Shown here: one piece after another, positions 1-64,000 of the stretch
Numbering within the stretch: the stretch's first letter is position 1
Layout: every line of letters begins with the position of its first letter
Sequence record: OQ174503.1
Reading direction: 5' to 3' (one strand)
Length of the DNA: 64,000 nucleotides
From: Escherichia phage REP4
Translations under genes and position numbers: made by a program
The notes under the pieces: generated by a model
Database searches by the model: none
Told to the model about the DNA's origin: nothing
The model's input: only the letters and a program-made list of their open reading frames with translations

Positions 1-383
1 GGTTGAGAAGCTAAGGCAGCAGTAAATTGAACCGGGGTTCCAATTACTCCAGCAGCAGGACTATCAGGAGTTACTGCCAAGGTAGTTGTCTGCGTCTTTT
101 TATTAACCGTTAATGATACTTCATTAGAAGTAACTTCCTTTGCATCATAATCTGTCGCGGTTACTTGAGCTACACACTTAATTGTTTTAACTCCGCTTGT
201 GGAAGGAGTGTAATTGAATGTAGCAGAAGTTGCTTCGCCTACAGGAGAACCGTCAACGTACCATTGATACGTAGCAGTTGCGCCAGATGGCTGTGAAGCT
301 AAGGCAGCAGTAAATTGAACCGGGGTTCCAATTACTCCAGCAGCAGGACTATCAGGAGTTACTGCTAAGGTAGTTGTTTGTGT
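1..383. repeat. Near-identical ~95-nt direct repeat (1-95 vs 289-383) inside hoc, one Ig-domain period apart
   Basis: Direct comparison of the two segments: only a few mismatches over ~95 nt, spacing 288 nt. Confidence 0.8.
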
Positions 384-663
384 CTTATTTTGAACTGTGA
401 TAGTTGTAGTAGCTTCTGCTGTTTCAGCATCAGTATCTGGAACTGGGTTTGTTGCAACTACTTTAATAGTTTTTTGACCGGCAGGTCCTTTTAGTACATA
501 ACTAAAAGTTGCTTCAGTTCCATCTTGTGGAACATCGTCTACAGTCCAAGCATATGTAATAGGTCCATCTCCAGTTTGACCACTGGGTGTAGCAGTAAAC
601 TGCTGAGTCTGATCTATAACTCCAGTAGGTGTTTTAGGAGTTATATCAACTGTAAAAGCCATA
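1..663 (-). CDS. hoc: Hoc outer capsid decoration protein, N-terminal ~221 codons (rest of gene lies before window start)
   Basis: Manual minus-strand translation from ATG at 663: MAFTVDITPKTPTGVIDQTQQFTATPSGQTGDGPITYAWTVDD...; frame stays open to position 1; tandem Ig-like domain repeats with ~96-codon period. Confidence 0.85.
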
Positions 664-671
664 AGTTATCC

Positions 672-1352
672 TTATTTTAATGTTACGAAAGAAGAATTGC
701 GTGTTTCACGAATTAGAACTGATCCGTCGCGATTAATGTAATAAATTAAGCTAAATAAAGTTTGGTGTGCCGACGCATGTTCAAAACTAGTTGGGTGAGA
801 TTTCCAATCCGGAGTTTCAGCAATCCACTGGTAAATCCACCAAGGAACCGTGCAAAATCCTGGATTTTTTCCAATCAGCTGAAGATTCGGACTAAAGTTT
901 TCCGGAAGAGTAAATACAGACGGCTTTTCAGATTCAATAATCTCAGCTACAGCCTGTTCGAATTTTTCTTCAACAAAAGGAGTATCTTCAATCAAAACAT
1001 CTGTATTTTCAGGAATTTTATCCGTTTCTACTACTTCAATTTTAATGTCAGATTTAACCGGAGAATCAATCAGAAGTGCTGCTTCTGGATTGACTTCTTC
1101 ATCGTCATATTTTAACCCTTCTGCGGCATCAGCAGCATCGATTAAGTCTTTAATAGATAACCCATCAGTCTCTGGCATAGGTTCACTAGCGAGCTTCTGG
1201 AGGGCTTCTTCAATATCAATAACGATATTATCAAAAGATTTATTCTTTTTGACCTTTATACCAAACTGTTCAGCATATTCAGCTAATTTAGCCTTAGCTT
1301 CTTTATTATCATCAAGAGCCTTCAGCTCTGCAATATAATCTTTATCTATCAT
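672..1352 (-). CDS. inh: Inh-like protein (inhibitor of prohead protease), acidic 226 aa
   Basis: 226-aa ORF between hoc and uvsW as in T4; acidic composition; identity by recall only. Confidence 0.7.
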   Translation of the reverse strand: MIDKDYIAELKALDDNKEAKAKLAEYAEQFGIKVKKNKSFDNIVIDIEEALQKLASEPMPETDGLSIKDLIDAADAAEGLKYDDEEVNPEAALLIDSPVKSDIKIEVVETDKIPENTDVLIEDTPFVEEKFEQAVAEIIESEKPSVFTLPENFSPNLQLIGKNPGFCTVPWWIYQWIAETPDWKSHPTSFEHASAHQTLFSLIYYINRDGSVLIRETRNSSFVTLK

Positions 1353-1366
1353 AATATTTCCTCAGT

Positions 1367-1374
1367 ATAAATAT
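1367..1374 (+). promoter_or_regulatory. T4-type late promoter TATAAATA upstream of uvsW
   Basis: Exact TATAAATA 29 nt upstream of uvsW ATG. Confidence 0.55.
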
Positions 1375-1402
1375 AGATATATTTATTACATGGTATTTAG
1401 AC

Positions 1403-2914
1403 ATGACTGACATTAAAGTACATTTTTATGATTTTAGTCACGTGAGAATTGATTGTGAAGAAAGTACATTTCATGAACTCCGTGATTTCTTTAGCTTTGA
1501 AGCTGATGGATATCGTTTTAATCCGAAATACAAATATGGTCACTGGGATGGACGAATCCGTCTTTTAGATTATAATCGCCTTCTTCCGTTTGGCTTAGTC
1601 GGGCAAATTAAAAAGTTCTGTGATAACTTTGGCTATAAAGCCTGGATTGACCCACAAATTAACGAAAAAGAAGAATTATCAAGAAAAGATTTTGATGAAT
1701 GGCTTTCTAAATTAGAAATCTATTCAGGAAATAAAAGAATTGAACCGCATTGGTATCAAAAAGATGCAGTGTTCGAAGGGTTAGTTAATCGTCGTAGAAT
1801 TCTTAATCTTCCAACATCCGCAGGTAAATCTTTAATTCAAGCTTTGCTTGCACGTTATTATTTGGAAAATTATGAAGGTAAAATTCTTATCATTGTTCCA
1901 ACAACTGCTCTGACAACTCAGATGGCTGATGACTTTGTTGATTATCGTTTATTCAGTCATGCAATGATAAAGAAAATTGGCGGCGGAGCATCAAAAGATG
2001 ATAAATATAAAAATGATGCACCGGTAATTGTTGGTACATGGCAAACTGTAGTAAAACAACCAAAAGAATGGTTCTCACAGTTTGGAATGATGATGAATGA
2101 TGAATGCCATCTTGCTACAGGAAAAAGTATTTCATCTATCATATCAGGTTTAAATAACTGCATGTTCAAATTCGGTTTGTCTGGTTCATTACGTGATGGC
2201 AAAGCCAATATCATGCAGTATGTTGGAATGTTTGGTGAAATATTTAAGCCAGTAACGACTTCTAAATTAATGGAAGATGGACAAGTAACTGAGCTAAAAA
2301 TTAATAGTATTTTTCTTCGCTATCCCGATGAGTTCACTACTAAATTAAAGGGAAAAACTTACCAAGAAGAAATAAAAATTATTACTGGGCTCAGTAAAAG
2401 AAATAAATGGATCGCTAAATTAGCTATTAAACTTGCGCAAAAAGATGAAAACGCTTTTGTCATGTTTAAACACGTATCGCACGGTAAAGCTATTTTCGAT
2501 TTAATTAAAAATGAATACGATAAAGTTTATTACGTATCAGGGGAAGTTGATACCGAAACTCGAAACATAATGAAAACCTTAGCTGAAAACGGTAAAGGAA
2601 TAATTATAGTAGCTAGTTATGGTGTATTTTCTACTGGTATTTCAGTTAAAAATCTGCATCATGTTGTTTTAGCGCACGGTGTTAAATCTAAAATTATTGT
2701 ATTGCAAACAATAGGTCGTGTATTACGTAAGCATGGTTCTAAAACAATCGCAACGGTCTGGGACCTCATTGATGATTGCGGTGTTAAGCCAAAATCTGCT
2801 AATACAAAAAAGAAATATGTTCATTTGAACTATCTTTTAAAACACGGCATTGATCGTATTCAGCGCTACGCAGATGAAAAATTTAATTACGTAATGAAAA
2901 CAGTTAATTTATAA
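1403..2914 (+). CDS. uvsW: UvsW SF2 helicase (recombination and replication-fork remodelling)
   Basis: 503 aa; Walker A-like PTSAGKS, DECH box (MMNDECH), helicase C-terminal motifs; matches T4 UvsW in length and sequence. Confidence 0.95.
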   Translation: MTDIKVHFYDFSHVRIDCEESTFHELRDFFSFEADGYRFNPKYKYGHWDGRIRLLDYNRLLPFGLVGQIKKFCDNFGYKAWIDPQINEKEELSRKDFDEWLSKLEIYSGNKRIEPHWYQKDAVFEGLVNRRRILNLPTSAGKSLIQALLARYYLENYEGKILIIVPTTALTTQMADDFVDYRLFSHAMIKKIGGGASKDDKYKNDAPVIVGTWQTVVKQPKEWFSQFGMMMNDECHLATGKSISSIISGLNNCMFKFGLSGSLRDGKANIMQYVGMFGEIFKPVTTSKLMEDGQVTELKINSIFLRYPDEFTTKLKGKTYQEEIKIITGLSKRNKWIAKLAIKLAQKDENAFVMFKHVSHGKAIFDLIKNEYDKVYYVSGEVDTETRNIMKTLAENGKGIIIVASYGVFSTGISVKNLHHVVLAHGVKSKIIVLQTIGRVLRKHGSKTIATVWDLIDDCGVKPKSANTKKKYVHLNYLLKHGIDRIQRYADEKFNYVMKTVNL

Positions 2915-2926
2915 GGGCTTCGGCCC
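2915..2926 (+). terminator. UUCG-tetraloop hairpin gggcttcggccc after uvsW
   Basis: Perfect 4-bp GC stem with UUCG loop immediately after uvsW stop, followed by TTT. Confidence 0.4.
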
Positions 2927-2939
2927 TTTGGAGAAAAAG

Positions 2940-3170
2940 ATGTTACTAGAATTTAAACAATTTCTTTATGAAGCTTCTATTGATGAATTTATGGGTAAAA
3001 TTGCCTCTTGTCAAACATTAGAAGGTCTAGAAGAACTTGAAGCTTATTATAAGAAAAGAGTTAAAGAAACTGAATTAAAAGATACTGATGACATCTCCGT
3101 GAGAGATGCTTTGGCAGGAAAAAGAGCTGAATTAGAAGATTCAGACGATGAAGTAGAAGAAAGCTTTTAA
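2940..3170 (+). CDS. uvsW.1: UvsW.1-like small acidic protein (76 aa)
   Basis: ATG at 2940 preceded by GGAG; the track ORF starting at 2928 uses TTG and is less likely. Confidence 0.75.
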   Translation: MLLEFKQFLYEASIDEFMGKIASCQTLEGLEELEAYYKKRVKETELKDTDDISVRDALAGKRAELEDSDDEVEESF

Positions 3171-3225
3171 ATTAAAAAAGGCCCAACCAAAAAGGAAGGG
3201 CCAAAACTATAGACTAAAGGTCACA

Positions 3226-3393
3226 CTATAGCAAAAGTTGCGTTTCATTTAATTGTTCTTCCGAACTTTCTGAAACTGGTAGTTCTTTGATGTAATTATA
3301 GCAAGGCCCAGGGTGTACAGGACCTTTGTCTGTTTCAACAACCAATGCAGAATCGATTGGAGTTTTACAGACAACACAAATCTTATCTGACAT
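3226..3393 (-). CDS. uvsY.-2: UvsY.-2-like small Cys-rich protein (55 aa)
   Basis: Manual ORF below the 60-aa track cutoff: MSDKICVVCKTPIDSALVVETDKGPVHPGPCYNYIKELPVSESSEEQLNETQLLL; CxxC plus distal Cys. Confidence 0.55.
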   Translation of the reverse strand: MSDKICVVCKTPIDSALVVETDKGPVHPGPCYNYIKELPVSESSEEQLNETQLLL

Positions 3394-3421
3394 GATTGTC
3401 TCCTCTAAATTATATATCTAT

Positions 3422-3646
3422 TTATATAACTCTCATATGCATATCAATGCCCATATCTTTAGAATAAAAATATTCATCAAGATATCCAGCAAATTTTCCT
3501 TTAATATAAAGTACATCTTCACCGCATTGGTGGTCGGCCAGGATACGAATATCCTGACGCTTGAGATTATACTTTTTCATTAAGAATTGAATTTCCGTTT
3601 CGAATTCTTCTTCATAATTAAAAGCATCATCAATGCTATATTTCAT
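3422..3646 (-). CDS. uvsY.-1: UvsY.-1-like protein (74 aa)
   Basis: ORF directly downstream of uvsY with stop/start overlap. Confidence 0.65.
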   Translation of the reverse strand: MKYSIDDAFNYEEEFETEIQFLMKKYNLKRQDIRILADHQCGEDVLYIKGKFAGYLDEYFYSKDMGIDMHMRVI

Positions 3647-4059
3647 TATTTTCCAGCCTCAAATGCTCGCATGTCTTGAATATGCTTGATAGCAAATCCA
3701 CGTGATTTAATAGCATCAAGAGCTCCGCTACAGAAATCCAATAAAATTCCCCAATATTGTAATGAAGTATCAACTTTTAAAACATCCTTATCAGCTGATA
3801 GAACTGTCTTCATTTCTGATTTCTCATAACGATCCATACTAAATTCATCACCATCTCCTCGTCCCGAGTAGTAGTCTAATTTAGCTTTAAGAGCAACTTT
3901 TTTCTGTGCGTCAATTCTAAGCATTTCCTTTTTAATACTTGAATGCTTATTGAGCCATTTACTATATAACATCACATTATTAGCTGCTTCATACTGTAAT
4001 TTAGTCGAATCTATAAACACATCTTTCTTCAATTCTTCTTGAAGATCTTCTAATCTCAT
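3646..4059 (-). CDS. uvsY: UvsY recombination mediator protein
   Basis: 137 aa, MRLEDLQEELKKDVF...; length and sequence match T4 UvsY. Confidence 0.95.
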   Translation of the reverse strand: MRLEDLQEELKKDVFIDSTKLQYEAANNVMLYSKWLNKHSSIKKEMLRIDAQKKVALKAKLDYYSGRGDGDEFSMDRYEKSEMKTVLSADKDVLKVDTSLQYWGILLDFCSGALDAIKSRGFAIKHIQDMRAFEAGK

Positions 4060-4099
4060 ATTGTTCTCTATTCAATTGTTATTGGATGGACTTAGATTC

Positions 4100-4125
4100 A
4101 TTATACCACGTTTACACGTGAAGCA
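4100..4125 (-). promoter_or_regulatory. Putative MotA-dependent middle promoter of uvsY (candidate ori(uvsY)-type origin promoter)
   Basis: On minus strand: MotA-box TGCTTCA, 13-nt spacer, TATAAT, about 40 nt upstream of uvsY ATG; overlaps gene 25 stop. Confidence 0.45.
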
Positions 4126-4524
4126 TTATACTCTATTACTGGAAGCCAGTTGTAGTTTTATCTGCTCAATATCATCAGGGTTATCGATGACCGAAAAGCG
4201 TATTTCTACTATCAGAGTATAATCATCATAAACTGGTATTACATTAACTGCTAATTTATCAATACGTGGCTCGTAGTTTCTTACTGCGCTTTCAATGTTA
4301 CGCTCAACAGTATCAGCAGTAAGAGGAGTCATATTCTCAAAAAGCTGATCAGATAAATCACATCCAAATTCCGGGTCAAATGGTCTCGACCCTTTTCTAG
4401 TTGTAATAATTCCCAAAAGGCTATTTTTAATTGACCTTAATCCAAGGGATCTAGAAACATCTTTGTCCCAATCCATTTTCATTTCTGGGTCAATGTCAGA
4501 ATAAAGCTTATTAATATTTGCCAT
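4126..4524 (-). CDS. 25: gp25 baseplate wedge subunit (lysozyme-like fold)
   Basis: 132 aa, [15 protein letters not shown]...; T4 gp25-like. Confidence 0.95.
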   Translation of the reverse strand: MANINKLYSDIDPEMKMDWDKDVSRSLGLRSIKNSLLGIITTRKGSRPFDPEFGCDLSDQLFENMTPLTADTVERNIESAVRNYEPRIDKLAVNVIPVYDDYTLIVEIRFSVIDNPDDIEQIKLQLASSNRV

Positions 4525-5150
4525 TACAATAGCTCAAAGAATTCTTTGAGTCCTCTTATTACATGAGCGTGAGTTTTTCCACACTCTGGACATTTAATTG
4601 GAACAGCCAAATAAACAGTAGGCTTTAAAAGCATATCTTTTATAGCTACAATATCTGACTCTGTGATGATAGAATATAAATCTTCCAACTCTTTTTCATT
4701 TAAGTCTTCAATTGGAATGCTTTCCCCGTTAGCATGAATCGTTTCTATACATGATACTATCATGTGGGCTATATTTTTATCATCAAAAATTTTAGGGTAA
4801 TGGAACTTAATTTTAATGTCACCCAGTGTATACCAGAGGTCTTCTGGTGCATCTATTTGTGTATGTAATAGATTTATATGGGTTGGTATTTCAGTTCCAC
4901 AGGTGCACTTCCAGGAGTTTTCGTGATTAACTTCTCCAAGAGAATGCGCCCATAAATGAATCAGCAGTAGTTCTGATTCTTGGCGGTTTAAATCTTTTGC
5001 ATTTGTACAGTCTTTGATTAGCTTTTTAACGATCTCTTCTACTGAACCGTTCTTTTTAGCAGTAATAAGTTCTAGATATTCTTTAAGAGTAAATGCGCGA
5101 CAGTTGATTATTTTAGAACCAACTCTCACGTCAAATTTGTATTCATACAT
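4524..5150 (-). CDS. 26: gp26 baseplate hub subunit
   Basis: 208 aa; position and length as T4 gp26. Confidence 0.9.
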
Positions 5151-5171
5151 ATTTAGCTCCTTTATTTATCA

Positions 5172-5183
5172 TATTTATAAATA
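5172..5183. promoter_or_regulatory. Palindromic bidirectional late promoter TATTTATAAATA between divergent genes 26 and 51
   Basis: Contains TATAAATA on both strands, 18 nt before gene 51 ATG and 22 nt before gene 26 ATG. Confidence 0.55.
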
Positions 5184-5200
5184 GAATAAAAGGAGCATCT

Positions 5201-5950
5201 ATGGCAAACATTATTCGTTGTAAATTACCAGATGGTGTTCATCGTTTTAAACCATTTACGGTAGAAGATTATCGAGATTTTTTGTTAGTTCGAAACGATA
5301 TAGAACATCGGTCACCACAAGAACAAAAAGAAATAATTGCTGATTTAATTGCTGATTATTTTGGAGACTATCCGAAGACTTGGCAACCATTTATATTTTT
5401 GCAGGTATTTGTAGGGTCAATAGGTAAAACTAAAGTACCGGTCACATTTGTATGTCCAAAATGTAAAAAAGAAAAGACAGTTCCATTTGAAATATATCAA
5501 AAAGAATTAAAGGAACCTGTTTTTGATGTAGCTAATGTTAAAATTAAATTAAAGTTTCCTTCTGAGTTTTATGAAAATAAAGCAAAGATGATTACTGAAA
5601 ATATTCATTCTGTTCAAGTAGATGAAACATGGTATGATTGGAAGGAAATTAGCGAATCAAGTCAAATAGAACTTGTTGATGCAATCGAGATAGAAACATT
5701 AGAAAAAATTCTCGATGCAATGAATCCTATTAATTTAACATTGCATATGTCGTGTTGTAATAAGTATGTAAAAAAATACACTGATATAGTAGATGTATTT
5801 AAGCTATTAGTTAACCCAGATGAAATATTTACTTTTTATCAAATTAATCACACACTCGTAAAAAGTAATTATAGCTTAAATTCAATAATGAAAATGATTC
5901 CTGCCGAGCGCGGATTCGTATTAAAACTGATTGAGAAGGATAAACAATAA
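5201..5950 (+). CDS. 51: gp51 baseplate hub assembly catalyst
   Basis: 249 aa; CxxC pairs; T4 gp51-like. Confidence 0.9.
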
Positions 5951-7125
5951 TGAGTATGTTGCAACGCCCAGGATATCCAAATCTCAGCGTTAAATTATTT
6001 GATAGCTACGACGCTTGGAGTAATAATAGATTTGTTGAATTAGCTGCTACTATTACCACATTAACTATGCGGGATTCTCTTTATGGCCGAAATGAAGGAA
6101 TGCTGCAGTTTTATGATTCTAAAAATATCCATACAAAAATGGATGGAAATGAAATAATTCAGATTTCTGTAGCTAATGCAAACGATATTAATAATGTTAA
6201 AACACGAATTTATGGATGTAAGCATTTTTCCGTGTCAGTAGATTCAAAGGGTGATAACATCATTGCTATTGAATTGGGAACTATTCATTCTATAGAAAAT
6301 CTTAAATTTGGCAGACCGTTTTTCCCTGATGCAGGTGAATCTATAAAGGAAATGCTTGGCGTCATTTATCAAGATCGCACGTTATTAACTCCAGCAATAA
6401 ATGCTATAAATGCTTATGTTCCTGATATTCCATGGACTAGCACATTTGAAAACTATTTGTCGTATGTTAGAGAAGTTGCTCTAGCTGTAGGAAGTGACAA
6501 ATTTGTATTTGTGTGGCAAGACATCATGGGAGTTAACATGATGGACTATGATATGATGATAAATCAAGAACCGTATCCAATGATTGTCGGTGAGCCATCT
6601 TTAATAGGTCAATTCATCCAAGAATTAAAATATCCATTAGCATATGATTTCGTTTGGTTGACTAAATCGAATCCTCACAAACGTGACCCAATGAAAAACG
6701 CTACTATCTATGCGCATTCATTTTTAGATTCTTCATTGCCAATGATTACTACAGGAAAGGGCGAAAACTCTATTGTAGTGTCAAGATCAGGTGCTTATTC
6801 TGAAATGACTTATAGGAACGGGTATGAAGAAGCTATTCGTCTTCAAACTATGGCACAATACGATGGTTATGCTAAATGTTCTACTGTCGGTAATTTTAAC
6901 TTGACACCTGGCGTTAAAATTATTTTTAATGATAGTAAAAACCAATTTAAAACAGAATTTTACGTTGATGAAGTCATCCATGAATTATCCAATAATAATT
7001 CAGTAACTCATCTATATATGTTCACTAATGCAACGAAACTGGAAACAATAGACCCAGTTAAGGTTAAAAATGAATTTAAATCTGATACTACCACTGAAGA
7101 AAGTAGTTCTTCCAATAAGCAATAA
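5950..7125 (+). CDS. 27: gp27 baseplate hub subunit
   Basis: 391 aa; T4 gp27-like. Confidence 0.95.
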
Positions 7126-7603
7126 AGAAGTTTCTATTCCTAAAATGGGTCTTAAACACTATAACATTTTAAAAGATGTTAAAGGTCCTGATGAAAATTT
7201 AAAACTTTTGATCGATTCTATTTGTCCAAATTTATCACCGGCAGAAGTTGATTTCGTTTCTATTCATTTATTGGAATTTAATGGAAAGATTAAATCTCGT
7301 AAAGAAATAGATGGTTATACTTATGACATTAATGATGTTTATGTATGCCAAAGATTGGAATTTCAATACCAAGGAAATACATTTTATTTTAGACCGCCTG
7401 GAAAATTTGAACAATTTTTAACTGTGAGCGATATGTTATCCAAATGCTTGCTTAAGGTCAATGATGAAGTTAAAGAAATTAATTTTCTTGAGATGCCAGC
7501 ATTCGTTTTAAAATGGGCAAATGATATTTTTACAACTTTAGCAATTCCTGGCCCTAATGGTCCAATAACCGGAATTGGCAATATTATTGGATTATTTGAA
7601 TGA
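7070..7603 (+). CDS. 28: gp28 baseplate hub distal subunit
   Basis: 177 aa, start overlaps 3' end of gene 27. Confidence 0.85.
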
Positions 7604-9372
7604 AAAAGCCACAAGAAATGCAAACGATGCGTAGAAAAGTTATTTCAGATAATAAACCAACACAGGAAGCGGCTAAATCCGCTTCTAACACTTTATCTGG
7701 ACTTAACGATATATCTACGAAATTGGATGATGCCCAAGCTGCTTCTGAATTAATTGCTCAAACTGTCGAAGAAAAATCGAATGAAATAATTGGAGCAATT
7801 GACAACGTAGAAAGCGCAGTGAGTGATACTACTGCCGGTTCTGAGTTAATTGCTGAAACTGTCGAAATTGGCAATAATATTAATAAAGAAATCGGTGAAT
7901 CACTCGGGAGCAAATTAGATAAATTAACAAGTTTACTAGAACAAAAAATTCAGACAGCTGGAATTCAACAGACGGGAACTAGTTTAGCTACGGTTGAAAG
8001 CGCTATTCCTGTTAAAGTTGTTGAGGATGATACAGCTGAATCTGTGGGTCCTTTATTACCGGCTCCTGAAGCAGTTAATAATGATCCTGATGCTGATTTT
8101 TTCCCTACCCCTCAGCCAGTTGAACCTAAACAAGAATCGCCAGAAGAAAAACAGAAAAAAGACGCATTTAACTTAAAATTATCTCAAGCTTTAGATAAAT
8201 TAACGAAGACTGTTGATTTTGGATTTAAGAAATCTATTTCAATTACTGATAAAATATCAAGCATGCTATTTAAGTATACCGTCAGTGCTGCTATTGAAGC
8301 TGCTAAAATGACTGCAATGATATTGGCTGTTGTTGTTGGAATAGATCTGCTGATGGTTCACTTTAAATATTGGTCAGATAAATTTTCGCAGGCTTGGGAT
8401 TTGTTTAGTTCAAACTTTACTAAATTCTCTAGCGAAACCGGAACATGGGGTCCTTTATTACAGAGCATCTTTAGTTCTATTGATGAAATTAAAAAATTCT
8501 GGGAAGAGGGAGATTGGGGCGGTTTGACGGTAGCTATTGTAGAAGGGCTTGGAAAGGTTCTTTATAATTTAGGTGAACTTATTCAATTAGGTATGGCTAA
8601 ATTATCTGCGGCAATTCTTCGAGTCATTCCTGGTATGAAGGATACTGCTGATGAAGTAGAAGGAAGAGCACTAGAAAATTTCCAAAATTCTACTGGAGCA
8701 TCTCTCAATAAAGAAGACCAGGAAAAAGTTGCAAATTATCAAGATAAACGAATGAACGGAGACCTTGGTCCGATAGCAAAAGGATTAGATAAAATTGCTA
8801 ATTGGAAAACTCGTGCATCTAACTGGATTCGTGGCGTTGATAATAAAGAAGCACTAACTACCGACGAAGAACGCGCAGCAGAAGAAGAAAAATTAAAGCA
8901 ACTTTCACCAGAAGAAAGAAAAAATGCTTTAATGAAGGCTAATGAAGCTCGGGCCGCGATGATTCGTTTTGAAAAATATGCTGATTCAGCTGATATGAGT
9001 AAAGACTCAACGGTTAAATCAGTTGAAGCTGCCTATGAAGACCTTAAAAAACGGATGGATGACCCGGATTTAAATAATTCACCGGCAGTTAAAAAAGAAC
9101 TTGCTGCTAGATTTTCTAAAATTGATGCTACTTATCAGGAGCTCAAGAAAAATCAGCCTAATGCCAAACCTCAAACTTCTGCTAAATCGCCAGAAGCAAA
9201 ACAAGTCCAGGTAATAGAAAAGAACAAAGCACAGCAAGCTCCTGTTCAACAAGCATCTCCTTCGATCAATAATACTAATAACGTTGTTAAGAAAAATACT
9301 GTCGTTCATAATATGACACCCGTAACGAGCACGACTGCTCCTGGTGTATTTGATGCGACTGGAGTTAATTAA
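7600..9372 (+). CDS. 29: gp29 baseplate hub subunit / tail length determinator
   Basis: 590 aa, ATGA overlap with gene 28, coiled-coil rich. Confidence 0.9.
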   Translation: MKKPQEMQTMRRKVISDNKPTQEAAKSASNTLSGLNDISTKLDDAQAASELIAQTVEEKSNEIIGAIDNVESAVSDTTAGSELIAETVEIGNNINKEIGESLGSKLDKLTSLLEQKIQTAGIQQTGTSLATVESAIPVKVVEDDTAESVGPLLPAPEAVNNDPDADFFPTPQPVEPKQESPEEKQKKDAFNLKLSQALDKLTKTVDFGFKKSISITDKISSMLFKYTVSAAIEAAKMTAMILAVVVGIDLLMVHFKYWSDKFSQAWDLFSSNFTKFSSETGTWGPLLQSIFSSIDEIKKFWEEGDWGGLTVAIVEGLGKVLYNLGELIQLGMAKLSAAILRVIPGMKDTADEVEGRALENFQNSTGASLNKEDQEKVANYQDKRMNGDLGPIAKGLDKIANWKTRASNWIRGVDNKEALTTDEERAAEEEKLKQLSPEERKNALMKANEARAAMIRFEKYADSADMSKDSTVKSVEAAYEDLKKRMDDPDLNNSPAVKKELAARFSKIDATYQELKKNQPNAKPQTSAKSPEAKQVQVIEKNKAQQAPVQQASPSINNTNNVVKKNTVVHNMTPVTSTTAPGVFDATGVN

Positions 9373-9380
9373 GGAATAAT

Positions 9381-10475
9381 ATGGCAATTGTTAAAGAAAT
9401 AACTGCTGATTTAATTAAAAAGTCCGGTGAGAAAATTTCAGCCGGACAGAGTACTAAATCAGAAGTAGCAACTAAAACATACACTGCCCAGTTTCCAACT
9501 GGGCGTGCTAGTGGTAATGACACTACAGGGGACTTCCAGGTAACAGATCTATATAAGAATGGATTATTATTTACTGCATACAATATGTCATCTAGGGATT
9601 CTGGAAGTCTTAGATCGATGAGATCTAACTACTCTTCTTCATCTTCGAGTATTTTAAGTACAGCTAGAAACACTATTAGTAGTACAGTATCAAAACTATC
9701 AAATGGATTAATATCAAACAATAATTCAGGAACAATAAGTAAAGCTCCTGTGGCAAATATTCTTTTACCGAGATCTAAATCTGATGTTGATACATCATCA
9801 CATAGATTTAATGATGTTCAAGAAAGTCTTATCAGCAGAGGCGGAGGTACTGCTACTGGCGTGTTAAGTAATATTGCTTCAACTGCAGTATTTGGTGCGC
9901 TAGAAAGTATAACACAAGGTATAATGGCTGATAATAATGAACAGATTTATACGACAGCCAGAAGTATGTATGGCGGTGCTGAGAATAGAACTAAAGTGTT
10001 TACATGGGATTTGACACCACGTTCAACAGAAGATTTGATGGCTATTATTAATATCTATCAGTATTTTAACTATTTTTCTTATGGTGAAACGGGTAAATCT
10101 CAATATGCTGCTGAAATAAAGGGGTATTTAGATGATTGGTATCGTTCTACGTTAATTGAACCTTTATCTCCGGAAGACGCGGCTAAAAATAAAACACTAT
10201 TTGAGAAAATGACATCGAGTTTAACTAACGTTCTAGTAGTTTCAAACCCGACAATTTGGATGGTGAAAAACTTTGGTGCAACATCTAAGTTTGATGGAAA
10301 AACGGAAATATTTGGCCCATGCCAAATACAGAGCATCAGATTTGATAAAACACCTAATGGTAACTTTAACGGATTAGCTATTGCTCCAAACCTCCCTAGT
10401 ACATTTACTCTTGAGATTACTATGAGAGAAATTATCACGTTAAACCGTGCTTCTTTATATGCGGGGACTTTTTAA
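9381..10475 (+). CDS. 48: gp48 baseplate tail-tube cap
   Basis: 364 aa; T4 gp48-like. Confidence 0.9.
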   Translation: MAIVKEITADLIKKSGEKISAGQSTKSEVATKTYTAQFPTGRASGNDTTGDFQVTDLYKNGLLFTAYNMSSRDSGSLRSMRSNYSSSSSSILSTARNTISSTVSKLSNGLISNNNSGTISKAPVANILLPRSKSDVDTSSHRFNDVQESLISRGGGTATGVLSNIASTAVFGALESITQGIMADNNEQIYTTARSMYGGAENRTKVFTWDLTPRSTEDLMAIINIYQYFNYFSYGETGKSQYAAEIKGYLDDWYRSTLIEPLSPEDAAKNKTLFEKMTSSLTNVLVVSNPTIWMVKNFGATSKFDGKTEIFGPCQIQSIRFDKTPNGNFNGLAIAPNLPSTFTLEITMREIITLNRASLYAGTF

Positions 10476-11440
10476 TGTATTCTTTAGAGGAATTTAATAA
10501 TCAAGCAATAAACGCAGATTTCCAACGTAATAATATGTTTAGCTGCGTTTTTGCGACAACTCCATCAACTAAAAGCTCTTCGTTGATAAGTTCAATTAGC
10601 AACTTTTCTTATAATAACTTGGGTCTAAATTCAGATTGGTTAGGATTGACTCAAGGCGATATTAATCAGGGAATTACCACGCTAATTACCGCTGGCACAC
10701 AAAAACTGATAAGAAAATCAGGGGTTAGTAAATATCTTATTGGTGCCATGAGTCAACGCACAGTTCAAAGTTTATTGGGCTCATTTACAGTTGGTACATA
10801 TTTAATTGACTTCTTTAATATGGCATATAACTCATCTGGATTGATGATATATTCCGTAAAAATGCCAGAGAATAGATTATCCTATGAAACTGACTGGAAC
10901 TATAATTCTCCCAATATTCGTATAACTGGGAGAGAATTAGACCCTTTGGTTATTTCATTTAGAATGGATTCAGAAGCTTGTAACTATCGTGCGATGCAAG
11001 ACTGGGTTAACGCTGTTCAAGACCCAGTAACTGGATTGCGTGCTTTGCCACAAGATGTCGAGGCAGATATTCAGGTTAATCTTCATGCTCGTAATGGATT
11101 ACCTCATACTGCGGTGATGTTTACTGGATGCATTCCAGTGTCAGTGAGCGCTCCTGAGTTATCATATGATGGAGATAACCAAATAACTACATTTGATGTT
11201 ACTTTTGCGTATAGAGTCATGCAGGCTGGGTCAGTTGATAGACAAGCTGCGCTTGAATGGCTTGAATCTGCTGCTATAAATGGCATTCAAAGCGTTCTCG
11301 GAAATAGTGGAGGTGTTACTGGACTATCTAATTCGCTTTCACGACTTAGTAGATTAGGAGGAACTGCGGGAAGCATTTCAAACATTAATACTATGACGGG
11401 AATTGTCAACTCGCAAAGTAAAATATTAGGAGCAATATAA
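10475..11440 (+). CDS. 54: gp54 baseplate tail-tube initiator
   Basis: 321 aa; T4 gp54-like. Confidence 0.9.
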   Translation: MYSLEEFNNQAINADFQRNNMFSCVFATTPSTKSSSLISSISNFSYNNLGLNSDWLGLTQGDINQGITTLITAGTQKLIRKSGVSKYLIGAMSQRTVQSLLGSFTVGTYLIDFFNMAYNSSGLMIYSVKMPENRLSYETDWNYNSPNIRITGRELDPLVISFRMDSEACNYRAMQDWVNAVQDPVTGLRALPQDVEADIQVNLHARNGLPHTAVMFTGCIPVSVSAPELSYDGDNQITTFDVTFAYRVMQAGSVDRQAALEWLESAAINGIQSVLGNSGGVTGLSNSLSRLSRLGGTAGSISNINTMTGIVNSQSKILGAI

Positions 11441-11444
11441 CAAT

Positions 11445-11462
11445 GGGGACCTTTCGGTCCCC
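11445..11462 (+). terminator. Intrinsic terminator hairpin ggggaccTTTCggtcccc after gene 54
   Basis: 7-bp GC-rich stem, tetraloop, followed by ATATTTTTATTT. Confidence 0.55.
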
Positions 11463-11468
11463 ATATTT

Positions 11469-11759
11469 TTATTTACGGAATGAAATAAAAGCAGCAACTG
11501 AAGCAACTAAACTGTCTTCAATATAAACTTCAATTTTTACCGGAGCTTCTGACTCAAATTTACCTGTTACTACACCTTGGAAAATACTTTCAGTCTGCTC
11601 TGGCTTTGAAAAATTTTCAGAAGGAAAAATTCCGAACTTTTTATCTGTTCCAAAAATTTTGATAAATTCATCGTAAACTGCTTCATTAAAAGCATTATCA
11701 GCAGGAATAACGCCTTCAACTACAAGTTCTTGACCTAAAAAGCGTAAAGAAGATTTCAT
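11469..11759 (-). CDS. Conserved hypothetical protein (96 aa) at the T4 alt.-3 position
   Basis: ORF with GAGG SD; first gene of its own early transcription unit. Confidence 0.6.
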   Translation of the reverse strand: MKSSLRFLGQELVVEGVIPADNAFNEAVYDEFIKIFGTDKKFGIFPSENFSKPEQTESIFQGVVTGKFESEAPVKIEVYIEDSLVASVAAFISFRK

Positions 11760-11790
11760 TTTGTGTTCCTCATGTTATGTAAGTAAAATT

Positions 11791-11820
11791 ATTATAACAC
11801 CACACGAGGGACTTGTAAAC
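11791..11820 (-). promoter_or_regulatory. T4-type early promoter (GTTTACA -35, TATAAT -10) for the 96-aa ORF
   Basis: rc on plus strand: ATTATA ...18 nt... TGTAAAC; the -35 overlaps the stop of the upstream alt paralog. Confidence 0.5.
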
Positions 11821-13877
11821 TACATTTTGAACTTTTTAGACATTCCGTTGATGTTAACCAAAGAAGCCAAGATTTGAGAAACTTCGTTTTCCTCTTCTTT
11901 TGATTCTTCTACAAGGAATTGATTAAATCCAGCCATTGGACGAACTTCACCAGTTTCCATCAGATGATCGCCATCATATACCGATTCTTCTAATTGTTCA
12001 GAAGGAGGAACGATTGTGCCTTCGATTAGATACTTGTTATAAGCAGTTTCTTTCATCATGTACGTACTCACTTTATTAATCTTCAGCAAAATTCCACGCG
12101 GTAGAATAACTTCAGCTTCTGATGGAAATCCTGATAAATGACCTGGAACGATAACTTTGATTCGCTCAGCTCCTTTAATTACCATACCCACGCTAGTTTC
12201 AGCATCTTCATTAGCATATGCAGAATGACTACCCATATGCATTAAATCTTCAGCATCAACTGAACCTTCTCCTTCACCAGAAAATACTGCACCGGAATCA
12301 TCTAGAGCCATATAGTTTTTACCATGCTCACCGAAGATATTTGGTTTAAGTGATGTGGATACGAAGTTCTTGAAATAGAACATTTTATTTTCAATATTAT
12401 GACGTAAAGTTTTAAAGGTAACTTCTTGTCCACGATAAAGCGTAGTTCCTGGAGGAAGAACTGAACCTTTGGCAAAGGCAGAATCCATTGTCTCGATGTG
12501 TTTAATAGCTCGTTCCATGTATTCTTCACGGGTAGAATCTGGTTTACCCAAGAGGAACGAGTTCATTTCAACATATGAATCTGCACAATAATCTTCAATT
12601 ACATCAGACTCAGCCTGAGTCAGTCCTTTTGGAGTTACTTCGGTGCTTGCGTATTCATATGCCTGAGCAGCAGATTCATTAATCAATTTATAAATGCCAT
12701 TCATGACAAATTGAATAATAGCTACCTTTTCATCTGGCGTGGCTTTAGAACCTTTAACTAAATCATTGACAATTTTCTTAATAACATCAAAGCTATTAGA
12801 AATATTAATGTCAGCAAGATCGCTTAAAATTTTATCGGTTTTATAATCAAAGAATTCTTTATTCTTTAAATATTCTTGAGAACCTTGATATGTTATATCG
12901 CTCTGCAGTCTGATAGACGGATCACGTAAACGTGCATGGGCCAATGCAATATGATTTCGGAAGCTTTCTAGTTCATAATCATTAGATTTAAAACGAGAAG
13001 CACTCCTCATACCACCGATAGCTCCTTTGCTGAAATTTGAACCAATCTGAATAACACCAGAGTTCATTGGTCCTTCTGCTTTATATACCGGAACTTTAGA
13101 TTCAAACTCTTGATATTTCTTAGCGGCGAAGCTATCACCCTGAAGTGAAGCATCGACAGTAGAATATTGAGCTTGTGCTGCTAATCGACGACTAATTTTA
13201 GTTTTCTGAATAACAGCTTGATCCGTGCGCTTATCATTTTCTAGAGCAATAGAAGCGGCAACAGCAACAGCTTTAGGAACAGCATTACCTGTTTTAACGT
13301 CTACATAAACATCACCAACCTTTGATTCAACTTTTGTGAATAACTCAGTTGAAATAGGAGGTACACCTGGAATGTCTTCTAAATTGGCACTTTTACGGTA
13401 AACCATAATATATGCGTACTTTTTATCGTAATCCCAGATTTCCTTTAAAAGAACATATCGACCCGCTCCTTTAGTACGTACTAAACGGTCGGCAATAACT
13501 TGCATTTGACGAGCTGCACCGTTTGTTTTACTCTTTAGTACGCGGAATAAGCATGCGTCAATTTTGTACTGTTTCATTGTCTGAAGAGCAGTATCAAAAA
13601 CCGCATTAATGACACCAATTGGATTTCCACCCAAGTTTTTAAGTTTAACGAGCGATAGTTTCTCATTGACACCTATCATTACGATATGCATCATTTTATC
13701 GCCTGGCTTAACGTTTTTATTTGTATCACCGCCAGAGGTGTATGTACAAAATCTAAATCCAGGAAGCACACTTTCTTCGCCGGCTTGAATAGAAAAAATT
13801 TGAGGTATTTTATGCTTAGGATTTAAGTTAACAACCGGCGCCGAAGCGCCGTCAAATAATTCTGTAATAAGTTCCAT
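11820..13877 (-). CDS. Alt-like ADP-ribosyltransferase paralog (685 aa)
   Basis: N-terminus MELITELFD... shared with Alt; ART motifs YRGQ / FVSTSL / EAEVILPRG; central region unrelated to upstream Alt. Confidence 0.85.
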   Translation of the reverse strand: MELITELFDGASAPVVNLNPKHKIPQIFSIQAGEESVLPGFRFCTYTSGGDTNKNVKPGDKMMHIVMIGVNEKLSLVKLKNLGGNPIGVINAVFDTALQTMKQYKIDACLFRVLKSKTNGAARQMQVIADRLVRTKGAGRYVLLKEIWDYDKKYAYIMVYRKSANLEDIPGVPPISTELFTKVESKVGDVYVDVKTGNAVPKAVAVAASIALENDKRTDQAVIQKTKISRRLAAQAQYSTVDASLQGDSFAAKKYQEFESKVPVYKAEGPMNSGVIQIGSNFSKGAIGGMRSASRFKSNDYELESFRNHIALAHARLRDPSIRLQSDITYQGSQEYLKNKEFFDYKTDKILSDLADINISNSFDVIKKIVNDLVKGSKATPDEKVAIIQFVMNGIYKLINESAAQAYEYASTEVTPKGLTQAESDVIEDYCADSYVEMNSFLLGKPDSTREEYMERAIKHIETMDSAFAKGSVLPPGTTLYRGQEVTFKTLRHNIENKMFYFKNFVSTSLKPNIFGEHGKNYMALDDSGAVFSGEGEGSVDAEDLMHMGSHSAYANEDAETSVGMVIKGAERIKVIVPGHLSGFPSEAEVILPRGILLKINKVSTYMMKETAYNKYLIEGTIVPPSEQLEESVYDGDHLMETGEVRPMAGFNQFLVEESKEEENEVSQILASLVNINGMSKKFKM

Positions 13878-13880
13878 GAT

Positions 13881-15974
13881 TTATCCTTGAACGAACTTGT
13901 AAGGCATGTTTGCAATATCTATGCAAGATGCAATAATTCCAAGAGATGATTCTACTTTTTGTTTAACATTTGATGAAACAAATGATGCAAAGTCAACTCT
14001 GTCTTCTATTTCAATATCACCTGTCATTGCAACTACTTCACCAGTTTCCATTAGACGGTCACCGTCATAAATTACTGATTCGGTGAGTTCTTCCGTAGTC
14101 ATAACTTCAGCTTGAATGAGTTTTGTATTATTAGATGTTGTTCCGTCATTATTAGAAGCATCAGTTATTTTATTAACTTTGACCATCAATCCGCGTGGTA
14201 GAATTACTTCAGCTTCTGTTGCTATTCCTAGACTTCCTGGATATACAACATTAACTTTATGAGCTCCATCAATTGCCCATCCTATTTGAACTTTAACGTA
14301 TTCAGGATTTTCTTTATACGCTCTTATTTCGTTTGGATTAATAGTTATTCCTTCTTCATTTTTATCAACTGTCAATTCATTACGAGCTTCTGGTTCTAAA
14401 AGACCAATACCAGCATGTGTAATTCCAAAACGTCCAAAAATGATAGGAGTTAAAGAAGTAGATACAAAATTTCTGAAATAGAACACTTTATTTTTAACTA
14501 GTGCTTCGTATATAGGAGCAGTCATGCTTTGAGCACGATAAACTGTAATGCCTTCTGGTATACGATCACCATTTTCAAAAGCTGAATCTAAGTTATTTAT
14601 AGCAGATTCAATTTCTTTTTCACTCATTACATCATATCGTTCTGGATTGTAACGACCCAAAAGAAGATTATTGATGTCAGTATATCCTGAACCACAATAC
14701 TCTCTAATGCCGCGCTTTTGTGATGGAGTATATTTAGAACCATCACGGGCAATAGTAATATCAATCATTGGACCTGCACCAATTCCAGAAAAGCTATAAA
14801 TCATTCTTTTAAGGAATTTAGTTTTTGCTGCGTTCCAGGAATTTTTAGTTATTTCTTCCCAGACTTCATCTGGCTGCCCTTTACGAGTTTTATTATGTTT
14901 ATCAAGCCAATTATCTTTATATTCTTCAAAGAATTGATTAACAGCTGCTGCGTATTTCTCTAAACATTTTATTGAAGTAGTTGGTTCATTTTTAATCGCA
15001 TTAAGAATTACATCTTTAATTTTTTCAGAAACTTCATTAACCTCACTTTTTGAAAAGAATTTATAATCATAGTGAAGTTCATCTGCAGTTCCTTCGGCAA
15101 TGATTTTTGCTGCCTTAGTTTTAGAAGCTAATGAATTAATTCCAAGTTTCATTTCTTCCGCTTCGGGAATTAAAGGAGCGGTAGCAGGTTTATTGAAATT
15201 AGCTGCGGTAGATTCATACTTCTGGAATAATTCGCTTTCAAATCTAGAAGATTCTAATGATTGACTTTGTGCAATTGCTCTACGGGAAATTTTAACTTTA
15301 ACGATTACAGCTTGGTCAGAACGTTTATCATTTTCTTGCGCAATAGATGCCGCAATTGCCTCATTTTTAGTTACTTGAGCTCCAGTATCTTTATTAATAT
15401 AAACATCGCCGACTTTCGATTCAACTTTAGTAAAGAGCTCGGTACTAATTTCCGGAACTCCTGGAATGTCTTCTAGTGATACATTTTTGCGATGTATAAG
15501 AATATATGCATACTTTTTATCATAATCCCAGAGTTCCTTAAGAAGGACGTATCTGCCACCTGAACGACTACGGATAAGTCTATCAGCAATAACTTGAATT
15601 TGTCGAGCTTGACCGGCAGTTTTAGACTTAAGAATACGAAGCATGCAGGCATCAATTTTATACTGACGCATTGTTTGCATTGCAACAGTAAAAACTGAAT
15701 TGATGTAATTAATTGGGCTTGGACCGAGACCTTTTAATTTAGCAATTGAACCTTTAGCAGTTAATGTAAAAGGAACAATATGCATCATTTTATCGCCCAT
15801 TTTTAAATCGCGATTAGTATCACCTCCAGATGTATAGGTACATAAACGAAAGCCTGGTTGTTCAATTGCATCATCAACGTGAACTGAAAAAATTTGCGGT
15901 ATTTTCTTCTTTGGATTTAAGTTTGTAATCGGAAGAGTAGTATCTTCGTCAAATAATTCTGTAATGAGTTCCAT
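13881..15974 (-). CDS. alt: Alt ADP-ribosyltransferase (virion-packaged, injected; 697 aa from second ATG)
   Basis: MELITELFDEDTTLPITNLNPKK...; ART motifs YRAQ / FVSTSL / EAEVILPRG; GAGG SD favours ATG at 15974 over 15977. Confidence 0.9.
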   Translation of the reverse strand: MELITELFDEDTTLPITNLNPKKKIPQIFSVHVDDAIEQPGFRLCTYTSGGDTNRDLKMGDKMMHIVPFTLTAKGSIAKLKGLGPSPINYINSVFTVAMQTMRQYKIDACMLRILKSKTAGQARQIQVIADRLIRSRSGGRYVLLKELWDYDKKYAYILIHRKNVSLEDIPGVPEISTELFTKVESKVGDVYINKDTGAQVTKNEAIAASIAQENDKRSDQAVIVKVKISRRAIAQSQSLESSRFESELFQKYESTAANFNKPATAPLIPEAEEMKLGINSLASKTKAAKIIAEGTADELHYDYKFFSKSEVNEVSEKIKDVILNAIKNEPTTSIKCLEKYAAAVNQFFEEYKDNWLDKHNKTRKGQPDEVWEEITKNSWNAAKTKFLKRMIYSFSGIGAGPMIDITIARDGSKYTPSQKRGIREYCGSGYTDINNLLLGRYNPERYDVMSEKEIESAINNLDSAFENGDRIPEGITVYRAQSMTAPIYEALVKNKVFYFRNFVSTSLTPIIFGRFGITHAGIGLLEPEARNELTVDKNEEGITINPNEIRAYKENPEYVKVQIGWAIDGAHKVNVVYPGSLGIATEAEVILPRGLMVKVNKITDASNNDGTTSNNTKLIQAEVMTTEELTESVIYDGDRLMETGEVVAMTGDIEIEDRVDFASFVSSNVKQKVESSLGIIASCIDIANMPYKFVQG

Positions 15975-15997
15975 CATATCCTCTCTAGTGTTTATTC

Positions 15998-16005
15998 TAT
16001 TTATA
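15998..16005 (-). promoter_or_regulatory. Late promoter (TATAAATA on minus strand) upstream of alt
   Basis: Plus-strand TATTTATA about 25 nt upstream of alt ATG. Confidence 0.5.
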
Positions 16006-16026
16006 AAATTAAAGGCCCGAAGGCCT

Positions 16027-16215
16027 TTAATAATCTAATGGTAAGAGAGTACGATATATTTCAAACTTCGGACCTTTTTCATAGGCATCAAATGTTTCTG
16101 TAAATTTATTATAAGCATATGCATCTACAAATTCGAGAATGACTTGTGATACAGAAGTAGAAACATCTCCACCTTCTTTTTGAGCCACGACAATTGTTTC
16201 TAAGTAAGCTTTCAT
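16027..16215 (-). CDS. Hypothetical small protein (62 aa) between ligase and alt
   Basis: Track ORF; stop followed by GAAG-type hairpin; 4-nt overlap with gene 30. Confidence 0.5.
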   Translation of the reverse strand: MKAYLETIVVAQKEGGDVSTSVSQVILEFVDAYAYNKFTETFDAYEKGPKFEIYRTLLPLDY

Positions 16216-17675
16216 AGACCAGTTACCTCATGAAAATCACCAAATACATCTTCGAATGTATTAGCTTTAGTTTTATCTTCACGTAAACGAATCGCAATCG
16301 GAAGAAATAATTTAACGTAATCAGTGCGGCCATCAGATTTTAACCAACCGTTGCATTCGCACTCTAGAATTTTTCCAATATAATAATTTTGGTTTTCCAT
16401 AATGCGAGTACGGTCAAGTTCATGCGATTTTACACCGGCTTTATCTTTTAAGCCTGAACCAGCATTTACTTTAATTTTTCCACATTCTGATTCAAGAATA
16501 AATCCACCAGCTTTAGTAGGGTCTTTACGGTGAGGATAAATTCCTACAATTTTTAAATCAACATCAATTACTTCTTTAAATTTATAAAGATTTTTTGAAC
16601 GAGCATTTTCCCATAATCCATCGATATTTTTGAGAATAATACCTTCAAGACCTTGGTCAATATACTTTTTATAAATTACCTTAGCTTCATCTAGGTTATT
16701 TACTACCTGGTTTTCAATTAAAATTACTTTATCATATCCTGATGTCATTTGTTCTAGTTTAGAAAAACGTACATCATATTTTAAACGAAACGCTGGAAGA
16801 CCGTATATTTCTACCAACGGGACATAATCCCAGACCTGAAACTTCATGCATTGAGCTTCTTTTTCAGAAATGGTTCCTTTTAAGGATTTATTGGCGATTC
16901 CATTAGAAGCAGTACGAGATTCCGCTACTTCGGCGAATTCTTTAGCTTTACTAATTTCAGGATAAGCATCAAAAAGAAAATCTAGGCCTTCTGGTTCCTT
17001 TTTAACTTGCTCATGGTATACCAATTCGCCATCAATTAACACACCTTCTGGATGAATCTGGCGGGCTTCAGCAGTCATTTTGATTAATTCTTCCTTAAGA
17101 AGATCTAATCCTAGATATTCATTACCAGCTCGTGATAAAAGACGAACATCATCTAATTCATCGCCTCGGACTTCAGCAAAACACCGGGCTCCATCTGCTT
17201 TTAACTGTGCAAAGGCTGGAAATTTGATATTCTTACTAATGCCCTTTTCATCATAAGAACTTGCCAGCATTTGAGGTTGTTCAGGAATTAAACCTGGCCA
17301 AACTTTATTTGCAATAGATACTGAAGCACCGCATTCAAGGTCTCGCATCATAACTCGACGCAAAACTTCAACATCATCCTTTTTACCATCAGTGATATAT
17401 CCAGTTAATTCCTCAATTGCAGCATTTCCAGTCAATTTCCGAGTAGCTAACGTGAATTCAATGAAGTCAAGCATATCGGTAATAGTCAGCATTCCAAAAC
17501 TCTGGGTAGCAATACCAGGTTTAGGCCATTTCTTGATATAATACTGTAACCCACGAGAATAAGTCAGACGATATACTCGTTTAAGCAATTCATTATCTTT
17601 ATTCTTTTCAAGAATTGCTTGCTTCTGCTTAGTTGATCCAATAGATGCTATTTCATTCAGAATTTTAAGAATCAT
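16212..17675 (-). CDS. 30: gp30 ATP-dependent DNA ligase
   Basis: 487 aa; adenylation motif KADGARC; length and sequence as T4 DNA ligase. Confidence 0.97.
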   Translation of the reverse strand: MILKILNEIASIGSTKQKQAILEKNKDNELLKRVYRLTYSRGLQYYIKKWPKPGIATQSFGMLTITDMLDFIEFTLATRKLTGNAAIEELTGYITDGKKDDVEVLRRVMMRDLECGASVSIANKVWPGLIPEQPQMLASSYDEKGISKNIKFPAFAQLKADGARCFAEVRGDELDDVRLLSRAGNEYLGLDLLKEELIKMTAEARQIHPEGVLIDGELVYHEQVKKEPEGLDFLFDAYPEISKAKEFAEVAESRTASNGIANKSLKGTISEKEAQCMKFQVWDYVPLVEIYGLPAFRLKYDVRFSKLEQMTSGYDKVILIENQVVNNLDEAKVIYKKYIDQGLEGIILKNIDGLWENARSKNLYKFKEVIDVDLKIVGIYPHRKDPTKAGGFILESECGKIKVNAGSGLKDKAGVKSHELDRTRIMENQNYYIGKILECECNGWLKSDGRTDYVKLFLPIAIRLREDKTKANTFEDVFGDFHEVTGL

Positions 17676-17941
17676 TGTTCATCCTTCAGAGTTTGATTTA
17701 CAGCTCTATTATAAATCAATTCATCATTAAGCTCAGTTAAAGACCTATGATATGTAGTTCTAACTTTATTTCCTTGCATCCAGTGCTTGATATAAATGAA
17801 ACCTTGCTCTACACATTTTTTAAAAATTCGTTCGTCTTTTTGAGCTCGGAATTCTGGATTGCATCTAAAGAATTGATTTACGTGACCGTAATCACGTGTA
17901 GTATTACCTTCATTTTCATAAATAGTGTGAACGACAAACAT
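17672..17941 (-). CDS. Conserved hypothetical protein of the gene 30.x cluster (89 aa)
   Basis: Track ORF, overlapping stop/start with neighbours. Confidence 0.6.
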   Translation of the reverse strand: MFVVHTIYENEGNTTRDYGHVNQFFRCNPEFRAQKDERIFKKCVEQGFIYIKHWMQGNKVRTTYHRSLTELNDELIYNRAVNQTLKDEQ

Positions 17942-18804
17942 TAGAATGCTCCTTGGAAAATATTATCACCACTAGTAAATCTATTAAAATACCCTGCATC
18001 ACCAGGCTTAGTATAACTCCACGTATGGAATGGATTCATATGATACGGGTGTGTATAATATGGATTATATGGATGTGTATAATATGGATTATACGGATTA
18101 AATCCAGGAGTTCTCCAGGTAGTGTTCCAACGAAAAGAATCGTTTTTAACCATCTTCTCAATTACATCTTTTATAGCTTTTTCACTATCAAAACTTTCTT
18201 TATTTTCCTTCGGCGAAAAAAGCTTATTTTCTACATCATTCCATGTATAAACTCGCTGCGCAGTTTTTGGAATATTGTCACGCTCTCCTCGAGCCATCCA
18301 ATAAACAGGAACATTTAATATTTCACTCGCATGATCGCAGTGGTGAGCAAGATCGTCAATATAACAAATTACGTTATATTTCTCTTTTGCCTTTTTGAAT
18401 AACTCTTCTTTTGAAGAATCATGACCACACATCATTACTTCTGAGAAGGCACCAGGAAAAAGAGCATTCAAATTAAATTGACGATTCAACAGAGCGTCAA
18501 TAGAATCACCCAATGCTGTAACAGCTACAAAATTATAATCTTCTTTTAATTTGTTAATTACACACAGGGCATCTTTATACGGAGACAAGTAACGAATAAA
18601 ATCTGAACGATTGTATTTTTCAATTAACTTGACACCAAGTTCTTCATCACAATTAAAGAGTTTACCTGGAGAAATAAATTTCTCATCTTGGATCATTTTT
18701 AAAATATGTTCTAACGGAAGATTATATTTCTGAGCAAAATAAGGAAGGCCTGATTGCCAGCTTAAACATACTCCATCAATATCAGTTAAAATAGTAGGCT
18801 TCAT
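17941..18804 (-). CDS. HAD-superfamily phosphatase-like protein with C-terminal Tyr/Pro-rich tandem repeat (287 aa)
   Basis: N-terminal ILTDIDGV (DxDGV motif I), later YIDDLAHH (DD motif); C-terminal NPYNPYYTHPYNPYYTHPY. Confidence 0.65.
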   Translation of the reverse strand: MKPTILTDIDGVCLSWQSGLPYFAQKYNLPLEHILKMIQDEKFISPGKLFNCDEELGVKLIEKYNRSDFIRYLSPYKDALCVINKLKEDYNFVAVTALGDSIDALLNRQFNLNALFPGAFSEVMMCGHDSSKEELFKKAKEKYNVICYIDDLAHHCDHASEILNVPVYWMARGERDNIPKTAQRVYTWNDVENKLFSPKENKESFDSEKAIKDVIEKMVKNDSFRWNTTWRTPGFNPYNPYYTHPYNPYYTHPYHMNPFHTWSYTKPGDAGYFNRFTSGDNIFQGAF

Positions 18805-19265
18805 AGAGAGTCTCTTAATAGGTTTAACACATCAATAAATTCAGCTTCGGTTAGTATTGTATCATCTTTTGTTAGACCACTAGCCATGCTGTGCTTCAAA
18901 ACTTTTCCTTTCGAGGCTTGTAATGCATCACGAAAGCCCTTGTTTTGGATTGCTGCTTCAAAATATGCATTTGTGTATAATTCTTTCCATGCTGGAGAGT
19001 ATCTTGAAAATGGAACTCCAAGCCAGAACAACGTGCCACGGTCCTGAGCTCTAGCATAAGACCTTCCAGCTTGTTGGGCGGCAAGCCCGGATAACCCAAA
19101 TATACGTCTTTGCTGTTCAACATTTTTCACCTTACATCCTTGGAGGAATCCTTCGAGACCTCCAAATTGGATACTATCCATAACAAAAGGCCATTGGGCG
19201 AAATTACTTAATGCACATGATGGCCATCTAAAATTGCTTCTAATCTCTAGTTCAGACATTTTCAA
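18801..19265 (-). CDS. Conserved hypothetical protein (154 aa), possibly YbiA/NADAR-like
   Basis: Track ORF; weak resemblance SNFAQWPF...FLQGCK to the YbiA motif. Confidence 0.6.
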   Translation of the reverse strand: MKMSELEIRSNFRWPSCALSNFAQWPFVMDSIQFGGLEGFLQGCKVKNVEQQRRIFGLSGLAAQQAGRSYARAQDRGTLFWLGVPFSRYSPAWKELYTNAYFEAAIQNKGFRDALQASKGKVLKHSMASGLTKDDTILTEAEFIDVLNLLRDSL

Positions 19266-19458
19266 TACTTATAATTTCAACATCAGCCCAATGACCATAG
19301 CAAGGAAGACGAAATTCAACTGGCCAATTAGGGTCCTTTTCTAATATAATAGACTTAACTTGTGGTTCTTCATGTTCATCGGTATACGGACCTTTATATG
19401 TTACTTTATATGTGACCTTAATGTACTGAATTCCAAAAATCTTATTAATTATATTCAT
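19252..19458 (-). CDS. Hypothetical protein (68 aa)
   Basis: Track ORF in tightly packed operon. Confidence 0.55.
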   Translation of the reverse strand: MNIINKIFGIQYIKVTYKVTYKGPYTDEHEEPQVKSIILEKDPNWPVEFRLPCYGHWADVEIISIENV

Positions 19459-19652
19459 ACTAATTCCTTTAATCCATAGATAGGAGATAATTCATCACCC
19501 ATACGAAGGTCTTCATTTCCATCTACCCAGGAAACAATATAAGCCTCTTTTATTTGAATACCACTCCATTTAAATGGAGGTAGAACCTTAGAAATTAATC
19601 CAGGTATACCAACTCCCTTTAATTCAACAGTTTGACCCAAAAAGAATTTCAT
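19455..19652 (-). CDS. Hypothetical protein (65 aa)
   Basis: Track ORF, ATGA overlap. Confidence 0.55.
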   Translation of the reverse strand: MKFFLGQTVELKGVGIPGLISKVLPPFKWSGIQIKEAYIVSWVDGNEDLRMGDELSPIYGLKELV

Positions 19653-19939
19653 TAGAACCTCATCTGAAAACCGTGCGATTTAACATTACCGCCGCCAATG
19701 TCAGAAATGTTAATTTCACGCGCAATTGAAGGGTCAATGTCAATTTCACGATTGAGTTTAGTGATAGCTAAAGTATCACGCCCATTTACAGTACGGAACT
19801 CTAAAGAGCAGACTACATTAACGTAGTTTTTAATTGATTCACTGGTAGGTTGCAAATGAGCAGGAAGGTCTTTAGGCGCCTTAGAGAAAACTACTTCACA
19901 GAAGTTTTTACGGGTATCAAAATAAGTAGTCATAAACAT
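19652..19939 (-). CDS. Hypothetical protein (95 aa)
   Basis: Track ORF; GAGG SD. Confidence 0.6.
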   Translation of the reverse strand: MFMTTYFDTRKNFCEVVFSKAPKDLPAHLQPTSESIKNYVNVVCSLEFRTVNGRDTLAITKLNREIDIDPSIAREINISDIGGGNVKSHGFQMRF

Positions 19940-19980
19940 AGTATTTTCCTCAGTAAGGGGCCGAAGCCCCTCATTTTATT

Positions 19981-20346
19981 TTAAATATCAAATTCGTTAA
20001 GAACTACATCAAAGATCGCTTCAAGATGCTCAGGTTTAGCTCTGTTACTCAGAATATGACGAATCCAAGTTTTAACCAGAAGCTTACGATTGACGCCATT
20101 CCAGCAAGGATGAGTACCTAAATCGCGTTGACGGAAATCATCATCTAATGCGATTTTAAAAGAAGAACCTTCTTTCGTGATTGAAACCGTGATGCCATTT
20201 TCAAATCGCATATAAACGTAGTTAGGAGTCATATACTGTTCAATTTCGCATACTGATCCATTTTGATGTTTCCAAAGGCAGATAGTATCAATAGAACCTG
20301 CAATACCATTAGAAACATATTTACGTTCAAAGTTGATGTAGTTCAT
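19981..20346 (-). CDS. Hypothetical protein (121 aa)
   Basis: Track ORF; followed by hairpin ggggccgaagcccc. Confidence 0.6.
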   Translation of the reverse strand: MNYINFERKYVSNGIAGSIDTICLWKHQNGSVCEIEQYMTPNYVYMRFENGITVSITKEGSSFKIALDDDFRQRDLGTHPCWNGVNRKLLVKTWIRHILSNRAKPEHLEAIFDVVLNEFDI

Positions 20347-20414
20347 TTTTATTCTCCGAGATGTTTAATTGCGGTACAGGTATATAATATCATATCCTGT
20401 ACCAAAGTAAACAA

Positions 20415-20747
20415 TTATTTTACTACTTTCCAATGTTGCATGTCAAGTTTACCAACTTTTTTCATCTTCTCAATTAAGCGTTCGGCACGTTGGCGAGCTG
20501 TAACATAATACCATTCACCCAATTCATTTTGTTCAATTTTTCCAACGATTACTGTATTCAATTCATAAATCCAACCAGTAAAGAAATTATGAACTTGAAT
20601 TGTAAAGGTGAAATCTGTTCCCATACCTTCTGTTGTTTCTACTTCAATAATATCACCTTCAACTGCCATTAAGAACCACATAGTTTCATCATATTTACCA
20701 TTGAAGCATTTAGTTTTAACTGTAGCGTTCAGATTAATCGTTTTCAT
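20415..20747 (-). CDS. Hypothetical protein (110 aa)
   Basis: Track ORF downstream of an early promoter-like element. Confidence 0.6.
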   Translation of the reverse strand: MKTINLNATVKTKCFNGKYDETMWFLMAVEGDIIEVETTEGMGTDFTFTIQVHNFFTGWIYELNTVIVGKIEQNELGEWYYVTARQRAERLIEKMKKVGKLDMQHWKVVK

Positions 20748-20834
20748 TTTATTCTCCTTTGTTTGTGTAAGATAATACTATCACAAAGGAGCCATACTGT
20801 AAACAACTTTGTGCAATCTTTGGAAAATAAAAAA

Positions 20835-20852
20835 GGACTCCCGAAGGAGTCC
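20835..20852 (-). terminator. Intrinsic terminator hairpin ggactccCGAAggagtcc
   Basis: 7-bp stem with CGAA loop followed on minus strand by a U-run. Confidence 0.5.
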
Positions 20853-20857
20853 TCAAC

Positions 20858-21034
20858 TTATGCTTTCTGCTTACCAAAACGAGAAGCATCATCTCGAAGA
20901 ACCGCACGTGCTCGGCGCATGATCTTCTCAACAGTTTGATTGATACGAGAGTTCGACCCACGCTTGTAACCAGCGCGTTTAGAATCACCAACTTTCTTTT
21001 CAACTGCTTTCTTTGCTTTAGCTTGTTTTGCCAT
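20858..21034 (-). CDS. Small lysine/arginine-rich basic protein (58 aa from internal ATG)
   Basis: MAKQAKAKKAVEKKVGDSKRAGYKRGSNSRINQ...; the track start at 21076 has no RBS. Confidence 0.5.
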   Translation of the reverse strand: MAKQAKAKKAVEKKVGDSKRAGYKRGSNSRINQTVEKIMRRARAVLRDDASRFGKQKA

Positions 21035-21154
21035 TATAAATTCTCTTTTAAATGAAAATGCAGGACTTATTGGCATTGCCTGCGCAAGCCCTCAAGGGGA
21101 ACATAGGTTTTTGAATATTTAACGACCAGGATAACCATAAACCCGTCATCATAC

Positions 21155-21403
21155 TTACTTCAGTGTTACCACAAAGTGACGAACTGCTTTTCGTGCGGCA
21201 GAAGCCAAAGGCTTAGCATATTTAAGTTCATCTTTTTCCTGAAGCTCAGCAGCTAATGCAGTTTGAGCAGGATTCAGATGTTTGAAATAACGCAGGATTT
21301 CAAGAGCTTCGGCTTCAACATCAATAGATGCGCCATAGTTTTCGTGACCATTATTCCATGCGTTTCGTTGCAGTTCAAGAGCGTGTTGTAATTGTTTAAT
21401 CAT
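21155..21403 (-). CDS. rIII: rIII lysis-inhibition accessory protein
   Basis: 82 aa, MIKQLQHALELQRNAWNNGHENYG...; matches T4 RIII. Confidence 0.9.
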   Translation of the reverse strand: MIKQLQHALELQRNAWNNGHENYGASIDVEAEALEILRYFKHLNPAQTALAAELQEKDELKYAKPLASAARKAVRHFVVTLK

Positions 21404-21529
21404 TTAAAAATTCTCGTTAGAGATTAAAACTCGGTAGTCACGTTCTTCTGAATTTCATCTTCTTTCGACAGATCTCTCAGTTGTAGACTACCACATAGAA
21501 TTGAAACTCAATTCATAATATTATTTATA

Positions 21530-21865
21530 TCACTTATAAAGACACGGAATAGCTTTATAGTGACAGGTTACGAATTTTTGTTTAATTTCTTTTGGCTGCT
21601 TAAGACCCAGAGCTACAAAAGGATGAGGAACGTTTCGAATTTGACCAACTGGAAGAGAAGTCAAATCACCAACTTCGCAGAAACCTTCAGGAACATCAGG
21701 ACCAACAGAGTGAACTACACACAGTTCAGGAACTTCACCTTGGACACGTTTACCGATAATAAGTCCTGATTCTGTAACTTCTTCATCACCGGCTTGTGCA
21801 GGTTCAGAAACTAAAATAACATATTCACCGACAGCACGAATTGGTAGCTGTTGTACTTCAGACAT
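21530..21865 (-). CDS. 31: gp31 co-chaperonin (GroES analogue for major capsid protein folding)
   Basis: 111 aa, [22 protein letters not shown]...; matches T4 gp31. Confidence 0.95.
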
Positions 21866-21921
21866 CGTTTTTCCTTTTTGTTAACAGATGAATTAATAAT
21901 AACAAATAATTCTTAAAGCAT

Positions 21922-22230
21922 TTATTTACCAATAAATTGAAGCAAATGCTCAACTTTCATACCATTAACGGAAATCAATTTGTCAATAGAAAAACCTCGC
22001 CATGCACCAAGCTCAACATCAAATACTGGAATCATATCAGTAGATTCTTTCCGAGTAGATTCAGTCAATTTACCGGTTTGCATGGTTGGCATAAAGTCTG
22101 CATCACGAGTACCTTTCATAGTACGAATAGTACCATCAGACTTTTCAAAAACCACGTTTGAAATACCCATGGACAATTTAGTTTTCAAAATTTCACGAAT
22201 TGCTACTTTCTGTTCAGTTGTCAATTTCAT
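21922..22230 (-). CDS. Conserved hypothetical protein (31.1-like, 102 aa)
   Basis: Track ORF downstream of gene 31. Confidence 0.6.
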   Translation of the reverse strand: MKLTTEQKVAIREILKTKLSMGISNVVFEKSDGTIRTMKGTRDADFMPTMQTGKLTESTRKESTDMIPVFDVELGAWRGFSIDKLISVNGMKVEHLLQFIGK

Positions 22231-22467
22231 TTATTTACCTATTACAGTTTTAATATGGGTTGTTCCACGTTCTTTAAGAGTGGAAAGCAATTTTTGGCAT
22301 TTTTCTAAATCAGATTTCCAACTATACGGTCTATCAATACAAACCCATTCTGACTTATAATACTGCTTCCATTTAGAGAAAAAATATTTCTTATACTCTA
22401 CAGCAAATGAAATGTTCTCGTTAGAATAAGAACTAATTGCTGTGAGCTGTACCAAACGAAATTTCAT
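22231..22467 (-). CDS. Conserved hypothetical protein (31.2-like, 78 aa)
   Basis: Track ORF. Confidence 0.55.
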   Translation of the reverse strand: MKFRLVQLTAISSYSNENISFAVEYKKYFFSKWKQYYKSEWVCIDRPYSWKSDLEKCQKLLSTLKERGTTHIKTVIGK

Positions 22468-23048
22468 TATTCACCACAGAATTCGTTGATATTTTCCCAG
22501 TTTAACTTATTCAAGTTTTTCTTAGGAACATTAAACACTTCAATACCTGCATTTCGCAGAATATCATCCCAGCCAGGTTTATTTTTATCGTATGTTTCGC
22601 AATAAACCAGCTTTTTAATACCAGATTGAGCTATTGCTTTTGCGCAATCTGGGCAAGGAGAAAGTGTTACATACATAGTAGCACCTTCAATTGAAGAACC
22701 GTTTCGTGCAGCAAACAAAATCGCATTTAGTTCAGCATGAATTTCATTTTTAGACGACCATTCAGAGTGAGCACTACGGTGTTCTTTCGCTAAGATAAAA
22801 CGATCAGTTGAACCAAATGATACACATTCGGGCTTATGACCTTGAATGATAGTATGTTTAGGCTTATTCAGCAACCAACCTTGCTCAGCAGCATAATCAC
22901 AACAATTCACACCACCTGCAGGTGAACCATTATATCCGGTAGAAATAATACGTCCATTCTTTTCAATTACTGCTCCTACCTTCCAGGAGCAACATTTGGA
23001 TTCTTGTGATACTAAATATGCAATTTGAAGTACTGTACTCGCTTTCAT
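22467..23048 (-). CDS. cd: dCMP deaminase
   Basis: 193 aa; zinc motifs HAELNA and PCPDCAK; matches T4 Cd. Confidence 0.95.
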   Translation of the reverse strand: MKASTVLQIAYLVSQESKCCSWKVGAVIEKNGRIISTGYNGSPAGGVNCCDYAAEQGWLLNKPKHTIIQGHKPECVSFGSTDRFILAKEHRSAHSEWSSKNEIHAELNAILFAARNGSSIEGATMYVTLSPCPDCAKAIAQSGIKKLVYCETYDKNKPGWDDILRNAGIEVFNVPKKNLNKLNWENINEFCGE

Positions 23049-23383
23049 TTCATAATCACCAGATAAGCAGATTTAGCAGTTTCAACACGATAAATTTCAT
23101 GACGAAGTTTAGTTATACTTTTAATAACAGAACTAATTATATTCTGCCCATCTTTAAAGCGGTTTTTCTTATCAATGAAAATTGCACCGACCATCTTTTT
23201 GTGAAGCTCAACCGGATACTTCGTCACAATAATAGCATCATACACAGAAGGATGAATACTATTCACTAGAGTATCATTCATTAAAGTTATTCTAATGAAC
23301 TGTGCTGTTTCAGAATCAAGCGCTCTATGATCGCCAGTATCATTTTCAAGACAATTATCAATTATATCAGTTAAATTCATCAT
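23045..23383 (-). CDS. Conserved hypothetical protein (cd.1 position, 112 aa)
   Basis: Track ORF. Confidence 0.6.
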   Translation of the reverse strand: MMNLTDIIDNCLENDTGDHRALDSETAQFIRITLMNDTLVNSIHPSVYDAIIVTKYPVELHKKMVGAIFIDKKNRFKDGQNIISSVIKSITKLRHEIYRVETAKSAYLVIMK

Positions 23384-23616
23384 AGTACGCCATACACCCT
23401 TTGTGCTTCAACTAATCCATCAAAATCCAGTTTGAGATGTGTTATTTGGTCACCATCGCCTGGATTCACAATTACTAATACTGAACGAGGAGTTTCGGTA
23501 ATAACACGAACCGACGTTTCAGGAAATCGTTCAGAAACCTTATTTACCAATTCTTGAGCAAATAGTTTAACTTTTTCTTGAAATTCTTTAACAGTAATTG
23601 GTTTTTCACTTAGCAT
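23380..23616 (-). CDS. Conserved hypothetical protein (78 aa)
   Basis: Track ORF. Confidence 0.6.
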   Translation of the reverse strand: MLSEKPITVKEFQEKVKLFAQELVNKVSERFPETSVRVITETPRSVLVIVNPGDGDQITHLKLDFDGLVEAQRVYGVL

Positions 23617-24137
23617 GTTGATCCCAGCTCCTTACTTTCAACGTTTTTAACTAATTTGACAGAAACTAATTCAGCATCTTGAGTAATCATTACCGGACCT
23701 TCTTCATACTCTTCGAGATATTCTAGAGCTTTCTTTTTAGCTTCTTCCTTCGTATCAGTTTGAGCATAGATATAAAACATACAACCAGTAATACCTACTA
23801 CTTTCCACTTAATTTCTTTATCAGTTTTAATTTCAAATTTACTTGTAGAATCATCTTTTTGAACTTCTTCGAAAAAAGAATATTCTAACATATAAGCAAT
23901 TGAAAATAACGGGCTAACTTTATAGGATTCGCCCATTACATCAACAGCTTTATACCAGCAATCATCAATTTCACGTTTAATGCTAATAACATTTTTCGCA
24001 GGATCTATTTTTACTTTAAATGAATTTTCCCCAATAAACTGGGCAATTCGTTTATTAGCCCCGCAGGTTTCATTAAAAATATCTTTATACCCAGCTTTAA
24101 AGCGATAAACCTTATCTTCTTCAAACCATTCGCTCAT
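23610..24137 (-). CDS. Conserved hypothetical protein (175 aa)
   Basis: Track ORF. Confidence 0.6.
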   Translation of the reverse strand: MSEWFEEDKVYRFKAGYKDIFNETCGANKRIAQFIGENSFKVKIDPAKNVISIKREIDDCWYKAVDVMGESYKVSPLFSIAYMLEYSFFEEVQKDDSTSKFEIKTDKEIKWKVVGITGCMFYIYAQTDTKEEAKKKALEYLEEYEEGPVMITQDAELVSVKLVKNVESKELGSTC

Positions 24138-24199
24138 TTCAATTTCCTCATTTGTTTTGGTAGAGCTATAATATCACAACTCTACCTTAAAGTAAACTA

Positions 24200-24475
24200 T
24201 TAAATTGCTTTGAATTCTGATGTCTGTGATTCAAAGCGAATATCGCCTTTGATGACTAGCTCAGCATCAAGACCGAATACGACAATAATATGAGCAGAAC
24301 CTGGATACAGCGTAATTGCAATAGAATCCACTTGGTCTGGAAGCAAAGCGTTCAATACATGAGTCACCTGAGCATGAATTCGAAGCTCAGCTGCGTTATC
24401 AAGCTTTTCAAACATATTATTAGCGATAATTTGGCTAAACACTACTTCTACGATTTTAGAGTAAGTCGGAAACAT
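24200..24475 (-). CDS. Hypothetical protein (91 aa)
   Basis: Track ORF preceded by early promoter-like element. Confidence 0.55.
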   Translation of the reverse strand: MFPTYSKIVEVVFSQIIANNMFEKLDNAAELRIHAQVTHVLNALLPDQVDSIAITLYPGSAHIIVVFGLDAELVIKGDIRFESQTSEFKAI

Positions 24476-24477
24476 AT

Positions 24478-24678
24478 TTACCTCACATAATTTTCTTCAA
24501 GCCAATCAATAACATCCAACGCATTATCAAAAGTTGAACCATCTACTTTGTCTTCTGTCTCATAATCAAGAACATCTAAGCCTACTCTTCCATCAACAAT
24601 AGGCCATAAACAAAATAGATATTTCTTTTCTTTTTCAATTTTATCACAAAGACGATAAATCTTTTCTATGTTATTCAT
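24478..24678 (-). CDS. Hypothetical protein (66 aa)
   Basis: Track ORF. Confidence 0.55.
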   Translation of the reverse strand: MNNIEKIYRLCDKIEKEKKYLFCLWPIVDGRVGLDVLDYETEDKVDGSTFDNALDVIDWLEENYVR

Positions 24679-24867
24679 AAGTTTTCCATGGTAAAGGCAG
24701 TTTAGTTTTCTTTACTGTTAGTTCAATATCAGGATTCTTTTCTCTTAATTTAAGGCATTCCTCCCAAGCTCTGATTTCACTAGTGAATACACAAAACTGC
24801 CCATTACTAGTACCAACTAAACCACTATTTACAATAACAATAGACCAAGTTTCATGATGCCACGCCA

Positions 24868-24868
<1 letters not shown>
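24671..24868 (-). CDS. Hypothetical protein (65 aa)
   Basis: Track ORF directly downstream of pseT. Confidence 0.55.
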
Positions 24869-26093
<1,225 letters not shown>

Positions 26094-26096
26094 TTA

Positions 26097-26327
26097 TTAT
26101 TTCTCAACCAACGATTGAATATAATCATGCAGGTCTTTAGATGCTTTACCCCACTTATTTTGGTATTCATTTTTAAGATTAGCCCGAGATTGAGCTAATA
26201 AAACATCATTAGTTGGAGGTAAAGATTCTAATCGTTGAATCTGGCGTCCATAAATCATTGCAGCCATCTCGGATTCATAAATCAATCCTTTGAGATGTTC
26301 AAATTGATGCCATGAAATCATTTGCAT
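26097..26327 (-). CDS. Hypothetical protein (76 aa)
   Basis: Track ORF. Confidence 0.55.
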   Translation of the reverse strand: MQMISWHQFEHLKGLIYESEMAAMIYGRQIQRLESLPPTNDVLLAQSRANLKNEYQNKWGKASKDLHDYIQSLVEK

Positions 26328-26617
26328 TTATCCTCTTTTAACTCTTGGCGATAATAACATATCATAGTTTTCTGATCATGTACATATCGTTTTACATCAT
26401 TAAGCCAAATACGAAATTCCTGGGAATCTTCAAATGGCATACCGACCCAAGCTTTACCATCGATAACTTTAACTTGCCAAGATAGTTTAGCTTCATCATA
26501 TGACTTTATTTGTACTGGCCAATTAGGATGAACTGTTTCTTTCTTTACTTCTAGAGGCTTTGTCGAACAACCAACTAGAAGACCAATAGATAATATTACT
26601 GCTGATAGTTTAATCAT
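26318..26617 (-). CDS. pseT.2: o-spanin (outer-membrane lipoprotein, Rz1 equivalent)
   Basis: Signal peptide with lipobox LLVGC; 99 aa; overlaps i-spanin stop by 4 nt. Confidence 0.75.
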   Translation of the reverse strand: MIKLSAVILSIGLLVGCSTKPLEVKKETVHPNWPVQIKSYDEAKLSWQVKVIDGKAWVGMPFEDSQEFRIWLNDVKRYVHDQKTMICYYRQELKEDKCK

Positions 26618-26967
26618 TTAGAAAGGTCCTGGATGTCTTCTGCGAACTTGTTGAAGGAGTTGTTGATTTGTTTTTCAACCAATCCTGGCTTATGAGCCAC
26701 CACATCCGCCTTCTTTGCGTCTTTGCGCAGTTTTTCATTTTCACGCTCAATAGCAGCAATTGCCTCACGATTTTTATTATTCATCGCATCAATATAATTA
26801 TACTGAATTCGCAAATTATCTAATGCTAAAGCGTTTTCATTGGCCGTTTTTGTAATTTCTACAACAGACGTTTCTAATCTTTCAATTTTACTTTTTAAAA
26901 TTAAAGAAGTTCCGCCCAATGCAATTACAATTAATAGCAAGCCTGCTGTCGTATTACTTAATTGCAT
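26614..26967 (-). CDS. pseT.3: i-spanin (inner-membrane, Rz equivalent)
   Basis: N-terminal TM helix (GLLLIVIALGGTSLIL) then coiled-coil; 117 aa. Confidence 0.75.
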   Translation of the reverse strand: MQLSNTTAGLLLIVIALGGTSLILKSKIERLETSVVEITKTANENALALDNLRIQYNYIDAMNNKNREAIAAIERENEKLRKDAKKADVVAHKPGLVEKQINNSFNKFAEDIQDLSK

Positions 26968-27464
26968 AAAGTTTTAATAACCTCTATAATATCGTCTTGA
27001 GAAAGACCGTTAATTAAAATATGATGTTCAGCAGGAGATTTAGAAATTTTAAAGCATGCCTCAACATCTTCTGCCATATCCGATGCGCTACGATTTGGAT
27101 TACTAATTCCAAGACGATGTTTTCCCGTTAAAGGATTAACGATGATATAGCATTTACAGTTATTGATATGAACATTAGGTTGAGTCTGATTAATGAACAC
27201 ATCACAATCATATTTCGCAAGCTGATTTTCTAAAAAGACTTTCATCTCCTCAACTGCATCAGGAAGCATATCACGGGCTTGCTCAAGACGACGATTTCGA
27301 TATTCTTTAATGGTCGTTTTCCGCTTGACTTGCTTAGCTAAATCTTTCTTAAGATCGGTGATATATCCAACTCGACGATTTCCTTTAAATACAGAAATCC
27401 CATCTGTAGTATCACCGTATGCTTCAACGACCATCTCAGTAGTAATAAGCTGCAAATCCATCAT
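26958..27464 (-). CDS. alc: Alc, inhibitor of host transcription on cytosine-containing DNA
   Basis: 168 aa, MMDLQLITTEMVVEAYGDTTDG...; recognised as T4 Alc. Confidence 0.85.
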   Translation of the reverse strand: MMDLQLITTEMVVEAYGDTTDGISVFKGNRRVGYITDLKKDLAKQVKRKTTIKEYRNRRLEQARDMLPDAVEEMKVFLENQLAKYDCDVFINQTQPNVHINNCKCYIIVNPLTGKHRLGISNPNRSASDMAEDVEACFKISKSPAEHHILINGLSQDDIIEVIKTLCN

Positions 27465-27492
27465 AAAGTCCTCATGTTATGTCAGTAAGACT

Positions 27493-27522
27493 ACTGTAAC
27501 ACAACACGAGGGACTTGTAAAC
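27493..27522 (-). promoter_or_regulatory. Early promoter (GTTTACA -35, TACAGT -10) upstream of alc; homologous to the element at 11791-11820
   Basis: Shares the module ...ACACGAGGGACTTGTAAAC and ...CCTCATGTTATGT.AGTAA with 11761-11820. Confidence 0.45.
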
Positions 27523-27525
27523 AGC

Positions 27526-29113
<1,588 letters not shown>

Positions 29114-29120
29114 AATAAAA

Positions 29121-29134
29121 TGGGCCTTGCGGCC
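29121..29134 (-). promoter_or_regulatory. Hairpin gggccGCAAggccc between the SD (GGAG) and start codon of denA
   Basis: SD lies 23 nt from the ATG in linear sequence but 9 nt if the 5-bp/tetraloop hairpin forms. Confidence 0.5.
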
Positions 29135-29140
29135 CACTCC

Positions 29141-30310
29141 TTAAAAATATTTTTTAAAACTCATCATAACTTTATCATCAACATCATTATCAATCTGTGC
29201 TACAAGGTAAGATGACAGTTCTACTTCTTGTGGCGCGGATTGAACATTATCAGAATTAAGATATTCACGAATCCAAGGATACGGGTGTTTAACCGGAGCA
29301 TCGGTAATTGGGCATGGAAGACCGCACTGTTTCATACGAGATACAGTTAAGTAATCAATAAAGCTCCACATGCTATTTGTATTTAATCCAGGAACATCGC
29401 CATCTTTAAATAAATGAACTGCCCAGTCTTTTTCTTGACGGTTAACTTCCATGAAAATATCAACTGCTTCTTGTTCACACTCTTGGGTGATTTTAACCCA
29501 TTCATCACCATCAGTGCCAAGTTGAAGTTGACGAATAATATATTGGGTGCCTTTAAGGTGAAGCTGCTCATCACGTGCAATGAACTTCATAATCTTGGCA
29601 TTACCTTCCATGATTTCCATGTTCTTATGGAAGTTAAAGGTACATGCGAAAGATACATAAAAACGAATAGCTTCCAATGCGTTGATTACGTGCAGGCAGA
29701 GGCAAAGAGATTTCATTAGTGCTCGTTTAGTACATTCAACAACTTTGCCTAACTCTTCTTTACGAAATCCTTCTGATAAAATTCCTTCATAATCTTCAAC
29801 CGCATTCTGATATTCACGAGTCTTAACTAGAACATCATCATAATAGCGACCGATAGATTCAGCACGTTTCATGATAGCTTCATCTAGTACAATCTCATCA
29901 AATACCTTCGATGGATCAGTATAAAGATTTCGCATGATATGAGTATATGAACGACTGTGAATAGTTTCACTAAAAGTCCATGTAGCAACCCATGTATCAA
30001 GACTTGGGTCTGAAATTAATGACATAAGTACAGCAGACGGTGCACGACCCTGAATGCTATCTAGAAGTGATTGATACTTCAAGTTATTAGTAAAAATATC
30101 TTGCTGATACTGAGGAAGCTTGTTAAATTGTGCAGCATCCATCATCAAGTTTACTTCTTCAGGACGCCAGAAAAATGATAATTGCTTTTCGGTTAAATCT
30201 TCAAAAACTTTATGGCGTTGAATATCATAACGCGCAATACCAAGACCTGAACCGAAGAACATAGGTTCTTTTAAAACATCAACTGGATTTGTATTAAAAA
30301 CTGTGCTCAT
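29141..30310 (-). CDS. nrdB: Ribonucleotide reductase small subunit NrdB (uninterrupted)
   Basis: 389 aa continuous ORF with di-iron/tyrosyl radical motifs; no intron. Confidence 0.95.
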   Translation of the reverse strand: MSTVFNTNPVDVLKEPMFFGSGLGIARYDIQRHKVFEDLTEKQLSFFWRPEEVNLMMDAAQFNKLPQYQQDIFTNNLKYQSLLDSIQGRAPSAVLMSLISDPSLDTWVATWTFSETIHSRSYTHIMRNLYTDPSKVFDEIVLDEAIMKRAESIGRYYDDVLVKTREYQNAVEDYEGILSEGFRKEELGKVVECTKRALMKSLCLCLHVINALEAIRFYVSFACTFNFHKNMEIMEGNAKIMKFIARDEQLHLKGTQYIIRQLQLGTDGDEWVKITQECEQEAVDIFMEVNRQEKDWAVHLFKDGDVPGLNTNSMWSFIDYLTVSRMKQCGLPCPITDAPVKHPYPWIREYLNSDNVQSAPQEVELSSYLVAQIDNDVDDKVMMSFKKYF

Positions 30311-30361
30311 AAATTTTCCGCTTAGTTAATAGATAGTGACTCGTCCGTGAGTCAAATTATA

Positions 30362-32626
30362 TCATAATTTACAGGATGAACAATCTTCAGCTTTTGGAGT
30401 TTCTATTTCATAATCATCAGTACCAGAACCGTCGCGAGTATTATGATAATAGAAATTTTTTCCGCCAAAATACCAAAAGTACAAAAGGTCATCAATCATT
30501 ATTGACATTGGAACCTTTCCTTTTGGAAAAATCTGCGGGTCATAATATGTATTCGCTGAAGCTGATTGACATACCCATTTCAGCATAATAGCTACCTGCG
30601 TAAGATAAGGTTTATTACCTTTCTTAGCTAATTTCCATGTATAATCATATAGGTCTATGTTATGTTCAATATTGGGCACGACTTGATTAAAGGAACCCTC
30701 TTTTGATTCTTTAACAGAGACTGGTCCACGTGGAGGCTCGATACCGTTTGTACTGTTAGAAACTTGGGAAGATGACTCACATGGCATAAGTGCTGATAAT
30801 GTGCTATTACGGATGCCAAAGAGCTTAAGGTCTTCCCGCAGCGACGACCAGTCACAAACGTATTTTGGAGCTGCGATTTGGTCAATCTTTTTATTGTACC
30901 AGTCGATAGGTAATTCGCCTCGAGACCAACGAGTGTCTGAATAATATTCGCAAGGTCCTTTTTCTTTGGCGAGCTTAATGGATGCTTTAATGAGTCCATA
31001 CTGTAATCTCTCAAATAGTTCATGTGTTAAATCGTTAGCATCTTCATAAGAAGCAAAGTTACTTGCCAGCCAAGCTGCATAGTTAGTAACACCTACACCA
31101 AGATTACGACGCTTTTTAGCTTTTTCTGCTTCAGGAACTGGATATCCTTGGTAGTCCAAAAGATTATCAAGAGCGCGAACTTGAACTTCTGCTAATTCAT
31201 TAATTTTATCTTGGTCTTGCCAGTCGAAGTTATCTAACACAAATGCAGATAACGTACATAATCCAATTTCAGCATCAGGACTATTCACATCATTTGTTGG
31301 AATAGCAATTTCACAGCACAAGTTACTCTGACGAATAGGTGCCTTTTCACGAATAAACGGAGTATAGTTATTCGTATTATCAATGAACTGTACATAAATC
31401 CTTGCTGTTCCTGAGCGTTCAGTCATGAGTAATTCAAACAGTTCACGGGCTTTAATACGCTTTTTACGAATATTAGGGTCTTTTTCTGCGGCTTCGTACA
31501 ATTCACGGAATCGGTCTTGGTCTTTAAAATAAGAATAATACAGCTCGCCACCCATTTCATGCGGACTGAACAGAGTAATATAATCGTTCTTTCCGAAACG
31601 TTCCATCATTAGATCATTCAGCTGGACGCCATAATCCATATGACGGATACGGTTTTCTTCTACGCCTTTGTTATTTTTCAAAACGAGAAGATTTTCAACT
31701 TCCAAATGCCAAATAGGATAATAAGCAGTAGCAGCGCCGCCACGAATTCCACCCTGTGAGCATGATTTAACAGCAGTCTGAAAATGTTTCCAAAAAGGAA
31801 TAACACCAGTATGGCGCACTTCACCTGTGCCAATCTTAGAACCTTCGGCACGAATCATACCAACGTTAATACCAATTCCAGCGCGTTTGGAGATATATTC
31901 AACAATTGAAGCAGAAGCTTTGTTAATAGACTTCAGCGAATCACCTGCCTCAATAACAACGCATGAACTAAACTGCCGAGTTGGAGTACGACATCCAGCC
32001 ATAATAGGAGTTGGCAATGAAATCTGTCGAGTAGATACTGCTTCATAAAAACGAATAACATGTTTTAATCTATCAACAGGTTCATCTTGATGCAATGCCA
32101 TTCCAATAGTCATAAATGCAAACTGTGGAGTTTCATAAATTTGACCAGTGGTTTTATCTTTAACGAGATATTTTTCTTTTAATTGCATCGCCCCGGAATA
32201 AGTAAATTCCATATCCCGCTCGTGCTTAATTTTTGATTCTAAAAATGTAATTTCTTCTGCAGAATATTTTGACAACAATTCAGGGTCATATTTACCTTCA
32301 TTTACACAGTAAGAAATATGGTCAATAAATGAACGTGGTTCATATTGCCCGTAAACATGCTTACGAAGAGCGAACATTAAACAGCGTGCAGCTACATATT
32401 GATAATCAGGCTCTTCAACTGAAATAGAATTCGCAGCAGCCTTAATGACAATGGTTTGAATGTCATCAGTTGTCATTCCATCACGGAGATATGATTTAAT
32501 ATTTTCATATAATTCATAAGGATCTACAGATGTTCCTTCAGCTGCCCAAGATAAAACTTTAATAATTTTTTGCGGGTCAAAGCTCTGAGAAACACCACTA
32601 CTTTTGATAACATTAATTAATTGCAT
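30362..32626 (-). CDS. nrdA: Ribonucleotide reductase large subunit NrdA
   Basis: 754 aa; ATP-cone N-terminus, catalytic Cys motifs, C-terminal CSSCKL-type tail. Confidence 0.97.
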   Translation of the reverse strand: MQLINVIKSSGVSQSFDPQKIIKVLSWAAEGTSVDPYELYENIKSYLRDGMTTDDIQTIVIKAAANSISVEEPDYQYVAARCLMFALRKHVYGQYEPRSFIDHISYCVNEGKYDPELLSKYSAEEITFLESKIKHERDMEFTYSGAMQLKEKYLVKDKTTGQIYETPQFAFMTIGMALHQDEPVDRLKHVIRFYEAVSTRQISLPTPIMAGCRTPTRQFSSCVVIEAGDSLKSINKASASIVEYISKRAGIGINVGMIRAEGSKIGTGEVRHTGVIPFWKHFQTAVKSCSQGGIRGGAATAYYPIWHLEVENLLVLKNNKGVEENRIRHMDYGVQLNDLMMERFGKNDYITLFSPHEMGGELYYSYFKDQDRFRELYEAAEKDPNIRKKRIKARELFELLMTERSGTARIYVQFIDNTNNYTPFIREKAPIRQSNLCCEIAIPTNDVNSPDAEIGLCTLSAFVLDNFDWQDQDKINELAEVQVRALDNLLDYQGYPVPEAEKAKKRRNLGVGVTNYAAWLASNFASYEDANDLTHELFERLQYGLIKASIKLAKEKGPCEYYSDTRWSRGELPIDWYNKKIDQIAAPKYVCDWSSLREDLKLFGIRNSTLSALMPCESSSQVSNSTNGIEPPRGPVSVKESKEGSFNQVVPNIEHNIDLYDYTWKLAKKGNKPYLTQVAIMLKWVCQSASANTYYDPQIFPKGKVPMSIMIDDLLYFWYFGGKNFYYHNTRDGSGTDDYEIETPKAEDCSSCKL

Positions 32627-32943
32627 AAGTCCTCAACTTGAAAATCGTCTTTAAACAATCGGTTAACTATATGGGCTATTATATCACCATGACACGGCTT
32701 TGGTTTACATGTGCATCCTAGCCTCATTCCACGTAAAGGCTCTAAATGTGCTTTAGTTATTTCTCCGGATTTAATTCGACGTATAAAATCTTTTTTGAAT
32801 AATTCAATGGCAGCCTCCCGGCTGCCAGCATCTTTACCGACGTAATTTCCCCAAAATGTACCACGGTGAATATTAACATCAAAGTCGGATTTATATTTAT
32901 TCACTACCCGGCATAGACGGCCCGCGCGGTAATAGTTCGTCAT
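32617..32943 (-). CDS. Conserved hypothetical protein (nrdA.1 position, 108 aa)
   Basis: Track ORF, Cys/His-rich C-terminal part. Confidence 0.6.
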
Positions 32944-33172
32944 ATTGTTTTTCCGTTAAAACAGTAATATCATAATAACAATCTGAAGAAGTTTTAACTG
33001 TAGAAATTTTATTATCAAAATACTCACGAGTCATTTTATGAGTATAATATTTTTTGCCATAAATGATAATAGGCTGTTCTGGCCCTGGAACTTCCAGTTC
33101 ACTTGGATTAGGAAGTGTAAAAAGAACAACACCAGAAGTATCCTTAAATCGTAAAATCATATATCCTCTCAA
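32897..33172 (-). CDS. Conserved hypothetical protein (nrdA.2 position, 91 aa)
   Basis: Track ORF. Confidence 0.6.
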
Positions 33173-33183
33173 TTAAATTAAAA

Positions 33184-34043
33184 TTACACCGCCATCTTTC
33201 CTTTCAAGACACCATGGGACTGATAATCTTTGAGAACGAAATCTCGTGCTGTCATATATTCAGTTAACCAATACATTTGAGTTTCAGTATCGCATTGACT
33301 GAATCCATTAGGCCAATTAATACTAAGTTTGCATAGATCCATAGGAGTTCTATTTAATATCTCTTTGCATTGCTCAATATGGTTAGAATAAATGTGTGTA
33401 TTACCACCCGAGAATACCAAATCGCCCGGAACTAGTTCACACATGTCAGCAACAATATGTAAAAGAGCAGCATAACTCGCGATGTTAAATGGAAGACCGA
33501 GGAAAACATCTACCGAACGTTGATACCATTGTAGGTCAAGGTATCCGTTACGCACATTAAACTGATAGAACATATGACAAGGTGGTAATGCCATCTGCTT
33601 GAGTTCAGCTGGATTCCATGCCGACACAATTTGACGTCTATCATTGGGAAATGTTTTAATACGATTAACAACTTCTACAATTTGATCTACACCACCAAAA
33701 TCACGCCACTGTTTTCCGTAAATTGGACCAAGTTCACCGCTATGATAACCTAAGTCTTTGGCCTGGTTTTCGTAGTTTTCATCCCAAATTGTTTTTCCTG
33801 CAATTAAAGATCCATGAGTACGTTGACGTAAATCATTTACGTTAGTACTTCCTGATAAGAACCACAATAACTCAGAAATACATGCATTCCAGGCGAGCTT
33901 CTTAGTCGTTACTGCAGGAAAACCTTTAGTTAAATCCCAGCGTAATTTAGTACCGAACAAAGCAATTGTTCCTGTGCCTGTTCGGTCATCGGTTTCATAG
34001 CCATTTTCCAGAATATCTTTAATTAAAAATTGGTATTGTTTCA

Positions 34044-34044
<1 letters not shown>
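33184..34044 (-). CDS. td: Thymidylate synthase (uninterrupted, no group I intron)
   Basis: Continuous ORF with catalytic PPCHMFYQF and folate-binding motifs; start taken at MKQYQ... (ATG 34044); the track ORF starts 4 codons earlier. Confidence 0.93.
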
Positions 34045-35073
<1,029 letters not shown>

Positions 35074-35081
35074 ATTATCTC

Positions 35082-35417
35082 CTAATATAAAGGATCGGGA
35101 ACATATCCACTGGCTTTAATCATTTTGATTAACGTTAGCAGTCCTTTATTAACTGCTTGTGAGATTTCATTAAAAACTTCATCACTAAAAAGTTCTAACA
35201 CTCCCTTCTGAACTTTTAATTTACAACCAACAATTTCGTCATCGCCTATAGTAAATTCGTTTCCGCCAATTCCACCGAAAAACTTAATTACACCAGTTAA
35301 CTGTGTTCCACGAGAATATGGGTCGTGTGATAAAGTAATATGAGTCACCCCAGGTACAGTTTTAAATTGGCAGCGAATGTTTACTTGGGAAATTCCAGTT
35401 ACATGAATGTCAGACAT
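35082..35417 (-). CDS. Conserved hypothetical protein (frd.2 position, 111 aa)
   Basis: Track ORF. Confidence 0.6.
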   Translation of the reverse strand: MSDIHVTGISQVNIRCQFKTVPGVTHITLSHDPYSRGTQLTGVIKFFGGIGGNEFTIGDDEIVGCKLKVQKGVLELFSDEVFNEISQAVNKGLLTLIKMIKASGYVPDPLY

Positions 35418-35427
35418 AATATTTTCC

Positions 35428-35670
35428 TCAGACAGACTTTTTCACAATTTTCCAATCAGCTTTAAACTGTTCAACGTCAGAATGATAAATCCAAAATCCT
35501 GCGCTTTCTCCATCCTCATAAAGAGGGCATCCATCACATTCATCTTCCCATCCCATATCACGTAAAAGATGTTCAGCTTTTTCAACAAGTTCAGAATCTT
35601 TACCGATGATATTAAAATACCATTTACCTCTAACTTCTGAATCTTTGATGCTCTGGCGTTGTAATCTCAT
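35428..35670 (-). CDS. Conserved hypothetical protein (frd.3 position, 80 aa)
   Basis: Track ORF preceded by early promoter-like element. Confidence 0.6.
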   Translation of the reverse strand: MRLQRQSIKDSEVRGKWYFNIIGKDSELVEKAEHLLRDMGWEDECDGCPLYEDGESAGFWIYHSDVEQFKADWKIVKKSV

Positions 35671-35724
35671 TTTATTCTCCTTAGTTGATAGGGTAATAGT
35701 ATCACACTACTACCCTTCTGTAAA

Positions 35725-36105
35725 CTACTTTTTGAAAGTTTTTCGCAAAAGTTCAATGATTTCATCTACATTGTTTTCGTCTACAATGCAGTGAATTTTT
35801 GTTACGCCAGAAACCTTATCTTCGATTTCATCTTCTTCAGAAGTCGGTTCTTTATACTCACGAAAACAATGAAATTCGTCTTCGCAAATTTCTAAAAGTC
35901 TATCTTTGAGATAAAAATGCTTTCCATTTGCACATTCAATGTGTTTTACTGCTTTGTATCCATTGGCGACGGAAACTTCTTTAACTTCAAACCATCCGCC
36001 ATTATCTCGAATAGCTTTAACTATTGATGAATTAGAACGTGGACTATAATTAATAAATGTATCAATAAGTCTTGGAACAAGTTCATACTTTCTACCAGTA
36101 TACAT
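35725..36105 (-). CDS. Hypothetical protein (126 aa) at the locus where T4 carries segG
   Basis: Track ORF; no GIY-YIG motif visible. Confidence 0.55.
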   Translation of the reverse strand: MYTGRKYELVPRLIDTFINYSPRSNSSIVKAIRDNGGWFEVKEVSVANGYKAVKHIECANGKHFYLKDRLLEICEDEFHCFREYKEPTSEEDEIEDKVSGVTKIHCIVDENNVDEIIELLRKTFKK

Positions 36106-36149
36106 TGCGTTTTCCTCATTTTAATAGGGGCTTGATAGCCCCTTGATAA

Positions 36150-36377
36150 TTACTGCTCAATAAATCCTGTGTAAAATTCTACATCTTCAGCATCCATACC
36201 GTCACAATATTCATTAACCATAAATTGTTTAAGACGATTTAAAGGACCTTCAATAACAACTGAAACATTGCAATTAGGATCATTTAGTGCGCTTATGATA
36301 CGGAGTTCAGGATAACGATTACGAATAATTTCTTCAATATATTCAAAATCAACAACATCAATATCAATTTTAGCCAT
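36150..36377 (-). CDS. Hypothetical acidic protein (75 aa from ATG 36377)
   Basis: [26 protein letters not shown]...; the track ORF is extended upstream through the promoter repeat. Confidence 0.55.
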
Positions 36378-36420
36378 GTTATTTTCCTCTTTAATCATCA
36401 GCAGTATTGCCGATAGTTGT

Positions 36421-36450
36421 ATAGTACCATAAAGCTTTATGCTTGTAAAC
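36421..36450 (-). promoter_or_regulatory. Early promoter cassette (GTTTACA - 17 nt - TACTAT), copy 1 of 3
   Basis: rc on plus strand ATAGTA ...17 nt... TGTAAAC, A/T-rich UP-like tract; near-identical copies at 53596-53625 and 57643-57672. Confidence 0.5.
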
Positions 36451-36482
36451 CGTTTTGTGAAAAAAATTTTTGAAATAAAAAA

Positions 36483-36501
36483 GGGGACCTCTAGGGTCCC
36501 C
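36483..36501 (-). terminator. Gene 32 intrinsic terminator hairpin ggggaccTCTAgggtcccc
   Basis: 8-bp stem 22 nt after gene 32 stop, followed on minus strand by U-run. Confidence 0.55.
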
Positions 36502-36523
36502 AATTAATTAATAATATAATCTA

Positions 36524-37432
36524 TTAAAGATCATTCAAAAGGTCATCCAGGTCCGTGTCATCAGCACTAGATGAACTGCCAGAGCTTGAGCTCATAAAAT
36601 CATCTTCAGTTTTTGTTTTGAAGTCATCAACATTGAATGCATCCAAATCATCAGCAACTTTATCAGCTTTCTTAGCGGCAGTTGCTGCGGCACCACCCAT
36701 AGCAGCAGTTCCCATAACTTGACTGAACTTAGTGCTCAGTTCTTCAAACGATTTGAATTTATCTTTAGAAGTCATTTCAGAAAGGTCAACCATTTGTTCG
36801 AACAGTTCTTTCTGGAAAGATTCATCATCAATGTTTGGAATCGCAGATTGATTCAGGAATTTAGATTCGTCGTAGTTACTAAAACCAGAAACTTGTTTAA
36901 CTTTCAGTACAAAGTTAGCACCTTCCCACGGACAAGTTACATCAACCGGAGTTTCACCCATTTCAACATCAACTGCAATCATTGCATTGATTTTATCCCA
37001 GATTTTCTTACCGAAACGGTATTTAAATACTTTACCTTCATTTTCTGGAGCAGCTGGGTCTTTTACTACAAGAATGTTAGCCCAGTAAGAAGTTTTACGT
37101 TTAACAAGACCGTACTCTTTATTGTCAGTGTTATACAAATCATTTTTACTGATGTACTGACATACTGGACAAGAATCGTAATCACCGTGGGTAGATGAAC
37201 AGTTTTCAATATACCATTTACCATTTTTCTTGAAACCGTGATTTACAAGAATTGCGAATGGTGCTTGTTCATCATTTTTAGACGGAAGAAAACGAATTAC
37301 TGCTTGACCGTTACCCGCATTGTCGAGTTTCAGTTTCCACTCGCCTTTATCTTCAGAAGAAAAACCACCTTTATTTCCAGCCAGTTTAGCCATTTGTGCA
37401 GCGAGTTCAGCAGTAGATTTACGTTTAAACAT
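36524..37432 (-). CDS. 32: gp32 single-stranded DNA-binding protein
   Basis: 302 aa, [17 protein letters not shown]...; zinc ligands in [14 protein letters not shown]; acidic Ser/Asp C-terminal tail. Confidence 0.97.
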
Positions 37433-37500
37433 TTTTATTTCCTTTTTAATTTAATTAACAGTTGGTGCTATGACGATGTATGACCTCATAGCTGGTCAGT
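37433..37500 (-). promoter_or_regulatory. Gene 32 translational operator: 5' leader pseudoknot plus AU-rich unstructured region
   Basis: Minus-strand leader contains UGACC...GCUAUGA...GGUCA...UCAUAGC (two interleaved stems) followed by UUAAAUUAAAAAGGAAAUAAAA-AUG. Confidence 0.6.
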
Positions 37501-37515
37501 GAGATAATTATAATC

Positions 37516-37523
37516 TATTTATA
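37516..37523 (-). promoter_or_regulatory. Late promoter TATAAATA (minus strand) upstream of gene 32
   Basis: Plus-strand TATTTATA between gene 59 stop and the gene 32 leader. Confidence 0.45.
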
Positions 37524-37531
37524 ATAAGCAA

Positions 37532-38185
37532 TTAATACTTACAAGATTTCACAGTTTCAATGAAAACACTTTTGGCTTTCTGTGAATCAATATTTAAAAT
37601 TTTTCTATAAGCTTTTAACTTTATAGAATAATTATTCCAGACTAAATTATCAGTCTGTTCATCATGTTTATCAATTATATTTAAAAACGAATCAAGCAAG
37701 ATAAACGTCTCAAACGAAATTATATTCGATTGAAGTAGTTTAAAAATATAACTTGATTGAACTTTTGGATTATATTCAAAAATTTCTTTAAAAGCAGAAA
37801 CTTCAACTTTTTTACTAAAATAATAAATGTTGCGAATATCTTCTTCAAACTTAAATTTAATTTGCTTTAAGCGTCCGATATATTCACGATAAAACACAAG
37901 TGCATCAGCGTCAGAGATGTCACCAATCCAAGCATCTTGGTTAGCAACAAGATTGCTTATAAAGATTAAAGCAAGTTCCTTTAATTTATATTTTTCTGAT
38001 AACTTCTGGAAAAAATACTTATCCCTTCGCTTTTGATAAGCGGCATCAGACACCCGCATGCACCAATTATACTTAATTACATCATACTTTCCATTCATAT
38101 GTTGTTTTATCATTAAGTATAATTTATAAACTGATTTACCATCAATGTATCTTTCACCACCAGCAGGCATGCGGAGTTTAATCAT
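37532..38185 (-). CDS. 59: gp59 helicase-loading protein
   Basis: 217 aa, MIKLRMPAGGERYIDGKSVYKLY...; T4 gp59-like. Confidence 0.95.
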   Translation of the reverse strand: MIKLRMPAGGERYIDGKSVYKLYLMIKQHMNGKYDVIKYNWCMRVSDAAYQKRRDKYFFQKLSEKYKLKELALIFISNLVANQDAWIGDISDADALVFYREYIGRLKQIKFKFEEDIRNIYYFSKKVEVSAFKEIFEYNPKVQSSYIFKLLQSNIISFETFILLDSFLNIIDKHDEQTDNLVWNNYSIKLKAYRKILNIDSQKAKSVFIETVKSCKY

Positions 38186-38520
38186 AGTAGAAAATCTAAT
38201 GTATTAGTTTTTTCACAACGAACAACAGAAGGACGTAAAAGATTTTCGTCAATAGCTTCTGACTGAATTTTTTCAATTATACCTGAAGGAATAAATTTAG
38301 CAAATTGAGTTTCAGGAATAGAATTTTCTTCTAAGAATGCTGTTGTAGCTTCAAGATAACTCATTCCAAACTCTTCTACCATTTTTTCAATAATAAATCC
38401 ATTTTCTTGGCGGTCAAGAAGTTTTGCTATTTCATCCTTTTCTTTCTTAATTGAAAGTTCTTTTTCTGAAAGACCGGTCTCATCGACCGGACGAATATCA
38501 TTTAGAGAAAACTGTGTCAT
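38182..38520 (-). CDS. 33: gp33 late-transcription co-activator
   Basis: 112 aa from ATG 38520, MTQFSLNDIRPVDETGL...; the track start is a TTG. Confidence 0.85.
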   Translation of the reverse strand: MTQFSLNDIRPVDETGLSEKELSIKKEKDEIAKLLDRQENGFIIEKMVEEFGMSYLEATTAFLEENSIPETQFAKFIPSGIIEKIQSEAIDENLLRPSVVRCEKTNTLDFLL

Positions 38521-38767
38521 AAAGTTCAACTACCTCTTCAGTTTCAGCTTCAAACACATCACGGTTATCTTTATGATACAAAGCTAACAAACGATTAAAC
38601 ATCTTGCCATCAACACCAAGTTCATCTTTGGCACGAATTCGAATATCTTTAATCAATTCATTATAACCAGAAATTTTCAGTTTATGGTCAGATGCTTCTT
38701 TAATAAATTTAGCTAAATCTTCGCCGTGGATAGCTTCATCAAATTCAACCATTTCTTTTTTAGCCAT
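38498..38767 (-). CDS. dsbA: DsbA double-stranded DNA-binding protein
   Basis: 89 aa; position between rnh and gene 33. Confidence 0.8.
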   Translation of the reverse strand: MAKKEMVEFDEAIHGEDLAKFIKEASDHKLKISGYNELIKDIRIRAKDELGVDGKMFNRLLALYHKDNRDVFEAETEEVVELYDTVFSK

Positions 38768-38775
38768 TATTCACC

Positions 38776-39693
38776 TCAAAATTCGTTAATGCTATTAGTT
38801 AATTTAGAAAGACCCGCTTTTACAAAATATGAATAAATTTTGCCACGCGGTGGTAATTTATATGAATTATAGTAATTCACAATGTTTGAAGCAATATTAT
38901 CAGGAATATAATCAAAATCAATTAGAACTAAATTTTCTTTATATCGATTATATTCAGATTCAGTGAGAAGCACCTTAGCTTGCTCGCGGTCATTAGCAAT
39001 AGCTTCAACAATAGAGGTTTTCATTGAAGGAGTTCGTTCACCTTCAACTCTGGTAAACCAAAAGTCAGATCGTACTTTAACTGAAGCAACGTTATCCTTT
39101 TTGTCGCCTTTAAGGATTTTAGTCATACAGTCAATTTCAGCAGAACCGCTTTTAATTTTAACCCATTTCTTGTGCATCGGTGACCATTGCTTAACATTTG
39201 GATATTTGTGAAGTTGAGTAAAGTCACCATCCGATGAAATGATTAAAATTTTATGTCCTTCTAAGGAGAACTTTTTAACAAGCACGGCAATATGGTCATC
39301 TGCTTCATACTTATCAATATCCATAACAATGTATGGCATATAAGCTTTCAATTCATCTATAACTTTATGACTGGATTCAAAATAACCTTCCCAGTCCCAA
39401 GTAGATTCTTCTCGTGCTTTTCCACGGTTTTTCTTATAATAATAAGCGAAATCACGACGCCAGTATCCAGATTTCGCGTTATCAATACACAATACAATCT
39501 TAGTGTATCCAAGAGTTTTTGCTTTTTTGACATTAAACTTAATTGAGTTCAATATCAAATGACGAACCATTGATAAATTAATTTTTTCTTTATCTGGGAA
39601 GTTTACTAGAGCAGTTGAAAGCGCAATTTGACTAAAGTCAATTAAGCAGATTCCTTCTTTGTAATCTTCATCCAGCATCATTTCTAAATCCAT
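38776..39693 (-). CDS. rnh: RNase H (5'-3' exonuclease / flap endonuclease)
   Basis: 305 aa from ATG 39693 with GAGG SD; FEN-family acidic motifs. Confidence 0.9.
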   Translation of the reverse strand: MDLEMMLDEDYKEGICLIDFSQIALSTALVNFPDKEKINLSMVRHLILNSIKFNVKKAKTLGYTKIVLCIDNAKSGYWRRDFAYYYKKNRGKAREESTWDWEGYFESSHKVIDELKAYMPYIVMDIDKYEADDHIAVLVKKFSLEGHKILIISSDGDFTQLHKYPNVKQWSPMHKKWVKIKSGSAEIDCMTKILKGDKKDNVASVKVRSDFWFTRVEGERTPSMKTSIVEAIANDREQAKVLLTESEYNRYKENLVLIDFDYIPDNIASNIVNYYNSYKLPPRGKIYSYFVKAGLSKLTNSINEF

Positions 39694-39755
39694 ATGAACC
39701 TCGTTCAATTAGTGAGATTTCTATTATATACTATCCAAATCTTAAAGTAAACAAG

Positions 39756-39763
39756 TATAAATA
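39756..39763 (+). promoter_or_regulatory. Late promoter TATAAATA upstream of gene 34
   Basis: Exact TATAAATA 35 nt upstream of gene 34 ATG. Confidence 0.55.
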
Positions 39764-39797
39764 CTTATTATTGAAAACACAATAGGAGCCCGGGAGA

Positions 39798-42700
39798 ATG
39801 GCCGAGATTAAAAGAAAGTTCAGAGCAGAAGACGGTCTGGACGCAGGTGGCGATAAAATAATCAACGTAGCTTTAGCTGATCGTACCGTAGGAACTGACG
39901 GTGTTAACGTTGATTACCTAATTCAAGAAAACACAGTTCAGCAATATGATCCAACTCGTGGATATTTAAAAGATTTTGTAATCATTTATGATAACCGCTT
40001 TTGGGCTGCTATAAATGATATTCCAAAACCGGCAGGAACTTTTAACAGTGGACGCTGGAGAGCATTGCGTACTGATGCTAACTGGATCACAGTCTCATCT
40101 GGTTCATATCAATTAAAATCCGGTGAAGCTATTTCGGTTAACACTGCAGCTGGTAATGATATTACGTTTACTTTACCATCTACTCCAATTGACGGTGATA
40201 CTATCGTTCTCCAAGACATTGGAGGAAAACCTGGGGTTAACCAAGTTTTAATTGTAGCTCCAGTGCAAAGTATTGTAAACTTCAGAGGTGAACAAGTACG
40301 TTCAGTACTAATGACTCATCCAAAGTCACAGTTAGTTTTAATTTTTAGTAATCGCCTGTGGCAAATGTATGTGGCTGATTATAGTAGAGAAGCTGTAGTT
40401 GTAACACCAGCGAATACTTATCAAGCGCAATCCAACGATTTTATCGTACGTAGATTTACTTCTGCTGCACCGATTAATATTAAACTTCCGAGATTTGCTA
40501 ATCACGGCGATATTATTAATTTCGTCGATTTGGATAAATTAAATCCACTTTATCATACAATTGTTACTACATACGATGAAACTACATCAGTACAAGAAGA
40601 TGGAACTCATTCTATTGAAGGCCGTACATCTATTGACGGTTTCTTGATGTATGATGATAATGAAAAATTGTGGAGATTGTTTGACGGAGACAACAAAGCA
40701 CGTTTACGTATCATAACGACTAATTCAAACATTCGTCCAAATGAAGAAGTTATGGTATTTGGTGCGAATAATGGAATAACTCAAACAATTGAACTCCAGC
40801 TTCCAACTAATATTTCTGTTGGTGATACTGTTAAAATTTCCATGAATTACATGAGAAAAGGACAAACAGTTAAAATCAAAGCTGCCGGTGAAGATAAAAT
40901 TGCTTCTTCAGTTCAATTGCTGCAGTTCCCAAAACGTTCAGAATATCCGCCTGAAGCTGAATGGGTAACTGTTCAAGAATTAGTTTTTAACGGTGAAACT
41001 AATTATGTTCCAGTTTTACAACTTGCTTATATAGAAGATTCTGACGGAAAATACTGGGTTGTACAGCAAAACGTTCCAACTGTAGAAAGAGTTGATTCTT
41101 TAAATGATTCTACTAGAGCAAGATTAGGCGTAATTGCTTTAGCTACACAAGCTCAAGCTAATGCTGATTTAGAAAATTCTCCACAAAAAGAATTAGCAAT
41201 TACTCCAGAAACATTAGCTAACCGTACTGCTACAGAAACTCGTAGAGGTATCGCAAGAATAGCAACTACTGCTCAAGTGAATCAGAACACTACATTCTCT
41301 TTTGCTGACGATATTATCATCACTCCTAAAAAGCTGAATGAAAGAACTGCTACAGAAACTCGTAGAGGTGTTGCTGAAATTGCTACGCAGCAGGAAACTA
41401 ATGCAGGTACTGATGATACTACAATCATCACTCCTAAAAAGCTTCAAGCTCGACAAGGTTCTGAGTCATTATCTGGTATTGTAACTTTTGTATCTACTAC
41501 AGGAGCTACTCCAGCTTCTAGTCGTGAATTAAATGGTACAAACGTTTATAATAAAAACACTAATAATTTAGTCGTTTCGCCTAAAGCTTTGGATCAGTAT
41601 AAAGCTACTCCAACGCAACAAGGTGCAGTAATTTTAGCAGTTGAAAGTGAAGTAATTGCTGGACAGAGTCAAGAAGGATGGGCAAATGCTGTTGTAACGC
41701 CAGAAACGTTACATAAAAAGACATCAACTGATGCAAGAATTGGTTTAATTGAAATTGCTACACAAAGTGAAGTTAATACAGGAACTGATTATACTCGTGC
41801 AGTCACTCCTAAAACTTTAAATGACCGTATAGCAACTGAAAGTTTAAGTGGTATAGCTGAAATTGCTACACAAGTTGAATTCGACGCAGGCGTCGACGAT
41901 ACTCGTATCTCTACACCATTAAAAATTAAAACCAGATTTAATAGTACTGATCGTACTTCTGTTGTTGCTCTATCTGGATTAGTTGAATCAGGAACTCTCT
42001 GGGACCATTATACCCTTAATATTCTTGAAGCAAATGAGACACAGCGTGGTACACTTCGTGTAGCTACACAAGTTGAAGCTGCTGCAGGAACATTGGATAA
42101 TGTTTTAATAACTCCTAAAAAGCTTTTAGGTACTAAATCTACTGAAGCACAGGAAGGTGTTATTAAAGTTGCGACTCAGTCTGAAACTGTGGCTGGAACG
42201 TCAGCAAATACTGCTGTATCTCCAAAAAATTTAAAATGGATTGTGCAGAGTGAACCTACTTGGGCAGCTACTACTGCAATAAGAGGCTTTGTTAAAACTT
42301 CATCTGGTTCAATTACATTCGTTGGTAATGATACAGTTGGTTCTACACAGAGCTTAGAGCTATACGAGAAAAATAGCTATGCAGTATCACCATATGAATT
42401 AAACCGTGTATTAGCAAATTATTTGCCGTTAAAAGCAAAAGCTGCTGACGCGAATTTATTAGATGGTCTAGATTCATCTCAGTTCATTCGTAGGGATATT
42501 GCACAGACGGTTAATGGTTCACTAACCTTAACCCAACAAACGAATCTGAATGCCCCTCTTGTATCATCTAGTACTGCTACGTTTGGTGGCTCGTTGGCTG
42601 CTAACTCCACATTTACTATACGTAACACAGGAACTCCGACCCGCATCGTTTTCGAAAAAGGTCCTGCATCCGGTGCAAACCCGGTTCAGTCAATGAGCAT

Positions 42701-43667
42701 CCGTGTATGGGGTAACCAGTATGGTGGCGGTTCAGATACAACACGTTCTACTGTATTTGAAGTTGGCGATGAAACATCTCATCACTTTTATTCTCAGCGT
42801 AATAAAAACGGTACTATAGCGTTTATCATTAATGGTACTGTAATGCCAATAAACATTAATGCTTCCGGTTTGATGAATGTGAATGGCACTGCAACATTTG
42901 GTAGTTCAGTTACAGCCAATGGTGAATTCATCAGCAAGTCTGCAAATGCTTTTAGAGCAATAAGTGGTAATTATGGATTCTTTATTCGCAATGATGCTAC
43001 TAACACCTATTTTATGCTTACTGCATCGGGTGATCAGACTGGCGGATTTAATGGATTACGTCCTTTAGCTATTAACAATGCATCTGGTCAAGTAACGATT
43101 GGTGAAAGCTTAATCATTGCCAAAGGTGCTACTATAAATTCAGGTGGTTTAACTGTTAACTCGAGAATTCGTTCTCAGGGCACTAAAACATCTGACTTAT
43201 ATACCCGTGCACCGACATCTGATACTGTAGGATTCTGGTCAATCGATATTAACGATTCAGCCACTTATAACCAGTTCCCAGGTTATTTTAAAATGGTTGA
43301 AAAAACTAATGAAGTGACTGGACTTCCATACTTAGAACGTGGTGAAGAAGTTAAATCTCCTGGTACATTGACTCAGTTTGGTAACACACTTGATTCACTT
43401 TACCAAGATTGGATTACTTATCCAACAACTCCAGAAGCACGTACAACCCGTTGGACACGTACATGGCAGAAAACTAAAAATTCTTGGTCGAGTTTTGTTC
43501 AGGTATTTGATGGTGGAAACCCTCCTCAACCGTCTGATATCGGTGCTTTACCATCTGATAATGCTACAATGGGGAATCTTACTATTCGTGATTTCTTACG
43601 AATTGGTAATGTTCGCATTATTCCTGACCCAGTGAATAAAACGGTTAAATTTGAATGGGTTGAATAA
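39798..43667 (+). CDS. 34: gp34 long tail fibre proximal subunit
   Basis: 1289 aa; repeated ...ETRRG.A.IAT...ITPKKL motifs. Confidence 0.97.
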   Translation: MAEIKRKFRAEDGLDAGGDKIINVALADRTVGTDGVNVDYLIQENTVQQYDPTRGYLKDFVIIYDNRFWAAINDIPKPAGTFNSGRWRALRTDANWITVSSGSYQLKSGEAISVNTAAGNDITFTLPSTPIDGDTIVLQDIGGKPGVNQVLIVAPVQSIVNFRGEQVRSVLMTHPKSQLVLIFSNRLWQMYVADYSREAVVVTPANTYQAQSNDFIVRRFTSAAPINIKLPRFANHGDIINFVDLDKLNPLYHTIVTTYDETTSVQEDGTHSIEGRTSIDGFLMYDDNEKLWRLFDGDNKARLRIITTNSNIRPNEEVMVFGANNGITQTIELQLPTNISVGDTVKISMNYMRKGQTVKIKAAGEDKIASSVQLLQFPKRSEYPPEAEWVTVQELVFNGETNYVPVLQLAYIEDSDGKYWVVQQNVPTVERVDSLNDSTRARLGVIALATQAQANADLENSPQKELAITPETLANRTATETRRGIARIATTAQVNQNTTFSFADDIIITPKKLNERTATETRRGVAEIATQQETNAGTDDTTIITPKKLQARQGSESLSGIVTFVSTTGATPASSRELNGTNVYNKNTNNLVVSPKALDQYKATPTQQGAVILAVESEVIAGQSQEGWANAVVTPETLHKKTSTDARIGLIEIATQSEVNTGTDYTRAVTPKTLNDRIATESLSGIAEIATQVEFDAGVDDTRISTPLKIKTRFNSTDRTSVVALSGLVESGTLWDHYTLNILEANETQRGTLRVATQVEAAAGTLDNVLITPKKLLGTKSTEAQEGVIKVATQSETVAGTSANTAVSPKNLKWIVQSEPTWAATTAIRGFVKTSSGSITFVGNDTVGSTQSLELYEKNSYAVSPYELNRVLANYLPLKAKAADANLLDGLDSSQFIRRDIAQTVNGSLTLTQQTNLNAPLVSSSTATFGGSLAANSTFTIRNTGTPTRIVFEKGPASGANPVQSMSIRVWGNQYGGGSDTTRSTVFEVGDETSHHFYSQRNKNGTIAFIINGTVMPININASGLMNVNGTATFGSSVTANGEFISKSANAFRAISGNYGFFIRNDATNTYFMLTASGDQTGGFNGLRPLAINNASGQVTIGESLIIAKGATINSGGLTVNSRIRSQGTKTSDLYTRAPTSDTVGFWSIDINDSATYNQFPGYFKMVEKTNEVTGLPYLERGEEVKSPGTLTQFGNTLDSLYQDWITYPTTPEARTTRWTRTWQKTKNSWSSFVQVFDGGNPPQPSDIGALPSDNATMGNLTIRDFLRIGNVRIIPDPVNKTVKFEWVE

Positions 43668-43675
43668 GAGGTATT

Positions 43676-44791
43676 ATGGAAAAATTTATGGCAGAGTTTG
43701 GACAAGGATATGTCCAAACGCCATTTTTATCGGAAAGTAATTCAGTAAGATATAAAATAAGCATAGCGGGTTCTTGCCCGCTTTCTACTGCAGGACCATA
43801 CGTTAAATTTCAGGATAATCCTGTTGGAAGTCAAACATTTAGCGCAGGACTTCATTTAAGAGTTTTTGACCCTTCTACAGGAGCATTAGTTGATAGTAAG
43901 TCATATGCTTTTTCTACTTCAAATGATACTACATCAGCGGCTTTTGTTAGTTTCATGAATTCTTTGACGAATAATAGACTTGTTGCTATATTAACTAGTG
44001 GAAAGGTTAATTTTCCTCCTGAAGTGGTGTCTTGGTTAAGAACCGCAGGAACGTCTGCTTTTCCATCTGATTCTATATTGTCAAGATTCGACGTATCATA
44101 TGCTGCTTTTTACACTTCTTCTAAAAGAGCTATTGCATTAGAGCATGTTAAACTAAGTAATAGAAAAAGCACAGATGATTATCAAACTATTTTAGATGTT
44201 GTATTTGACAGTTTAGAAGACGTTGGAGCTACCGGATTTCCAAGAAGAACGTATGAAAGCGTTGATCAATTTATGTCGGCAGTTGGCGGAACTAATAATG
44301 AAATTGCGCGATTGCCAACTTCAGCTGCCATAAGTAAATTATCTGACTATAATTTAATTCCTGGCGATGTTCTTTATCTTAAAGCTCAGTTATATGCTGA
44401 TGCCGATTTACTTGCGCTTGGAACTACAAATATATCTATCCGTTTTTATAATTCATCAAATGGATATATTTCTTCAACACAAGCTGAGTTCACCGGACAA
44501 GCTGGGTCTTGGGAATTAAAGGAAGATTATGTAGTTGTTCCAGAAAACGCTGTGGGATTTACGATATACGCGCAAAGAACTGCACAAGTCGGTCAAGGTG
44601 GCATGAGAAATTTAAGCTTTTCTGAAGTGTCAAGAAATGGAGGTATTTCGAAACCCACTGAATTTGGCGTCAATGGCATTCGTGTTAATTATATCTGTGA
44701 ATCTGCTTCACCTCCGGATATAATGGTACTTCCTACACAAGCATCGTCTAAAACTGGTAAAGTGTTTGGGCAAGAATTTAGAGAAGTATAA
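43676..44791 (+). CDS. 35: gp35 long tail fibre hinge (knee) protein
   Basis: 371 aa; position between genes 34 and 36. Confidence 0.9.
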   Translation: MEKFMAEFGQGYVQTPFLSESNSVRYKISIAGSCPLSTAGPYVKFQDNPVGSQTFSAGLHLRVFDPSTGALVDSKSYAFSTSNDTTSAAFVSFMNSLTNNRLVAILTSGKVNFPPEVVSWLRTAGTSAFPSDSILSRFDVSYAAFYTSSKRAIALEHVKLSNRKSTDDYQTILDVVFDSLEDVGATGFPRRTYESVDQFMSAVGGTNNEIARLPTSAAISKLSDYNLIPGDVLYLKAQLYADADLLALGTTNISIRFYNSSNGYISSTQAEFTGQAGSWELKEDYVVVPENAVGFTIYAQRTAQVGQGGMRNLSFSEVSRNGGISKPTEFGVNGIRVNYICESASPPDIMVLPTQASSKTGKVFGQEFREV

Positions 44792-44802
44792 ATTGAGGGA
44801 GC

Positions 44803-44820
44803 CTTCGGGTTCCCTTTTTC
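44803..44820 (+). terminator. Hairpin gggagccTTCGggttccc with U-tract after gene 35
   Basis: Imperfect 7-bp stem with UUCG loop followed by TTTTTCTTT. Confidence 0.45.
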
Positions 44821-44822
44821 TT

Positions 44823-44830
44823 TATAAATA
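44823..44830 (+). promoter_or_regulatory. Late promoter TATAAATA upstream of gene 36
   Basis: Exact TATAAATA 24 nt upstream of gene 36 ATG. Confidence 0.55.
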
Positions 44831-44853
44831 CTATTAAAATAAAGGGGCATACA

Positions 44854-45519
44854 ATGGCTGATTTAAAAGTAGGTTCAACAACTGGAGGCTCTGTCATTTG
44901 GCATCAAGGAAATTTTCCATTGAATCCAGCCGGTGACGATGTACTCTATAAATCATTTAAAATATATTCAGAATACAATAAACCACAAGCTGCTGATAAC
45001 GATTTCGTTTCTAAAGCTAATGGTGGTACTTATGCGTCAAAGGTAACATTTAACAGTGGCGTGCAAATACCATATGCTATAAACAATACAAACCAAAGCG
45101 GTATTTATCCTGGCAATGGTGATGCAGCTACTTTTGCTACAGCAAATATTGATATTGTTTCATGGTATGGTATTGGTTTTAAATCATCACAGGGTTCAGC
45201 AGCCAGAACTGTTGTAATTAATACGCGTAATGGTGATATTAGTACAAAAGGTGTCGTGTCGGCAACTGGTCAAGTAAGAAGTGATGCGACTGCTCCTATA
45301 GCAGCGAATGACCTTACTAGAAAAGACTATGTTGACGGAGCAATAAATACTGTTACGGCAAATGCAGATTCTAGAGTTTTCCGTAAAGGAGACACTATGA
45401 CTGGAAACTTAACCGCACCAAACTTTTTCTCGCAGAATCCTGCATCTCAACCTTCACATGTTCCACGATTTGACCAAATCGTAATTAAGGATTCTGTTCA
45501 AGATTTCGGCTATTATTAA
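44854..45519 (+). CDS. 36: gp36 long tail fibre distal connector
   Basis: 221 aa; T4 gp36-like. Confidence 0.9.
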   Translation: MADLKVGSTTGGSVIWHQGNFPLNPAGDDVLYKSFKIYSEYNKPQAADNDFVSKANGGTYASKVTFNSGVQIPYAINNTNQSGIYPGNGDAATFATANIDIVSWYGIGFKSSQGSAARTVVINTRNGDISTKGVVSATGQVRSDATAPIAANDLTRKDYVDGAINTVTANADSRVFRKGDTMTGNLTAPNFFSQNPASQPSHVPRFDQIVIKDSVQDFGYY

Positions 45520-45527
45520 GAGGACTT

Positions 45528-48500
45528 ATGGCTACTTTAAAACAAATACAATTTAAAAGAAGCAAAACCGCAGGTGCACGTCCTGCTGCTTCAGTATTAG
45601 CCGAAGGTGAATTGGCTATAAACTTAAAAGATAGAACAATTTTTACTAAAGACGATTCAGGAAATATCATTGACTTAAGCATTTCTGCTGGCGGTAGTAT
45701 CAGTGGAAATATCACTCAAACTGGCGATTATTTACAAAATGGAACATATAATCTTAATGGAAACCAGTTTGTTTATGCAGGAAAATATATTGAATTTTTA
45801 CCTAAAACTGCTGGTAATGGTGCTTGGGCAAATCAACATAAAAATAAAGCTCCTATCTTTACCGATTTGAGTTCAACGACTTCTACTTCAGAATACCATC
45901 CGCTAATTAAACAACGCTATAAAGATGGAACTTTTTCTGTTGGTACGTTAGTAAACGAAGGTAGTTTTAAAATTCAATATATCAATGAATCTGGTGATTC
46001 AAAATATTGGACTTTTAATCGTAACGGTAGTTTTATTGTAGATAATGGCAGTATTGAAGTCCGTGCAGGTAATATTTCTGCATCAGGCAATATTAACTCG
46101 GCAACTGGATTTGTTTCTGCACCGCGCGTCAATACAAAAAATATTAACCTGAGTTCTAAAACCTTTATACCGAATAATGACACGGGTTATGACATTGTTT
46201 CTTTACCTACTTGGATTTATAATCCACCAGCAGATGGTTCTGACCGTGATACAAACGGATTGAACTACATGCGTAAAATGCGGGCTTCAAATACTTCTAG
46301 CATTTTCCATGAAATAGTTGACTGTCGTTCAGGAAAGCCACAAGAAATTTCTTGGTGGACCGGCGTAGGACCTTCGTCTTTCCAGTGGGCATTTGATACC
46401 TCTGGACGTATTACCGCAGGTAAATCTATTTCAGTAGGTCTTCCTGATAGTGGTACAAATGGCCGTTATCCACTTGATTCTGCAATTTCTATTGGTATTG
46501 CGATTGGCGATAACGATACCGGTATTAAATGGGTCCGCGATGGCGTTTATGACCTGATGGCTAACGGTATTTCATCCGCTACCATTTTGAACAACGGTAT
46601 TAATAGTACTAAAAAATTGATGGTTGGTTATAGCCGTGATTCCGGCTCTACTTGGGATTTCCCAAATAACAACCAAGCAATGTTTACTGCGCGTACCGAT
46701 ATTGATGGTAATAATAACGGCGATGGTCAGACTCATATTGGTTATAGCAGCAATTCTAAAATGTATCACTATTTCCGTGGCACGGGTCGTATGGCTGTCG
46801 GAATGGCTGAAGGTTTAATTGTTGAGCCGGGTATTTTAGATATTAAAACTGGGTCCAATAGAGTTGCTATTAGAGCAGATGGTACATTTGACTCAACCCA
46901 ACGTATTTCAATGCGTACTGGATTATTTTTATCAGGTGATGATAATACCAATGCTTTGTCATTTAAAGCGCCTACAGGTGTTGACGGGACAAAAACCATT
47001 AACTGGGATGCAGGCACTCGTAATGGTCAGAATAAAAATACTGTAACCATTAAAGCGTGGGGTAACTCATTTAACTCAACTCCAGGTAATAGAGAAACTG
47101 TATTCGAAGTTTCAGATTCACAAGGTTATTATTTCTACGCTCAACGTACTAATCCTGCGTCAGGTCAAACAGTAGGTCCTATTAATTTTAAATTTAATGG
47201 TACTGTAGAAACTGGACATATTGTTGGGCTCGGAAATATAAGTGCCTCTGGTACAGGTTCTTTTGGTGGCAATGTTACCATGTCTAATGGTTTGTTTGTC
47301 CAAGGTGGTTCTTCTATTACTGGGCAAGTTAAAATCGGCGGAACATCAGATGCATTAAGAATTTGGAATGCTGAATATGGCGCAATTTTCCGTCGTTCTG
47401 AAGATAAGTTTTATATTATTCCAACTCCGCAGAATGCCGGTGAATCAGGTGGTATTTCTAATTTACGTCCGTTCTATATTACATTAAGTAATGGTAAAGT
47501 TTCCATGGATCATGATGTAGATATCGGCGGCGGTAGATTTAAAGTAGAAGTGGCTGGAACTACGGCTGGTCAACGTATTACAGTTAATGCAAGTAGCGAT
47601 GCTATTAGAATAAATGCTCCAACACAAGAGTCTTCTAACTTCATTCAAGGACGTAAGGCTGATGTGCCTAAATGGTATTTGGGTATTGGTGATGGCGGCA
47701 ATGTCGTTCGTATGCACAGCTACACACATTCACATGGTATTGCATTAAATTCTGATTCTGTCGATATTACTAAGCCTCTTAAAGTCGGCAATGCCCAACT
47801 AGGAACTGACGGTAATATTACCAATGGTTCAGGAAACTTTGCCAACTTAAATACCACGTTAAATCGTAAAGTTAATTCTGGATTTATTACTTATGGAGCA
47901 ACCTCTGGATGGTATAAGTTTGCAACTGTAACAATGCCACAATCCACTTCAACAGTCTTCTTTAAAATAGTTGGAGGTTCTGGATTTAATAGCGGATTAT
48001 TCACCCAATGTAATATTGCTGAAATTGTTTTACGTACTGGTAATGAAAGACCTTCTGACTTAAATGCTGTATTATACACAAGAACAACTGGAATGTATAG
48101 CGCAGCATTTAGAAATATTGCAGTTAACAATGTCTCTGGAAATACATATGACATTTATGTTTATGCTGGAACATATTGTAATCAACTAGTTTGTGAATGG
48201 TCATGTACCGAAAATGCTACTGTTAGCGTTATTGGTATTAACTCATCTACCCAATCACCTGTGGATGCTCTTCCAGATACAGCAGTTGATGGGCAAGTTG
48301 CTAATGTTCTTAATAACTTGGTTGATCGCGGTAAAGTTAAGCGTTATGAAGCCGATTCTGAAATAGCTATTAATAGCCCAACCGGTATTCGTATCAGAAG
48401 CAATGGCGATAAAACTGGTTCTGTTGCTACAATGCTACGAAATGATGGCGGCAGTTTTTATATTCTGTTTACAGATAAAAATGCCACCGATGGCGCAGCA

Positions 48501-49316
48501 ACTGTTAATGGTGATTGGAATAGTAAACGTCCTTTCGCAATTAACTTAACAACCGGCGAAGTGATGATGAATAATGGCATAGCTGTTCGCAGCGCTGCTT
48601 TATTCTATAATAGCATAAACGTCAAAGATAATGGTTCTATTAACTTTGATAAATCAGGTGCTAACCCGAGAAATATGAGAATATTTCATGCTGGCGATGC
48701 TTCTCGCGGTAACCGCATTGAAATTGCAGATGAAACTAACTATATTGCTTACTTTGAAAAGACTCCAGGTGGAGCTAACCGCTTTGTAGTAAATAATGCT
48801 ACTGTAGCTGGTGTTAACCAAATGAATTCATTTGGTATTAATATCAATAACGCACTTGGTGGAAATAGTATAGCATTTGGTGATAATGACACTGGAATTA
48901 AACAATCCGGTGACGGACTTCTTGATATTATTACTAACGCCGCACGCCGAATGAGATTCCAGACAGGTGACACCTATTCTGACATGAATATAAACGCTCC
49001 AAACGTTTATATTCGTTCTGATATTCGTTTGAAATCTAATTTCAGACCTATTGAAAATGCTCTTGAAAAGGTTGAACAGCTTGATGGTTTAATCTATGAT
49101 AAAGCTGACTATATAGGTGGTGAAATTGTTCAGACTGAAGCGGGTATTGTGGCTCAAACACTGCAAGATGTTTTACCAGAAGCAGTTCGTGAAGTTGAAG
49201 ATATTAAAGGTAATAAAATACTCACTGTTTCTTCTCAATCCCAGATTGCTCTTCTAGTTGAAGCTGTGAAAACACTTTCTGCTCGTGTAAAAGAACTTGA
49301 ATCTAAACTTATGTAA
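45528..49316 (+). CDS. 37: gp37 long tail fibre distal subunit, T2-type with C-terminal intramolecular-chaperone-like domain
   Basis: 1262 aa, MATLKQIQFKRSKTAGARPAASVLAEGELAINLKDR...; C-terminal RSDIRLK...GIVAQTLQDVLPEAV...ALLVEAVK motif. Confidence 0.95.
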   Translation: MATLKQIQFKRSKTAGARPAASVLAEGELAINLKDRTIFTKDDSGNIIDLSISAGGSISGNITQTGDYLQNGTYNLNGNQFVYAGKYIEFLPKTAGNGAWANQHKNKAPIFTDLSSTTSTSEYHPLIKQRYKDGTFSVGTLVNEGSFKIQYINESGDSKYWTFNRNGSFIVDNGSIEVRAGNISASGNINSATGFVSAPRVNTKNINLSSKTFIPNNDTGYDIVSLPTWIYNPPADGSDRDTNGLNYMRKMRASNTSSIFHEIVDCRSGKPQEISWWTGVGPSSFQWAFDTSGRITAGKSISVGLPDSGTNGRYPLDSAISIGIAIGDNDTGIKWVRDGVYDLMANGISSATILNNGINSTKKLMVGYSRDSGSTWDFPNNNQAMFTARTDIDGNNNGDGQTHIGYSSNSKMYHYFRGTGRMAVGMAEGLIVEPGILDIKTGSNRVAIRADGTFDSTQRISMRTGLFLSGDDNTNALSFKAPTGVDGTKTINWDAGTRNGQNKNTVTIKAWGNSFNSTPGNRETVFEVSDSQGYYFYAQRTNPASGQTVGPINFKFNGTVETGHIVGLGNISASGTGSFGGNVTMSNGLFVQGGSSITGQVKIGGTSDALRIWNAEYGAIFRRSEDKFYIIPTPQNAGESGGISNLRPFYITLSNGKVSMDHDVDIGGGRFKVEVAGTTAGQRITVNASSDAIRINAPTQESSNFIQGRKADVPKWYLGIGDGGNVVRMHSYTHSHGIALNSDSVDITKPLKVGNAQLGTDGNITNGSGNFANLNTTLNRKVNSGFITYGATSGWYKFATVTMPQSTSTVFFKIVGGSGFNSGLFTQCNIAEIVLRTGNERPSDLNAVLYTRTTGMYSAAFRNIAVNNVSGNTYDIYVYAGTYCNQLVCEWSCTENATVSVIGINSSTQSPVDALPDTAVDGQVANVLNNLVDRGKVKRYEADSEIAINSPTGIRIRSNGDKTGSVATMLRNDGGSFYILFTDKNATDGAATVNGDWNSKRPFAINLTTGEVMMNNGIAVRSAALFYNSINVKDNGSINFDKSGANPRNMRIFHAGDASRGNRIEIADETNYIAYFEKTPGGANRFVVNNATVAGVNQMNSFGININNALGGNSIAFGDNDTGIKQSGDGLLDIITNAARRMRFQTGDTYSDMNINAPNVYIRSDIRLKSNFRPIENALEKVEQLDGLIYDKADYIGGEIVQTEAGIVAQTLQDVLPEAVREVEDIKGNKILTVSSQSQIALLVEAVKTLSARVKELESKLM

Positions 49317-49317
49317 A

Positions 49318-49335
49318 AGAGGGCTTCGGCCCTCT
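49318..49335 (+). terminator. UUCG-tetraloop hairpin agagggcTTCGgccctct after gene 37
   Basis: 7-bp stem; weak U-tract, may be an RNA-stability element rather than a terminator. Confidence 0.35.
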
Positions 49336-49346
49336 AAGGATTTTTA

Positions 49347-50138
49347 ATGGCAATTGTAGGTGTTCCTGGCTGGATTGGTGAATCTGCCGTGAATGAAACT
49401 GGACAACGTTGGATGGATGCTGCAATGAAAGCAGTTCGTGTTTCAGTTCCTGGTTGGATGAGCTCAATGGCTGGACAATCTAAAGAAGTATATTACAGCA
49501 TTGGTGCTAGCAATTCTTATAATAAAGATACGCTAATAAATTGGATAAAAGCCCAAGGAAGTACTCCTGTTGTTATTACTATTACAGGAAATATTGTTTC
49601 TCAATCTACTGGTGTTCCATGCTTAGATTTTCCTAGCTCATTAACTAATGCATATGTTACCTTAAATATTAATAGTGGGGTTCATGTATTAGGTCGGGGA
49701 GGAAATGGCGGAAGTAACTCTGCTGGTGGAGCAGGAGGAACTGCAATAAATAACGGAATTGGAACTCGTTTAAGAATAAACAATAATGGTATTATTGGTG
49801 GCGGCGGCGGTGGCGGCGCAGGTGCTAGATACAATCCTTTCCCTCAAATGGATATGAAATTTGGTGGCGGCGGAGGTCGTCCATTTGGCGCAGCTGGCGC
49901 AGCAGGAGGTGGCGCAGCTGCAGCATCTGCTGGTACAATTTCTGCTCCCGGTAAAGGCACTGTTTCTGGGGTTCACCATGGAGGAGATGGTGGAGATTTA
50001 GGAGCTGCTGGCAAATCTTCATATATTCAAGGTGGTACTGGAGGAACTATTCACTCGGGTGGCGCAGCAGGTAAAGCTGTTACTGGTAATGCTCCAACTT
50101 GGACTAAAGTTGGTACAATATATGGTGCAAGAGTATAA
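49347..50138 (+). CDS. 38: gp38 T2-type receptor-recognising adhesin with glycine-rich motifs
   Basis: 263 aa; poly-Gly motifs (GGGGGGGAGA, FGGGGGRPFGAAGAAGGG, GGDGGDLGAAG, GGTGGTIHSGGAAG) separating short variable segments. Confidence 0.85.
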   Translation: MAIVGVPGWIGESAVNETGQRWMDAAMKAVRVSVPGWMSSMAGQSKEVYYSIGASNSYNKDTLINWIKAQGSTPVVITITGNIVSQSTGVPCLDFPSSLTNAYVTLNINSGVHVLGRGGNGGSNSAGGAGGTAINNGIGTRLRINNNGIIGGGGGGGAGARYNPFPQMDMKFGGGGGRPFGAAGAAGGGAAAASAGTISAPGKGTVSGVHHGGDGGDLGAAGKSSYIQGGTGGTIHSGGAAGKAVTGNAPTWTKVGTIYGARV

Positions 50139-50169
50139 TTTTGAATAAATATCCTTAAAAGGAGGGTCT

Positions 50170-50826
50170 ATGGCAGCACCTAGAATATCATTTTCGCCCT
50201 CTGATATTCTGTTGGGTGTTCTAGATCGCTTGTTCAAAGATAACGCTACCGGGAAGGTTCTTGCTTCCCGGGTAGCTGTCGTAATTCTTTTGTTTATAAT
50301 GGCGATTGTTTGGTATAGGGGAGATAGTTTCTTTGAGTACTATAAGCAATCAAAGTATGAAACATACAGTGAAATTATTGAAAAGGAAAGAAATGCACGC
50401 TTTGAATCTGTCGCCCTGGAACAACTCCAGATAGTTCATATATCATCTGAGGCAGACTTTAGTGCGGTGTATTCTTTCCGCCCTAAAAACTTAAACTATT
50501 TTGTTGATATTATAGCATATGAAGGAAGATTACCTTCAACAATAACCGAAAAATCACTTGGAGGATATCCTGTTGATAAAACTATGGATGAATATACAGT
50601 TCATTTAAATGGACGTCATTATTATTCCAACTCAAAATTTGCTTTTTTACCGACTAAAAAGCCTACTCCCGAAATAAATTACATGTACAGTTGTCCATAT
50701 TTTAATTTGGATAATATCTATGCTGGAACAATAACCATGTACTGGTATAGAAATGATCATATAAGTAATGACCGCCTTGAATCAATATGTTCTCAGGCGG
50801 CCAGAATATTAGGAAGGGCTAAATAA
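50170..50826 (+). CDS. t: Holin T
   Basis: 218 aa; single TM near N-terminus and large periplasmic domain; matches T4 gpt. Confidence 0.95.
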   Translation: MAAPRISFSPSDILLGVLDRLFKDNATGKVLASRVAVVILLFIMAIVWYRGDSFFEYYKQSKYETYSEIIEKERNARFESVALEQLQIVHISSEADFSAVYSFRPKNLNYFVDIIAYEGRLPSTITEKSLGGYPVDKTMDEYTVHLNGRHYYSNSKFAFLPTKKPTPEINYMYSCPYFNLDNIYAGTITMYWYRNDHISNDRLESICSQAARILGRAK

Positions 50827-51099
50827 TTATTTGTTTGTATACATCTCTAGATATCGATATACACCCTCAAAACCCTCGTTGAATTCGTCGATGAGGGTTT
50901 TCTTATCTTCTTGGGTTAATTCAGAAACAATTTTACGGAATGAATTCTGATTCAACTTTCTACCTTCATGCGTTACTCCAATCTCATTCAGAAATGCAAT
51001 AAAATTAGCACGATTCTCAACAATATCTTCTCTGGAAAATTTAATCAAAATAGACGCAACAGTAATAATTTCACGAACTGTATCAATGTTTTTATTCAT
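50827..51099 (-). CDS. asiA: AsiA anti-sigma70 factor
   Basis: 90 aa, MNKNIDTVREIITVASILIKFSRED... Confidence 0.95.
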   Translation of the reverse strand: MNKNIDTVREIITVASILIKFSREDIVENRANFIAFLNEIGVTHEGRKLNQNSFRKIVSELTQEDKKTLIDEFNEGFEGVYRYLEMYTNK

Positions 51100-51111
51100 T
51101 AACTATACCAC

Positions 51112-51264
51112 TCAATTAGTTGACTTTATTATAATATCATCAGACGTTTGATTTGTAAACTGGTCTGTGTTATTTTCTTCAAAAATTTTTTCTACGAATT
51201 CCTTGAACGACTCACGTTCCTGAGCTACATTATGCTCGATTACCTTTTCAAGATTATGACTCAT
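51112..51264 (-). CDS. Small acidic ORF (50 aa) between arn and asiA
   Basis: Manual ORF MSHNLEKVIEHNVAQERESFKEFVEKIFEENNTDQF...; ATGA overlap with arn stop; contains a promoter-like element for asiA. Confidence 0.35.
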   Translation of the reverse strand: MSHNLEKVIEHNVAQERESFKEFVEKIFEENNTDQFTNQTSDDIIIKSTN

Positions 51265-51539
51265 TCGAAATAATCTTCAATTTCATAATCATGGACATAA
51301 ATCATTATAGTTTTTAATACATCATCAATATTTTTTCCTGGAGCTGGAATTACGTAAAAATATCCCGCCTTTGAGTTATCTTTATAAGTTCCAACCAAGA
51401 AATCATTATTCTCGAGATGCAGTTCTTCAACTAATTCATTGACAATTGAGTTGTATAAATTTGGTAGAAACTTATATAGCTTTTCTAAAATATCAATTTT
51501 GATTGTATATTGAACCACAGACTGAGAATCAATAATCAT
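51261..51539 (-). CDS. arn: Arn anti-restriction protein (McrBC inhibitor)
   Basis: 92 aa, MIIDSQSVVQYTIKIDILEKLYKFLPNLYNSIVNELVEELHLENNDF... Confidence 0.9.
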   Translation of the reverse strand: MIIDSQSVVQYTIKIDILEKLYKFLPNLYNSIVNELVEELHLENNDFLVGTYKDNSKAGYFYVIPAPGKNIDDVLKTIMIYVHDYEIEDYFE

Positions 51540-51622
51540 AGACCTTCCCCTTATGTTTCTGTTTGCGATTAGATTCTTTAAACGCTTTCTTCTTATCTTT
51601 ATGAACAGAAGCTTTATTAAAA

Positions 51623-51841
51623 TTATGTTTTGCGACTAAATTGTTCATAGTGCTGAATTACCTCTCTTAAACATTTGCATGTGAATGAAAACTTTTTAGC
51701 TACACCACATTCAAATATATGTTCTCTTAAATCACGTGTGTCAGTATATCCCATCTCAACGATAAAATGCCGTATTAGATTTTTATCTTTATCATTGAGA
51801 GAATTAAAATAATCAGATTTTGAATTAATTTCCCTGGCCAA
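51623..51841 (-). CDS. Hypothetical protein (72 aa)
   Basis: Track ORF. Confidence 0.55.
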   Translation of the reverse strand: MAREINSKSDYFNSLNDKDKNLIRHFIVEMGYTDTRDLREHIFECGVAKKFSFTCKCLREVIQHYEQFSRKT

Positions 51842-52121
51842 ATTGAATCACCTTCAGTTGACGTTTTAGCTCTTTTATCATCTCTTCGTTCATCGCAATA
51901 TAAAGATCGCGTAAAGCAGGCTTTAGCATTCCATTTATTGGGGAACTAAATGGACATACATAATCTTTTCCTACGAGCTTTTTAGTGAATTCCATATTAC
52001 AGAACTGAAATGCCGGTTCATTGGCATAAATTCCCCATTTGGTTGACATCATTTTATTGGCATATTCTAATGCCTGGATTTGATTCATAATTCCATCAAT
52101 TTGAAACTTTTTAATATTCAT
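51825..52121 (-). CDS. Hypothetical protein (98 aa)
   Basis: Track ORF. Confidence 0.55.
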   Translation of the reverse strand: MNIKKFQIDGIMNQIQALEYANKMMSTKWGIYANEPAFQFCNMEFTKKLVGKDYVCPFSSPINGMLKPALRDLYIAMNEEMIKELKRQLKVIQFGQGN

Positions 52122-52582
52122 TAGTAAAGGTCCTCAGAGTAAAGTTCTTTTTCACTACCACCACGTTCAATACGCACTTGTCCAGCATAAGTTGCAATAA
52201 TCATTGCTTCTTCACGTGTCCAATAATTACTATATTGGTCAATAAACCCTTGGTCATCATCACAAACTTGCTGAGTAACTAATTGGGGTTTAACTACATC
52301 TAAAACTGCTGCCATATCTTTAGAATAATGACGAGCACCCGGAATAATAAGAGTTCGTCCATCTTTTAATCTAAAACGGTTGGCTGCGCAAACAATCCGT
52401 CGTTGGTATTTTTGGTTTTCATCCCAGTATGCAGACTGCCAACAGATTTCCGGAACTTCTTTCAGAATATCTTCTTCTGTACATTTATAACCATGTGCTT
52501 TAAATTTTTGAACAAGACTTTCTGGAGTTTCACGAGATAAAGGAACATTCAGCATTTTTAAACGATTAATAAATGGATTCAT
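52121..52582 (-). CDS. Hypothetical protein (153 aa)
   Basis: Track ORF. Confidence 0.6.
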
Positions 52583-52908
52583 TTAAACCATCCTTTAATA
52601 CGTTGCCACAAAGTTTTCTGTTGAGCTTTGTTAACACCAATTGAGCGAATAACTGGTTGAGATTCCTGGAATTCTTTATAATCAGCAAGGTAAATTTCGT
52701 AAGCTGAATCTGTAAAGGAACTTATCGCTGCCATGAAATTATTGCGAATACCTACTGGAGCATCTTTACTTTCACGAATAATCATGTATTTGCCAGTCTT
52801 AATCTTTACAATAGTTCCAAGATAAGCCCCATGGTACCAGATGTCCCATCCCTCTTGAGTAGGTTCTGCGCAACGACGAAGTTCATTGATAATTTCTAAC
52901 TTGTTCAT
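52579..52908 (-). CDS. Hypothetical protein (109 aa)
   Basis: Track ORF. Confidence 0.6.
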
Positions 52909-52918
52909 TATTTATTCC

Positions 52919-53554
52919 TCACAGTTCAGATGCTACGGTGATTACTGCTTCAATGTTTTCTGCCGAGCGTTTAATGTCAAGATACACATTACCATTTTTA
53001 GCGATTTTACATGACATTCCGATATCAGTAAATTTCTGAATATGATGTTCCATCATTTTGTATCCAAAAATTCGCATATTTCCATTGTTGTTAATTTCAA
53101 AATTACGAATTCCGTGAGTGCGTTTTTCTAAAATAGCGAGATAGTTACTACGATAAGTTTCAACTTTTTTAAGAACAAATCCATTTTCATCTAAAAGTTT
53201 TAGCATGAGGTCTTTATCTTCTTCCATATCGGAAGTAATCTCACGAGCTTTACGAGTTGCTCGTTTTTTCAGTAGTTCAGGAGCATTTTCCTGCGCATAT
53301 AAAGTTGCTGCATTTGAAATAATATCCTGAGCTTCACCAGTAATGATTAATCCATCGCCAGATTTCTCCACCAGGCCTTTTTTAATCAATACACCAATAT
53401 TACTATTAACTACTGCATTACCTAAATCTGGATGCACCTCACGAACTTCTGCAGCTGTAATGAAATCTTTCTTAGCAATGGTAATTAAAATCGCAGCAGT
53501 TTTTTCATTCAGAACATCGTTAGAAGCTTTGATGATGTAAGTTACTTTAGACAT
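52919..53554 (-). CDS. motA: MotA middle-transcription activator
   Basis: 211 aa, MSKVTYIIKASNDVLNEKTAAILITIAKKDFITAAEVREVHPDLG... Confidence 0.95.
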   Translation of the reverse strand: MSKVTYIIKASNDVLNEKTAAILITIAKKDFITAAEVREVHPDLGNAVVNSNIGVLIKKGLVEKSGDGLIITGEAQDIISNAATLYAQENAPELLKKRATRKAREITSDMEEDKDLMLKLLDENGFVLKKVETYRSNYLAILEKRTHGIRNFEINNNGNMRIFGYKMMEHHIQKFTDIGMSCKIAKNGNVYLDIKRSAENIEAVITVASEL

Positions 53555-53595
53555 TTTCTAATCTCCGTAATTCTGTATCAGTAGTTGATAGTTGT

Positions 53596-53625
53596 ATAGT
53601 ACCACAGTATGCTTTGGTTGTAAAC
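53596..53625 (-). promoter_or_regulatory. Early promoter cassette for motA, copy 2 of 3
   Basis: rc ATAGTA ...17 nt... TGTAAAC; near-identical to 36421-36450 and 57643-57672. Confidence 0.5.
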
Positions 53626-53655
53626 CGTTTTGTGAAAAAATTTTGAAATAAAAAA

Positions 53656-53675
53656 GGGAGAGCCTCGGCTCTCCC
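53656..53675 (-). terminator. Intrinsic terminator hairpin gggagagcCTCGgctctccc
   Basis: 8-bp stem, followed on minus strand by a U-run. Confidence 0.55.
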
Positions 53676-53680
53676 TAAAA

Positions 53681-53830
53681 TTACTGCATGACTGTGATAA
53701 CTGTCATGATAACACGTTGAATGCCGAACGCAAGAAGACCTCCTGCTACGGCTGGAACAACACCTAAACCCGCCAGTAAAATGCTACCAGATACTAATGC
53801 TGCGCTTGTAATACCAATGAATGGACTCAT
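53681..53830 (-). CDS. Small hydrophobic membrane protein (49 aa)
   Basis: Manual ORF MSPFIGITSAALVSGSILLAGLGVVPAVAGGLLAFGIQRVIMTVITVMQ; ATGA overlap with gene 52 stop. Confidence 0.5.
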   Translation of the reverse strand: MSPFIGITSAALVSGSILLAGLGVVPAVAGGLLAFGIQRVIMTVITVMQ

Positions 53831-55155
53831 TTGATTTCCTCTAAATCTTTAGTGTATTCTGTAACTACATCAGTAGTTTTCCAATATTCGTTTTCTTCTT
53901 TCTTAGCTTTAGCTTCTTCAGCAAGTTTCTTTGCTTCGTCGGAAGTCATATGAAAAATATTCATTCCGACTAGTTTATCAACATAAGAAGAATACATCTC
54001 AATTTTAGAAAGTTCTTCGGTCAGTTCTTTGCGAGTTTTACCCTGTACAACGATTTCACCTGAAATTACTTTCTTAATGAAATGTGCCTTGGCAAAGGCT
54101 AAACGAAATGCTGATTCAGTTTCTTTGATTTTGTTATCAATTCGTTTTTGGACATAAGTTTTACGAACTTCAACGAAGTCTTTAATTAAATCAACTACGT
54201 TATCGTAAACTTGTAACTTTCCTTTCTCGTTGATGACTGTAATATTTTGGGAACGACGCTCAATCAACCCGAAGTCTTTCATGATTTTTGCATGGCGTTC
54301 TTCTTCGTTATCGCTCAAAGAATATTCTTTGCGAAATTTAACTTTAAAGCCAAAACCATGCTCACCACAAGCATCATCCCATGTAATGAAGCCCTTATCT
54401 TCAAGCGGGTCTAAGATTTTACTCACATAAGTTTCACGATCATACTTATACGGAATCTCAGTGATATTCATTTGAGTTCGTGAAGTAAACTTGTACGTTC
54501 CACGAATTTCATATTGACCGTCAATTTCAACGACTTCACCACGAAATTCTGGGAATTCTACCTTCGGTTTAGTTACTTTCTTTCCTTGAAGAACTTGTAA
54601 TACAGCTTTCTTAACAGAAGAAACGCTATGAGGAAGAATGTAAGTTGCATAACCAGTTGCAATACCGGAAACACCATTAAGAAGAACAGTAGGAATAATA
54701 GGCAAATAGAAAGCAGGAGGAATGTGTTCTTTATCTTGATGTACCGGAGCATATTCAGTATCTTTATACACGCTATAGAAATTTTTACTTACACGAGCAA
54801 AAATATAACGACTTGCCGCTGCTTTTTGAACAGTACGAGAACCAAAGTTTCCTTGACCATCTAACAAAGGAAAGTTATTATTCCATGTGTTAGCCATCAA
54901 AGCCCCCGCATCTTGTGCAGAGTTTTCGCCATGATGATACCCAAGGTCAGCTACACCACCTGCAATAGAAGCAAGTTTGTGAAACTTATCTTTATTTCCC
55001 CGTGCCAAATCAAGAGCTCGAGCGATAACAAATCGTTGAACTGGCTTAAATCCATCAATCATATTTGGAATAGCACGATTTTCAACCGTGTACATAGCAT
55101 AAGCCAATGCTTCATTATCAATGATACTTTTTAAATCGCGATTATTCAGTTGCAT
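53827..55155 (-). CDS. 52: gp52 topoisomerase II medium subunit
   Basis: 442 aa; GyrA-like active-site region; T4 gp52 length. Confidence 0.95.
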   Translation of the reverse strand: MQLNNRDLKSIIDNEALAYAMYTVENRAIPNMIDGFKPVQRFVIARALDLARGNKDKFHKLASIAGGVADLGYHHGENSAQDAGALMANTWNNNFPLLDGQGNFGSRTVQKAAASRYIFARVSKNFYSVYKDTEYAPVHQDKEHIPPAFYLPIIPTVLLNGVSGIATGYATYILPHSVSSVKKAVLQVLQGKKVTKPKVEFPEFRGEVVEIDGQYEIRGTYKFTSRTQMNITEIPYKYDRETYVSKILDPLEDKGFITWDDACGEHGFGFKVKFRKEYSLSDNEEERHAKIMKDFGLIERRSQNITVINEKGKLQVYDNVVDLIKDFVEVRKTYVQKRIDNKIKETESAFRLAFAKAHFIKKVISGEIVVQGKTRKELTEELSKIEMYSSYVDKLVGMNIFHMTSDEAKKLAEEAKAKKEENEYWKTTDVVTEYTKDLEEIK

Positions 55156-55159
55156 AAAT

Positions 55160-55300
55160 TTACCATACTAGTGAATGTAGTGCCATAATAACATCAGAAA
55201 TGAAAAGCACGACTTGAATTAATCCGAACATTACTCCATAATATAGTGCTACCAATAAAGCAGCAAGGGCTAACGAGTAGCCCAAGATTTTCTTAATCAT
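55160..55300 (-). CDS. Tiny hydrophobic protein (46 aa)
   Basis: Manual ORF MIKKILGYSLALAALLVALYYGVMFGLIQVVLFISDVIMALHSLVW; one predicted TM. Confidence 0.45.
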   Translation of the reverse strand: MIKKILGYSLALAALLVALYYGVMFGLIQVVLFISDVIMALHSLVW

Positions 55301-55445
55301 TTTTATCCAATAATTTAAATAGTGATAAAACTGCTACCATGCCTTGGGCTAAAGATTGTGAAAACACCGAAGTTTCTCCGGTTACTAATGTTCCGACAAA
55401 TACAAATGACCAGCAGAAAAAAGCTATACTATAAACAAATTTCAT
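55293..55445 (-). CDS. Tiny hydrophobic protein (50 aa)
   Basis: Manual ORF MKFVYSIAFFCWSFVFVGTLVTGETSVFSQ...LLDKND; GAGG SD. Confidence 0.45.
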   Translation of the reverse strand: MKFVYSIAFFCWSFVFVGTLVTGETSVFSQSLAQGMVAVLSLFKLLDKND

Positions 55446-55474
55446 AATTTCCTCATTATTAAATATAGGATTTC

Positions 55475-55636
55475 TTAATCATTTTTAATCATCTTAAGTA
55501 AACCGACAAAAGTAGAAAGAACCCAGCCAATAAACAGAAAACTTAAGAATATCGGACCAGGGGTCCATACGCCTAAAAAGAAGCAAACCGAACAGACTAT
55601 AGCCATAATAAGTTCAATAAAAATTAGGATAATCAT
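55475..55636 (-). CDS. Tiny hydrophobic protein (53 aa), possible ac-like
   Basis: Manual ORF MIILIFIELIMAIVCSVCFFLGVWTPGPIFLSFLFIGWVLSTFVGLLKMIKND; GAGG SD. Confidence 0.45.
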   Translation of the reverse strand: MIILIFIELIMAIVCSVCFFLGVWTPGPIFLSFLFIGWVLSTFVGLLKMIKND

Positions 55637-55646
55637 ATTTTCCTCA

Positions 55647-55724
55647 TTAGCGTCCGAAGACGCCTTTAGTTTTAAGATTGTTACGATAGAACTGCATTAC
55701 ATGTTCGTTATGGAAATTACTCAT
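55647..55724 (-). CDS. stp: Stp peptide (25 aa)
   Basis: Manual [28 protein letters not shown] directly after ndd (TAATG overlap), followed by hairpin gcgtcCGAAgacgc. Confidence 0.6.
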
Positions 55725-56179
55725 TAGTATGCCTGCAAAACAAATTTAAAGTTATCAGCCAACATACGGTTCATTTCTTCAAGTGTTTGATACTCAGAAT
55801 GATGATTACGAGTAAACGCTAAAGCTAACTGACCTTTTCCAAATCCCGTCGTCAGAGGTTTCATCTTAGAAGCAGGTAGATAAAATACTGTGTATGGAAC
55901 ATTGTTATTTGCAATAGTACGCGCAAGCTGAGACCGACGCTGACGAATATGACTTAGAACTGCACTGAACCCTTGCTTAGAACGCTGATTACCTACATAA
56001 AATCGTGCAGATACACACGGACTATCAAATGGACCACCAAATTTGCTCACTAAAAAGTAAAATCCAGGGTTAGACAAAATGTCTTTATGCGGAGTTCCAA
56101 AAACCCATTCACCGCCCTTGATTGTACCAATAACAGTTGCGCCTGCATTATTCAGATCAGTAACAGTCATATATTTCAT
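55724..56179 (-). CDS. ndd: Ndd nucleoid disruption protein
   Basis: 151 aa from ATG 56179 (GAGG SD), [25 protein letters not shown]... Confidence 0.9.
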
Positions 56180-56239
56180 TTTAATTTCCTCTAAATTATT
56201 TTCTACTCCAAGGCCGCATGAATACATACGGCCGATAAA

Positions 56240-56455
56240 TTAATCGTCGCAATCGACGCTTAATTCCCAGAACTCTTCTACGGTATAAGTTTCAGTATCA
56301 TTTTCAATACAGAAACGTTCATTACTGTTATTTGCTAAAGTAGCGTTAACTGTCATTTTCTCGCTAGTGCTCTTAAGAGGTGAAATACGAATTAACTGAT
56401 CACCATTATCTAAACAGAAAATTTCACCAACTTTTACATCTTTAAAAATTTTCAT
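56240..56455 (-). CDS. Hypothetical acidic protein (71 aa)
   Basis: Track ORF. Confidence 0.55.
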   Translation of the reverse strand: MKIFKDVKVGEIFCLDNGDQLIRISPLKSTSEKMTVNATLANNSNERFCIENDTETYTVEEFWELSVDCDD

Positions 56456-56570
56456 AATTCACCTCAGGGAGTATAAAATCCAAATGCAGTTGTTGACCAT
56501 CCCATCCAATATGGGATATTTGCGCCAATGTAAAATACAAGAATATAAAACCAAATGCTTAGTAAATTCA

Positions 56571-56768
56571 TTATTTTACACCATTCCAAATTGTTTCAAC
56601 CACAGATTTCAAACCATTTTGGTGAATATCCATTCCGACAACTGCCATCAAATAAATTCCAACTACAACTGAACCCAAGGCGAAAATCAGCATGAAAATG
56701 AATAAAGCTGGAAAAATATTATCGAAAAACCATTCCATAAATGTAAAAGCACTGCGTTTACGCTTCAT
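56571..56768 (-). CDS. Small membrane protein (65 aa from ATG 56768)
   Basis: MKRKRSAFTFMEWFFDNIFPALFIFMLIFALGSVVVGIYLMAVVG...; GAGG SD. Confidence 0.5.
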   Translation of the reverse strand: MKRKRSAFTFMEWFFDNIFPALFIFMLIFALGSVVVGIYLMAVVGMDIHQNGLKSVVETIWNGVK

Positions 56769-56775
56769 ATTTTCC

Positions 56776-56889
56776 TCACATAAATCCAAAGTAAGCGTTT
56801 AATACATCAATCATTAAAACGATTGGGAATATACTCAAAACTACTAGTATTATAACTACATTCCATATAGCTTTAACAATCTTTTTCAT
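56776..56889 (-). CDS. Tiny membrane protein (37 aa)
   Basis: MKKIVKAIWNVVIILVVLSIFPIVLMIDVLNAYFGFM with GGAGG SD; the track ORF is extended upstream through a promoter element. Confidence 0.4.
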   Translation of the reverse strand: MKKIVKAIWNVVIILVVLSIFPIVLMIDVLNAYFGFM

Positions 56890-57132
56890 TTTCTGTTCCT
56901 CCGTAGTTGATAGAGTAATAATACCACAGAGGAACAGTCTTGTAAACAACTTTTTTAAAAATATTCGTAATAAATGTGAATACCAACTACTACTGCTGAA
57001 ACTTGCGCAACCCACCATGCACAAGCAATAAGTACAGAATTCAAAATTTTCATAATAACCTCATCACAAAAGTAAATGTTAAACAAATTAATGGAATACT
57101 AATTAACCAAACAAAACACCACCATAATGAAC

Positions 57133-57405
57133 TCATAGTTCAATCTCAGCGATTTTCATTTCATTACTATTAATAGCCGCTTTAAGACTATCTGAAAGAA
57201 TTACATTCCAGTGGTCATTCATATGACCATTAACTAAGCGTGTAATTTCTTCGGGAGTTGAAAAATAAGGCGTATCAGACTCCCAATGCGATAGTCCCAA
57301 GCGAGTATAAATCATACCTTCATCATCGCTAGAATATTCAACTGACACAAACTCATCAGTTATTTTATGTTTAGCGTAATAAAATTTAAATTTCATTTTA
57401 CTCAA
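57133..57405 (-). CDS. Hypothetical protein (90 aa)
   Basis: Track ORF. Confidence 0.55.
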   Translation of the reverse strand: MSKMKFKFYYAKHKITDEFVSVEYSSDDEGMIYTRLGLSHWESDTPYFSTPEEITRLVNGHMNDHWNVILSDSLKAAINSNEMKIAEIEL

Positions 57406-57608
57406 TAATCCGCTAAAAGATCGACGATTGCATCACGAAGACACTTATTCGCAATACGTTTAAGAGCAATTTCAGTTTCTGGAGCATTTTGAATAATCAT
57501 CGAATTCAATTCAACCTCAGCAAACTGAAGTTCTTTAACTAATTCAGCTTTATATTTTCCTTGCCCTTTCTTAGCTTTTGCTCGTTTTAATTCAGCCGTA
57601 GTAAACAT
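57402..57608 (-). CDS. Hypothetical basic protein (68 aa from ATG 57608)
   Basis: MFTTAELKRAKAKKGQGKYKAELVKELQF...; GGAG SD; track ORF extended through promoter repeat. Confidence 0.55.
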   Translation of the reverse strand: MFTTAELKRAKAKKGQGKYKAELVKELQFAEVELNSMIIQNAPETEIALKRIANKCLRDAIVDLLADY

Positions 57609-57642
57609 TTTATTCTCCAAATCCGTATCAGTTGATAGTTGT

Positions 57643-57672
57643 ATAGTACCACAGTCCTTGTGGTATGTAAAC
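57643..57672 (-). promoter_or_regulatory. Early promoter cassette, copy 3 of 3
   Basis: rc ATAGTA ...17 nt... TGTAAAC immediately after denB stop. Confidence 0.5.
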
Positions 57673-57688
57673 CGTTTTGTGAAAATTT

Positions 57689-58246
57689 TTAAATGGAAAG
57701 ATACCATCCGCTGTAGTTGCTTTTTCTTACAACCTTACGAAGGTCTTCTCTATCACCGATGAACTTCGGAGTGTACTGGATGACACCTGGGTGAATTTCT
57801 TTAGTGTTGAATATAATTATACAGTCAGCGACCTGATGATTCAGAATGGGCCCTAGATTTATTCCAGAACCGTATGGATACTCTCCGCTGCATCCTGTTG
57901 TTACAGAAATCCAACGTGAGTCAGTTTGATGTGTCTTAACTTCTACACGAAGCCCGCAGTATCTTGGATGCGCCAATACATCCCATGCGTATGTATACGG
58001 GTCATTAACATCCTCTTGGCCTTTGTTAACATACCCGCTTAACCAATCTGCTACAAAAAACTCTGCATACACAGCGATACGGCATCTTTCGATGACTTCT
58101 GCTTTATCCTGATTAGGATTTTGCTTTAAAGAGTATCTTGCTGTATCAGCAATTTTGACCTTCATTTCACTAGTCAAGTCATTGTTCGACATGGTAAATG
58201 CCGGAATCTGAAATAGTCTCTGTAAACCCGGATTCGTTTTCTGCAT
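57689..58246 (-). CDS. denB: Endonuclease IV
   Basis: 185 aa ORF at the T4 denB position and length; identity by recall. Confidence 0.75.
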   Translation of the reverse strand: MQKTNPGLQRLFQIPAFTMSNNDLTSEMKVKIADTARYSLKQNPNQDKAEVIERCRIAVYAEFFVADWLSGYVNKGQEDVNDPYTYAWDVLAHPRYCGLRVEVKTHQTDSRWISVTTGCSGEYPYGSGINLGPILNHQVADCIIIFNTKEIHPGVIQYTPKFIGDREDLRKVVRKSNYSGWYLSI

Positions 58247-58332
58247 TAAACTTTCCTTTTACGTCGGAATCACTGATATTCATACAATAAATCATAACTT
58301 CCCTTAAAACAAAAGGGCCGAAGCCCCTTATT

Positions 58333-58527
58333 TTATTTGAATTGTGCAATTCTTTTTTCTAAACAATCTGCGTAAGATTTCATTGAGATGAACTGTGAAA
58401 GCAGTAATTCTTGCTCAACTGCATTAACCGTTGAAAACTTTTCACTTTCTAAAAATTTGCTCAGCGCATTAATTTTGAGCATTAATTGATCGTATTCTTC
58501 TTTTACTCGTGCTTGATAACCTAACAT
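58333..58527 (-). CDS. Hypothetical protein (64 aa)
   Basis: Track ORF flanked by GAAG-loop hairpins. Confidence 0.55.
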   Translation of the reverse strand: MLGYQARVKEEYDQLMLKINALSKFLESEKFSTVNAVEQELLLSQFISMKSYADCLEKRIAQFK

Positions 58528-58555
58528 AATTTTCCTTAGTTAAGGGCCGAAGCCC

Positions 58556-59494
58556 TTATTTGAATTGTTCAGTAACGTCTTCAACTACTTCGTATTGGCA
58601 AGTACGCATTTTAGCATCGTTGTAATCAATCGGAATTGATACTACATCGCGAGGATGCACTTTAACTTTTACAACTCGACTGGTTGAACTACCAAAGTGA
58701 CGAATATAAGATTTAGAACACACATGCAGACCACGAGAACAAGTTTGTGTATCATCGTCATTCACACGAGTACGTGGCATTTTAACTACTTTACCAGGAC
58801 TGTTATCAAAAGTATTTGAATGGCAGTCAAAGTAATTACTGCGAACTACTTTCCAAGCATAGAAGTAACCGTCTTCTGTAATTTCAATATCGTTTGCTAC
58901 CAAGAAATCAAAGAGTCGAGATACCGCTTTTTGGCTTGGGTTTTCCAGCAGATTTTCCAAGAACGGAAAATAAAATTCAAAGTTTTCGCCTTTTTCCATC
59001 GAATCGAGAATACGATCAACTAAACCAGACCGCAATTCAATGTTTTGATAGAACAAGCTTCCACCTTCAATTCGAACATCACCGGAAATATATTTTTCAA
59101 CAGCGCGACGAACGTTAATTTTTTGTGCTGCTTCTTCCAATTTATCTGCAACAAGCAGGTTAAGAATTTCCTGGAAGTTTGAATGAGTATTAGGAGTTGC
59201 GTTATAAGTTACGCCGTCAACAGTAATTGAAATGAATTTTTTAGATGCATTCCAAATAATGTCAGATTTAGCAACTGGAGCAATAGCTACATCACTCTTA
59301 ACTTCAACTGTAATGTCACCGCTAATAGTAACTTTGGAGCGTTCAGCTTCTTCAGCATTTTTCAAAACACGACGGATGGTGTCAACCGATACATCTTTCC
59401 AATAAGCCAATTCCTGTTGGGTATAATTACCGCTTGAATACAGTTTAACAATTTCAGCTTGTTCGTTTTTGGTCAGGCATTTAATATTGTACAT
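58556..59494 (-). CDS. rIIB: rIIB membrane-associated protein
   Basis: 312 aa, MYNIKCLTKNEQAEIVKLYSSGNYTQQELA... Confidence 0.95.
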   Translation of the reverse strand: MYNIKCLTKNEQAEIVKLYSSGNYTQQELAYWKDVSVDTIRRVLKNAEEAERSKVTISGDITVEVKSDVAIAPVAKSDIIWNASKKFISITVDGVTYNATPNTHSNFQEILNLLVADKLEEAAQKINVRRAVEKYISGDVRIEGGSLFYQNIELRSGLVDRILDSMEKGENFEFYFPFLENLLENPSQKAVSRLFDFLVANDIEITEDGYFYAWKVVRSNYFDCHSNTFDNSPGKVVKMPRTRVNDDDTQTCSRGLHVCSKSYIRHFGSSTSRVVKVKVHPRDVVSIPIDYNDAKMRTCQYEVVEDVTEQFK

Positions 59495-59505
59495 AATTTT
59501 CCTTA

Positions 59506-61683
59506 TTAGGCCGCAAGGGCCTTCATAGTTTTAGCGATTTGGGAAACTTCATCATCACTTAAAGAGTTGCGATAACCGATGAAGTCGGAAACAATACGGA
59601 ATTTCTTGGTAAACTCAGCAACCATTTTATCACTGTTTTTTGAAGCATTATTTGATAATACATCAAAAAGATTAGTTACTGTCCAGATGTCATGACCAAT
59701 GGTATCTTTTCCACCATTAAAATATACACCCTGTAATGAACTAACCATATTAGCGAGTCGTGTATATTCTTCAGAAACTTCATCTACACTGAAGTACTTC
59801 ATCATAAAATCTAACTCAGGATACTTGATAATTTTATCAATATATCGTTTAGCTGAACTTGAATAACCTACATACTTATCATAATCTACATCATCAAAAG
59901 CATCTACATATAAATCACGCAGAGTTTCAAAAATACATTGGCACTGACCAAGTTCTTTTACCTTTTTCTGCAAAAGCGGACGAATAACATAAAATTCATT
60001 AATGCCAATAAGATTAGCCATACGAGTCAAAATACTCGTAGATGGATGACAAAGCGATGTAGTACCATCCATAGAGAAAATATCAGAACGATGCATGTAT
60101 GCTACATAACCAGTAATTTCATCTGCTTCTGACGTAAGTGTAAATAGTTCCTCTTTTTCCCAGCGTCCGTCTTTAATTTCAAACTTAAATGCAGTAGCAG
60201 CTTTAGGACGAGGAGCTTTACTTTTAACTGCCTTCGGAATATAACTTTTAACTAAAGCTTCAATTTCTGACAAATAATGAATGTTAACTTCATCACTTTC
60301 AAACATTGCCATAATATCAGGAAGCAAATCAATCTGCGATTCTACTTCCGGATTAATAAACAAAAGGCGTTCATTGTGATGAATATTCAAAGTGTTATTA
60401 AATTCGCTATCATCTAATGCACGTGCTAATCCACGGACAATATTAACACGATTTTTAATATTATCAATAATGATATTAATTTTTGTTGTGTTAATACCAA
60501 ACAGACGATAACTTGATGCAACGGCTGAAGTTTCATGGCTTTGCTTAATGCGTTTCAGTCGAGGGTCAAGATTTACTTCATACACAACTCCTGCATTGCA
60601 TAACTTACTGTCAGGTTCAAACATGCTTTGCATCTTCTTATATGACAGATTTTTAGTCGTGAATTTGACCGAATTACTAATCATATAATCTCGAGCAGAA
60701 TATCCCATCTTCATTAATTCACGGTATGTATGACGAGGAGATGTAGATTCTTTAAATCGTTTTACATCTTCATTGAATGCCTTTTCACTAAGCTCTTTAA
60801 CACGCTCAATAATATTTTTACGAGTACGATCATCTAATGAAAGAGCTTCGCGTGATGGAGCAATATCAAGTGAACCCATTGGAAACTTAATGTAATTCAC
60901 TTCATTGCGGATGCTTAACCAGTTACGATCTCTAATAACACCTTCGATAGGATAAACAATGCCGCCATAGATAGCATACAATCCACCGCGATCTGGCCAG
61001 TATCTTTCTGGATTTACGCCGTAATAATCATCAAAATCCGGAAAATAATCAATTTCGCGGTCAAGACCGTTAATGATAGCTAAATCTTTGAATGGTCGCA
61101 TGATATAAGAAACTTCATAAGCAAAGTTTCTAAAATCTTTTTCTTCAACTGGAACTACGATTTCAATACCAGTTTTATCATTTGGACCCATTTCTTTTAC
61201 GAATGTAGGTTTAATTTGCGGACCGTCACCATCCATGTAAGCTACATAACCGCGAATTTCGCCTTTATGATATGAAGTAATACTGAATGTATCAGTATAA
61301 CTAAACGGGGATTTAGAACCTAAACCAAATCCGCCAATGAAATCGTTAGATTCAGCCTTAGATGAACTAAAGTATGAATTATACAACCCAGGAGAATTAT
61401 CATCACCCTGAATATCAAAATCGCTCATACCCGGACCAAAATCTCGACAAACAAATCGCGGATCTAATCGTCCTGGAACTTGAATGATAAATTTTTCAGG
61501 ATTTCCATTGAGAGCATGGGCATCAATCATGTTGGTAATCAATTCACGGACTACTGCACGAATCTTGTTTGTATACAAATCAGATGATAGAATTTTAAAT
61601 ACTTTAGGATTTGCTGCGATGCTAAATGCTTTTGATTTAGAACCATTACCAAGAATTGTTTCTTTTTCAGTGGTGATAATCAT
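59506..61683 (-). CDS. rIIA: rIIA protein (GHKL-type ATPase fold)
   Basis: 725 aa; N-terminal [10 protein letters not shown] Bergerat-fold motif. Confidence 0.97.
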
Positions 61684-61693
61684 AATTTCCTCA

Positions 61694-61897
61694 TTAATTC
61701 ATATTGCGTTTAATAACTTCAGCAACTTCTAGTAGTTCATCTTTAGTTGCAGTGTCGGATTGAATTTTATCTCTAATGTCCTTAAAGCGGTTTTTAAACT
61801 CTTCGGCTTCTCCCATATCGAAAAAGCGTTGAATGATTCTATATTCTCGATGAACTGCTTTATCAAAAAGTTCTAAATTTACTCTATATGATTTCAT
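61694..61897 (-). CDS. Hypothetical protein (rIIA.1 position, 67 aa)
   Basis: Track ORF. Confidence 0.6.
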
Positions 61898-61951
61898 TTC
61901 AATATCCTCATTTACCCAATTAATTATACCACATCCTTGTGGTAAAGTAAA

Positions 61952-63772
61952 CTACTGGCTCATCCATTCTTTACGAAGGTCAGCATTATCTCCCATGAGC
62001 ATTTCAAAAAGCTCTTTCCAATTCTCAGGAAGTTTAACAACATCATATACTGGATTTTGAATCATCTCACGATATTCAGATTTTTCCAAAGAGCCAAGTC
62101 CTTTAATATAACGGATGCTATGTTTAGGTAGAGCATCTTTGGCACTCTCATATTCAGCGACTGTATAAAACCATTCTTGTTTTTTACCGACCTGAGCGAT
62201 GATTACAGGAGTTTTGACAAAGCGAATTCTTCCTTGTTCAAACAATTCTGGCCAATTACTAAAAAATCCGAGCAGAGAAGGATAAATGCTTCCTAGACCA
62301 TCATGGTCAGCATCAGTCATAATAGCAATATTATGATAATTCAAGTTTTCGGCTTTTTCACCAAGAACTAATCCAGTGATTGCGCAAATATCAAACAGTT
62401 CTTTGTTTTTAAGCATATCAGCATATGACATACCCCAACTGTTGAGAACTTTACCACGCAATGGATAACCGCCATGAAGTTCTTTATCACGAACATCAAT
62501 AAGATATCCGATAGCAGAATCACCCTCAGTCAAGAAAAGAGTAGTGTCAGCATCTTTACCACAAAGATTCGCTTTAATATGTTTATGAACCTTAGCTTTA
62601 GAGGCCTTTTTAGCTGCTTTAGTTTCAGCTGCTTTTTCTGCCGCCAATTTACGAGCCAAGGCAGCTTCAATAATTGGCATTAAAATTGCTTCATTATTCA
62701 AAATAGCACGTGAAATCTTTTTAGCATCAAGCTGAATATGACTACGGATTTCACCAAATGGAGAAGTCAAACGCTCTTTAGTTTGAGAATCAAATCGCAT
62801 GTTTTTCATATCACGAACAAACATAACGATAGTCAAGCATTCTTTAACACGTGCTTTAGTTACATCAATTTTGAATTTACGTTTGATTTGTGGAATAAGG
62901 TCTTCACAAATATCATCCATAACACAGTCAATATGATGGCCACCATTCTTAGTATGAATGTTATTGACGTATGTTAATTGACGAAAACCATCAGGTGAAC
63001 GACCGACCGCAATAGAACAATTTTCTTGTTCTTGAACAATAGCATGTTCATCATATTGGCGTGCATATTTCTTAAAATTACCCTGAACCTTTTTACCATT
63101 AAATGTAAATTGAATATCAGGATAAACTACTGCAAGTGTCTGGAGACGATCCAGTGTAATGTCAAGATAAACTTGAGATAGCTCATTAGTTTCAAATGAC
63201 ATAAAATCAGGAATGAAAGTAACGCGAGTTCCTTTCCATTTTCCAGGAATATCTTCCCACGATTTATTTTCCATGCCGTTTGAACAACGAACTACAATAT
63301 TATTTTGACCATCACCAGTTTCACCGACAAACATCACAGAAAAAATGTTAGTTAAACTAGAACCAACACCGTTCATACCACCAGTGACGCGTTCTTTATC
63401 ATCACCGAAGTTACCACCTGCTTTTGGAATAGTCCATGCAGCAACTGGACCAGGAATTTCTTCACCAGTAGGTGTTTTAACCATCGCCTGCGGAATACCA
63501 CGACCGTTATCTTCAACTGTTACTTGATTGTTTTTAATAGTAACATTAATTTTATTTGCGAATTTAAACTTAGTACGAATACCTTCATCTACTGAGTTAT
63601 CGATAATTTCATCAATAAGCTTAACAAGACCAGGTACATACTGAACACTTTCCCATTTACCAAACAGAAAGCGCTCATGCATTTCATTAGCAGAAGAACC
63701 AATGTACATGCCGCTACGCTTTTTGATATGTTCAATATCGCTCAGAATTTTAATTTCATTCTTAATCATCAC
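61952..63772 (-). CDS. 39: Topoisomerase II large (ATPase/Toprim) subunit, unsplit gene 39
   Basis: 606 aa continuous ORF covering GHKL ATPase (EIIDNSVDEG), transducer and Toprim (LFLTEGDSA, DADHDG) regions. Confidence 0.95.
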   Translation of the reverse strand: MMIKNEIKILSDIEHIKKRSGMYIGSSANEMHERFLFGKWESVQYVPGLVKLIDEIIDNSVDEGIRTKFKFANKINVTIKNNQVTVEDNGRGIPQAMVKTPTGEEIPGPVAAWTIPKAGGNFGDDKERVTGGMNGVGSSLTNIFSVMFVGETGDGQNNIVVRCSNGMENKSWEDIPGKWKGTRVTFIPDFMSFETNELSQVYLDITLDRLQTLAVVYPDIQFTFNGKKVQGNFKKYARQYDEHAIVQEQENCSIAVGRSPDGFRQLTYVNNIHTKNGGHHIDCVMDDICEDLIPQIKRKFKIDVTKARVKECLTIVMFVRDMKNMRFDSQTKERLTSPFGEIRSHIQLDAKKISRAILNNEAILMPIIEAALARKLAAEKAAETKAAKKASKAKVHKHIKANLCGKDADTTLFLTEGDSAIGYLIDVRDKELHGGYPLRGKVLNSWGMSYADMLKNKELFDICAITGLVLGEKAENLNYHNIAIMTDADHDGLGSIYPSLLGFFSNWPELFEQGRIRFVKTPVIIAQVGKKQEWFYTVAEYESAKDALPKHSIRYIKGLGSLEKSEYREMIQNPVYDVVKLPENWKELFEMLMGDNADLRKEWMSQ

Positions 63773-63838
63773 TTATCCTCGTTTGGTTTCGGGAATATTA
63801 TACTCCGGTAATCATAAAGCTAAAGGCCCGAAGGCCTT

Positions 63839-64000
63839 TTATTTAAAACGGATAGTCGAATCCTTGAAGAAAAGACCAGAACATACTGTTCCTTCTACTT
63901 TCTGCCCGGTAGGTCCAATAGCACGAAATCCAGTATGTTGGAAATCATTTTCAGAGCAACCGAACCAATTATATCCAGTGATTTCAATATTAGTAAAACC
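63839..64000 (-). CDS. C-terminal 53 codons of a gene whose start lies beyond the window end
   Basis: Manual minus-strand translation ...GFTNIEITGYNWFGCSENDFQHTGFRAIGPTGQKVEGTVCSGLFFKDSTIRFK*; preceded by hairpin ggcccgaaggcc. Confidence 0.45.
   Translation of the reverse strand, partial: GFTNIEITGYNWFGCSENDFQHTGFRAIGPTGQKVEGTVCSGLFFKDSTIRFK

Follow-up and report, generated by a model that had tools for sequence, protein, structure and literature searches.

Three separate places in a 64,000-nucleotide stretch of DNA from Escherichia phage REP4 (OQ174503.1; hereafter the window) carry almost the same sequence, which raises two questions: what these repeats do, and why copies at different loci should resemble one another so closely. 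A preliminary description of the window had located them at 36406-36501, 53581-53675 and 57631-57690, and had interpreted them as terminator-plus-early-promoter cassettes that might also serve as substrates for recombination. All three segments are present, they read 5' to 3' on the minus strand, and each of them contains two exactly conserved blocks; they are referred to here as copies A, B and C. The window is about 98% identical to Tequatrovirus genomes, e.g. N2, IME339 and ime09, and its sequence identifies the source as a Tequatrovirus, i.e. a T4-like phage.

Composition of the repeats

Blocks 1 and 2 (Table 1) are separated by a 14-nt segment which, in the three-copy alignment, has nothing common to copies A, B and C. 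The core of block 1, CACAAAACGGTTTACA, has 3 exact matches in the window; with up to 3 mismatches the number rises to 5, against 0.85 expected, and 5 matches were reached in 0/100 shuffles. Block 2 has 3 matches against 0.04 expected, a number likewise reached in 0/100 shuffles. The A/B/C repeats were also returned by a repeat finder as the top-ranked direct-repeat family of the window (D1). One distance given previously has to be corrected, as GTTTACA and TGGTACTAT are separated by 14 nt and not by 17 nt, the latter being the spacing between the hexamers TTTACA and TACTAT. The genes said to lie downstream were all found, namely a 75-aa ORF after gene 32, motA (211 aa) and a 68-aa ORF after denB.

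Table 1. Repeat blocks, promoter features and adjoining ORFs of the window, with the spacer classes found at the frd.3 locus
Feature	Position	Strand	Description
Block 1	36463-36444 (A), 53638-53619 (B), 57685-57666 (C)	minus	TTTTCACAAAACGGTTTACA; exact in 3/3 copies
Block 2	36429-36412 (A), 53604-53587 (B), 57651-57634 (C)	minus	TGGTACTATACAACTATC; exact in 3/3 copies
Copy A, terminator hairpin	36483..36501	minus	GGGGACCCTAGAGGTCCCC; downstream of gene 32; T run 36473-36482; from terminator scan
Copy A, UP-element-like region	36451..36482	minus	A/T tracts and CACAAAACG (TTTTTTATTTCAAAAATTTTTTTCACAAAACG); from sequence reading and three-copy alignment
Copy A, core promoter	36421..36450	minus	GTTTAC 36450-36445; -35 TTTACA 36449-36444; TGG 36429-36427; -10 TACTAT 36426-36421
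Copy A, predicted +1	36414	minus	A, 7 nt after the -10
Copy A, discriminator and leader	36375..36420	minus	ACAACTATCGGCAATACTGC...; SD AGAGGA; ATG of frd.3 ortholog 36377-36375
frd.3 ortholog	36150-36377	minus	75-aa ORF; PHROG 1764, function unknown
Copy B, terminator hairpin	53655..53676	minus	AGGGAGAGCCGAGGCTCTCCCT; downstream of the motA.1/gene 52 unit; T run as far as 53646
Copy B, promoter	53596..53645	minus	UP-like tract, block 1, spacer S2 (aaccaaagcatactg), TGG, -10 TACTAT 53601-53596
Copy B, predicted +1	53589	minus	A, 7 nt after the -10
Copy B, leader	53552..53595	minus	ATCAACTACTGATACAGAATTAC; SD GGAG; motA ATG 53554-53552
Copy C, promoter	57643..57691	minus	Block 1 57685-57666; TGG; -10 TACTAT 57648-57643; no upstream terminator
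Copy C, predicted +1	57636	minus	A, 7 nt after the -10
Copy C, leader	57606..57642	minus	ATCAACTGATACGGATTTGGAGAATAAAATG; ATG of 68-aa ORF 57608-57606
Variable ORF cassette behind copy C	57133..57608	minus	68-aa ORF 57402-57608; 87-aa ORF 57133-57396; PHROGs 4535 and 2390, function unknown
Partial family member	56918..56947	minus	GTTTAC, spacer S5b (aagactgttcctctg), then TGGTATTATTACTCTATCAACTA
frd.3 spacer S1			aagcataaagcttta; in T4 and the window; otherwise the nrdC.10 spacer
frd.3 spacer S2			aaccaaagcatactg; in 2 phages; otherwise the motA spacer
frd.3 spacer S3			ataccacaaggactg and one variant; in 2 phages; otherwise the denB-downstream spacer
frd.3 spacer S4			atccttgtccttcca and variants; in 5 phages; otherwise the e.8 spacer

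Besides the three copies, the window holds a partial member of the family (Table 1). The orthologs of this site in two other phages (rows MKKIV and MKKII) have block 2 in its exact form.

No known RNA family was revealed when the entire window was scanned against Rfam at gathering thresholds. Two further candidate identities were rejected. On inspection, the AAGCAT/ATGCTT motifs in the spacers of copies A and B cannot be taken for MotA boxes, since for a middle promoter they are misplaced with respect to the -10, and their offsets differ between the copies. A transposon or MITE-like element was discarded because terminal inverted repeats and target duplications are missing and the hairpins of the copies are unlike.

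Match to the T4 early promoter class

The early promoters of T4 are reportedly treated as the Pe class by Wilkens and Rueger, and in 2003 by Miller et al. They were reviewed by Hinton in 2010 (PMC2988021), and are defined by GTTTAC at -36 to -31, an A-rich tract at -40 to -44, an UP element, a TGn motif within an extended -10 of the TGTGGTA type, and a -10 of the form TAnnnT (PMC2988021, PMC1524935). GTTTAC, together with the -35-like TTTACA, is exact in copies A, B and C; CACAAAACG puts AAAA at -42 to -39, with T6 and A4-5 tracts farther upstream; and the extended -10, placed at the 17-nt hexamer spacing, reads TGTGGTACTAT in B and C and TATGGTACTAT in A, fitting in all three the early motif TGTG(A/G)TA(C/T)(A/T)AT. 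Each copy is oriented toward its adjoining downstream gene (the frd.3 ortholog, motA and the 68-aa ORF, all on the minus strand), and all GTTTAC-type sites of the window (14/14) lie on the early-gene strand.

The same blocks are found in T4 upstream of frd.3 (GTTTAC at 146875), of motA (163673) and of the first ORF after denB (167086). By their sequence, copies A, B and C carry every feature of the T4 early promoter class, and nothing essential distinguishes them from the Pe promoters of T4; this phage has small substitutions and other ORF content downstream of copy C. The earlier reading of the sites as early promoters is borne out by this agreement with the published architecture and by the occupation of the same three loci in T4. 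Within the Pe class, the A/B/C family constitutes an unusually uniform subfamily.

Transcripts from two of these loci are documented in T4, where motA mRNA was detected 1 min after infection (PMC9697503) and the NAD-capped RNAs of highest abundance include frd.3; NAD-capped 5' ends generally correspond to primary start sites and begin with A (bioRxiv 10.1101/2024.04.04.588121).

How the repeats would act was deduced from their agreement with what has been published on the architecture of T4 early promoters. The A/T-rich UP-like tract would be open to the alpha C-terminal domains of RNA polymerase, and GTTTACA would serve as the -35 element, followed by the 14-nt segment, which should tolerate any sequence. 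The extended -10, TGgTACTAT, would be followed by the conserved start region ACAACTATC, with the predicted +1 at its A, and by a leader that closes with a Shine-Dalgarno (SD) sequence and ATG. Given the UP-like tract, the -35, the extended -10 and the start region, unmodified host polymerase should be able to start transcription at these sites straight after infection.

The promoters of copies A and B directly adjoin the intrinsic terminator that closes the preceding unit (gene 32 for A, motA.1/gene 52 for B). At this junction the T run of the terminator leads on into the UP-like tract, TTTTTTATTTCAAAA(A)TTTTTT(T)CACAAAACG, so that one module of about 95 bp would close one transcript and open the next. 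The T run may thereby play a double role in both copies, as part of the terminator and of the UP-like tract; the UP-like region of copy A probably reuses it in this way.

Terminators, spacers and leaders of the three copies

The Omega interposon makes use of the T4 gene 32 terminator. The hairpin of copy A (RNA fold -14.3 kcal/mol, z -2.46) and its T run are the same in T4 at the orthologous place, GGGGACCCTAGAGGTCCCC included, and no difference was found between T4 and the window in this intrinsic terminator, which is kept after gene 32 in 5/6 T4-like genomes (PMC1524935). The hairpin of copy B has 9 pairs in the terminator scan, with an RNA fold of -17.6 kcal/mol (z -3.99). The segment upstream of copy C folded into no terminator-like structure (-4.5 kcal/mol, equalled in 40/200 shuffles), and the A/T tract of this copy includes the stop codon of denB, TAA (57691-57689). 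The description of the repeats as a terminator followed by an early promoter consequently holds for A and B, where a G+C hairpin precedes a T run, but not for C, which is a promoter without a terminator.

The spacers differ as well. That of copy A, where the promoter scan scored 9/12 with the TG present, belongs to class S1 (aagcataaagcttta), contained within the 17-nt hexamer spacing. A small hairpin, CCACA...TGTGG, had been ascribed to the spacers of two copies, but copy C alone has it, its class S3 spacer forming TACCACA-AGGAC-TGTGGTA (57665-57647; -5.6 kcal/mol, with 0/200 shuffles as stable). The stems in the two remaining spacers are within chance: the palindrome CATAAAG/CTTTATG of copy A is no better than in 24/200 shuffles, and the weak stem of copy B was matched in 20/200. 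A terminator role of the copy C spacer hairpin is not supported, because the hairpin has no T run.

In the leader of copy C, GGAGAATAAAA exactly fits the consensus of strong RegB cleavage sites, GGAGRAYARAA (PMC3014915). This leader module recurs at the T4 nrdC.10 and imm.1 promoters.

What follows copy C is variable, and three states of the downstream ORFs were found: both the 68-aa and the 87-aa ORF (the window), the 87-aa ORF only (several relatives) or neither (T4). The alignment between the window and T4 is interrupted at 57165/57606, and T4 retains an 8-codon remnant (MKIAEIEL) of the end of the 87-aa ORF. The T4 deletion junction is marked by an AAATG microhomology at the start codons, outside the promoter blocks.

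At the motA locus of some phages, a 75-aa ORF lies between copy B and motA, with the family promoter on one side and a second early promoter on the other. In such cases both promoters are followed by the same 23-nt repeat, CTATCAAATAAATGAACTGAAAC.

Relation to PeSL cassettes

Composite terminator/promoter cassettes of T4-type phages have been described as PeSLs (promoter-early stem-loop) by Arbiol et al. in 2010; they were shown to act as promoters and terminators and were proposed to mediate modular shuffling (PMC2839356). Comeau et al. (2014) extended the concept to T4/PST, giving TTTACW-N17-TAYWAT as the consensus together with an example from the ndd region, by denB (PMC4122927).

Copies A, B and C all agree with the T4/PST consensus. 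Each of them has a sigma-70-like promoter that is preceded by A/T-rich sequence and closes with a Shine-Dalgarno sequence and ATG; a stable stem-loop is present as well, either as an upstream hairpin with a T run (A and B) or as a spacer hairpin (C). The genome contains several conserved copies, three in the window compared with seven exact copies of block 2 in T4, and each copy is associated with indels or replacements, i.e. three ORF states at C, the 75-aa ORF cassette at B and spacer replacement at A (see below).

Compared with the PeSLs of these papers, the likeness extends to the composite unit with an upstream stop codon in an A/T-rich tract, a stem-loop, the -35 and -10, SD and ATG; to the position of the stem-loop, upstream (A, B) or flanked by -35 and -10 (C); and to the gain and loss of ORFs between close relatives, including the ndd/denB region shown in Fig. 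6A of Comeau (PMC4122927). Judged by these features, copies A, B and C are PeSL-type cassettes of the kind already described for T4-type phages, and the promoter-ORF-promoter layout at motA is the arrangement that would be expected of a PeSL cassette. Copy C is located in the variable ndd/denB region, while A and B flank the core genes 32 and motA, frd.3 and motA.1 being small accessory ORFs. In this bordering of core genes A and B differ from the PeSLs, which preferentially occupy ORFan-rich hyperplastic regions.

A family more uniform than the consensus demands

To establish the size of the family in T4, the whole genome, joined from four pieces, was searched for block 2. The search returned seven exact copies and one with a single mismatch, the sites lying upstream of ndd.6, motA, frd.3, e.8, nrdC.10, nrdC.9, imm.1 and mobD.5. 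Some of these promoters are mosaics of others: that of nrdC.10 shares its upstream part and spacer with the frd.3 promoter but its leader with the denB-downstream promoter, and that of imm.1 joins the spacer of the promoter at 166807 to the leader of the promoter at 167086. Scans of viral and metagenome contigs gave up to eight pattern matches per large contig.

Many positions of the family correspond to the general T4 early consensus, e.g. TTTcAcAAA..GTTTACA and CTATCAAcTA, and a large part of both blocks could be held fixed by the contacts that the polymerase makes with the UP element, -35, TGn, -10 and discriminator (PMC2988021). This would suit pure functional convergence, in which each copy was selected independently to one optimal promoter with no exchange between loci. 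We consider such an origin extremely improbable. A profile was built from the 29 other T4 early promoters (family members left out), and the family proved to be far more uniform than the consensus demands. At the family-specific positions the 29 promoters use other bases, with an information content of only 0.2-0.8 bits; under their profile three independent draws would be identical with a probability of about 1e-10 per block, and the closest non-family T4 promoter agrees at 17/20 positions of block 1 and 15/18 of block 2.

Convergence does not predict the mosaic combinations of upstream part, spacer and leader either. Moreover, although base-specific reading does not extend to the spacer, its sequence is identical (15/15) at unrelated loci and variable between phages at one locus. 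As the identity of the blocks goes beyond the needs of the consensus, a function in common is not sufficient as an explanation; the copies would be alike beyond what a promoter needs because they are members of a multi-copy family.

Exchange of spacers between promoters

The spacers were surveyed by pattern scans of viral and metagenome contigs which, together with T4 and the window, yielded 81 sites (74 unique), sorted by upstream context, spacer, leader and downstream protein. Both blocks are invariant in 74/74 unique sites; for block 2, which the search pattern prescribed, this invariance in the collected set is partly circular. Most loci have a single spacer class, i.e. S1 at nrdC.10, S5b at nrdC.9 and S3 downstream of denB. 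At the motA locus S2 was found in 8/8 unique sites directly upstream of motA and in 3/3 with the inserted 75-aa ORF.

The frd.3 locus presents a different picture, with a constant gene 32 terminator upstream, a constant leader downstream and four unrelated spacers between them (Table 1). All four combinations occur in isolates as exact 55/55 matches: ime09 (S1), PinkRuby (S2), EPIMRB01 (S3) and T2 (S4). A BLAST summary suggested S4 as the commonest frd.3 allele among about 500 genomes, the counts being approximate because some alignments cross a mismatched spacer at 87.7% identity. Some phages had the base at -37 swapped along with the spacer, others had not; the tract ends are therefore unlike and several events are needed.

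The frd.3 polymorphism is most simply read as ectopic gene conversion over short patches, or as template switching, with crossovers that would fall inside the invariant blocks; its direction and its mechanism, whether gene conversion, copy-choice or reciprocal crossover, are deduced from end states alone. The uninterrupted identity of the common blocks amounts to only 18-24 nt, which is short for T4 homologous recombination, and the exchange is therefore probably rare.

Based on these observations, we suggest with considerable confidence that the repeats are sigma-70-dependent early promoters of the T4 type, belonging to a multi-copy PeSL family whose members exchange sequence between loci. 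This trade would proceed by homologous recombination or by template switching, and the crossovers would fall within the two invariant blocks. Such exchange would homogenise the blocks, shift spacers between loci and let ORF cassettes enter or leave at the leader.

The tight clustering of crossovers at the block ends might also be expected of a dedicated mobile element or site-specific system, in which a recombinase or DNA-binding protein recognises the hairpins or the blocks. Arbiol et al. raised this for the PeSL stem-loops (GGGG...CCCC), and they reported mini-circles (PMC2839356). For the repeats described here it seems very unlikely: the cassettes have no flanking terminal inverted repeats or target-site duplications, the hairpin sequences are unlike between copies and C has no terminator hairpin, and the tract ends vary. 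Furthermore, T4 recombination-dependent replication can use short homologies, as stated in the same source (PMC2839356).

The invariance of both blocks across the 74 unique sites, with block 2 fixed by the search pattern, could also be explained by a regulatory site specific to this subclass of promoters, i.e. if CACAAAACG upstream of the -35 and ACAACTATC around +1 formed an operator for a phage or host factor. T4 early promoters do possess extra consensus regions of unknown role, only some of them are stimulated by Alt-modified polymerase (PMC2988021), and the mechanism of early shut-off has been called 'not completely understood' (PMC3014915). However, mutational analysis of P8.1 identified no single position behind the Alt effect (PMC2988021), the block 2 part of the argument shares the circularity of the collected set, and homogenisation by exchange already accounts for the invariance. 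We regard an operator as unlikely.

The factor in question might serve Alt-dependent stimulation or the shut-off of early promoters, and its existence would be compatible with promoters that exchange sequence.

The suggestion that the repeats are recombination substrates was upheld as far as short-patch exchange and the gain and loss of ORF cassettes are concerned, but not for deletion or inversion between copies A, B and C. Inversion is not expected, because all three are direct repeats. On the T4 gene map, a deletion between A and B would take out genes 32, 34-38 and motA, and the loss of this region would be lethal. A deletion between B and C would give a chimera of the copy C spacer (S3) and the motA leader, and a search of 50,697 phage records yielded none. 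Its best full-length matches were ordinary motA loci at 94% identity, and about 530 matching phage genomes contained no B-C deletion junction of the kind that had been suggested.

The spacer polymorphism at frd.3 is directly observed; any targeted or adaptive cause of it is a matter of speculation. It is unlikely that the T-even early promoters are a concerted-evolution family in which the asymmetry between frd.3 and motA reflects a targeted process or selection on spacers or blocks. If one speculates about a targeted process, a candidate is the homing endonuclease SegG, whose double-strand breaks near gene 32 might be repaired from ectopic promoter copies. If selection were involved, spacer alleles or family-specific blocks under selection would tune the strength or the shut-off of early promoters.

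Some features of the exchange may be mentioned separately. The claimed patch comprises the spacer of about 15 nt, sometimes with neighbouring bases, and the loci are up to about 100 kb apart. The frd.3 promoter is a recurrent recipient, with four spacer alleles among sequenced Tequatroviruses, and the motA spacer never varies.

In the available portions of the PeSL papers (PMC2839356, PMC4122927) no swap of a spacer alone at a constant locus was found, and the spacer-only exchange at frd.3 can be regarded as a modest, incremental extension of the known PeSL model. The morons of lambdoid phages, which are promoter-gene-terminator insertions, are likewise small ORFs that bring or use their own promoter and terminator; in the window, as distinct from these, the conserved promoter blocks themselves would be the exchange points (compare PMC1524935 and PMC2839356).

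Significance

The three repeats are real, they were correctly interpreted in the preliminary description, and they are already known. The result mainly confirms textbook T4 biology and opens no new question. It can be used in the annotation of T4-like genomes, for promoter and terminator calls and for expected indel hot spots, and in phage engineering, where the blocks are likely sites of unwanted recombination.

Strong, near-identical early promoters let a T4-type phage seize host RNA polymerase within seconds, and the fusion of terminator and promoter insulates neighbouring transcription units. At the same time, the invariant promoter blocks provide portable homology, and therefore spacers and small ORF cassettes may move between loci with regulation left intact. 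In this respect, the comparative result serves as a population-level illustration of the published PeSL idea.

ORF cassette and leader downstream of copy C

The 68-aa and 87-aa ORFs directly downstream of copy C (the early promoter following denB) account for a 441-bp segment that is present in the window and absent from T4, where the corresponding junction lies at 167017-167025. The site of this T4 junction is an AAATG microhomology at the start codons, and an 8-codon remnant ORF (MKIAEIEL), overlapping the ndd.6 start, is left there. In several environmental relatives the 87-aa ORF occurs alone, without the 68-aa ORF. The copy C leader contains GGAGAATAAAA, which matches exactly the published strong RegB cleavage-site consensus GGAGRAYARAA (PMC3014915) and overlaps the Shine-Dalgarno (SD) sequence; the same leader module is found at other promoters of the family, i.e. 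those sharing the -35-side block and the TGG/-10/start block.

Other repeats, and segments absent relative to T4

Going by the T4 coordinates, the sequence that the window lacks in nrdB is that gene's intron with I-TevIII, the one it lacks in td is the intron with I-TevI, and the segment missing from the interval bounded by genes 32 and 59 is segG. The stretch that holds the diverged repeats aligns with gene 34 of T4, the gene for the proximal tail fibre. The recurrent G+C hairpins, of the form AAGGGGCCGAAGCCCCTT or AAAGGCCCGAAGGCCTTT and A/T-rich on both sides, look like bidirectional terminators placed at several intergenic sites.

Features of the window
Feature	Position	Strand	Details
Promoters, -10 bracketed by inverted repeats	20412, 24197, 35725	(-)	early; position of GTTTAC
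Early promoter pair	11767-11820, 27469-27522	(-)	near-identical, 89% over 54 nt
Promoter, variant -10 block	56918-56947	(-)	spacer aagactgttcctctg, -10 block TGGTATTATTACTCTATC
RegB consensus match	57606-57618	(-)	copy C leader
68-aa and 87-aa ORF cassette	57133-57608	(-)	441 bp absent from T4
Direct repeat, 110 nt	1-110, 289-398		92% identical; very start of window
Diverged repeats	41199-41869		start-to-start spacing 108-120 nt
nrdB	29643-29646		about 600 bp absent vs T4
td	33495-33496		about 1 kb absent vs T4
Between genes 32 and 59	37495-37531		about 620 bp absent vs T4
Repeated G+C hairpins	15998-16031, 19955-19998, 58312-58355, 58542-58566, 63809-63847		intergenic

Relationships among early promoters

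Three early promoters with inverted repeats around the -10 (e.g. GGTACAGG...CCTGTACC, GGTAGAG...CTCTACC and AGGGTA...TACCCT) match one subclass of PeSLs, the promoter-early stem-loop cassettes of T4-type phages (PMC2839356, PMC4122927), namely those with a stem-loop overlapping the -10.

The near-identical promoter pair, whose T4 counterparts are sites 123093 and 136336, shares GTTTACaagtccctcgtgt(g/t)gtgttata(a/g)t..., with the similarity taking in the leader and SD. The pair suggests a further homogenised promoter subfamily. At the promoter with the variant -10 block, the orthologous site in two other phages carries the exact family block TGGTACTATACAACTATC, and therefore it appears that the -10 block, too, has been exchanged between loci.

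Follow-up and report, generated by a model that had tools for sequence, protein, structure and literature searches.

The product of gene 38 (gp38) in the window, i.e., the whole 64,000-nucleotide stretch of DNA from Escherichia phage REP4 (sequence record OQ174503.1) that was analyzed here, is best explained as a monomeric adhesin of the T2/T6/S16 type, the terminal receptor-recognizing protein of the long tail fiber; taken jointly with the mechanism and the Tsx receptor proposed below, we hold this explanation to be very probable. The protein itself is already known and deposited, and its family, architecture, structure and role are textbook matters: the genetics of the gp38 adhesin family dates from the 1980s onward, its layout of glycine motifs (GRMs) and variable segments (HVSs) from 2011, its crystal structures from 2018 and 2026, and its receptor screens from 2021 to 2026. 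What the present analysis adds is a corrected count of the motifs and a receptor prediction unlike the one that the label "T2-type" would suggest.

Family, fold and attachment domain of gp38

Gene 38 is an ATG-to-stop open reading frame (ORF) on the + strand with exactly the bounds listed in Table 1, and its translation has the 263 amino acids given by the initial annotation, from which this study set out. An identical 263-aa protein is present in GenBank (WBY53100.1, "tail fiber protein [Escherichia phage REP4]"), and the same sequence recurs in three Logan assemblies, where the g37-g38-t neighborhood is kept. Its 90%-identity cluster comprises 81 members, including those from slur07, Geo, Kelasse, Kha5h, KIT06, AV109, AV114, AV115, Bas43 and Brandy.

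At the level of sequence profiles, the Pfam family Gp38_N (PF21721) matches aa 1-42 (E = 7.3e-18; 64.7 bits, cut-off 25) and the family GP38 (PF05268) matches aa 47-263 over profile positions 1-218 of 218 (E = 5.5e-69, far outside the range of chance; 232.8 bits, cut-off 25), and PHROG 2056, described as "tail fiber protein; host specificity", is recovered over gp38 residues 1-263 with an E-value of 4.4e-101. The best sequence matches in the PDB are the gp38 of S16 (6F45_D, 2.1e-47) and the receptor-binding domain of PP01 gp38 (9V85, 9.5e-31). An AF2 model of gp38, computed from an alignment of 91 sequences, has a mean pLDDT of 93.1 and a pTM of 0.87, with no segment below a pLDDT of 50. When this model was compared with the PDB using Foldseek, gp38 structures were the only significant matches (6F45_D, E 1e-22, TM 0.77/0.82; 9V85_C, TM 0.81), an agreement that amounts to consistency and not to independent proof, since 6F45 is older than the AF2 training set. 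The S16 protein (6F45) and the PP01 domain (9V85) have the same helical bundle, β-helix and polyglycine-II (PGII) sandwich as the REP4 protein, to which they are 37-41% identical, but their loops differ from it, and both bind OmpC. The two Pfam families, the PHROG, the match to 6F45_D and the superposition of the model together bear out the T2-type adhesin architecture that had initially been proposed, and no observation spoke against an adhesin.

Within the attachment domain, the model places helices at residues 10-18, 23-29 and 38-41. W9 and W22 are invariant, W37 is near-invariant (at least 90%), and all three align with tryptophans of S16 gp38, a protein whose monomer is held on the gp37 trimer by three tryptophans (PMC6851490).

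Table 1. Features of gene 38, its product and the surrounding sequence (positions are those of the window; gene 38 includes its stop codon)
Feature	Position	Strand	Evidence
T4-type late promoter consensus TATAAATA, just 5' of gene 36	44823..44830	+	Exact match
Gene 37, distal long-tail-fiber subunit, 1262 aa, trimer capped by gp38	45528..49316	+	Pfam gp37_trimer, Gp34_trimer, Peptidase_S74
gp37 C-terminal intramolecular chaperone, aa 1164-1262	49017..49313	+	Peptidase_S74 at aa 1164-1221, E 8.5e-14
Stem-loop GAGGGC-UUCG-GCCCUC, within the 30-nt g37/g38 gap	49318..49335	+	MFE -13.4 kcal/mol, z = -1.8
Ribosome-binding site AAGGA, 6 nt 5' of the g38 ATG	49336..49340	+	Sequence reading
Gene 38, T2/T6/S16-type receptor-recognizing adhesin, 263 aa	49347..50138	+	ORF, Pfam, PDB 6F45_D, WBY53100.1
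N-terminal attachment domain, three-helix bundle, aa 1-46	49347..49484	+	Gp38_N at aa 1-42; 96% identity to T2
Central β-helix, first part, aa 47-115	49485..49691	+	AF2 β-strands; aligns to 6F45_D β-helix; 62% T2, 33% T6
GRM1, GRGGNGG, aa 116-122	49692..49712	+	G116, R117, G118, G119 invariant in 91 sequences
HVS1, SNSAGGA, aa 123-129	49713..49733	+	Variable block 123-127; aa 122-126 equivalent to PP01 loop-A
Conserved β-helix rungs, GGTAINNGIGTRLRINNNGII, aa 130-150	49734..49796	+	Invariant G130, G131, I134, N136, G139, L142, N146, I150
GRM2, GGGGGGGAG, aa 151-159, longest poly-Gly run	49797..49823	+	Matches S16 PGII helix 3, residues 151-158 (PMC6851490)
HVS2, ARYNPFPQMDMKF, aa 160-172	49824..49862	+	Highest-entropy block; aa 162-171 equivalent to PP01 loop-B; has N163, K171
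GRM3, GGGGGRPFGAAG, aa 173-184	49863..49898	+	G173-G177, R178, P179, F180, G181 invariant in 16 references
HVS3, AAGGGAAAASAGTISAPGKGTVSGVHH, aa 185-211	49899..49979	+	Blocks 184-195, 204-212; aa 185-190 equivalent to PP01 loop-C, aa 206-210 to loop-D
GRM4, GGDGGDLGAAG, aa 212-222	49980..50012	+	G213, G215, G216, G219, G222 invariant (16 references)
HVS4, KSSYIQGGTGGTIHS, aa 223-237	50013..50057	+	Blocks 223-229, 232-237; aa 226-235 equivalent to PP01 loop-E
GRM5, GGAAGKAVTG (aa 238-247), and conserved C-terminal motif NAPTWTKVGTIYGARV (aa 248-263)	50058..50135	+	Reference alignment
Gene t (holin), downstream neighbor of g38	50170..50826	+	Pfam Phage_holin_T, 4.7e-117

Conserved glycine motifs and the segments between them

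Glycine accounts for 50 of the 149 residues between positions 115 and 263 of gp38 (34%) and for 11 of the 114 residues that precede them (9.6%); the C-terminal half further contains 15% alanine and is encoded at 50% GC, as against 36% for the window. Short ORFs on the opposite strand, e.g., one at 49682..49834 encoding PPPPPPP, simply mirror the GGN codons and are not genes. With a cluster defined as a 9-residue sliding window holding at least five glycines, four dense clusters are seen, at residues 114-124 (GRGGNGG), 146-162 (GGGGGGGAG), 169-189 (GGGGGRPFGAAGAAGGG) and 208-220 (GGDGGDLG), and runs of at least three consecutive glycines number only three in the protein (lengths 7, 5 and 3). 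The four poly-glycine motifs initially counted in the C-terminal half are therefore a fair reading of these clusters by eye, but in the published anatomy of gp38 (Trojet 2011, PMC3157838) there are five GRMs, which separate four HVSs, and the fifth GRM, GGAAGKAVTG (238-247), is of lower glycine density. All five, along with the C-terminal PxW..G.IYG motif, are found in aligned positions in the REP4 protein with entropy peaks between them. The same study described the C-terminal extremity of gp38 as conserved (PMC3157838), and among 16 reference proteins G242, A244, V245, G247, P250, W252, G256, I258, Y259 and G260 are invariant in the region formed by GRM5 and the C-terminal motif. In the crystal structure of S16 gp38, ten short PGII helices and five distal loops were resolved (PMC6851490).

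The variation between these motifs was quantified as column entropy in the alignment of 91 sequences, i.e., gp38 and 90 homologs retrieved from a search of 5.8 billion proteins. High-entropy blocks lie at residues 123-127, 160-173, 184-195, 204-212, 223-229 and 232-237, and the glycine columns that flank the variable blocks (G116-G121, G152-G158, G173-G181, G213-G222 and G238-G247) are either invariant or conserved to at least 90%. Conserved glycine motifs framing variable segments are hence a real pattern in gp38, and the earlier description of short, variable, non-glycine segments set between glycine motifs holds across the 91 sequences. The boundaries of the GRMs and HVSs in Table 1 were drawn by us from the entropy profile and the segment-by-segment alignment, and the equivalents of the PP01 loops were assigned by alignment, via the AR1/PP01 numbering, to the published loop boundaries (PMC12892980).

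Receptor alleles and the prediction of Tsx

In the gp38 family, swaps of gp38, chimeras and point mutants have established that the HVSs set receptor choice (PMC3157838; bioRxiv 10.64898/2026.04.02.716166; PMC12892980). For PP01 gp38 in particular, cross-linking and loop mutants tie the loops to receptor choice, with loop-E governing specificity (PMC12892980). The placement of receptor specificity in the segments between the glycine motifs, as first suggested for the REP4 protein, is thus supported by evidence at the level of the family.

When gp38 is compared segment by segment with the gp38 proteins of reference phages of known receptor, the OmpA type being represented by M1, AV119 and AV108, the variable segments prove to be unlike those of T2, partly related to those of T6, and closest to those of the Tsx-dependent phages Bas43, AV114, AV115 and KIT06. 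The T2 protein (FadL/OmpF) has the same architecture and is 96% identical in the attachment domain, 62% in the β-helix and 50% in HVS1, but its specificity cassette is a different allele, with identities of 8%, 11% and 7% in HVS2, HVS3 and HVS4, respectively. On account of these values a T2-like use of receptors (FadL/OmpF) is not expected and was ruled out; the label "T2-type" is accordingly apt for the architecture and the attachment domain, but not for specificity. Comparison of HVS2-4 with the alleles of phages using OmpA (AV119, AV108, M1), OmpF (RB51) and OmpC (AR1) likewise found no resemblance, and these alleles were set aside as candidates.

T6 gp38 belongs to the same family and has as its receptor the one that is probable here, Tsx. 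It is 55% identical overall to the REP4 protein, with 65% in the attachment domain, 33% in the β-helix, 54% in HVS2, 37% in HVS3 and 20% in HVS4, and the relationship is visible as shared patterns in HVS2 (xYxPFPQMxxxF) and the center of HVS3 (GTISxPGxGxVxG). The gp37 tip that goes with it belongs to another type; T6 gp37 resembles REP4 gp37 only in the chaperone part (42%). Given this limited likeness, the REP4 gp38 is a second Tsx-associated allele, distinct from the classic one of T6.

The gp38 proteins of Bas43 (TadeuszReichstein), AV114, AV115 and KIT06 are of equal length to that of REP4 and 96-97% identical to it, with the same layout of GRMs and HVSs and the same HVS allele. For the first three, the identity is 100% in the attachment domain, 97-99% in the β-helix, 85% in HVS2, 96% in HVS3 and 87-93% in HVS4; KIT06, whose gp38 is 96% identical, is also the closest genome-wide neighbor of the region, and AV114 and AV115 belong to Mosigvirus, not Tequatrovirus. 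The need of Bas43 for Tsx is known from knock-out and complementation screens (PMC8594841 supplement) and independently from RB-TnSeq (bioRxiv 10.64898/2026.04.02.716166 supplement, where the pair Bas43-Tsx also has an ipTM of 0.56), AV114 and AV115 are Tsx-dependent when tested on ECOR4 delta-tsx (PMC10844046), and KIT06 does not infect Keio delta-tsx (PMC11274021). Since the HVS allele is common to these four Tsx-requiring phages, the E. coli nucleoside channel Tsx is likely to be the primary receptor of REP4 as well, going by its relatives.

We do not place this prediction any higher, because the REP4 version is a sub-allele that differs from these relatives in the loops, and a few changes in the HVSs can be enough to switch the receptor. 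The sub-allele is shared with the gp38 proteins of RB18 and vB_EcoM-UFV13, each of which differs from that of REP4 by 2 aa, not a meaningful difference in the protein; N163, K171, H211 and D214 are common to the three, and all four Tsx-verified relatives carry H163, I171, Y211, N214 and V235. Five substitutions (N163H, K171I, H211Y, D214N and I235V) consequently separate the REP4 protein from every Tsx-verified relative, with Q228K in addition in Bas43. Four of the five map to recognition loops B, D and E or right next to them: N163 and K171 fall within the loop-B equivalent, H211 adjoins loop-D and the equivalent of loop-E ends at I235, the fifth, D214, being situated in GRM4. One to three HVS substitutions in the gp38 family can switch or widen specificity, as in the literature case of RB68, where Q206L in gp38 switches the receptor from OmpF to OmpW, and in PST, which differs from T6 by few HVS changes and has gained OmpA (PMC3157838). 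A literature search for receptor reports on REP4, RB18 and UFV13 found none.

These observations leave some room for the reading that gp38 is a genuine adhesin of this family that uses a receptor other than Tsx, or one in addition to it, e.g., OmpA or a variant Tsx. Against this, apart from these substitutions the HVS set belongs to the allele of the Tsx relatives (85-96% identity) and is far from the OmpA, OmpF, OmpC and FadL alleles compared above, the substitutions are conservative or polar-for-polar, and the four independent phages with this allele, from two genera, all need Tsx. On balance we judge such a receptor to be unlikely, and we put slightly lower still the chance that the sub-allele of RB18, UFV13 and REP4 recognizes something besides the Tsx of K-12, be it a divergent Tsx, an added OmpA or a new porin; if it did, it would constitute a natural few-residue receptor switch inside the second Tsx-type HVS allele.

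With Tsx retained as the preferred receptor, the following course of events can be proposed. The gp37 trimer would fold with its own C-terminal chaperone, the Peptidase_S74 domain found in the sequence, and, to judge from the family, is then predicted to be auto-cleaved after S1163, between …NVYIRS and DIRLKSN…, exposing the gp38-binding tip. The three-helix bundle of gp38 (aa 1-46), by analogy with the mode of attachment in S16 (6F45), is predicted to insert W9, W22 and W37 into the three equivalent pockets at the tip of the gp37 trimer. Residues 47-150 would form a β-helix, from which two excursions would build the PGII sandwich of the GRMs, as in the model (pLDDT 93), which matches 6F45 and 9V85, and the HVSs between the glycine motifs would serve as the distal loops in contact with the receptor in the outer membrane. 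Binding to Tsx would come first, and irreversible binding would follow via the short tail fibers to the LPS inner core, the predicted terminal receptor, as in Bas43.

The gp37 partner, gene order and other readings of gene 38

The gene order in this region is g36-g37-g38-t, and T2, T6, RB18 and T4 likewise have g37-g38-t, the arrangement of Tequatrovirus and Mosigvirus. Over its last 165 aa gp37 shares 80% identity with its T2 counterpart, its C-terminus matches the S16 gp37 fragment 6F45_A (1.5e-9), being aligned to S16 …NVSSDRRIKKD…, and its tip is T2-like and without the T4 needle domain. This T2-like C-terminus accords with the T2-like attachment domain at the N-terminus of gp38, and together with the C-terminal Peptidase_S74 domain it agrees with the proposal of the initial annotation that gp38 binds the tip of gp37. 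Gene 38 of RB18 has 98.9% DNA identity to that of REP4. The genome around it is mosaic, gp37 of RB18 being only 70% identical overall to its REP4 counterpart.

As for expression, the match to the late promoter consensus upstream of gene 36 is the sole exact + strand occurrence of TATAAATA from 39763 to the end of the window, and an exact-match search found no TATAAATA directly upstream of g38. This promoter probably drives g36-g37-g38 as one late unit, an assignment made from its position, because the count of TATAAATA across the whole window shows no excess above chance. For the hairpin between g37 and g38, whose z-score is only -1.8, we claim no function.

The place of gene 38 between g37 and t is also that of gene 38 in T4, and some records label homologs of the REP4 protein "distal long tail fiber assembly catalyst", so that it could conceivably be read as a T4-type gp38, i.e., a gp37 assembly chaperone absent from the virion, with specificity residing in the gp37 tip. 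T4 gp38 is not a virion component. However, BLASTP against T4 gp38 (183 aa, NC_000866) gives a best E-value of 13, and the T4 protein falls in PHROG 105 as opposed to PHROG 2056, so that the two share no family and have only a gene name and a position in common. Further, as noted above, the C-terminal part of gp37 consists of a self-chaperoning domain and a T2-like tip in place of the T4 needle domain, and "assembly catalyst" is a legacy label, the T4 RefSeq note itself calling the gp38 of the T2 subfamily unrelated, and the adhesin. A T4-type chaperone is thus rejected at the sequence level and is exceedingly improbable, in keeping with the distinction from the 183-aa T4 protein drawn at the outset.

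No more credible is the notion that the glycine-rich region lacks a specific fold and is an artifact of low complexity or repeats, for although its extreme composition (34% glycine, 15% alanine and the elevated GC content) and the spurious poly-proline ORFs on the opposite strand might invite it, it is refuted by glycine positions that are invariant across 91 homologs while the segments between them vary, by the ordered PGII lattice in two crystal structures, and by a model that is confident throughout.

For the family, the identification of gp38 as an adhesin implies that the labels "assembly catalyst" and "tail assembly protein" attached to gene 38 homologs are legacy errors. The finding has little significance past correct annotation; the prediction that REP4 probably uses Tsx and the LPS core, and not the receptors of T2, is useful for the design of phage cocktails.

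Opposite-strand reading frames, spacer and gene 35

Positions of the features discussed here in the window
Feature	Position	Product or context
Gene 35, hinge connector	43676-44791	gp35
Gene 37, distal long-tail-fibre subunit	45528-49316	gp37
GAGGGC-UUCG-GCCCUC tetraloop hairpin	49318-49335	30-nt g37/g38 spacer; directly adjoins the g38 Shine-Dalgarno
Minus-strand ORFs antisense to g38	49682-50237	
GRM2, glycine-rich motif of gp38	49797-49823	poly-Gly run

The strand opposite g38 carries several ORFs of 50-72 aa, one of them encoding PPPPPPP. These were rejected as genes, being mirror images of the Gly/Ala codons of g38, and their annotation is to be avoided. The elevated GC of the C-terminal half of g38 (50%, as against 36% for the window) is purely a consequence of its Gly/Ala content. 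The hairpin in the g37/g38 spacer has an MFE of -13.4 kcal/mol with a z of only -1.8, and could be an RNA-stability or translational-coupling element. Further upstream, aa 58-126 of gp35 match the Pfam ILEI domain (interleukin-like EMT inducer, FAM3-type; E 3.5e-8, 34.3 bits, cut-off 27), an unexpected label on a phage tail-fibre hinge protein.

Labels and poly-glycine length among gp38 homologues

Many of the deposited gp38 homologues (H1, H3, H5-H8, H13) are wrongly labelled as 'hypothetical protein', 'tail assembly protein' or 'distal long tail fiber assembly catalyst', names that were carried over from T4 gp38, to which they are unrelated. Comparison of the homologues also reveals a length polymorphism in the poly-Gly run of GRM2: in the homologue P0003, GGGGAG replaces GGGGGGGAG of the window, so that three residues are missing. 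At the DNA level the run is encoded by a GGT/GGC repeat (ggtggcggcggcggtggcggc), and a tandem repeat is annotated at this site in one database record (TB34), a pattern consistent with slippage.

Mosaicism of gp37 and the hypervariable cassette of gp38

Inspection of gp37 against its RB18 counterpart shows it to be strongly mosaic: there is virtually no difference over residues ~740-1120, but identity drops to only ~55-60%, with numerous indels, in the 740 aa at the N-terminus. The ~35 aa preceding the predicted cleavage site read IITNAARRMRFQTGDTYSDMNIN in the window as opposed to IYANSVQVFRFQNGDLYSYKNIN in T2/RB18, and thus differ as well, despite a gp38 attachment domain that is almost the same.

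The hypervariable segment (HVS) cassette of the window gp38 (ARYNPFPQMDMKF … KSSYI[QK]GGTGGTVHS) recurs in the homologues P0002, P0003, P0125 (phage Brandy) and L006/L007 (AV114/AV115). It is found joined to a Krischvirus-type N-terminal domain (MAISSGWVGSSAVSETGQRWMSAAMQ…), and the same cassette is also present in Mosigvirus phages and in Tequatrovirus. This distribution of a single cassette indicates that the specificity cassette passes from genus to genus without being tied to a particular attachment domain.

Follow-up and report, generated by a model that had tools for sequence, protein, structure and literature searches.

Three small membrane-peptide genes, two of them alternative cassettes, between stp and gene 52 of a T4-like phage

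Introduction

Between stp and gene 52 of Escherichia phage REP4, three very short open reading frames (ORFs) are packed one behind the other, and the peptides of two of them end in nearly the same residues. An initial annotation, made from the letters alone, had presented them as single-transmembrane peptides that fall below the thresholds of standard ORF calling and may serve host takeover or anti-defence. The locus hence raises the questions of whether frames of 46 to 53 codons are genes at all, whether the two peptides with a common tail are related, and how they came to lie side by side. We addressed them in the whole stretch of DNA under analysis, 64,000 nucleotides of record OQ174503.1 (hereafter the window), by comparison with related phages.

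Results

Gene order around the locus

The window is part of a Tequatrovirus (T4-like) genome, and the 5.4 kb around the locus are 96-97% identical to many Tequatrovirus genomes. All genes of this part lie on the minus strand. In the order of transcription they are ndd (55724-56179; PF06591), stp (55647-55724), ORF53 (55475-55636), ORF50 (55293-55445), ORF46 (55160-55300), gene 52 (53827-55155; the topoisomerase II medium subunit, identified from the ORF listing and the annotation of relatives) and motA.1 (53681-53830), followed by a terminator-like hairpin (53655-53676) and by motA (52919-53554), listed downstream of it. The three packed ORFs of 53, 50 and 46 codons are therefore present as first described, on the minus strand, with stp as their upstream and gene 52 as their downstream neighbour. 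The window stp encodes 25 aa (PF08133, E 2e-20) that match T4 Stp at 25/25 residues, without the terminal Q of the T4 protein. The reference annotation of T4 has the same order, namely stp, ac (51 aa), 52.1 (46 aa), 52 and motA.1 (49 aa). The initial annotation had rightly placed the locus in the ac and stp neighbourhood of T4, but it missed that ORF50 is ac and that ORF46 is gene 52.1.

The 49-aa ORF that had been pointed out past gene 52 is motA.1, identical to T4 MotA.1 at 49/49 residues (phrog_3487; PF26886 Phage_T4_Y16H is on record for a homologue). The hairpin just past it, intrinsic in type with a 9-bp stem containing 6 GC pairs and then the T-run TTTTTATTTC, is the first strong terminator-like site downstream of the small genes, and ORF53, ORF50 and ORF46 seem to share one transcript with ndd, stp, gene 52 and motA.1. 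An Rfam search over 53000-58000 matched no RNA family. We also considered a GC-rich hairpin within ORF53 (55553-55567, encoding WTPGP) as a conserved RNA element and rejected it, as it is absent from distant homologues. On the other side of ndd, the further run of tiny ORFs noticed at 56571-57130 corresponds, according to PHROG and Pfam matches and pairwise comparison with T4 proteins, to the T4 genes ndd.2a (56571-56768, 65 aa), ndd.4 (56776-56889), ndd.5 (56955-57053) and ndd.6 (57050-57136), all on the minus strand.

The three ORFs are conserved genes

Each of the three ORFs has a recognizable start signal. The starts of ORF53 and ORF50 are both preceded by AATGAGGAAA(A/T)T-ATG, and that of ORF46 falls within the final 8 nt of ORF50 (ATGATTAA), with the end of ORF46 only 4 nt short of gene 52. 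Translation is hence predicted to begin from strong Shine-Dalgarno (SD) sites or through stop/start coupling, in agreement with the SD site or start/stop overlap first reported for each ORF. The hydrophobicity of the encoded peptides was borne out as well (GRAVY 1.80 for ORF53, 0.90 for ORF50 and 1.73 for ORF46).

Frames as short as these could arise by chance, and we compared the locus with simulated sequences. Under a first-order Markov model with the composition of the region, none of 4000 simulated 477-nt sequences had three ORFs of 46 codons or more on the same strand; with the composition of the whole window, 0.15% did. We then extracted the genes from up to 18 relatives belonging to Tequatrovirus, Gaprivervirus, Dhakavirus, Mosigvirus and Jiaodavirus. 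The three frames are open in four to seven genera and their lengths are nearly constant: all copies of gene 52.1 have 46 codons (five genera), members of the ORF53 family have 52-53 and Ac genes have 49-52. Only vB_EcoM_005 departs from these lengths: 52.1 has suffered a deletion there, and ORF53 is fused into a product of 70 aa as a result. Comparing each relative with the window (Nei-Gojobori method), dN/dS was 0.13-0.47 for ORF53, apart from one comparison with only five differences that gave 1.1, 0.12-0.32 for ORF50, and 0-0.34, mostly about 0.1, for gene 52.1; over the three genes most values fall between 0.1 and 0.35. Since dN/dS is well below 1 and the frames are open in all the relatives retrieved, the comparison identifies ORF53, ORF50 and ORF46 as genuine conserved phage genes. 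The conservation of frame in relatives that had been suggested as a check is thus observed.

It could still be argued that at least one of the ORFs is non-coding: AT-rich intergenic DNA may have left a frame open by chance, or the ORF may be a remnant in decay, as is the spacer between ORF53 and ORF50. The ORFs are indeed very short, certain annotations leave them out, and decaying gene fragments are demonstrably present at the locus (see below). However, the frames keep near-constant intact lengths across genera with vB_EcoM_005 as the sole exception, dN/dS is 0.06-0.35, every ORF is either preceded by a strong SD site or translationally coupled, and the probability of chance occurrence is at most 0.0015. 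Furthermore, the true remnants, unlike the ORFs, contain frameshifts and early stops. We therefore regard a non-coding origin as barely conceivable, and retain the reading of all three as real genes.

The families of these genes are already catalogued, so that the ORFs are not new to annotation: each falls in a PHROG family, and Pfam covers two of the three. That they would escape ORF calling is true in part. The genes are annotated in T4, RB51, Bp7, wV7 and the BASEL phages, but they were missed in the annotation of AnYang and in one gene call on an SRA assembly.

ORF46 is gene 52.1 and ORF50 is an Ac homologue

The identity of ORF46 is the most direct of the three. Its 46 residues are all identical to those of T4 gp52.1 (46/46), and the peptide matches PF24129 DUF7396 with an E-value of 6e-23 and 81.1 bits (gathering cut-off 27), which identifies it as gp52.1, a predicted 46-aa membrane peptide. 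Gene 52.1 was found by tblastn in 729 phage records. The protein is hydrophobic over nearly all of its 46 residues and has the invariant motifs LYYG and FISDVI.

ORF50 is identified by homology as Ac, the protein named for acridine sensitivity or 'resistance'. It aligns with T4 Ac in BLASTP (46% identity, E 2e-11) and matches phrog_2501 (E 1.2e-22), the family that also contains T4 Ac (2e-25) and the Ac-like protein of JS98, and a protein identical to ORF50 in public assemblies has PF26944 Phage_T4_Ac on record. Its nucleotide identity is 88% to Gaprivervirus copies, 80% to wV7 and 65% to T4, which assigns it to an allele class related to RB51 and wV7 and closest to the Gaprivervirus copies. 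In the alignment of the Ac family, S26, V27, Q30 and Q34 are invariant and G35 nearly so; the glycine that matches G38 of T4 is kept in ORF50. Ac-family genes are present in 666 phage records (tblastn). A word-indexed protein search with ORF50 recovered close relatives only, in 6 clusters, and a scan of IMG/VR with it yielded no loci.

ORF53 belongs to a small family of its own

ORF53 matches phrog_9347 over residues 1-53 (E 1.3e-26) and is 92-96% identical in amino acids to the copies of Dhakavirus JS98, AnYang and MX01, unnamed there beyond 'putative membrane protein'. At the nucleotide level it is 96-97% identical to Dhakavirus JS98 and AnYang, and 90% to Tequatrovirus AugustSocin. No Pfam family matched ORF53, no match was obtained with the three peptides and MotA.1 in NCBIfam and PADLOC, and the profiles of the Ac and ORF53 families found no match in the PDB either.

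The family is small. It forms 7 clusters at 90% identity, all close relatives in the word-indexed search, and a search with the ORF53 profile HMM among 1.84 billion proteins returned 4 representatives (at the 50% identity level, E<=1e-3). One of these, a protein of 426 aa, is hit in 6 short stretches that look like a match of hydrophobic composition, and was ignored. Likewise, a scan of IMG/VR retrieved only 5 loci, apparently copies from GenBank phages. On the other hand, tblastn with the distant member P0014 indicates that about 87 phage records carry the family, including phages of Enterobacter, Edwardsiella, Serratia, Kosakonia and Erwinia. The same search with another distant member, P0017, found nothing, probably owing to low-complexity masking. 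The distant members P0014, P0015 and P0017 retain a FIELI...C.FF.G.W.P motif. The position of the family is also conserved, since it lies between ndd/stp and 52.1/52 in Dhakavirus, Gaprivervirus, Tequatrovirus, Kanagawavirus and Winklervirus; in the loci of the last two genera that we examined it occupies the ndd-to-52 interval.

In ORF53, two hydrophobic segments of some 20 residues each flank WTPGP (an invariant W-T-P-G/S in the family), and the first helix has an invariant Glu. AlphaFold2 predicts helices at residues 2-21 and 28-52 joined by a loop (pLDDT 74), which makes of it a predicted two-helix membrane peptide. For ORF50 the model has helices at residues 2-22 and 25-49 (pLDDT 76), the second of which is only partly hydrophobic, with about 11 strongly hydrophobic residues. 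Both models come from shallow alignments of 7 sequences and are of moderate confidence (pLDDT about 75). They render the single-transmembrane label first given to these peptides doubtful, most clearly for ORF53.

The shared tail is a footprint of the gene 52.1 start

Both cassettes end alike, ORF53 in ...LLKMIKND and ORF50 in ...FKLLDKND. The initial annotation had noticed this tail, which is indeed present, but it is not a functional motif. Gene 52.1 starts with ATG-ATT-AAG, and a gene that overlaps it by the 8 nt A-ATG-ATT-AA must encode a protein ending in Asn (Asp where the overlap begins with G), Asp and a stop. Accordingly, proteins that abut 52.1 through this overlap end in ...SND (T4 Ac), ...KND (RB51), ...END (EPIMRB01) or ...KDD (the ORF53-type protein of AugustSocin), whereas the ends differ where 52.1 is not so abutted, as in the first Ac of FriedrichZschokke (...SKNS), JS98 Ac (...FTKK) and the ORF53-type protein of TH40 (...AKQ). 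In the window, ORF53 no longer has 52.1 directly behind it, yet its end is still AAAAATGATTAA. The ATG at this end opens a dead frame, ATGATTAAGAAATCCTATATTTAA, that reads MIKKSYI-stop. As the tail has been kept without an intact 52.1 behind it, and its ATG leads only into this dead frame, sequence comparison identifies the shared KND tail as a by-product of overlap with the 52.1 start.

This result bears on the possibility that ORF53 and Ac are paralogues that have diverged since a local tandem duplication, with the tail reflecting common descent and a functional motif. The two peptides are indeed alike in length and occupy the same slot, both are predicted to fold as helix-loop-helix, both end in K..KND, and the ORF53-type gene of AugustSocin is annotated as an 'acridine resistance protein'. 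Yet BLASTP gave no significant alignment between ORF53 and Ac, hhalign of the two family alignments returned a probability of 0.2%, and PHROG places them in separate families. Their motifs differ too (FIELI..AIVCS.CFFLGVWTP in ORF53, TGETSVFSQA.AQG in Ac), and the two cassettes have their closest relatives in different genera. The overlap with 52.1 accounts for the tail, which differs in genes that lack this overlap. Common descent of the two genes is hence very unlikely, and ORF53 has no detectable homology to Ac. Given that the AugustSocin protein is a member of phrog_9347, its name is likely a mis-annotation, seemingly made by position.

Two alternative cassettes share one slot

The flanks of the slot are conserved: ndd, stp, 52.1 and gene 52 of the window are 93-98% identical in nucleotides to T4 and wV7. 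Together with the identities of ORF50 and ORF53 given above, this marks the window locus as a mosaic. We established the architecture of the slot in relatives by tblastn on the fetched loci. T4, wV7, RB51 and TH57 carry stp-Ac-52.1, and AugustSocin, AnYang and Bp7 carry stp-ORF53-52.1. FriedrichZschokke has two Ac genes (stp-Ac-Ac-52.1). In the Gaprivervirus phages DCP80 and TH40 both cassettes are present and remnants separate them, the order being stp, ORF53, a 52.1 fragment of 22 codons, a 3' fragment of stp, Ac and 52.1. JS98 has the two cassettes in the order reverse to that of the window: stp, Ac, a 52.1 fragment reaching to about codon 24, stp from codon 3, ORF53 and 52.1. There, the 52.1 fragment is fused to the stp fragment, and the joint lies at GAGTAAT, a 7-nt microhomology common to both genes.

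In the window itself, ORF53 and ORF50 are separated by a spacer of 29 nt (55446-55474, minus strand). The last 8 nt of ORF53 and this spacer contain the vestigial 52.1 start ATGATTAAGAAATCCTATATTTAA and then TAATGAGGAAATT, a junction of the type found between the stp stop and the SD site. Aligned with DCP80 and TH40, the window has the same layout but a spacer about 70 nt shorter. The exact junction of ORF53 and ORF50 occurs in none of 50,697 GenBank phage records. It does occur, however, in three independent public assemblies (SRR27732517, SRR35032008 and ERZ1310756), where the same arrangement is found at 98-100% identity, and is therefore natural, not an assembly artefact.

The slot would then be a site of exchange, bounded on the left by the conserved 3' end of stp with TGAGGAAA and on the right by the conserved start of 52.1. 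The presence of both alternative cassettes in the window fits the head-to-tail joining of two [stp-X-52.1] modules, after which the duplicated pieces of 52.1 and stp between the cassettes would have decayed to the 29-nt spacer. The remnants in DCP80, TH40 and JS98 point in the same direction, as they indicate that whole [stp-X-52.1] modules with different X were joined, in either order. From this sequence evidence we infer that the window tandem arose by such joining. The filler of the window spacer, TCCTATATTTAA, is ambiguous in origin, and the tandem may have formed independently rather than by deletion from an arrangement like that of DCP80. Modular shuffling of this kind has been described in the hyperplastic regions of T4-type phages (Arbiol et al. 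2010, PMC2839356; Comeau et al. 2014, PMC4122927).

Discussion

Taken together, the evidence assigns all three ORFs to early genes for predicted small inner-membrane peptides. The account as a whole, comprising the identities of the three products, their status as real early genes, the joining of modules and an action at the membrane, is in our view highly probable. What it adds is modest in each case: an explanation for the tail, a joining of modules documented by remnants, and the non-homology of ORF53 and Ac despite the annotation.

Among the three peptides a phenotype is known only for Ac. Acriflavine inhibits T-even phages that are ac+, whereas ac mutants resist it. E. coli that expresses T4 Ac becomes more sensitive to acriflavine and ampicillin, and the G38R substitution in T4 Ac abolishes the phage phenotype, giving acriflavine resistance (bioRxiv 10.1101/2025.06.30.662393). 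Blockage of AcrAB-TolC by Ac is a proposal only of that 2025 preprint (bioRxiv 10.1101/2025.06.30.662393), and is restated as an assumption in a 2026 PNAS paper (PMC13250531), in which we looked for acriflavine data on BASEL phages that carry ORF53 only and found none. By analogy with T4, the Ac of the window would insert in the inner membrane and impair drug efflux, probably that of AcrAB-TolC, which would explain the classical sensitivity of ac+ phages to acriflavine. As for ORF53 and gp52.1, we would infer, and purely so, that both probably act by binding host inner-membrane proteins too. T4 is viable when the 52.1-rIIB region is deleted (PMC9712115), which indicates that the genes in it are accessory.

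The suggestion that these are membrane-targeted factors of host takeover or anti-defence is hence upheld in part: the peptides are of the membrane type and takeover fits Ac, but anti-defence has adjacency to stp as its sole link. We nevertheless weighed the idea that the three peptides act together with Stp against membrane-associated host immunity. They adjoin stp and appear to be transcribed with it, Stp being an anti-restriction peptide and also the trigger of PrrC, the ORF53 module travels with its own stp copy in E. coli phages, and the Ac slot is hypervariable between conserved flanks, as expected for an arms-race gene. Against this, PADLOC, NCBIfam and the PDB gave no match, and the slots of Kanagawavirus and Winklervirus contain the ORF53 family with no stp annotated in the fetched stretches (a reading of the annotation only). 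The sole known phenotype, that of Ac, concerns accumulation of dyes and drugs and not immunity, and the viability of T4 without the 52.1-rIIB region also speaks against it. We consider an anti-defence role unlikely, and keep to a general action on the host membrane.

A rather doubtful extension is that ORF53 replaces Ac functionally without being homologous to it, the slot then holding interchangeable hairpin peptides aimed at inner-membrane machines such as an RND efflux pump. If so, phages with two cassettes (the window, DCP80, TH40, JS98 and FriedrichZschokke) would widen the range of host variants that they can disable, and an arms race at the membrane would lie behind the high divergence of the slot between flanks that are 93-98% identical. 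Phages with Ac only, with ORF53 only and with both cassettes exist in nature, several of them in BASEL, and offer a ready panel on which to examine the function of Ac and the AcrAB-TolC model. Independently of function, the locus cleanly records, through its remnants, how alternative gene cassettes come to be stacked in T-even phages, and its shared tail exemplifies how overlapping start and stop signals can produce false common motifs in small proteins.

Comparison with known systems places the three genes at different distances from their counterparts. ORF46 is the same as T4 gp52.1 (PF24129 DUF7396; phrog_3595) in sequence, length and position, with no difference between them. ORF50 resembles T4 Ac (gene ac; 'pr' in T2) in having about 50 aa and two predicted helices, in retaining the central S-V-F-x-Q-x-x-A-Q-G motif with the glycine equivalent to G38, and in overlapping gene 52.1 by 8 nt within the ndd-stp-52 early unit. 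It differs in belonging to another allele class, with identities to T4 Ac of only 46% (amino acids) and 65% (nucleotides), and in its position, given that T4 Ac adjoins stp whereas ORF50 is separated from it by ORF53. If Ac does act on AcrAB-TolC, a plausible mechanistic analogue would presumably be E. coli AcrZ, a small membrane protein of 49 aa that binds AcrB. AcrZ is a small helical peptide of the inner membrane, as Ac is predicted to be, a likeness by analogy only; AcrZ has a single helix and modulates the pump rather than blocking it.

ORF53 shares with the phrog_9347 proteins of JS98, AnYang and MX01 the same stp-ORF53-52.1 junctions and 92-96% identity. The backbone is that of a Tequatrovirus in the window and of a Dhakavirus in these phages, and in the Dhakavirus loci an intact 52.1 follows, whereas ORF53 of the window is followed by the dead 52.1 start and then by Ac. 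Finally, the slot behaves like the hyperplastic regions of T4-type phages (PMC2839356, PMC4122927), in which small non-essential genes are swapped, inserted and duplicated between conserved flanks across genera. The flanks differ: those described in PMC2839356 and PMC4122927 are PeSL promoter-terminator cassettes, whereas here they are apparently the stp end with its SD site on one side and the start of 52.1 on the other.

Small gene cassettes between ndd and gene 52

The product labelled 'acridine resistance protein' in AugustSocin/Bas38 (locus L001, 2694-2855) belongs to phrog_9347, the family of ORF53, the 53-aa membrane peptide encoded next to stp in the window, and is no homologue of Ac, the T4 acridine-sensitivity protein. 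The label looks as if it had been assigned by gene position. FriedrichZschokke/Bas41 carries a tandem of two unlike Ac-family genes (L006, 1201-1525), one of the RB51 type (51 aa) and the other of the T4 type (52 aa), which suggests that the two allele classes are not fully redundant.

Another optional cassette of the ndd-stp-52 island is a small gene of phrog_5941, which certain phages carry as an insertion between ndd and stp, and which overlaps the start of stp. Its 57-aa product is hydrophobic and Cys-rich, and ends in ...GGFICFERLCKMCG(V/I)YE. The gene is found in UFV-AREG1 (L003, 2826-2999), TH40, JS98 and the relatives' loci L011 and L021-L024; neither the window nor T4 has it.

The small genes of the stp-52 locus are inconsistently missed by annotation. 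The GenBank record of AnYang has no annotated gene at all from gene 52 to ndd (L017, 856-1243), and on one SRA-assembly contig (L025, 1038-1317) stp and ORF53 were omitted by the gene calls; in the DNA of both, the unannotated small ORFs are nevertheless intact.

Within ORF53, the codons of the conserved WTPGP turn form a 6-bp GC-rich hairpin, TGGACCCCTGGTCCG (55553-55567, minus strand). It is present in close relatives and lost in distant members of the family, and is hence probably a side effect of the WTPGP codons.

Differences from the T4 reference

The stp gene of the window (55647-55724, minus strand) encodes 25 aa and ends in GR-stop (CGC TAA TGA), whereas Stp of T4 has 26 aa and ends in GRQ-stop (CGC CAG TGA). 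The 25-aa form is also found in RB51, and in the stp remnant that lies upstream of the ORF53-type gene in JS98. For ndd.4 (56776-56892, minus strand), the place matching the T4 start, MEEQKMKK, reads TTEEQKMKK in the window, so that translation appears to begin at the internal Met, giving a 37-aa product (MKKIV...).

A single intact frame at 56571-56768 (minus strand) encodes a 65-aa DUF7248 protein of phrog_2401, a form that is also undisrupted in RB51, EPIMRB01 and FriedrichZschokke. In its place, the T4 reference has two short annotated genes (L002, 4933-5129). T4 ndd.2a (40 aa) corresponds to the last 40 residues of the 65-aa protein, and ndd.3 (26 aa) looks like its N-terminal part in another reading frame (ATGAACGTAAACG in T4 versus ATGAAACGTAAACG in the window). 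The T4 pair ndd.2a/ndd.3 hence looks like the product of a frameshift in one gene.

Follow-up and report, generated by a model that had tools for sequence, protein, structure and literature searches.

The topoisomerase of phage T4 relaxes DNA without supercoiling it. In T2 and T6, the enzyme is organized as two subunits, gp39 and gp52, and gp39 of T6 is known from several solved structures (PDB 8YLU, 8YO1, 8YOD and others). In this protein, E415, D486 and D488 bind metal, while R438, K440, D490 and K556 contact DNA, and the same study also assayed a chimeric enzyme composed of T6 gp39 and T4 gp52 (PMC11461880). The T4 enzyme, by contrast, has three subunits. In the T4 reference genome (NC_000866), the gene order is rIIA, rIIA.1, gene 60, 60.1, mobA and gene 39, with gene 60 joined across a 50-nt bypass (2803..2852). 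The mobA gene of this reference (L001 2971-3767) consists of fragments, namely 60.1 and a 114-nt ‘defective’ mobA; an intact 272-aa mobA is found in T4T (L003 1678-2496) and in about 40 other phages, where the cassette is 11 nt shorter than in the T4 reference.

The origin of the split gene has been modelled. On this view, a parental topoisomerase gene is invaded by a MobA homing-endonuclease element of ~1.1 kb, whereby 55-75 nt are deleted (64 nt in the T4-clade example) and extensions, a diverged copy of the replaced segment and a bypass cassette are added (Manning and Atkins, 2022, bioRxiv 10.1101/2022.08.31.505936). The bypass is reported to shield the invaded genome from re-cleavage, and the T2 MobA nick site is reported to lie within the region of the 64-nt segment; for both statements, Manning and Atkins (2022) cite Bonocora et al. 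(2011). The unsplit gene 39 is likewise already published: it appears in Manning and Atkins (2022), in the 2024 structures of T6 topoisomerase II and, to the extent that it is cited there, in Bonocora et al. (2011).

Here, we describe gene 39 of Escherichia phage REP4 (OQ174503.1), as found in a stretch of 64,000 nucleotides that we refer to as the window. We are nearly certain that it is an intact and functional, unsplit gene 39 of the T2/T6 type, carried by a T4-like phage of the genus Tequatrovirus and representing the usual state of this group. According to both the ORF list and the sequence, a single open frame of 606 codons, counted from a GTG, occupies positions 61952..63772 on the minus strand and contains no internal stop; at the G+C content of the window (35.7%), the chance of 606 stop-free codons is ~1e-20. 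An earlier note on this DNA had described the gene as a single 606-codon ORF and had given no strand for it. While its continuity stands, its length most likely needs to be corrected by one codon: the GTG at 63772 is merely the mechanical start of the ORF, and the biological start is most likely the ATG one codon downstream, at 63769, because gp39 of T4, T2 and ime09 all begin with MIKNEIK at the equivalent ATG. The predicted product thus has 605 and not 606 residues. The gene, its ribosome-binding site, its neighbors and the gene for the partner subunit are located as follows.

61952..63769, minus strand: gene 39, unsplit, encoding the topoisomerase II large (GyrB-like) subunit of 605 aa plus stop; identified by its ORF, Pfam matches, identity to T2 gp39 and match to T6 gp39
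63776..63780, minus strand: GAGGA, putative ribosome-binding site 6 nt upstream of ATG 63769; read from the sequence, with its function suggested by the spacing
61694..61897, minus strand: rIIA.1, the downstream neighbor (Pfam PF24210, E = 2e-33; order as in T2, T4 and ime09)
59506..61683, minus strand: 725-aa ORF at the rIIA position, with the same length as rIIA of T4, T2 and ime09 (ORF list, position)
58556..59494, minus strand: 312-aa ORF at the rIIB position (ORF list, position)
53827..55155, minus strand: gene 52, encoding a GyrA-like DNA breakage-reunion protein of 442 aa, the medium subunit of topoisomerase II (ORF; PF00521, E = 1e-76)

The order rIIA.1-39-39.1 is that of T2, within an overall T-even gene order. 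Of the gene 39.1 homolog, the window includes the 3′ part (63840-64000, minus strand) with a stop codon at about 63840-63842, as judged from the sequence and the layout in ime09 and T2; the remainder lies beyond the window edge, which is why the gene is absent from the ORF list. Between the end of 39.1 and gene 39, there is a perfect UUCG-tetraloop hairpin (AAAGGCC-TTCG-GGCCTTT, 63822-63839, minus strand), which is unrelated to the take-off hairpin of gene 60. On its 3′ side it is followed by AGCTTTA, 12 nt and TATAAT, an arrangement upstream of gene 39 that we take to resemble a MotA-dependent middle promoter of T4. A sigma-70-like site (61923-61951, minus strand), composed of TTTACT, 17 nt and TATAAT with an upstream TG, is located directly after the gene 39 stop and before rIIA.1. 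In the promoter/terminator scan, the number of sites was no higher than in shuffled sequence.

On the protein level, the frame spans the ATPase and Toprim regions, in line with the earlier description. The domains and catalytic motifs are distributed over the chain in the following way.

aa 48-150: HATPase_c ATPase domain (Pfam PF02518, E = 2e-9)
aa 251-385: DNA_gyraseB transducer domain (Pfam PF00204, E = 1.5e-13)
aa 520-605: TOPRIM_C domain (Pfam PF16898)
63356..63610, minus strand: GHKL ATPase motifs (N-box, G1 and G2), EIIDNSVDE at aa 54-62, DNGRGIP at aa 87-93 and GMNGVGSS at aa 131-138 (motif positions, PF02518)
62777..62785, minus strand: transducer QTK loop at aa 329-331, embedded in RFDSQTKERL (motif position, PF00204)
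62513..62527, minus strand: Toprim EGDSA motif with the metal-binding residue E415, numbered as in T6 (PMC11461880)
62297..62314, minus strand: Toprim DADHDG motif with D486, D488, D490 and G491 (motif position)

The Pfam Toprim model PF01751 yielded no score at E <= 0.001 in the gene 39 protein. The assignment is based instead on the E...DxD motif, the TOPRIM_C match and the T6 structure, which together indicate that a Toprim domain is present and uninterrupted. The metal-binding residues E415, D486 and D488 and the DNA-contacting residues R438, K440, D490 and K556 are all found at identical numbers in the window protein and in T6. The best match among solved structures is T6 gp39 (8ylu_C), aligned over residues 1-605. 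An engineered fusion of T4 gp39 and gp60 (8yo3_C) ranks second, ahead of Top2 of human and yeast and ParE of bacteria, for which the alignments also extend over nearly the whole protein. From the full-length match to T6 gp39, we infer that the enzyme containing this gp39 would catalyze ATP-dependent strand passage. Furthermore, because gp39 is near-identical to its T2 and T6 counterparts, the phage is expected to produce a type IIA topoisomerase that depends on ATP and consists of two subunits (gp39 + gp52), as in T2 and T6, and not the three-subunit enzyme of T4.

When aligned with the two T4 proteins, the window ORF is covered completely. T4 gp39 1-473 corresponds to window residues 2-474 (numbered from the GTG) with 98.5% identity and no gaps, and T4 gp60 27-160 corresponds to residues 473-606, the last 134 of the ORF, with 95.5% identity and again no gaps. 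The two segments tile the whole ORF without a gap, and its C-terminal part is the equivalent of gp60. T4 gp39 474-516 and gp60 1-26, on the other hand, have no counterpart in the window in this protein alignment. The DNA breakpoints, as determined by blastn, tell the same story: window 64000..62352 equals T4 5559..3911, and window 62287..61600 equals T4 2793..2106, with 64 nt in between in the window (62351..62288) compared to 1117 nt at the same place in T4. In T4, this stretch accommodates the tail of gp39, mobA/60.1, the head of gp60 and the coding gap of 50 nt. The window segment found in its place is an exact match in length to the figure of Manning and Atkins.

62288..62351, minus strand: 64-nt parental segment, lost from T4-type genomes and replaced there by the 1117-nt MobA/bypass cassette (blastn breakpoints; alignment of T2, ime09 and T4)

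The hop site itself differs as well. In T4, it reads GAT GGA TAG, followed by the rest of the 50-nt gap, which ends in GGA, and then by TTA GGT. The equivalent site in the window reads GAT GGT CTA GGA AGC, where G491 (GGT, 62299..62297) takes the position of the T4 GGA take-off codon, and the alignment shows a clean 50-nt gap in the window relative to T4. The GGA codon for take-off, the UAG and a matched GGA for landing are all missing at this site, as are the hairpin and the nascent-peptide signal. When up to 3 mismatches were allowed, the 50-nt gap sequence had 0 matches across the 64-kb window. Likewise, with tblastn, the intact MobA of T4T (272 aa) reached a best E of 2.2 against the whole 64 kb, which is at chance level, and over all three queries, namely MobA and the extensions of gp60 (N-terminal) and gp39 (C-terminal), matches in the same 64 kb did not rise above chance (best E = 0.27). 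The sole DNA match to the T4 cassette is 46 nt long (62298..62343, 76% identity); it is the parental counterpart of the short diverged copy carried by the cassette, as expected for a parental gene. Other ORFs within gene 39 are nested in alternative frames and measure at most 79 aa, and the five largest of them have no Pfam match, i.e. they reveal no hidden endonuclease. The earlier note had stated that a mobile insertion splits the T4 equivalent into genes 39 and 60, and that the present gene has neither the gene 60 bypass nor an inserted endonuclease or intervening ORF; both statements are borne out by these data.

The gene was further compared with that of T2. The window gene aligns with T2 gene 39 over 1818 nt without gaps and with 96.3% DNA identity, a silent divergence of ~3.7%, and the proteins agree in 604 of 605 residues, with F70 in the window and L70 in T2. 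Because 65 of the codon differences are synonymous and one is non-synonymous, this indicates that gene 39 has evolved under strong purifying selection. Within the 62288..62351 segment, only the first base differs from T2, a synonymous GCC/GCT wobble at 62351; from GAAAAC (62350) on, the two phages agree in every base of the segment and of no less than 45 nt downstream.

A further difference concerns the T4 reference. At codons ~325-331 of gp39, NC_000866 encodes NMRLIRQTK, whereas the window (62777-62800, minus strand), T2 and T4T have NMRFDSQTK. On the DNA level, this comes down to a compensating -1/+1 indel pair, CGATTTGATTCTCAA against CGATTGATTCGTCAA, and the old T4 reference probably carries a sequencing error just before the catalytic QTK loop.

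To place the gene among its relatives, we used two surveys. In a census of close relatives, megablast with window 61690-64000 matched 535 phage records, and in 496 of them a single contiguous match extends over at least 80% of the query. The T4 cassette is present in 43 records only, several of them T4 isolates, and the unsplit form thereby outnumbers the split form by ~11 to 1 among close relatives. In a wider census, tblastn with the 605-aa protein matched 2209 phage records, 2019 of them at one site and over at least 80% of the protein. Among the full-length matches sampled, a single one is interrupted, that of a phage with the MobA cassette; the others are in one piece and include Aeromonas phage 31, phage JSE, RB49-type phages and phages of Acinetobacter, Shewanella, Vibrio and Klebsiella. 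A protein identical to that of the window is encoded in three of the records sampled. The Toprim domain is in one piece in cellular homologs, too. Judged by these counts, the unsplit gene 39 is the majority state and has a broad phylogenetic spread. The view that it is the ‘ancestral, T2-like’ arrangement, as put forward in the earlier note, is supported, because the unsplit form is in the majority and is found in T4-like phages as distant as those of Aeromonas, Acinetobacter and Vibrio and also in cellular type IIA topoisomerases, and its distribution fits the published model in which a MobA cassette inserts into a parental gene.

The genomic surroundings are of a more mixed nature. In its part 39001-64000, the window has the makeup of a mosaic Tequatrovirus, and no record in the phage collection searched is near-identical to it. 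The best 25-kb match is 93-95% identical and falls into 4-7 pieces, with breaks for the most part near the tail-fibre genes. Gene 39, by comparison, shares 98% identity with many phages.

An ancestral gene is not the only history that could leave an open frame. It is conceivable that an ancestor carried the MobA/bypass cassette and lost it precisely, in which case the frame would be restored and not ancestral in this lineage. ‘Hit and run’ clades and repeated gain and loss of the element have in fact been described (Manning and Atkins, 10.1101/2022.08.31.505936), and in Tequatroviruses, which are highly mosaic (best 25-kb match 93-95%), recombination with an unsplit phage could swap the cassette out cleanly and would leave no trace. 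Yet the published hit-and-run cases retain both extensions (Manning and Atkins, 10.1101/2022.08.31.505936), whereas the window shows no trace of either extension (C-terminal in gp39, N-terminal in gp60) or of the gap. Its 62288..62351 segment is also of the parental type, one synonymous base away from T2 and only 76% identical to the cassette-borne copy of T4, and the ratio of ~11:1 in favor of the unsplit form among close relatives equally argues against a loss. We therefore regard such a reversion as very improbable.

Two other possibilities are more remote still, to much the same degree. Manning and Atkins (10.1101/2022.08.31.505936) list other phages in which this locus has variants with intein domains or with endonucleases of the GIY-YIG or VSR type, and one might accordingly ask whether gene 39 is interrupted here at some other point, be it by an intein, by a group I intron or by a homing endonuclease other than MobA. 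However, the gene is colinear with gene 39 of T2 and ime09 over 1818 nt, ungapped and equal in length, and the lack of Pfam matches in its five largest nested ORFs points in the same direction; we consider such an interruption practically negligible. The same is true for the idea that the ORF arose through an error of assembly or annotation, or that it is an inactive pseudogene which has stayed open by chance. Nothing was found in favor of this idea, and it is hard to reconcile with the ~1e-20 chance of 606 stop-free codons, with the 65 synonymous versus one non-synonymous differences from T2, with the presence of all catalytic residues and with the identical protein in independent phage records.

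We thus return to an intact, unsplit gene of the T2/T6 type, a reading that no feature of the sequence contradicts, and to what it would mean for the phage. The gp39 polypeptide combines an N-terminal GHKL ATPase domain, a transducer that has the QTK loop and, with E415 and D486xD488, a Toprim domain in a single chain. By close homology to T2 and T6, it would assemble with gp52 into an A2B2 enzyme in which, at the expense of ATP, one duplex is moved through a double-strand break opened transiently in a second duplex. In T4, the cassette splits the gene inside the Toprim domain, giving rise to genes 39 and 60 and to the 50-nt gap over which the ribosome hops. The gene described here is free of the MobA homing-endonuclease cassette, either because it was never invaded or because the cassette has been lost again, and its translation should therefore be ordinary and colinear. 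In a mixed infection, the phage would then act as a naive recipient for MobA homing: it is predicted to be cleavable by MobA because its nick region is base-for-base that of T2 from GAAAAC (62350) on. The nick is predicted to fall into the stretch coding for NYHNIAIMTDADHDG. Enzyme activity, two-subunit assembly and MobA sensitivity are, for this phage, expectations drawn from sequence comparison.

For annotation, this means that one topoisomerase II large subunit of 605 aa should be called from the ATG, whereas neither a programmed bypass nor a gene 60 should be annotated. The absence of the T4 split and of the ribosome hop in gene 39 is ordinary and nothing new; the window gene is a further example of the common parental state against which the MobA/bypass cassette of T4 is defined. 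With regard to MobA-driven homing, we predict that the phage is a recipient and not a donor. We give little credence to a more far-reaching reading, in which the phage stems from a lineage with the cassette and has lost the element precisely, as in a scarless ‘hit and run’. Alternatively, its T2-type target site makes it a naive recipient in which MobA homing among wild Tequatroviruses could be followed. If scarless loss of the cassette were true, the T4 split would be fully reversible in nature; both that and the use as a naive recipient would be small additions to the published model.

In comparison with the known systems, the gene differs from the T4-type split 39/60 in every feature that is specific to the latter. 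The topoisomerase-coding parts of T4 are orthologous to the window gene, and the surrounding genes are the same. T4, however, has the HNH homing endonuclease gene mobA between the two halves; the cassette-encoded extensions, i.e. 43 aa at the C-terminus of gp39 and ~30 aa at the N-terminus of gp60, the latter with the nascent-peptide signal; the diverged copy of the replaced segment; and the 50-nt gap with its GGA pair, the UAG after the take-off codon (GGA-UAG...GGA) and the take-off stem-loop. None of these is found in the window. A more distant likeness exists to the cellular enzymes: GyrB, ParE and the N-terminal half of eukaryotic Top2 have the ATPase-transducer-Toprim order in one chain, just as the window protein, with alignments that extend over aa 10-603 for human TOP2A/TOP2B, 7-605 for yeast Top2 and 6-603 for bacterial ParE. 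In sequence, these cellular type IIA B subunits are distant from it (E about 1e-36 to 1e-60).

The true counterparts of the gene are found among the phages. T2 (MH751506) has a 605-aa gene 39 between rIIA.1 and 39.1, as in the window, and gp39 of T6 is unsplit, 605 aa long and shares the numbering of the catalytic residues; for both phages, the two-subunit organization with gp52 is the one proposed here. In ime09, the gene is annotated as ‘gp60plus39’ and encodes 605 aa, unsplit and in the same gene order as in the window, with 97.5% DNA identity and only point substitutions, free of gaps, over 1818 nt. Finally, the ‘parental Topo2L’ genes of Manning and Atkins (2022) are of the same unsplit type, and the 64-nt segment of the window has the size of their clade 1 deletion.
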